From: Fonticula alba ATCC 38817
Taxonomy: Eukaryota; Protista; Nucleariida
DNA length: 28,360 bases
Direction: 5' to 3' (one strand)
Assembly: GCA_000388065.2 (NCBI GenBank)
Contig: KB932208.1
Numbering within the stretch: position 1 is the first letter of the stretch; every line of letters begins with the position of its first letter. This document shows positions 1 to 28,360 of the stretch, in pieces. The notes below the pieces were generated by a model that saw only the letters and a list, made by a program, of their open reading frames with translations, was not told the origin of the DNA and did no database searches. Made by a program: the position numbers and the translations under genes.

Positions 1-49
1 CACCGCGCCGCCTGGCTCGCTGGGCTCTCCTTTGTCCTTGTGGAAATAG

Positions 50-1651
50 CTCCATCGTCAGCTGGCCGACATCGAGTCGGCCGTCGGCATGCGCTCGGCC
101 TGCATCTACGGCGGCTCCTCGTACGAGGCGCAGGCTCGCCAGATCCAGAGCGGAGTCGATATCCTGGTGGCCACCCCCGGGCGCCTGATCGATCTGATCA
201 ACAACCGCCACTGCGACCTCTCCGAGGTGAGTGTCGTGGCCCTGGATGAGGCCGACGAGATGATGTCCCCCTCCTTTTCGGATGACATCCAGTTCATGCT
301 TTCCCAGGCCCAGCGCGATCGCCAGATGCTCCTGTTCAGTGCGACCATGCCGCCGTCGGTGTCGTGCGTGTGGCATTCCTTTTGGTGGACCGCCCTTCCG
401 GACCTCGCCTCGTTGGTTCTCATACTAATTACCTTCCCCCCCCCCCCTCCCTCCCCCTTGCTCTCCTCCTCAGCTCCCTGGTCAACCGCTGCATGTCGCC
501 CAACTACCACACCATCGACACTGCCTCGACGGCTGTCCCCTCGAAGGTGCGCAGGCATGGGCACTCTGCGCCCCTCTCCCGCTGCCTCCGCCGCCCCTCC
601 TGCCCGAGGCAGCTGGGGCCAGGACATTGAGACTGACATACTTCCCCCCCCCCTCCCCCCTCCCCCCTCCCAGATCGCCCACTTCACCTTCCCCATTCGT
701 GGTCACGCCAGCCGGTCGCTGACCGCTTCGCTGCTGGTTTCCTCCCTGCGCCCCCGCCGTACCATCGTCTTCAGCAACAAGAAGACCGACGTGCGTCTTT
801 CGGCCTCCCGCCCGGCTCCTCCGCCACTCAATCCCCAGCACTGACACCTGTCTCCTCCTCGCCCGCGCCGGCCCTCACAGTGCACTGAGATTGCCGAGCG
901 CATGCAGTCGACCGGCATCGCCGCGGCGCCGGTCCACTCGGACCTGAGCCAGAGCGTGCGCACCGACCTGATGAACCGCTTCCGCAAGGGCACCCTCAAG
1001 GTCCTGGTTGCCACCGATGTGGCGGCTCGCGGCATCGACATCCCCGAGTGCGACCTGGTCATCCACACCGAGCCGCCCACCAGCCTGGAGAGCTATGTCC
1101 ACCGGTCTGGGCGCACTGGCCGCGCCGGGCGCACCGGTGTCGTGGCCATGTTCGACGATGGCCAGTCGAACCAGCTCCTGCGTGACATTTCCAACCGGGC
1201 CGAGCTGTCCTTCGTCGACGCGCCGACCGAGAATGACTTCGCCCTTTACTCGGTCAGCGATGCCATCGACCGCATTCTGGAGGTGGACGACGCCATCGCC
1301 GCGCACTACCTGCCCTCGGTGGACCTGCTCATCTCGCGCCATGGCGATGCCCGCTCTGTCCTGGCCAAGGCGGTGGCCTGCAATGCCGAGGGCTCCCGCA
1401 AGATGATTCAGGACATGTACCGCGAGCCGGTCCGGCATCAGTTCAGCCGCGGTGGCGACCGCGACCGCGGCTTTGGCGGCCGTGGCGACCGTGACCGTGG
1501 CGGCCGTGGCGACCGCGGCTTCGGTGGTGACCGCGACCGCGGCTTTGGCGGCCGTGGCGACCGTGATCGCGGCGGCCGTGGCGACCGCGATCGCGGCGGC
1601 CGTGGCTTCGGTGGTCGTGGCAGTGGCTATGGCAATGATTTCGGCTACTAG
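50..1651 (+). CDS. DEAD-box RNA helicase, DDX21/DDX50/RH7/RH53-like clade (5' partial; upstream exons outside window)
   Basis: Exons 50-363, 474-546, 674-790 and 881-1651 join in frame through GT-AG introns. Motifs seen: YGG, ATPGRLID, LDEADEM, FSATMP, TIVFSN, ATDVAARGIDIP, and [23 protein letters not shown], which is close to DDX21 [24 protein letters not shown] as recalled. The C-terminus is an RGG/DR-rich tail. Stop TAG at 1649-1651. Confidence 0.93.
1451..1620 (+). repeat. Degenerate coding tandem repeat encoding the GGDRDRGFGGRGDRDR RGG-type tail of the helicase
   Basis: Recurrent ggcgaccgcgaccgcggctttggcggccgt / ggcgaccgtgaccgtggcggccgt units, visible in both DNA and translation. Confidence 0.85.
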
Positions 1652-1672
1652 AGTGCTCCTCCGCCCTCCCGT

Positions 1673-1705
<33 letters not shown>

Positions 1706-1899
1706 CCTCTTTCTTCCCCGATACCAGCGGCAGTGATGTTGCCCTTCTTTCCTCGCGCACTGCTCAATCCCCCAAGCCTCCCCCCTTGTTGATAGACATC
1801 CATCCTTCTTTTGCACGCCGGCTGCTCTTTTTTGTTGGCCATGTTCATGTCCATGCCACGCGTGGGGGAGGGGGCGCCACATTTTTGGTGCCTCCGGCA

Positions 1900-3017
1900 T
1901 TAAGAGTCTTCCAAAAAGAGGGCGCCTGCCTGCGCGGCCAGCGCGCGAAAGGCCGAATAGGATACCCGCCCGGAGGCCGTGGAGCCCGGCGGGCGAGCGT
2001 CAATACGGGCGCCATTCCGAATCATGGCCAGCACATCGGCACGGCGGAGTGGGACATCCGGCAGACCCAGCAGCCGGAACATCCTCATCGAATTGTAGAT
2101 CGTCCTCACGGTCAGCCTGCTGGAGCATGGGGGGACCGGGGCGAGGGGGGCTGGCCAGCCCGCTGCCTGGGCAAACAGGGCCGCCCGAGCGGGGGCTTTA
2201 GGCTGCCCCGACCGAACGATAATGTCAAACAGCCGGATGGCCAGCAGCTCGCGATTGATGGCCGCCTGCGAAGGGAGGGGGGGGGCGGGGAGCCGAGCGT
2301 GTCAGGCGCGCGCATGAGTGCCAAGGGGCCCGCGACAGGGAGGACAGACGGACATACCTGGATAAGATGCAGGAGCTCGAGCAAGCCCGACAGAGGGAGA
2401 TACCCCCCAGCCCCGGGCAGTGGTGGGGGGCCGCTGCGCAGGTAGTCGGCCACGACATCGGCGGTCGCCTGGCGAATGGCCCGGTCAAACTGACATCGAG
2501 CACCTCCTCGATGGACCGGGCACCGGAGGACCCCAGCTGGCAGGGCTGGGGCCCGGTCATTTGCCACATTCAGCCCAACAAGACTCAGCAGGGTGGGCAA
2601 ATGGCGAAGATGCACACGCAAGTCCGCCATCCGAGCCGGGTGCTCAGGCGAGAGGTGGTACATGGATGCTTGACGCAGGGAGGCCTCCAGCGCGCCGGCC
2701 GTGGGACCTGGATCCTCGGCGAAGAGGAGGGCGGCCGAGCGGGCCCGTGCCATGCACATGGTGAAGCTGCTTCCGGAGCGCGGCGGGGATGGCATTGCTT
2801 CCGGGTAGGGCGTCGTGCCGGATGCCAGGGAAGCGAGGGAGGCTCAAACGGAGGAGAGGCCAGGCGATGGCGGGGGAGGGGAGAGCGGGGGGGGGAACAG
2901 GGGAGGAGGGAGTGGTGTAGATCGCAGCCAGGAGCTGCGGGGGAGGGGGGGGGGCAGATTGCACGGTCCTTTTACGGTCGCCGCGGTGTGGAGATCTGCG
3001 CGTGGCACCACCGCCAT
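1900..3017 (-). CDS. Degenerate calmodulin/centrin-like four-EF-hand-fold protein (Ca-binding residues lost, loops expanded); start uncertain
   Basis: Two exons are well supported: ~2766-2358 (donor GTATGT at 2357) and 2265-1900 (acceptor cttcgcag, phase 0, in frame to the stop). A first exon at 3017-2965 is tentative; ATGs at 2795 or ~2759 are alternatives. The helix pattern follows calmodulin/centrin: ARSAALLFAED, RVHLRHLPTLLSLVGLN, GGYLPLSGLLELL, RELLAIRLFD, SRLTVRTIYNSMRM, LRRADVLAMIR, SGRVSYSAFRAL. Confidence 0.6.
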
Positions 3018-3161
3018 CAGTTGGCAGCTCGGCCCGATCGGCGCGCCGGGGTTCTTGGCCGGCCGTGTTTCTAGATGGGGGCAGGGGCCCGGGCGACAGT
3101 CCCCCCCTCTCCACCGCGGTCCTGTTCAGCTGCTTTCCCTTGCTGGCCTCCGCTCCCCCCG

Positions 3162-3219
<58 letters not shown>
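3162..3219. repeat. Poly-C homopolymer (~58 nt) in the short head-to-head intergenic region
   Basis: Uninterrupted C run read directly. The exact length is unreliable for homopolymers. Confidence 0.9.
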
Positions 3220-3222
<3 letters not shown>

Positions 3223-3279
3223 TCCCCCCTCGCATTCGCCTCCTCGCACATAGGCCCTGATCCTGCGTCCCCTGCAAGC

Positions 3280-4501
3280 ATGGGCTTCCTCGGGCCGAAC
3301 CTCACGGCCACCGTGCTCGGGTCCTTCCTGTCCATAAAGCTCCTGGCCACCTTTGATGCCGCGCACCGGCTGCTCTCCGGGTACGCTGGGCGTGTGGTCC
3401 TGGCTCTCGATCGGCGGGCCTGCGTGTGGACATTTCCCGGCCCACTCACACGCCCCTCCCCCCTTGCCACGGCCATCAACTGACTCGTGCCCTTGCCTAG
3501 CATCCAATATTACCAGCTCCCCGATGAGAGCCAGCTTCGTGATGTCTTCCAGAAGGCTGCGCCCGTTGGAAAGGAGTATGTTCCCGGCTTTTCCCCCCGG
3601 TGTCGCCCTCTCTCTCCTTCTCTCTCTCCTTCTCTCTCTCCTTCTCTCTCACACACACATACACCGCTCTGGCCCCCTCTCCCACCCTGATCTACGTCTC
3701 AGTGGCTCGCTGGCGCATGACACCTTTGTCATCCCGATTGCCGAGCTGGCAGATCTGAAGCTCGAGCAGCAGGAGGTAGTGTTTGTGCCCTCCTCCCGCC
3801 CTTCCTCCTGCCCCTTTTGCCCGCCTTCTTGCACCCTCGAAGGCGTCCCCCTCCTTTCCCGCCGGGTGATCTGACAGTCCGTCCCGGTTGGCAGATTCGG
3901 CCCCCAGCCATCGGCCAAAATGGCATCCTCACCTTGCGGCCGACTTACGACGTGTATTCGTCGGTTTTGTCGGCTGGCGTGGCCGCCCTCCTGTCGCTCG
4001 GCACGGCGGAGCTCCTGTCGCGCGCTCTTCCCCGGTTTGCCCTCACCTCCGGATACTTTCCCTGGGCCCTGGCTCTGGCGGTCATGTCGTTTGTCTACAT
4101 CCTGTGCGTGCGCGCGCGCGCACTCGGACTCTCTTCCTCATCCTTCTTGCAAATGCGATTTTCTCATGCCGCCTCCTTCCCCCTCTCTCCCCCTCTCTTC
4201 CCCTCTCCCTCCCTCTCTCCATGCAGCGCTTCAACCGCGCGCGCCAGTGTCAAGCACGGGGTGCGCAACTTCGCCCTGCAGCGCTCCGTACGGGTGACGG
4301 TCTTCGCCCTGGTGGCGGCCCTGCTGCTTCTCTGGGCGGCGGATCCCGAGTCGTCTGGCCTTCCCGGCCCGCTGGTGTCGATCGATCTCCGGGGCCAGGT
4401 ATTTGACAGCATGCAAACCATGTGCCATGCATTCATGACCAGTGTCAACCAGGATCCCCTATCCAGGTGCGTAACCCTTGCCGGGTTTGCCCCCCCCCCC
4501 C

Positions 4502-4539
<38 letters not shown>

Positions 4540-5249
4540 CATGGGGCCGCATGGTCTGGACCCTGCTAACCCGGCTGCCCGTATCTCTGCCTCCTAGCTG
4601 CCGCATGTCATTCAGCAACCTCCAGCTGAGCGTGGCTCTCCTGCTGGGCTTCTCCACCGGAGTCATGGCACACGCCGCCCGGCGCCGGGCGCGCGCCATT
4701 TACCATCTGCTTTTCCTGCTGCCGGGCACCGGTCGCGGCGCTCGGCTACTGGCCATTCTTCCCCTGGCATTGAGTGCCCTCTTTTGCCTCTCCCTGACGC
4801 CGGTTCTCCCCCTGGTCCCGGGCCAGCAGAGCGCCTTGGCTGGGCTCGCGGCTGTCGCGCACATGCTGGCCCTGCGCCCGGTGCTGGCGGCCTACCTGGC
4901 GGCGGTGCCCTTCCGTTTGCGGCGCTTGGCCGCTCCTGGCGCCTCGTCCACGCGTCTGACCCTCGGTCTGGCCGAGCTCCAGAGCCACGTCGTGCCAACC
5001 CTGTTGCAGCTGTGCGTTGTGGCCACCGAATTGCTGAGTGTCCCGTTGCTGATGGCCCTGGCCGGCAGTGTGGCATGGAGTCTGCAGGATGTCACGGCCA
5101 GTCTCTCGCCCGGGCTCCGGGCCATTGGCACCCTGGCGAAGTTGACCCTCTGGTGGCTGCATGCGGCGACCGTCGGCTTGACCCTGGTCGGCCTGGCCCG
5201 GGCACACTATGACGCCCTCATGCCAGGCGGCGTGGTGAGTGATGTGTGA
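3280..5249 (+). CDS. TMEM161: TMEM161 family multi-pass membrane protein (~449 aa)
   Basis: Exons 3280-3380, 3501-3575, 3703-3775, 3895-4103, 4227-4466 and 4598-5249 total 1350 nt in frame. Colinear matches to recalled TMEM161B: MGFLGPNLTATVLGS~MGVIGIQLVVTMVMA; IQYYQLPDESQLR~LRWYQHPTEEELR; FVIPIAELADLKLE~LTIPKDIDLHLE; LRPVLAAYL~MRSHLQAYL; LCVVATELLSVPLLM~LCVIALQYVAPLVM; KLTLWWLHAA~SFLTWWIAAC. Confidence 0.88.
4502..4537. repeat. (AGCA)9 tetranucleotide microsatellite in TMEM161 intron 5
   Basis: agcaagcaagca... read directly inside the intron 4467-4597. Confidence 0.9.
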
Positions 5250-5496
5250 GTGTGAGAAGGCCGACAACCGCCAACAATGGAGCTGCCTTTGTTCTCTCCC
5301 TCCATTTTTTTCCCCTTCCCTTCGCCATCCGGATGGCAGGGGCGGGAGGGGGGCAGGAGGGGGGAAGGATTCTATGGTGTATTGATGTGCATGTGCGTGG
5401 GTGTCAGGATGTCGGCGGTGGGCTGCCGACAGCGAGCAAGAGCAAGCCACAGGGAACCCGGGCGGGCGCGAGGCAGGACAGCGCCAGGCAGCCCCC

Positions 5497-7456
5497 TTAC
5501 GAAAAGACTTGGCTGTAAACCCGGTGACAGAGGTCCGCCACAGAGGGGAAGTCCTCCCGCAGCAGGACGGCCACCGAGGTGTTCGGCAGAGCCGGGCTGT
5601 ATGTGGCCAGCTGCCGGGAGAGCAGAGGCCCGAAAGTGTGGGCAGTGGCCGGGGCCGCGCCAAGGATGAGGATTGGCAGGAGGTGTGCCGCCAGGTAGAC
5701 ATCTGCCGGGCCGAGTCTGCGGTGGCGAAAGGGTGTCAGCTTGGGAGGGAGGAGGGAGGGGGGGGAGGGGAGGTAGAAAGGAGAAGGACAAGCGGATTAG
5801 GCGTACTGCTCGCCAGCCAGGAAGCTACACCCTGGGATGCCGGCGTCGGCATCCCCCCGGAGGAGGGTCTCCAACTGGCGCAGAGCCGAGCAGAAGCGCT
5901 CCTGGGAGAACTGGGAGATGTTGAAACTGAGTCAGGACAGGCTGGCCGGGGGGGGGGGGGGCACAAAGGGAGGGCAGACGCATGTCGGCGCACGGTGTTC
6001 TGGCGCAAGGCAGACTCGTGTCTGAAGCTGTGTTCGAGGCGCTGCGAGGCGATGTATCGAGCCAACATGGTGCGCCCATTGCCGAAGGGTCGGCCACGCT
6101 GCATGGTCCAAAACCGCAGGAAGAGCTGGGCATTCGGCTGATCGTAGTACAGGTGGAACAGCTGCGGGAGGGGGGGGGGAGGGGGGGTCGGTCAATATGG
6201 CGAGCGGCGGGGGAATAGGGCCGACAGGAGCCCCAAGGAAGAGGGGGCGAAGCGGGACACAGCGGGACACAGCGACGCACCACAAACGGCCGAATCAGCT
6301 GGTGGATGAGAACCAGCAGCGCGTCGACCGCCGGATCGCCCGAAAAGAGGGGCCCCGGGACATCGGCGGGCGTGGCCTCGGCTGGGGGCTGGTACAGCCC
6401 AGGAACCGAGGTCGGCTGGGCGGCGGAAGCACGACCAAAGAAGGCACGAATGCTGTCCAGCGAGAGGCCGGCCCGGGCCCGGGCCAGCGCCTCGACCAGT
6501 GACTGGCGCACGGCCTCGCGCGACGGGGCCGCAGCCCATATCCGCCGGGGGAGGTCCGGGGCGATGGTCGCCGACGAGGCAAGCAGCTCGGCCAGACCGC
6601 CCGGGCGCGGGGGCGCCCCGGCGGCGGTGCTGCCAGCCGGCGGCGGGGGAGCCGCCAACGGGGCCGCCACAGGCGGCGGGGACGCCTGGAGAAGCAGCTG
6701 CCCGGCCGGGGCCGGGCCAGACGGAAGTGCGCTATAGTCCAGACGTTGGAGGAAGTGCAGCAGGCGCATCCGGTCCACCAGGGCCGTTTGCACATCGGCC
6801 GCCAGGACCTTGGGCTCATCATCCCCCTGGGTGGGAGCCGAGCGCGACACCGAAAAGAAGGGCAAGCCATCGAGCGAGGGCGCCCCCTCGGGGGCCACCC
6901 GGTCGCTGACCATGAACCGGAAGTTGGCGCTGGAGGGCGAGGCCCCCGGCGTGTCGCTCGGCACCCGGATGCGCGCCAAACGCAGGGCCATCAGCGCGAA
7001 GAGGCTGTCCACGTGGAAGGAAGGCAGGCGGTACTGCTGGAGCCAGGCCCGATCGGCGGCCTGGGCATCGGGGCCGCTGGCGTGCGAGGGGGTCACCGCC
7101 GGCAGGAGAACCGCCAGGGCCGGCCGGCGCACCGGGGACCACGGGTGAGCCAGCAGGGCACTGGCCCGGGCCGTCAGCGAGCGCAGCCATACCCACCCCG
7201 GCAGGCGCCGGAGGACGTATGCCTGCCATTCGGCCAGGGCCGCATCCAGGTGCGGGGACTCCGGCGTCACCGGCGCCGTGTGGCTTCGGCGCCGGCGAAT
7301 GTCCTTCGGCTCCAATTCGAAGGGCGGATGCACGAAAAGCAGGAACTGGTCATTCTGCTGCAGGGTCGCCTCGGAGGTGCGACTCCACGGGAGGTCCGGC
7401 CCCGGGGCGCCGGCAAGGCGCGTCAAGTGCCCGTCCAGGAAGGAGGACTCGTCCAT
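5497..7456 (-). CDS. Metaxin family protein (mitochondrial SAM complex Sam35/Sam37-like, GST fold), ~555 aa
   Basis: Exons 7456-6281, 6161-5994, 5910-5807 and 5716-5497 total 1668 nt in frame. Matches to recalled metaxins: YRLPSFHVDSLFALMALRL~WGLPSVDLDSLAVLTYARF; DALLVLIHQLIRPFVLFHLYYD~DTLAFMSLLEEKLLPVLVHTFWID; FLAGEQLGPADVYLAAHL~FFFGDAPASLDAFVFSYL; FPSVADLCHRVYSQVF~NLLAFCRRIEQHYF. There is no C-terminal TM helix, which is more like MTX2/Sam35. The acceptor at 5911 versus 5902 is ambiguous. Confidence 0.8.
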
Positions 7457-8374
7457 CTCTCGGGCAGGATCGATGCGCGACCAGGAGAGGAGGGCGATAG
7501 GCGGAGGGGGGGGGGGGCGGGAGCAAGGGGGAAGGAGAGGCAGGAAGGGGGGAGGGAGGAGGGGCGGCGGAGGGGGGCATGCAGGGCCGCGGCGGCGAGG
7601 CAGTCACACCAACCGGGCTCTTCTCTCGAGCCCAAGGCCTGCCCTCCTACCGGGCCGCGAGACGCACGTTTTCCCTCGGCATTCTGCCGGAGGGCCCTAG
7701 TCGCGTCGGTTGGCTGAATGGGGCGTGCCCGTGGCAGAGGCGGCGCCGGTGATGTGGCGGTGCCGGCGACTAAACTCCGGCGGGGCCCGAGGCCAGGCCC
7801 ATCCGCCTGGAGATGGGCCGGGAGATCCCCCGGCAGGCCGGAGGCCAGGAGCAGGAACACATATGGCGGCAGCCAACGAACATGGAACTGATCGCGTGAC
7901 GTGCGCGGTCAGGCGCCGCTTTTAGGTGGTGCCGGCCGGCCTCCGAGCCCTCCGCCTGCTCCCCGACCGCCGGAGATGTGGGCGTTGGCTGGCCGCCCGG
8001 CCCTCCCCCCCCCCCGGCCCCGCAGCCAGGGCGCCTCCCAAAAAGAAAAACACCCACAACCCCACAAAAACCAAGAAAAAAGAAAAAGGACAGGAAAAAA
8101 CACCCCCCCCGCAAAAGAACAAAACACAGGGCACCCCCCCCCCCCCAACCCCACCCACACACCCCAAAAACACCAGAACACCCCCCAACACCCCCACCAA
8201 AACAAACCCACACACACCACCACCCCCCCCCCACTCCGCCCGTCCCTCTCCCTTTCTCCTTTTCTCGGCCCTCGCTCGCGCCTGGCTCCGGTCCTCTTGC
8301 GTCCTCTGAAATCGTCACCCCCTATCCCCACCTCTCTCCCTAACACTTGCCACCTTGCTTTTCCCCGCCCTCAG

Positions 8375-8861
8375 ACCCCCCTCCGTGCGAACCCCGTGTC
8401 TTCCAACCACAAGTGCCACACGCACCTTGTCCGCTTCGAGTCTTGCACTCGCGCCGTACGCATCTCCCCCTGCTTTTGCCACCTGTTTTTTCCTCTCTCC
8501 TCCTCCTCCTGTCTCTCTGTTCTCCTCCCCTCACCTTTGCCGCCATTTCCCGATACTCGCCCCCCTGCTTGCACTTCCTGCCACCAGCTCCCCGAGGAGT
8601 CCTTCAAGTGCCAGCCGCAGTTCGAGAACTACATGGAGTGCCTCAACAACACCAAGGCCGTACGTGTGCCACCATCTCTCCTGCCCCTCCTTCCCTCGCC
8701 ATCTGTCCACCTTTCACTCACAAGACTCCCCTCCCCCCCCCCCCACACACACACAGAACGAGTACAAGAAGCTCGTCGCCGATCGCATGCGCTACATGGA
8801 GTCGAAGGGCATCCCCATCCCCCCCTACTCCCCGGCCGCCGGCGCCCCCAAGGCCGAGTAA
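8375..8861 (+). CDS. NDUFS5: Twin-CX9C protein, NDUFS5 (complex I 15-kDa subunit)-like; first exon/start codon not identified
   Basis: Exons 8375-8455, 8588-8659 and 8757-8861 (all phase 0) give TPLRANPVSSNHK-CHTHLVRFESC-TRALPEESFK-CQPQFENYMEC-LNNTKANEYKKLVADRMRYMESKGIPIPPYSP.... This has two CX9C motifs. It resembles NDUFS5 CHAFEKEWIEC...CKIEYDDFVECLLRQK...KEGKYTPPP as recalled. Other twin-CX9C families are not excluded. Confidence 0.7.
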
Positions 8862-10991
8862 GGTCCCGCTCCCTCTGTCCCTCTCTTCGTATGCGCCTTG
8901 CGCGCCCTGTTTTCACATATATATATACACACACACATCATACACGAGCATGCTGAGATACCCCGTCCGCACCTATCCTTGCCTGCTGCCCACACACACA
9001 CACACACACACCTATGCCGGCTGTATCCGTTTGTATGTGTGTTTGCATTTGACTCGCTGTTGCGTGCGGGCGCGGGCGCCCTCCCTCTCCGGGCCTGTCG
9101 CCCCCTCCCCCCCCCCCCCCTTCGCCGCTGCTCCCACCGGAATACACCCCGGCTTGCTGATGCTCTGGCACCCGGCAGGAGAGACGAGGGGGCGGCCACG
9201 CCCGGCGCGCGAGGGCCATCAGGCTGGCAGCGATCGGCACCTGCCACCGGCTCTCTGCCGCGCCCATCCTGACGAGGGGGGGGGGGGGGGGAGAGAGAGA
9301 GAACATTCAGACGGGCGAAGGGCCAACTCTCTCCCGCGTCAAAGAGCACGCTCAGCCGCCGTCCGTCCTGCCGCCTGCACCGCGCCCGGCCCGGTGCAAC
9401 TCCCCGTCCCCCTGCCCGGCCTGTGTGTGTGTGTGTGTGCGCGCGCGCACAGCGCCATCGGGGGAAAAAAATGCCGCCACCTCAACAGACAAAAACACCC
9501 CGGCGAGATGGTGGGCAACTGCAAAAGGCTCACTTCTGCAAATACAGCATGCCGACATTGTAGCATAGGCTGCTACGGGCGCTTTGGAATGGCATTCGTG
9601 AGCATTCATAACGCGCCCCAGCACGGGGTTCCGACGATCATGCCGTCTGCTCTATTAGAACCATGTCCAAGCATTGGGAGTCGGTGAAGGTGGACGCCGG
9701 GCCGCGAGCTCGTTGTTCGGCCTCTCTCTCCCTGGCTCCCGCCCCTCGCGGGCACACTTGCGTCCCCCCGCCGGGCGCCGGCCCGGGCACATGCGCGCTT
9801 TGGCGCGCAGGGAAGAGCATGGGTGCCGGAGCGGGCGGAGAGAAAGGATGCACCGATGGCGGGGGCGGCGCGGGGCGGGGGCGCACACGGTGCCCAAGGA
9901 CCAACCGCCAAGGTGGCCGGGCGGAGCAGTCGGCAGATCGTGGGCACGCACACACACACACACAGACACGCGTGTCTGTGTGTGCGTGTGCCCCAGAAAC
10001 CATGGGGCGACCTGCCGAGAGGTCCCGGGCGGCTCTGGCGCCCAGCCCATATGCACACGGCCGCCCCTGTGGTCTTCCTCCGCCCCCCCCCCCGCGCGCC
10101 CGCTCGCCCGACAAACCGCAAGCCACGCGCCTAGATTGTCGCTGGGCTGCCTGTGGACCTTGCGCCCCGAACGGCATCCCTCCACCTGGGCCGGGGTCGC
10201 GTCAGTCGAGGCGACCCCCGCCTCCCCCCTCCCTCTCCACCTGACAAGAAACGCGCTGCTGGTTCGGCAAACGAGCATCCCTGCTCGGACACCGGTCCGC
10301 CATGACCGAGGAAACCAAGCCATCACGCCGTGCGGTGTATCGTAGCCGCGACCTGGCGCCAGGTGTTCATCGCACCGAAAAGAGTCCCCCGCCCTCGCGC
10401 GGCAGGGCCTCCTGCATGTTTGCCAAAACAATGCACCCGTCCCCCTCCCCCTTGCCATATCACCCCTTCCCCCCCTGCTCCCCTTTTCCCTTCGTCTCCC
10501 CGGGCGGACGCTGCATCCCTTCGCCACTGGCCCCTGCTCTCCCCCCCTCCCTCCCCCCCCTGGCCTACCTTTCCTGTGCACGCCTTTGTGTGAGCATCCA
10601 ATCACTGTCGCTCCGCCGCTCCTCGACCAGCATCCCACCCTCCTCTCCCTTCACAGCACCCCCTGCTGTTCCCCCGGGATCCGGGCCCTGTACGCGATCC
10701 AGCGCATCCCACACACCGACACCGACACCGACACCCACACAGACACAGATACTTGCTGTGTAGATGCACGCCCTTTCTAACCAGAGGCTCCTTCTGACCC
10801 TTTTCCTCTTTTCCATGCCCCCCCCCCCCCTCCCCCGTCCCTCCTACCCGCACGGCTCAGGACACCGGCCGCCGAGTGCGGCCATCTCCGCTTGCTGCTC
10901 CTCGCCCTCCGGGTATTTACTTGCACCCGCCCCTCCCTGCTTGCGCCCCCTCGGCAACCCCTTGCGCATCCCATTGTAGCCCGCCGGCGAC

Positions 10992-13900
10992 ATGGCGCTC
11001 TCACTGCGGTTCGTGCGCCTCCAGCGGGCACACGGGCGCCTGGGGCCATCCTTCGGCCCCGGAGGGGTTACCCCGGCCAGTGTGACCACCGCCGCCGGTG
11101 TCACCGCCTCTGCCGCCGCCGCCGCCGCCGGCAGCCACCGGCCCTACTCCTCGGCTTCGGACCGGAATCCATCCTCCGGCGCTCGGGTCTCGCCCTGGGT
11201 GGCCGGCGGTAAGCCCGGGCCGAAGCAATTCCCCTCGCGTTTCCCCAATGCCGGGCCTCCCCCGGCGGAGGGTGCGGCTGGTCGACCCATGCGGTCCTTT
11301 TCCTCGCCGCAGGGCTCCCCCCCGGAACCGCCGATGGCCGACACCTCCGGGCACAGACGCCCTCCTTGGCACTCGTCCCCCCCAAGACGGTCGAGGCCGC
11401 CAAAGCGGTCGTCCTCCCAGCCACCGATTCCGGAGAACTTCCGTCCAATCATCACTTTCACAAATCCCTCGCGCCCCGGGGACCAGGTCCTCCCCGGGCC
11501 GTCTTTCACTCGGCCGCTCGACGAAACCACCCAATACCGGAGCCGCGACAGTCCGATTGGCCTGCAGTATGACCCTCCGCGCTACCGATACACGATCCCG
11601 CCCGCCCCCCGATCTGGCTCCCCCTCGGGGCCAATGACCCTGAGCGAGGTCCCACCCGAAGCCCGGCGTGCCGTGCACCAGGCCATGGACGACATGAAGG
11701 CCTACCAGCAGGCCACCAGTCCGCACCACCGGGTTTTGAATTATTTGGAGGACACCCATCCGATGCTCATCAATGGCCAGAGTATCTACCGTGATGCGCA
11801 CCTCCCGCAGGCCTTTCGCCAGGCGGCCCTGCGAGCTGTGCCCAATCGCGCCAACCCGACGGCGCCCCTGGCCTTGGAGAACCTCACCCCGGCTCCGCTG
11901 CTGCCAAATGACATCGTCATCCCGCCGGAAGGGAGCCATATCAAGTATCTTCACCGTGGCCAGGCGGCCGCGGCGTCGGTGGCCCGGCTGCGCTTCTCCA
12001 ACCGCCTTGCCCATGGCTTGGGGTCGGATTTGCGGACGGCCTTCTTCGGGGCATCTCAGCCCGCGGCGACCGGGCATGCCGCCGGCACCCGGGGGGCCGC
12101 CCGGGCGGGCCCCTCCCCCACTGCCCTGGCCAACAATGCCCCCCCTGCTGCCAGGGTGAGCGCGCCTCCGCACCTGCCGCCGGCCCGGAAGGCCCGCTTG
12201 CGTGATCTTCCCCACACCCGGCGCGCGGCTCGGCCGCTGGCCCCCTTCATCCTGAGTCCGGCCTCCTGGGTCCGGCACTTGGACCGTGTGAGCAACCTGA
12301 CACCGGCCGGTAGGGCGCAATTGTTGCCGCCGCCCTCGATGCCCCTTCCGACGCCGCTGGCCCCGGGGCCGGCCACACACGGCGGCCAACGCCTGCCCCC
12401 GTTGACGCCCTTCGCCGATACGGCCACCACGCTGGCTGGCTTGCCCTTGCGACAGCGCTTGCGCGCGGCCACCTGGTCCGCCGTGGCCGCCACCACGGTG
12501 GCCCTGGTGTCGCCCTTCTCCCTGCCGCTGACCACGATGGCGGCAACGGCGGCGGCTCTGCTCTCGTCGACCGCCTCGCTGGCTCGCATGCATGATCCCC
12601 TGGTGCCCTCCCCGGCAAGCGGCTTCGGGCGTGACACGTCCCATGTCACGCTCAACAGCATCTGGCCGGCTCCGATGGCCGCCGGGGTGGGGGGGGGGGA
12701 TCCCTCCCTCGCGAATGTCCGCGGCATTGCCCCTGCCCAGGCCGCGTCCAGTGTCCCGGGCCGGCCCGGGCGCCGAGTCACCATGCAGGAAACCGACAAG
12801 CCGACCATGCGCTCGGACTTGCCCGCCCATGCGACCGCCCTGCTGGAATTGCTGGCTCCCTTCAATCGCCTGGTCCAATCGCCGGTCAGCGGGATCCGGA
12901 GCTCGGCCCGCTTTGACCGGTCCACCGGCCAGGCGTTGGTCTACCTGCCGCATGATCGCCACTTCGACTCGCTCCTGTCGCATGTCCCGGCCCCCTGGGA
13001 GTCGCGTCTGTCGCACAATGGTGCCTTGGTCACCCTGTCTGACACGCCGGGCCCAACGCAGGAGGCGGAATTGCTGCCGACCACGAGCGAACTGCCCCTC
13101 TTCAGCCGGGTGTCCCTTCCCTCGCGACTGTCGATGTCGGTCTCCTCATCGACTTTGTCCGCTGCATCTGGTGCGCTGGGGCTTGTCCGGGCCTTCGTTG
13201 GCGCCGCATCCTGTTGCCGGAGGCAGCCGTCTTTTTTCCCCCTCCCGATGCATCCATGTGCCTGTGCTGACTTTGTGTGTGTGTGTGTGTGTGTGTGTCT
13301 GCGTGTGTGCCCCTTTCCTGCCCCCTTTTCAGCCCTGGCCGCCATGGTTCGCCGGCTGGACCAGTCCCACTCGCTGGAGGAAATCAGCCTCTCGGCGAGC
13401 TCCCTTGGTACGGCGTGGAGCATGTGAATCTGCTGTTCTCTCTCTCTCTCTCCTCCCCCTGCCGGGAGAAGGAGGAGCCTGCCGCCCCTGGTCCCTGTCC
13501 CGGCCCCCTTCTAACACACACGCCGTTTGCCCTTCGACCCATGCGCGTACGCGCATCCACACGGCCACACGCGCACCATAGGCTGTCTTGAGGACTCGGA
13601 GGATGTCCTGGTGACGGCTCTCCTCCGGCACCGCATGTCAATGAAATCCCTCTCCCTGCAGGGTGCGCCCCACGACCACATTAGCACCGATATGCAGCCA
13701 CTTGGCAAAAAAAAAAAATTGCGCAGCCCAGCATCTGACACGCGTCCTACCCTGCTCTACTCGAGCAGATATTTCCCTTTCGCCGGAGGGATGCCGGCGG
13801 CTGCTTACCGTGGGCCAGCTTTTGTCCCTCCGCCTGTCCGGGAAGTCCTTCGAATCCTTCAGCTTCCCGGAGAATGATCGCCTGAGGCTGGACCAGCTGT

Positions 13901-16900
13901 CCCTTTCCGGTGCGTGCCCGGCCGGCCAGCAGCCGTGCATCGCTCATGTGCTGCCACACCATTGCGCCGCTCGGCCAGGCCGACTGACTTTTCCCCGGCC
14001 CTGGATTTGCCCCAACATGCTCAGCCTCGTCTGCGTCGCCGGAATTGGTCACGCGAAACCTGGACGCCCTGCCAGCCTCGATCAGTCGCCTCTCCTCTCT
14101 CTGTCTTGAAGGTGTGTTCGGCGGGGGTCTCGCCAGGAAAAAAATGTGTCACCTCCTTCCTTTTGTTGCTCTCCCCGGGCGGCATGTTTCTCGGCGCACC
14201 TTGACTTACACGCGGGCTGGCCCCTCCCCCACAGACCTGGACCTTACTCAGGCACGTCTGAGCATGCTCTTCTACGATTTGAAGCATGCCAACCTTCGGT
14301 CGCTGTCCATCAAGAGTGCGTTCTCCTGGGTGATGCTCCCGTCCGCCGGCTGGCCCGCTCGCTGGCCCGCTTGCTCCCATCGTTCCTTCCCCCTCACCTT
14401 TCGGCGCCCGCCTCTTGCGCGCACATATGCACCCAAAGACTGCTTCCTCGACAAGTCGGCAGTCAAGTCCCTGGCCAGTGGACTGTCGAGTGGCCGGGTC
14501 CCGGTGTCGATCTCCATCTCCTGCCCCACGTCGACGATATCCTCGCTGGATATGGCTCGCATTCTTCTGGCCCGGGTGCCTGCCATTCACAGCTGCTCCA
14601 TCCTGTGTGCGTGGGCTGCTCTTGCGATGCTCTTTCCTGCCCCCATCTTTCTCTCGCTCGCTCCCCCCCCCCCCCTCGTTCTACATCCATGTTGTCGCTT
14701 ACGCTCATGCTTTGCCCCCCCCCATCCTCCCCTCAGCCCACTCCTTGGGGGACATTCCCCACAACCAGGGGGACCTGAACGAAATTCTCACCATGCCCAG
14801 CAGCCTGGCCTTCCTGTCACTGAACTCGCCACACAGTGCGTCCGCAGGGTCTTCCTTTACTTGATTGGGGATGGGGGCCCTTTGCTTTCAAGCGGGCTCG
14901 CTTCCAGTGGAGAGAGAGAGAGAGGGGGGCGGGGGACCTTCATGTCTTCTACTTTCGGCAAAACACCCTCCCCCACTCACCAAACCCCCCTATTGTGTGT
15001 TTCTTCCGCTTGTGCGTGCGCGGCGGCACGCCCCCATAGACACACCCATCTGCTGGGCCCGGGATCAGAACCCCGCGCAGGTGTCCTTCGAGCATATGAT
15101 CCGCACCTCCGATCGGTGGTTTGATCAGTCGGCTTTGTCCGGCTCGCGAGACTCGCCGCGGTTCCTCTTCGCGCCGGGCCCCATTGGCCGGGCCTTCCAC
15201 GAGTGTCTCTTCACCGCGATGCGCCCCACCTCGAGCGATCCCTTCGCCATGCGGATGGACTTGGACGCGCAGCTGGCCTCCATTGATCAGGAGCTCGGGG
15301 CCAATGATGCCGAGAGCGATGGTACGTGGCTGCCTTCGCCTCCACACCCCCCCCCCCCCAGGGGTCCTTTTGCTCGGGACCTTCCCCCTGACGGGCAGGG
15401 CTGCCCTCCTGTCGACCGTCCGCCCTCTGACACATTGCTCTTCCTCCCTCTGCCGCCTAGCCCACGCCCGGCTGCGGGCGGTCCGCCGTGTGATCGAATC
15501 TCGCCGGAGCCTCCTCGAGTCGACGATCTATTCGGAGTGGTTCCGCGAGCGGCGCACGGCCACCTCGCTGCTGAGCAGTGTCTATCTGACGCTGGCCTGT
15601 CGGCCGTCGGGTCTCCGTGCTCTGACAGCCCAGCAGGTGCTGGCCCTGTTTGGGGACCTGGGCCTGAAGCTGCCAGCCACGCGCCTTCGGCAGATGGCCA
15701 CCCCGCCCGACAGCGCGGTCTGGTCATCGGTGTCCTCGCGTCGGCTGAGCGCCTTCCCGGAGAATGTGGCCTCCAGTTCGGATCTCTATATCAATGGGGA
15801 GCTCTTGGCCAATCTGTCGGTCACCGGGCTGGCTCTTCTGACCGGGCTACCGATCGAGGTGTGCCTCCTGTTTGCCCTGCGCCTGGTGCATGCGGCGGTG
15901 TCCGTGCCATCGGACTTGGCCATCCAGCTGTCTGAGCGCCATCCGCACGACCAGAAGCTCGACCAGCAGGCGGCCCTCCTTTCGGCCCTGCTGCCGCCTC
16001 ACCTGCAGTCCCGGTCGTGGCTGCCAGCAGCCGGGGTGTGTGGCGCCGATGTCAAACGCACCCGGCCCATTCCGCTGATGAACTTGGGTGCCGAGCAACT
16101 TAGGGATTGGCTGAGTGGGATTGGCGACCCGGCGGCCGCGGCGGCTCTCTTCCCCTCGAGCACGGCGATGGATGAGCAGGAGGAGGACCGCCAGGCGGAT
16201 GTTAGCCCGCTGCCGGCCCTGCGCCTGCTGGCCTACCAGTCGCTGCACTTTGACCGGCAGCATGTCGAGGAGCGCGAGCGCCAGGTGGCCCAACTGGGCG
16301 CCAGCCTTCGGGCGGCCTTCCCCGGGCAGGCGCGGTATACCCGCCTGCAGGTGGCGTCCACCATTTTGGAGGACAACCCCACGTCCGGGTCCCAGGAGCA
16401 GCACGTTGCGGAGGGCGATCGGTCGAAATTGGCCCTGCTGGCCTCGGTGACCGGGCTGCACCCGGCGACGGATGTTCTGGCCATGGAGGCCCTTTGGCCC
16501 GGCCGGACGGCCGGGCATGCACTGTCCTCCACTCAGCCGGAGCTCTTTGATACGGAGCCCCGGGTGGCCGAGGCCATCCGGATGGCTGTCGCGAGCGAGG
16601 TTCACCGGGGACAGCTGCCCGACTGGGTGGCCGGGTTCCCGATGATGGTCAAGCTTGGCGCCATCATCGATACTTACCGCACTGCGCTGGCTATCCCGCC
16701 CTTCCAGTACCTGAATCCCCGCGCACAGTTGGTGCATCGTCTTCCTCCGGACGACAATCCGGAGACCGACGACAACTCCAACGAGCCTGGGCCTGATGCG
16801 AGCCCCGCCGAGGCGCCCCCCCTCACCCCTGCCCAGGCAGCCCTGCTGCGCTTCGACCCGGAGGCCACTTCCAGCTCGTACACCTGGCTCGAGGCGTTAA

Positions 16901-16908
16901 CTGAGTAG
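10992..16908 (+). CDS. Hypothetical ~1546-aa protein: presequence-like N-terminus, Pro-rich region, hydrophobic segment, RNI-like leucine-rich repeats, C-terminal helical domain
   Basis: Exons 10992-13170, 13333-13407, 13582-13662, 13769-13909, 14025-14111, 14235-14315, 14439-14606, 14737-14835, 15040-15321 and 15461-16908 total 4641 nt in frame. All nine introns are GT-AG. LxxLxL motifs: SLEEISLS, SMKSLSLQG, QLLSLRLSG, RLDQLSLSG, RLSSLCLEG, NLRSLSIKNCFLDKSAVKSLASGL, SLAFLSLN. Codon third positions are strongly G/C in this frame where I checked (~12320-12790). Confidence 0.75.
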
Positions 16909-17245
16909 CCTCCTCCCCTCCTCTCCCCCTCCCCCACCATCCCCTCCGGGACTGCGCCGAAGGGAGGAGAAAGTGAGAGCGAGAGAACACCGCAGCCGAT
17001 CAGCCGGGTGCCCCCCCACCCACCCCCTGGCCTCCTTGCTGTATTCTGCCGTCCTTTCTCTCTCTCTCCCTCCCTCTCTGTCTTCCACACCCCCGAGCCC
17101 CTTTGGGGCCCTTTCTTCGCATCTCCCCGGATCAGTATCCCACTTTGTCCTTGTAGAACCTCCCCTCCCTCTCCCATCACCCTAGAGCCAGTGTATGGTG
17201 ACACCATGCGCCATAGGGCACGATGTCTCCCCCCCCCCCCCCCCC

Positions 17246-17529
17246 NNNNNNNNNNNNNNNNNNNNNNNNNNNNNNNNNNNNNNNNNNNNNNNNNNNNNNN
17301 NNNNNNNNNNNNNNNNNNNNNNNNNNNNNNNNNNNNNNNNNNNNNNNNNNNNNNNNNNNNNNNNNNNNNNNNNNNNNNNNNNNNNNNNNNNNNNNNNNNN
17401 NNNNNNNNNNNNNNNNNNNNNNNNNNNNNNNNNNNNNNNNNNNNNNNNNNNNNNNNNNNNNNNNNNNNNNNNNNNNNNNNNNNNNNNNNNNNNNNNNNNN
17501 NNNNNNNNNNNNNNNNNNNNNNNNNNNNN
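17246..17529. other. Assembly gap (284 N), flanked by C runs
   Basis: N stretch read directly. Confidence 0.99.
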
Positions 17530-17825
17530 CCCCGCCGCCACTCTCTGGTGCACCGGCGGCGCCGTGTCCCGCGGACCAGCCCACCCCCATTACACCATTG
17601 TGCGACCCCCTCCCTCCTTTCGATTCTCCAGGGGGGGGGGGGGGGAGTGATGTGTGTGTGTGTGTCTTTTTCTCCTCTCTGCGCGCACATCCCCCCTCTG
17701 CACTCCGGCGAGGAGAGAGCGACAGAGAGAGAGAGAGAGATCGGGGGAGAAAGAAACAGAGGGGGCGGGGGGAATGGGAGATATATGCCCACGCGGACTG
17801 GGACGTGCCACACCAGGCGCAGACA

Positions 17826-20800
17826 TCAGAAGATGTCGAAATCGTCGTCCAGGGGAGCGGCGCTCTTGGGCTTCTTGGCCTTGGAAGAAGTCTTCTTGGC
17901 CTTGGGAGGGGCCGCCGAAGAGGCAGGAGCCGCTGCCGCCGCCGCCGCCGCCGCAGGAGCAGGGGCAGCAGCGGACGTGGTCTTCTTTTTGCGGCTCGAA
18001 GAGGAGGTCACCTGCTTGGCCGGCGCGTCACCGAAGATATCCAGGATATCAGCATCGGCGACGGCGGCGGCCGGCTTCTTGGCGGGCTTCGCGGTCTCCT
18101 TGGCCGGGGCGTTGGCAGCGGGAGCCGCGGAGGAAGCCACGGGGGTGGATTTGGGTGCCGGAGAGGCGGCCGCGGCCGCCGGCTTGGCCGAGGAGGCGGC
18201 AGCAGCAGCAGCAGCAGCAGCGGCCGGCTTGGCCGGAGAGGCAGCAGCAGCAGCGGCGGCGGTGGTGGCGGCAGCGGCGGCCGGCTGCTTGGGGGCAGGC
18301 TTGGCCGCCGGCACGGTCTTCGTGGCAAAGAGCAGATCATCATCATCATCGCTGTCCGAGAGGGCCAGCACCTTGGCCGCCGGCTTCTTGGCCGCCGCAG
18401 TGGGGGCCACCGCAGCAGGCACCGGCGTGACAACCGGCAGGACGGCAGGGCTCGAGGCGACGGCCGCCGAAGTCCCGGACGAGGCGCCCGCCACGGCGGC
18501 CACATGCGACGGCAGGCGCCGGGCAGCCATGCGCGGCCGACCACGCGCCGCCGACTTGAGCACAGTCGGCGCGGCCGGCGGCGCGGCCGGGTTTGTCGAG
18601 GCACCGGTGCCGACGCTGGACGGGGCAGCTGCCATGTCGGCGGGGTCGGTGCTGCGGCTGCTGGACGAAACGGCACCAGGGCGCTTGGGCGGCATGCCCA
18701 TGCCCATGATGGGGATGGCGGCGGCATTGTCACCGAAGCGACTGGCCAGGAGGCTGCCAGCGCGCTTGGACGCCACACCGTCACTCGACGACGATGACCC
18801 GAACCCCCCATCTGAGGAGGAATGCCCGCTGTCCGAGACATTCCCGCCGGGCGGCGCCAGGGGATCCTCCTCGGAGGCGGGCTGGGCAGGCTTGCGTGGG
18901 CGTGGGGCAGGACCGCCCATGAAGATCGGCGGCTCCTTGCCGCCAAACAAGCCGGACACCAGCTTGTTCTTGGCCACGGCGCCGCCGGCCGCGGCCGGAG
19001 GAGGAGTGCCGGAGGCGGCCGCGGCCGGCTTGGCCGCCGGGACACTGACTGACGCCAGCTTGGAGAAGGGGTCATCGCTGTCCGAGTCCGAGTCCAGCAG
19101 GACCACACGCGAGGTGACCACGGGCTTGGCGGCAGCCGGGGGCGGAGTGGCCACCTTGGCCGCGGCCGACGGGGCCTTGCTAGAAGAGCCAAAGGCAAAG
19201 TCGTCCTCATCATCGGAGGAGAAAAGCCCGGAGGGCTTGGGCCTGGCTGCAACCGGGGCACTGGTGGCCGGCTGGGCGGCCTTCTTCGAGGCGGCCAGGA
19301 AGGGGTCATCGCTCTCGTCGCCACTGTCGGACAAAGTGAGGATGGCCGGGCTGCGAGCCGGAGCCGGAGCCGGAGTGGGGGTGGGGGCGGTCGCAGGCGC
19401 GGGCGCGGGCTCAGCCACCGGGACTGGGGCAGGTGCCGAGGCGGCGGGCTCCGGGGCGGTCACCTTCGCCGGGGCAGCCGAGGTCGGGGCAGATACCGGG
19501 GCGGGCTTCGCCGCAGACAGGATATCATCATCGTCATCGTCATCATCATCGTCGAACATGGAAATGGGGCGCCGGGCGGCGAAGGATGGCTTGGTGGCCG
19601 CCGCAGGAGCCGCCGCAGGAGCCGCCGCGGCCGCTGGCTTCAGCTTGCTGAAAATATCGTCATCCTCATCGTCATCATCGTCGTCGAAGAAGCTGATGGG
19701 TCTCCGGGCGGCCGGGGCCGCGGCCGCGGCGACAGGCGCGGTAGCCGGGGCCGCGGCAGCAGCCGGAGCCGCGGCAGGGGCCGGAGCCGAGGCAGAAGCA
19801 GCGGGAGCGGGCTCGGCAACAGGGGCCGCAGCGGGTGCGGGCGACTTCGCCGCAGCCGGGGCAGCGAAGAAGTCGTCATCGTCATCCTCCCCGTCGGAGA
19901 ACAGCAGGCCGATCTTCTTCTTGGCCGGGGCCGCAGCCGCGACCGTCGCAACAGGGGCCGCGGCCGCGGCAGCCGGAGTCGCAGTCTCGGTCGCCGCCGG
20001 GGCCGCGGCAGGGGGCGCGGCCGACTTCGGAGCGAAGAGGGACAGGTCGTCATCCTCACCGTCGGACCCATCGAACAGGCTCTTTTGGGCAGCGGGCACG
20101 GCCCGGGCCGCGGCGGCAGCGGTGGTCGTGGTCTTCTTCGGGGCAAACAGGTCGTCGTCATCGTCCTCATCATCGTAGTCAAAGAAGTTCTGACGGCAAA
20201 GTAGGAGACGAGGCGGGGCGGGACGGGGCGGGGCGGGGNNNNNNNNNNNNNNNNNNNNNNNNNNNNNNNNNNNNNNNNNNNNNNNNNNNNNNNNNNNNNN
20301 NNNNNNNNNNNNNNNNNNNNNNNNNNNNNNNNNNNNNNNNNNNNNNNNNNNNNNNNNNNNNNNNNNNNNNNNNNNNNNNNNNNNNNNNNNNNNNNNNNNN
20401 NNNNNNNNNNNNNNNNNNNNNNNNNNNNNNNNNNNNNNNNNNNNNNNNNNNNNNNNNNNNNNNNNNNNNNNNNNNNNNNNNNNNNNNNNNNNNNNNNNNN
20501 NNNNNNNNNNNNNNNNNNNNNNNNNNNNNNNNNNNNNNCGCACCGTCCCTGGGCCCTCCACGCAAGCGCAGAACAAGCACGTAACTCTTCGAGCGTCGGA
20601 GGATGTGTGTGGGCGGGGCGGGGCGGGGCGGGGTAGGGCGGGGCAGGGCAGGGCAGGGCGGGGCGGGGCAGGGCAGGGCAGGGCGGGGCAGGGCAGGGCG
20701 TTAGCGAGGAAGAGAGACCGAGAAGGGGACAGGCAGAGGGCCGCCGAAGGGGAGACAAAGCAACATACCCGGGAGAAGCGGGACTTGGCCGGAGCTGCGG

Positions 20801-22635
20801 ACACGTTGGTGCGAGCCTGAGGCACGGCCCCGTCCGAGTCGGCATCAGAGTCGACCCCGGCGAAGCGGACCTGGGGCGCGGCCGCAGGGGCAGCAGCCGG
20901 AGCCGGACCATCGGCGGTGTCAGAGGCAGGGACAGTGCCATCGGAGCCAGGGGCGGCGCCGGCGGCGGCGCCGGCGGCGGCGCCGGCGGTGGCGGTGGCG
21001 GCCTCGTCGTCGGTGGCCCCCTCGTCAGTGGGAGGGCCACCGGCAGCGGCAGCAGCCCCGCCGGCAAGCGAGTTGGCCAGCATGGCGGCCAGACTGCTGC
21101 GGTCGGCAATCGGGCCGGTGTCGATGACCGACAGGGGGCCCTCCGGCGAGGGGGGCCGGACGGGCTCATCGCCGGTGGTCGGAGTCGGGGGGACAGAGCT
21201 GGTGGGGGTGGTGCCCGGCAGGGGGGGCGGCGGCGGCGGCGGCGGCGGCGGACCACCAGCACCCGGGGGTGGAGGAGGCGGCGGCGGCGGCGGCGGCGGC
21301 GGCACCCCACCGGCCGGAACATCCGCCGGGGAGCCGGCCACGGGGCCGGAGGCCGCGGGGGCTGCCTGCGTGACTGACGGGATGACCATCGGCTCCAGGA
21401 AGGAGGCCATGTTGGTTCGGAGGTAGGATGCCGTGCCAATGACGAAGGGCAGCGGCCGATGCGAGTAGGAGCTCTGTGTATGATGGCGAGGCGGCGTGGG
21501 AAGTGGCGGGAAAGGGAGCAGGGAGGGGGGAGACAGGGATCAGCATGGGGCCTGGCCACTGAAAGTGTGGAGAGGAGGGCCAGGGCAAAGAGGGAGAGAG
21601 AGAGAGAGAGAGAAAGAAAGAAAACGGGAGGCAAGAGTCGGGGGGGGGGGAGGAAGTCGCACGGTCAGCGAGGCCGATACAGCGCCCGGGGTGGCGGCAT
21701 CATCCGGCTCGGCGATGGTCGGGCTGGTCGGGACATTGGGCTGCATGAAGGTGCTCTCGAAGACCGAGAAAGCGTCCGCCAGGGCGGTGGTGTACTTGGG
21801 GATGAGGATGGCATCGAGCTGCTCGCGAGTTGGCGGCTTGGCCGGGTCCAGCTGCTCGGTCCGGGACTCGGGCTTGGCCGGGGCCAGGCCCACGCGAACG
21901 GGCGAGAAGTCGGTCGGGGTGACGACGCGCTTTGGGTAGGGGGGCGAGGTGGGGACGCACGGGGACCGTTAGCGAGGGAGGCAGGGGAGGAGTGGGGCGG
22001 AAACGAATGGGTGGGATGGGGAAGGGAAACGCGCTGAGACAGGAAGGGGGGGTGGGAGGGGAACACGGTACGTTTTCGACGAACTGACGGTTGGCGATCA
22101 TGTTGAACTCGTTGAAGGAGTTCTGCACCAGGGTCGAGGCGTCCTGGGCAGAGAAGATCAGGTTGTCCAGTCGGGAATTCACCTCGGAAGTCCGGGCGAT
22201 GAGACGCTCACTGAACTGCTCGAGATATAGTCGAAGCTGTGGGCGGGGGACGGGGAACGGGGGACGGGGGGGGGGGGAGGGAGTTGGATGGTGAGTGACT
22301 GCAGCATGCCCGGGTGGAGGAGCAGGAACAGAGGCGAGGGGGAGGAGACCGGAGGAGACACGCACCCCGGCATCACTGGCGAGAGTCCATTGGTCACTGC
22401 CGACAGCGGCACGCATCTGCTCAAAAGACCAGGGCTTCTCCCAGACAGCAAGCCCGGCTGCGGAGGGAGGCGAGAGAAGGAGGCACGAAGGGGGGGGGGG
22501 GAGGAGTCAGAGGAGGGGGAAGCCAGGGGAGGAGGAAACCAGGGAGGGGCCAGGGGGGATGGGGCCGAGGAAGGTGCACATACAGCCGTCACCAGCCGAC
22601 CCGGCCACGGGGGCGCTCGGATCACTGGAAGACAT
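17826..22635 (-). CDS. WASHC2: WASH complex subunit 2 (FAM21), ~1214 aa if no exon lies in the gap
   Basis: Exons 22635-22584, 22457-22366, 22236-22072, 21929-21663, 21473-20769 and 20189-17826. The FAM21 head matches as recalled: WEKPWSFEQMR...WTLASDAG~WERPWSVEEIR...WSLAADAG; LYLEQFSERLIARTSEV...VQNSFNEFNMIANRQFVENRV~LQFLQEFSQQTISRTHEI...[47 protein letters not shown]~YIDRPLPYLIGS. The tail carries about 10 L-F-acidic (LFa)-like motifs and a CPI-like LKSAARGRPRMAARRLPS. Confidence 0.92.
20239..20538. other. Assembly gap (300 N) inside WASHC2 intron 5
   Basis: N stretch flanked by GGGGC/GGGCA repeats. Confidence 0.99.
20611..20700. repeat. GGGGC/GGGCA pentamer tandem repeat (also 20212-20238 on the other side of the gap), intronic
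   Basis: gggcggggcg...gggcagggca... read directly. Confidence 0.9.
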
Positions 22636-22872
22636 CGTGGGGGGGGGGGGCCGCGGTGGGGTAAGAACCGATGGAAGGGGCTGGGGGGTGGAGCCGAGAA
22701 GGGGAAAGGGGTGGGGGATGGGGAGGGGGGGGGAGAAGGAGATGCGGTGCCCGGCGGCCCCTCGGGTCGGTGGGCAGCAGCCCGCCTCAGAAATGGCCAG
22801 CCCCACCGGAGGAAAGTGGAACAATAACACGGCAGCCGGGGTGGGGGGGGGGATGGAGAACCCCACAACAAT

Positions 22873-22875
<3 letters not shown>

Positions 22876-22905
<30 letters not shown>
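22876..22905. repeat. (GT)n microsatellite upstream of WASHC2
   Basis: Direct reading. Similar tracts occur at 13275-13298 and ~26657-26675. Confidence 0.9.
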
Positions 22906-22906
<1 letters not shown>

Positions 22907-23068
22907 TCAGCCACCGAGAGGACACCAAGGGTCACCGCACAGCGACAACCGAAGCCCGCGCGCGGAGGGGGGGGGAGGGACGTTCTCGCCCCATCCCAGG
23001 TGAGTTCGGGCGACCATCGCCACCTGTTTGGGGGCAGGGGACAGGGCGGAGGGGGGGGGGGGGGGGGG

Positions 23069-23347
23069 GACCCCAGCCGCCCAGGGGGACACCGGCCGGC
23101 CGAGGGCCAGCGAGCGCACAAGACACACACGCGGGGATGGCCTGATGCACATCAGCTCATGTCCGGGCCTCGCGGCCAGGCACCGGCGGCGGCAACGCGG
23201 GAGTCAGCATAGCGGTGAAGGCGGAGATGCAGGTGCGCTCTTGCACGGGCCCGGGAGGGTGACTGGGGGTCGGGGGGGGGGGGGGGGGGGGGAAGGAACC
23301 CAGCCACGCAGGTGGAGACCGGCCGGCCGATGGCCAGCGATCGCACA
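23069..23347 (+). repeat. Diverged 52-bp direct repeat (23069-23120 and 23296-23347), each copy preceded by a G run
   Basis: Manual ungapped alignment gives 45/52 identical positions. Confidence 0.8.
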
Positions 23348-26308
23348 CGAGAGACACGCCCCCGGGAAACACACCGGCAGGCGCTCTCCGAGAACCAACG
23401 CGCTGCAAGAGAGTGACCCCTCGCGCCCCCCCTCGATTCGGTGACCGGAACCAGGGCACATATGTGCGTCTCTGCCCCCCCCTCCCCCCGGGGGAGGCAG
23501 CCGAGAGCTCACACACAGCCCGACCCGCGGCGGAGGCCGCCTGCCCATGATGGCTCGCAGCAGTGTTCCTCATGCCCCCCGAAAAAAGGGCCAGCCGGGG
23601 GGGGGAGGGGGACCACACCGGCCGGGAAAGCGACAACAACAAATCGCCCCTCCAGAACAGTGGGGGTAAAATTCACCAAGACCCTGGCTCGGTGCAGGGG
23701 GGCAGGCTGCATGACCTGTGTGCCGACGGATGTGCCACTCGCCTCGTGATGGATCCCCAGGTGGTCTGTCCGGTGATGTGGTGGAATTGTGTTTCCGTCG
23801 GGATAACGTGCCTGGTCGGGTGTCTTCTCGGGCGGCTCCCGGCCCATGGTTCACCATGCGAATGTGTTCCCTACCCCGGTGCCCATCCGCTCGCTGGTGG
23901 GCGCATACTTGCTCCTCGCGACGGGGTGCGCGGCCCCCGGATGCGTGCCGGACAACGGAGGCCGGGGGCGAAGTCGCCCAGACCAGGTGCCGGCCTCGAG
24001 GGTTGGGCTCTCAATTCCTTGGGGGCTTCGGGCGGTCGGCGCGGCCCCGGGCCGCTGGATTTGCCGGCCTGTATGGCATGGCGTGAGCTCGGGGCGGGCG
24101 CGATGATCCTGAGGGTCATTTTAAATTCCGTCTGCTCGAGACCGCCGCGGCTTCCTCACCGAGTCTCCGGGGGAAGAGTTCTCCGGGGCCGGGAGGGAGG
24201 CAGGACGACCCGGGGTAGTGAGGAGGCTGTTGGGGCCTTTGTCCTTCTTTGCACCGCAGGGACCCCGGCGACTGGGGGGACCGTTTGGATATTGTGTGCG
24301 TCTGTGCATGGCACTGTCTGTGCTCACAGGCGGGGCGGCAGGACTTGGTCTGCCCGGGTGGTGGCAACGAGCCGCAAGGAGTGGAAACACGGATAACCGA
24401 GGGCCAGACCCCGGGCCGGAATATGGGCCGAGCGGGAGGACCCCCCCCCCCCCCCCCGAGCAAGGCAACGAGCGGACTCTCGTATGGTGTGGCTCATCCG
24501 AACCACCTGTGTCCCTCCCCGGGGGGGGGGCGGAACAGAGACCCCCCTGCGAAGTGTCGGCCGGGAGTGCGGGGGGTGCACATGTACGGGGCTCTGCACC
24601 CATGATTGGGGCAACGCCCCTGCCCGCCCCCGGGCCTTACTCGCCTCGAGCACGGGGTGCGGGCGCGTCCGCGGGCATGGCAACCGTTCGCCAGCCAGAG
24701 GGGGGGGGGGGGGGAATTGGTGTGCGCGCAAGTGTCCTGGGTACGGTGAGGACCCCCGTAGCTTTTGCGGGACATCCCCATGAAGAGAGGGACGGGACAA
24801 TATTCGGGTGGATATTTAAATGTTATAATAAGAAGACAGCCCCCCCCCCCTGCCTCCCTGGGGAGCTCGCGGGTGGGGACGGGCATTATGGTGGCCGCTG
24901 CCCACCGCACACGGGGGGGGGGGGGCGATGTGAGCTCTTCATGCGAGGGCCCGGCGGACGGGGCGCCGCCCGAGGGCCACCTTCTCGGCCGAAAAAGGAC
25001 ATGCCCTGCCAGCTGAAGGGGGTGGGGCGCGCAATGCCCGCTTGGGAGCCGGAGAGATGCCCAGGCGTCGGCCCAGGTGCGCCAAGATCTTGGCGCTGTT
25101 GCGCACGAACACGCGCGCGTGGCCCCCGGGCATGCCCCGGCACTCTGGCCAGGGGCGGGGCGTTTGGGTCTCGTGCGGGGACTTTCGGCCGGGCCTCCGC
25201 CTGTGGCAGGGCACCGCACTGTTGTGCTCCCGCCCCGCCCCCCCCCCCCCCCTTGGCGGTTCGGGGGGGGGGCGGTAGTCTTTTCACATCAGCGACCGGG
25301 CGGAGGAGCGTTTCGGCCTTCGGTCCGGCGCCCGGCCAGCGAGGATGCACTTGCGTGCCGGTCCCCGGCCTCCAGGCCTGGGGGGGCTCGGAAGCCAGGG
25401 GCAGGACGCGCCCTGCCTGCAGACCAATCGGCGCTGCTCGGCCCATCTGGCCCGGGAGAAATAATCATCTCCGCTCATGAATGTGTGGGTGTGTGCCCCG
25501 TCTCCCCCGCCCCCTTCAGGGGCCGTCTCCGCCGGGGTCGTTAGGCCGTTTGCCGGCCGATGGCATACGTAAGGGCCGCCCGCCGGTGCCCCGGCCGCGG
25601 GGAGGAGGGCAGCCGGCCCCGGCGCCTGGGGGGCGGGACGGGGGAAGGCGACGGCCAGGTCCAGGAGGCGCCCTGCGCCCCCTTGGGCGCGCGGAGGTCG
25701 GGGGGATGCATCTGCGGCAGCGTGGAACTTTGGTCGCACTAGCCCGACCCCGGCTTGACTGGTCGAGCGGGCGCTTGAAAGGGTGGGGGGGGGGGGGTGC
25801 CCACATCGGCCTTATGCAACGGGGGAGATTGTGCTCAACCTTCCGGCCGGAGGCGAACTCCGCCTCTGTCAACGCGGCCCGGCGATGATGAATCCCGGGC
25901 GAAGTGCATGCGTTATCACCAGGCACCCATGGCTGCGAGGCCCCAGGCCCGGGCGCGTCGGCGCCCGGCTGCGGCTCGCCCTGGGCCAGGGAACTGGCGC
26001 CCGGGCGTGCGGTTCTCCCTCGGGCCCGCGCCTCCGCGCCTGGCCTTGATGCGGGGGGGGGGGGGGGGGAGGGGGGGGGATCTTCCTTCTCGGAAGGGGC
26101 TCGCAGCTGTTTTCCCCCTGGCTCGGCTCATCCTGCGCGGCCCCTTGGGCCTGGCACCCCCGGCCCAGGAGCAGGCCGGGGCTCGGGTGTAGTCGTGCGA
26201 GGAATGCACTGCCACGCTGGGCCAGGCAAGTTCTTCGGCGGAATGCCAGCCCCCTTGCCCGGCCCCTGCCTTGGTGGAAGAAGACATCTACATGCACACA
26301 CACATGCA

Positions 26309-26312
<4 letters not shown>

Positions 26313-26347
<35 letters not shown>
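26313..26347. repeat. (CA)n microsatellite upstream of the ABCG gene
   Basis: Direct reading. Confidence 0.9.
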
Positions 26348-26354
<7 letters not shown>

Positions 26355-26878
26355 CGTACACCTGGCCCCGGGCCTGGTGCTAGATCGCAAGGCCAACCGG
26401 CGGGCGCAGATCTCTCCCCCTGTCCTTCTCTTGCCCTTTCTTGACCTGGGCCCTGCCCATGGCCCATGCGCGTGCATGTGCGAGCGCGGCCAATCGGACT
26501 GGGCTGTTTCCCGGGCTGGACGACCGCCCGCTGCCGGACGCCTCAGCTACGGACCGAGCGCATGACGAATGCCCCGACTTCCTGCTGCCACGGGCGGCTA
26601 GAGCTTCCCCCGCGCCTCCTCCCTCCGGGCCTTCCCCCGGAACTGCCGCACATGTGCGTGTGTGTGTGTGTGTGTGGGGGGGGGGGGGTGTGGGGGGGGG
26701 GGGGGGAGGGGGGGGAGGTGGCGGCGAGGCCAGTCGGGGGGGTTTTGCCCCAGGCTCATCCTCCTCCCCCACACAGACAGCCTCTCGGGGCCCCTCTTGC
26801 AAGCCCTTCTCCGGGCTCGATGATCTACAACAGGGAGCAGGATGCATGTAAAGAGCACCGCCAGCCAGGTCCATGCCC

Positions 26879-26912
<34 letters not shown>

Positions 26913-26966
26913 CCTGCTTCCGCCTCGTAACTCGCTCCCTGCCCCTTTCCCGCGCGCGCTGAAGCC

Positions 26967-27606
26967 ATGAGCGAGAACACCTTCCCCGATGAGGGGATCA
27001 CCCAGACCACGACCCCGCCGTCGTCCTCGCCGCAGCTGTCGGCCGATTCGCCGGACATGTCCTCTGCCGAGTCCGAGTCCCTGCCGGATCTCTCCAAGCC
27101 CGAGACCCCCGTCAAGCCGGAGAAGCTGACCCTGTCGACGTCGCACCTCTCGCCCGGTGGCCCGCGGCGCGGGTCGCACCCGAACGCCAGTCCCGCACGC
27201 CGGGCCTCGGCCGCCGGTCCCAGCCCAGGCCCCATGGACATCGAGATGGGAAACCGCCTGTCAAGCAAGCGCCCCTCCATTGTTTCCCACACGTCGGTCA
27301 ATTCCAGCAACTCGGGGATCTCATCGGCCCCGAGCCGCCGGTCCAGCATCCTGGTCCCCCTGTCGAGCATGATGGACATGGATGATAGCTACTCCCAGCC
27401 CATTCAGTCCGTGAACCTCACCTGGTCCGGGATCGTTCATCGTGTGAATGTGCGTGCACCCTCCCCGCCCTCGGCGGCCGGGCGGCCGGCCGGGGCCACT
27501 CTCTCCTGCTGGGTGGCCATGGCTCCGGCTTGCGCTCGGCCTCCTCTGGCCACTGTGTTGTGCCCCTTTCCTTCTCTGTTCCTGACGTCAAGATCTCCCC
27601 CCCCCC

Positions 27607-27643
<37 letters not shown>

Positions 27644-28328
27644 TCTCCTCTGAACACTGCCGTCTTTCCTCACAAAGGTCCGCACCGGGCCCATCTTCCG
27701 CAAGAAGACCGTCGAGAAGACCATCCTCGACGATGTGTCCGGGCAGGCTCTCCCCGGGCGGCTGCTGGCCATCATGGGTCCCTCGGGTGGTGGCAAGACG
27801 TCCCTGTTGGATTCCATCAGTGGGCGCCTGCGCACCCGGGCCGGCACGGTTCTTGTCAATGGCAAGCCCATCCCCCGGCACTTCCGCAGTGTCTCGAGTT
27901 ACGTGATGCAGGACGACCTGCTGGTGGAGACCCTGACGCCGCGCGAGCTGCTCACCTTCGCGGCGCGCCTGCGCCTGTCGCCGAAGCTCACGGCCAGGGA
28001 CATCGCCGAGCATGTCAACAACCTGCTCAATCGACTGAGCCTCACGCGGTCGGCGGACACGCGCGTCGGCAAGCCCGAGGGCAAGCAGCGTGGCCTGTCG
28101 GGCGGTGAGCGCAAGCGCACGGCCATCGCCTACGAGATGATCACCAACCCGTCGCTTCTCTTCCTGGACGAGCCGACCACCGGCCTGGACGCGTTCATGG
28201 CCCTGCAGCTGATCGAGCTGCTGAAGGCCCTGGCGGCCGAGGGCCGGACCATTGTCACCACCATCCACCAGCCGAGCTCCGACATTTTTGGCCTTTTCGA
28301 TGATTTGCTGTTGCTCTCCGGCGGCAAG
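26967..28328 (+). CDS. ABCG (White family) ABC transporter, NBD-first; 3' partial, continues beyond window
   Basis: Exons 26967-27449 and 27678-28328 (phase 0; next donor GTACGA at 28329). Motifs: KTILDDVSG, Walker A GPSGGGKT, Q-loop SYVMQDD, signature LSGGERKR, Walker B LFLDEPTTGLD, H-loop TIHQPS. The NBD exon is absent from the supplied + strand ORF track but translates openly. Confidence 0.95.
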
Positions 28329-28360
28329 GTACGACCTGTCTCTCTCTCTCTCTCTCTCTC

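What the first reader, a model, noticed from the sequence alone, without database searches (positions are those of the whole stretch)
13171..15460. Exon-per-repeat LRR cassette: nine consecutive phase-1 introns and symmetric exons
Seen: all nine introns are phase 1, and the eight internal exons are 75, 81, 141, 87, 81, 168, 99 and 282 nt, all multiples of 3. Most encode about one (25-33 aa) or two (47-56 aa) RNI-type repeats. The intron repeatedly falls just after the LxxLxL strand (SLSLQ/G, QLSLS/G, SLCLE/G, SLSIK/N). No other gene in the window shows this except the short all-phase-0 NDUFS5-like gene; the others have mixed phases. Established: symmetric, repeat-sized LRR exons occur in ribonuclease inhibitor and NLRP genes and allow frame-preserving skipping and exon duplication. 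Inference: the array grew by exon duplication, and any exon could be skipped in frame. This would give a modular, possibly splice-diversified recognition surface in a protist-like genome. It is the best candidate here for an undescribed system.
Basis: partly seen in the sequence, partly recalled or inferred. Interest (0 to 1): 0.75.

Follow-up and report, generated by a model that had tools for sequence, protein, structure and literature searches.

The report
Exon-per-repeat LRR gene in Fonticula
A real, already annotated gene of the slime-mould-like amoeba Fonticula alba has its leucine-rich-repeat part cut into small in-frame exons of about one repeat each; this is a known way of building repeat proteins and recurs at several other genes of the same genome, so it is ordinary rather than a new system.

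Summary
Nine GT-AG introns in 13171-15460 are all phase 1, and the eight exons between them (75, 81, 141, 87, 81, 168, 99, 282 nt) are all multiples of three. The model reproduces the public protein XP_009497093.1 (Fonticula alba H696_04952, hypothetical protein) exactly. Five of the seven introns inside the repeat array split the codon one residue after an LxxLxL strand (P about 6e-6).

- In-frame skipping is arithmetically possible: all 45 possible joins are stop-free.
- No RNA data could be reached.
- The exons and introns share no residual DNA similarity.
- The gene is a single-copy orphan with a very degenerate RI-type LRR. Pfam finds nothing, and only the first two to three repeats match a solved RI-type LRR (E 6.6e-5).

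It is not a new system. The scan had already noted the same build on other DNA of this genome. I confirmed five further loci with arrays of phase-1 84/87-nt LRR exons cut at the same repeat position. Exon-LRR modularity is published for human NLR/RNH1 genes and for Tetrahymena.

Verdict: a decayed member of a known kind, of low to moderate interest.

The parts
10302..13170 (+). 5' part of gene H696_04952 as annotated: exons 10302-10364, 10657-10689, 10861-10875, 11025-11293 and 11387-13170. Introns are phase 0, 0, 0 and 2. The product is mostly Pro/Ala/Ser-rich with no recognisable domain.
   Evidence: The exon set translates exactly to P0001. Pfam finds nothing. There is no paralogue in the genome, and the word search found nothing.
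13171..13332 (+). Phase-1 intron, 162 nt, donor GTGCGC. It contains a (TG)18 run and lies about position 15 of a putative cap repeat.
13333..13407 (+). Exon of 75 nt: helix of the cap repeat plus the strand LEEISLS of repeat 1. The next intron falls at repeat position 12.
13582..13662 (+). Exon of 81 nt: the rest of repeat 1 plus the strand MKSLSLQ of repeat 2. It ends one base into the position-8 codon.
   Evidence: It aligns to RI-type designed LRR 4r5d_A.
13769..13909 (+). Exon of 141 nt spanning two short repeats (24 + 23 aa). It ends after LDQLSLS at position 8.
14025..14111 (+). Exon of 87 nt, one repeat. It ends after LSSLCLE at position 8.
14235..14315 (+). Exon of 81 nt, one repeat. 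It ends after LRSLSIK at position 8.
14439..14606 (+). Exon of 168 nt, two repeats (28 + 28 aa). It starts with Cys at LRR position 9 and ends after IHSCSIL at position 8.
14737..14835 (+). Exon of 99 nt, the last repeat. It ends at position 11 after LAFLSLNSPH.
15040..15321 (+). Exon of 282 nt. It is not a repeat exon but a linker or C-terminal cap region.
   Evidence: The word search with this exon found nothing.
15461..16908 (+). Last exon, 1448 nt to the stop codon. It encodes a C-terminal region of 481 aa with no detectable relatives.
   Evidence: The only real match among 1.84 billion representative proteins is the gene's own product. There is no Pfam hit and no usable ESM Atlas hit.
13408..15460 (+). 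The remaining eight phase-1 introns: 13408-13581, 13663-13768, 13910-14024, 14112-14234, 14316-14438, 14607-14736, 14836-15039 and 15322-15460. They are 106-204 nt, have donors GT[GA][CT]G and acceptors YAG/AAG, and are C-rich with simple repeats.

Best explanation
This is the central part of a real, single-copy Fonticula alba gene (H696_04952, 1541 aa, 'hypothetical protein').

Shown:
- About 250 residues form a degenerate ribonuclease-inhibitor-type leucine-rich-repeat array of roughly nine repeats of 23-31 aa.
- The array is encoded by seven symmetric phase-1 exons.
- In five repeats the intron splits the codon at LRR position 8, one residue after the LxxLxL strand and just before the Asn/Cys position. 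Each such exon therefore carries the helix of one repeat plus the strand of the next.
- The same exon module occurs in arrays at five or more other loci of this genome: 84/87 nt, phase 1-1, starting at Asn/Cys and ending LxxLxLx.

Inferred:
- The cassette descends from tandem duplication or shuffling of that intron-flanked module. It then diverged beyond sequence recognition, lost two introns (giving the 141- and 168-nt exons) and kept differently placed introns at its edges.
- The array most likely acts as a curved protein-binding scaffold inside an otherwise orphan protein.
- The symmetric exons are a historical footprint that permits in-frame skipping but does not demonstrate it.
For: - The exon model equals the public protein exactly.
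- Coding periodicity is present in every exon and in no intron, and the donors share one consensus.
- Five of seven array introns sit at the same repeat position and phase, P about 6e-6.
- phmmer against solved structures matches residues 699-787 to the designed RI-type LRR 4r5d_A at E 6.6e-5, with register LxxLxLxx(N/C)xL.
- The ESM Atlas neighbours of residues 712-1062 are LRR_6 / LRR_TMOD-LMOD clusters at 0.90-0.93.
- Periodicity: a chain of six LxxLxL motifs at 22-31 aa spacing, and ten LxxLxLxxxxL motifs, each with P 0.006 against shuffles.
- Five other loci hold 2 to at least 7 phase-1 LRR exons cut at the same place, against 0-0.2 expected per 9 kb. 14 of those 24 exons start with N or C.
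- All 45 possible joins are stop-free.
- The literature describes frame-preserving exon-LRR modularity (PMC6642158, PMC3848420, PMC6564038).
Against: - Pfam finds no LRR family in the full protein even at E 10.
- A six-frame LRR_6 scan of the genome does not touch this gene.
- A profile built from the other Fonticula LRR exons scores this array no better than shuffles.
- phmmer against other Fonticula LRR open frames finds nothing.
- Repeats 3-9 are therefore LRR by pattern only, and the fold was not predicted.
- No exon or intron pair keeps significant DNA similarity, so duplication is inferred from position and phase alone.
- The public model is a pipeline prediction; I could reach no transcript evidence.
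Confidence: 0.8

Rival explanations
1. One reading: the cassette is a splice-diversified recognition surface. Exon skipping would produce a repertoire of LRR isoforms with different binding faces.
For: All exons are phase 1-1 and every one of the 45 possible joins stays open. Skipping a one-repeat exon removes exactly one helix-plus-strand unit. Human NLRP3 uses such skipping (PMC6642158). One acceptor is weak (AAAG at 14438), and an in-frame alternative acceptor lies 24 nt downstream.
Against: No transcript data exist here. The gene is single-copy with no paralogues. The repeats are old and decayed, not a dynamic array. Symmetry follows automatically from duplication of one intron-flanked unit and needs no selection for splicing.
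Confidence: 0.1
2. The shared intron position comes from parallel intron gain at a favoured site in each repeat, not from duplication of an exon-intron unit.
For: Exons and introns have no residual similarity. Exon sizes are uneven (75-168 nt), and two array introns are at other positions.
Against: The exonic contexts at the five junctions differ (agg|at, ccg|cc, aag|ac, aga|ac, tgt|cc), so no common proto-splice site is visible. The same position and phase recur in many exons at five other loci whose exons are plainly related RI-type repeats, which duplication explains more simply.
Confidence: 0.12
3. The region is not an LRR solenoid but a Leu/Ser-rich region of another fold, or disordered, and the resemblance is compositional.
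For: There is no Pfam hit. The profile from genuine Fonticula LRR exons fails. The plain LxxLxL count is not enriched over shuffles (14 versus 10.4, P 0.14). The region is 19% Ser and 18% Leu.
Against: The PDB match to an RI-type LRR at E 6.6e-5 has the correct register. The motif spacing is periodic (P 0.006). The nearest ESM clusters with a Pfam family are all LRR. The intron position is identical to that of bona fide LRR exons of the same genome.
Confidence: 0.12
4. The gene model is an artefact: some junctions are wrong, and the phase run results from forcing an open frame.
For: The 5' end differs between them, and one annotated intron (11294-11386) looks like coding sequence.
Against: Two independent models agree on all nine junctions. 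Stop codons in all three frames force splicing. The donors match one consensus. GC3 periodicity switches on and off at the boundaries. Open frames in other frames and on the minus strand have no family hits.
Confidence: 0.04

Closest known systems
Exon-LRR modularity of human RI-type LRR genes (NLRP3 and other NLRs, RNH1; Hoss et al. 2019, PMC6642158) and one LRR per exon in NLRC5 (PMC3848420)
   Same: Both have RI-type repeats of 28-29 aa. Exons cover one or two repeats. LRR exons are strictly frame-preserving. The exon border lies at a fixed place in the repeat, so each exon carries parts of two neighbouring repeats and skipping keeps the solenoid register.
   Different: Here the border is the codon at position 8, just after the strand. 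The papers place the animal border 'within the beta-sheet' and at position 6 of the RI-like consensus, so the positions probably differ; this was not verified on sequence. Exon sizes here are uneven (75-168 nt, not 171 or 84). There is no NACHT or other known domain, the repeats are degenerate, and no splicing evidence exists.
Other phase-1 one-LRR-per-exon genes of Fonticula alba (L050 C7:1349838-1351093, L051 C4:2801523-2803227, L052 C3:1498681-1502584, L053 C3:1815545-1815919, L055 C3:2986553-2988260)
   Same: They share the same phase, the same cut (split codon at position 8, exon ending LxxLxLx), the same donor type GT[AG][CT]G and similar intron sizes.
   Different: Those exons are clean RI-type repeats of 84/87/90 nt, and 14 of 24 start with N or C. 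In this gene only one of the five keeps Cys at position 9, and its repeats are not recognised by a profile of the others.
Tetrahymena LRR genes with arrays of exactly 90-bp exons (Xiong et al. 2019, PMC6564038)
   Same: A protist LRR gene built from symmetric repeat-sized exons with an extreme intron-phase bias, interpreted as exon duplication or shuffling.
   Different: Tetrahymena has phase 2, exactly 90 bp, tens of thousands of exons in thousands of young genes, and links to retrotransposons. Here there is phase 1, variable sizes and one old single-copy gene.
Designed RI-type LRR proteins 4r5d / 4r6g (solved structures)
   Same: These are the only significant sequence match. Residues 699-787 align to the alternating 28/29-aa RI-type consensus.
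   Different: The match covers two to three repeats only, and the rest of the array has no significant match.

Membership tests
RI-type (RNI-like) leucine-rich repeat domain (Pfam LRR_6 PF13516, clan LRR) | Significant match to a Pfam LRR model | tested here: not met
   hmmscan of P0001 finds 0 families at E up to 10. The single exons give 0. The six-frame PF13516 scan of the genome has no hit in this gene.
RI-type (RNI-like) leucine-rich repeat domain (Pfam LRR_6 PF13516, clan LRR) | Tandem units of about 28-29 aa with LxxLxLxx(N/C)xL | tested here: inconclusive
   Nine strands by eye at 23-31 aa spacing. A chain of six is significant (P 0.006) and LxxLxLxxxxL is enriched (P 0.006). However, N/C at position 9 is kept in only one or two repeats, and the plain motif count is not enriched.
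RI-type (RNI-like) leucine-rich repeat domain (Pfam LRR_6 PF13516, clan LRR) | Sequence similarity to a solved RI-type LRR | tested here: met
   4r5d_A at E 6.6e-5 and 4r6g_A at E 0.056, over residues 699-787 only.
RI-type (RNI-like) leucine-rich repeat domain (Pfam LRR_6 PF13516, clan LRR) | Horseshoe alpha/beta solenoid fold | not testable with these tools
   P0001 (1541 aa) exceeds the 1200-aa limit of structure prediction. The joined LRR segment has no reference, so that step was left out. The ESM Atlas holds no model.
Exon-LRR modular gene architecture (as in NLR/RNH1) | LRR exons all frame-preserving (symmetric phases) | tested here: met
   All eight internal exons are multiples of 3 between phase-1 introns. 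All 45 possible joins are stop-free.
Exon-LRR modular gene architecture (as in NLR/RNH1) | Exon length equals one or two repeats, with the border at a fixed repeat position | tested here: met
   Seven of eight exons are 25-33 or 47-56 codons long. Five of seven array introns are at position 8, P about 6e-6.
Exon-LRR modular gene architecture (as in NLR/RNH1) | Observed exon-skipping isoforms | not testable with these tools
   No transcript data were reachable.
Fonticula alba phase-1 LRR exon class | Exon starts after a split codon at position 8 and ends LxxLxLx plus one base, with donor GT[AG][CT]G | tested here: met
   Five exons of this gene pass the same scan that finds the arrays at five other loci. 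For the 168-nt exon the scan reports the shorter 144-nt in-frame variant that ends at the same donor.
Fonticula alba phase-1 LRR exon class | Sequence similarity to the class consensus (N/C at the first codon, GxxGaxxLaxxL helix) | tested here: not met
   The A3 profile gives its best window hit at exon 1 with only 5.8 bits. Its score on the whole array is no better than shuffles.
NLR (NACHT-LRR) receptors | NACHT/NB-ARC NTPase domain N-terminal to the LRRs | tested here: not met
   No Pfam family appears anywhere in P0001.

The most novel reading that the evidence does not exclude
Fonticula alba (Holomycota) may have built a whole set of RI-type LRR genes from one phase-1 exon module. Its boundary (position 8/9, after the strand) differs from the boundary reported for animal NLR genes (position about 6, in the strand). 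That would make exon-LRR modularity an independent invention outside animals. It might still be used for exon shuffling or regulated exon skipping, with this orphan gene as an old, decayed product.
Probability: 0.2. Interest if true: 0.45.

Novelty: new member of a known kind. Interest (0 to 1): 0.25.

Why it matters
By itself this gene adds one more example of a known rule: repeat proteins that grow by duplicating an intron-flanked unit end up with symmetric, repeat-sized exons.

The modest value lies at genome level. A relative of fungi uses the same trick as animal NLR genes and ciliate LRR genes, apparently with its own cut site. A proper census could therefore say whether exon-LRR modularity is ancestral in opisthokonts or arose repeatedly.

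There is also a practical lesson. Six-frame domain scans miss such genes, because the intron cuts the motif.

Tried and rejected
- Pfam on the single exons, the large exons and the full protein found nothing.
- Word searches with exon 0, with exon 8 and with residues 560-1062 of P0001 returned nothing or only the protein itself.
- The big representative search with the last exon returned the protein itself plus one chance bacterial LRR hit at E 3e-4.
- Searches of the own genome for paralogues of the first and last exon found none.
- I first read the PF13516 six-frame scan as showing that other LRR genes are unsplit. I rejected that reading: the scan cannot see repeats cut at position 8, and open frames in this GC-rich DNA run through introns.
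- MAFFT alignment of this gene's own exon peptides (A1) was too poor to use as a profile.
- Profiles A2 and A3 from other Fonticula LRR units found new split-exon loci but not this gene. The genome tool scores only about 19 first-look candidates, so a full count of such loci was not possible.
- Local DNA alignment of introns and exons gave no pair above z about 3.
- The ESM Atlas gave no usable hit for the C-terminal region.
- Rfam found nothing in the window.
- Open frames in other frames and on the minus strand had no family hits.
- Literature searches did not yield an explicit statement of intron phase for animal LRR exons.
Full report
**What is there.** The window is GC-rich eukaryotic DNA. 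The eight exons between them are 75, 81, 141, 87, 81, 168, 99 and 282 nt.

Three features of the sequence support these junctions.
- Every exon has high GC3 (0.68-0.88) and lower GC2, while the introns show no periodicity.
- Eight of the eleven GT[AG]CG sites on this strand in 13100-15500 are the model's donors. The ninth donor is GTGTGT.
- Stop codons in all three frames make splicing unavoidable.

The introns carry (TG)n, (TC)n and (GA)n runs and C-tracts.

**Identity of the gene.** A search with the last exon against 1.84 billion representative proteins returned one real match, P0001 (1541 aa, 100% identity). The only other hit is a chance match to a bacterial repeat protein. P0001 is Fonticula alba hypothetical protein H696_04952 (XP_009497093.1, KCV68661.1) and is a singleton cluster.

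A 14-exon model translates exactly to P0001. The public annotation therefore agrees with all nine junctions. It adds four upstream introns of phases 0, 0, 0 and 2, so the phase-1 run is a property of the repeat region, not of the whole gene.

**How the searches were run.** Exons were searched one by one by reference, and the only full-length sequence searched was the database's own P0001. Exons were concatenated only inside local scripts: to check frame, phases and identity to P0001, and once to list LxxLxL motifs.

Structure prediction of the repeat segment was left out. The joined segment has no reference, and P0001 exceeds the 1200-residue limit.

**Is it an LRR?** The evidence is mixed. 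Against it:
- Pfam finds nothing in P0001 even at E 10.
- phmmer against other LRR open frames of the same genome finds nothing.

For it:
- phmmer against solved structures matches residues 699-787 to the designed RI-type LRR 4r5d_A (E 6.6e-5), in the register LxxLxLxx(N/C)xL.
- ESM Atlas neighbours of residues 712-1062 include LRR_6 / TMOD-LMOD-type clusters at 0.90-0.93. The two nearest clusters carry no common family, and every neighbour that has a Pfam family is LRR. This is a lead only.
- LxxLxL strands form a chain of six at 22-31 residue spacing (P 0.006).
- The 11-residue LxxLxLxxxxL motif occurs 10 times against 3.9 expected (P 0.006).

By eye there are about nine repeats. I accept an RI-type LRR, but a very degenerate one.

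**Where the introns fall.** In P0001 numbering the split codons are residues 722, 747, 774, 821, 850, 877, 933, 966 and 1060.
- Five of them (774, 821, 850, 877, 933) lie exactly one residue after an LxxLxL motif. This is LRR position 8, just before the Asn/Cys position.
- Two sit at positions 12 and 11 of the first and last repeat.
- Two are outside the array.

Five of seven at one position has P about 6e-6 on position alone. Each exon thus carries the helix of one repeat and the strand of the next. The 141- and 168-nt exons span two units, and the 282-nt exon is not a repeat.

**Is it unique?** No. Earlier notes of this scan on other DNA of the same genome report the same build. I tested that claim independently.

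A profile of LRR units from unsplit Fonticula genes, permuted to run from position 9 to position 7 of the next repeat, picked up hits in short open frames. I then scanned each locus for exons that met all of these conditions:
- preceded by YAG;
- 60-200 nt long and a multiple of 3;
- open in the phase-1 frame;
- a peptide ending in LxxLxLx;
- followed by GT[AG][CT]G.

The scan finds arrays at five other loci:

| Locus | Place | Strand | Exons |
|---|---|---|---|
| L050 | C7:1349838-1351093 | + | 5 |
| L051 | C4:2801523-2803227 | + | 5 |
| L052 | C3:1498681-1502584 | + | at least 7 |
| L053 | C3:1815545-1815919 | - | 2 |
| L055 | C3:2986553-2988260 | - | 4 |

Shuffled sequence gives 0-0.2 such exons per 9 kb. 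14 of these 24 exons begin with Asn or Cys, which the scan did not require. The exons are mostly 84, 87 or 90 nt, or twice that.

The window's gene uses the same cut and phase, but a profile of those exons does not recognise its repeats. The genome tool scores only a handful of first-look candidates, so five is a lower bound.

My first reading of the LRR_6 scan was that other LRR genes are unsplit. That was unsafe, because the intron cuts the motif and open frames run through introns in this DNA.

**Origin and function.** No exon or intron pair keeps significant DNA similarity, and unit identities are 6-29%. The first and last exons have no paralogues. Duplication of an intron-flanked unit is therefore inferred from shared position and phase and from the genome-wide module, not from residual similarity, and it must be old.

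The exonic contexts of the five junctions differ, which argues against a common proto-splice site and parallel gain. All 45 possible joins among the phase-1 exons avoid stop codons, so in-frame skipping is possible. No transcript data were reachable (look-up of encoding contigs closed), so splice diversification remains conjecture.

The flanking parts of the protein have no relatives or domains. Beyond 'protein-binding repeat scaffold in an orphan protein', function cannot be narrowed.

**Comparison with the known.**
- Frame-preserving exon-LRR modularity is published for human RI-type genes. These have 171-bp exons of two repeats and the border at a fixed place 'within the beta-sheet' (PMC6642158).
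- NLRC5 has one LRR per exon, with exons starting at position 6 of the RI-like consensus (PMC3848420).
- Tetrahymena has arrays of exactly 90-bp phase-2 LRR exons ascribed to exon shuffling. That paper also cites brown-algal exon-shuffled LRR receptors (PMC6564038).

The Fonticula cut at position 8/9 seems to differ from the animal one. I could not check that on sequence.

**Verdict.** This is a new, decayed member of a known kind, already annotated, and one of several such genes in its genome.

Noticed in passing
window 11294-11386: Annotated intron 4 is 93 nt, a multiple of three and open in frame. It has GC3 of 0.78, like coding sequence, and a poor donor (GTCCTT against the local GTGCGT type). 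It may be coding sequence or a retained or optional intron.
   Followed up: partly
window 10302-11024: The public model starts at ATG 10302 and uses micro-exons of 33 and 15 nt. This is a possible alternative start, and it was not resolved.
   Followed up: partly
L050 (C7:1349838-1351093), L051 (C4:2801523-2803227), L052 (C3:1498681-1502584), L053 (C3:1815545-1815919), L055 (C3:2986553-2988260): Five other F. alba loci carry arrays of phase-1 RI-type LRR exons of 84/87/90 nt (or double), all cut at repeat position 8. They are much better conserved than the window's gene.
   Followed up: partly
own genome: A six-frame Pfam LRR_6 scan misses split-exon LRR genes, because the intron cuts the 24-position motif at position 8. 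In addition, 'open frame' lengths in this 67% GC genome run through introns, so they do not show that a gene is unsplit.
   Followed up: yes
window 14460-14462: An in-frame alternative acceptor (YAG) lies 24 nt inside the 168-nt exon, downstream of the weak annotated acceptor AAAG at 14438. Its use would remove eight residues.
   Followed up: no
window 17001-18000 and 20001-21000: There are two marked GC dips (0.46 and 0.51 against about 0.68 elsewhere), downstream of the gene.
   Followed up: no
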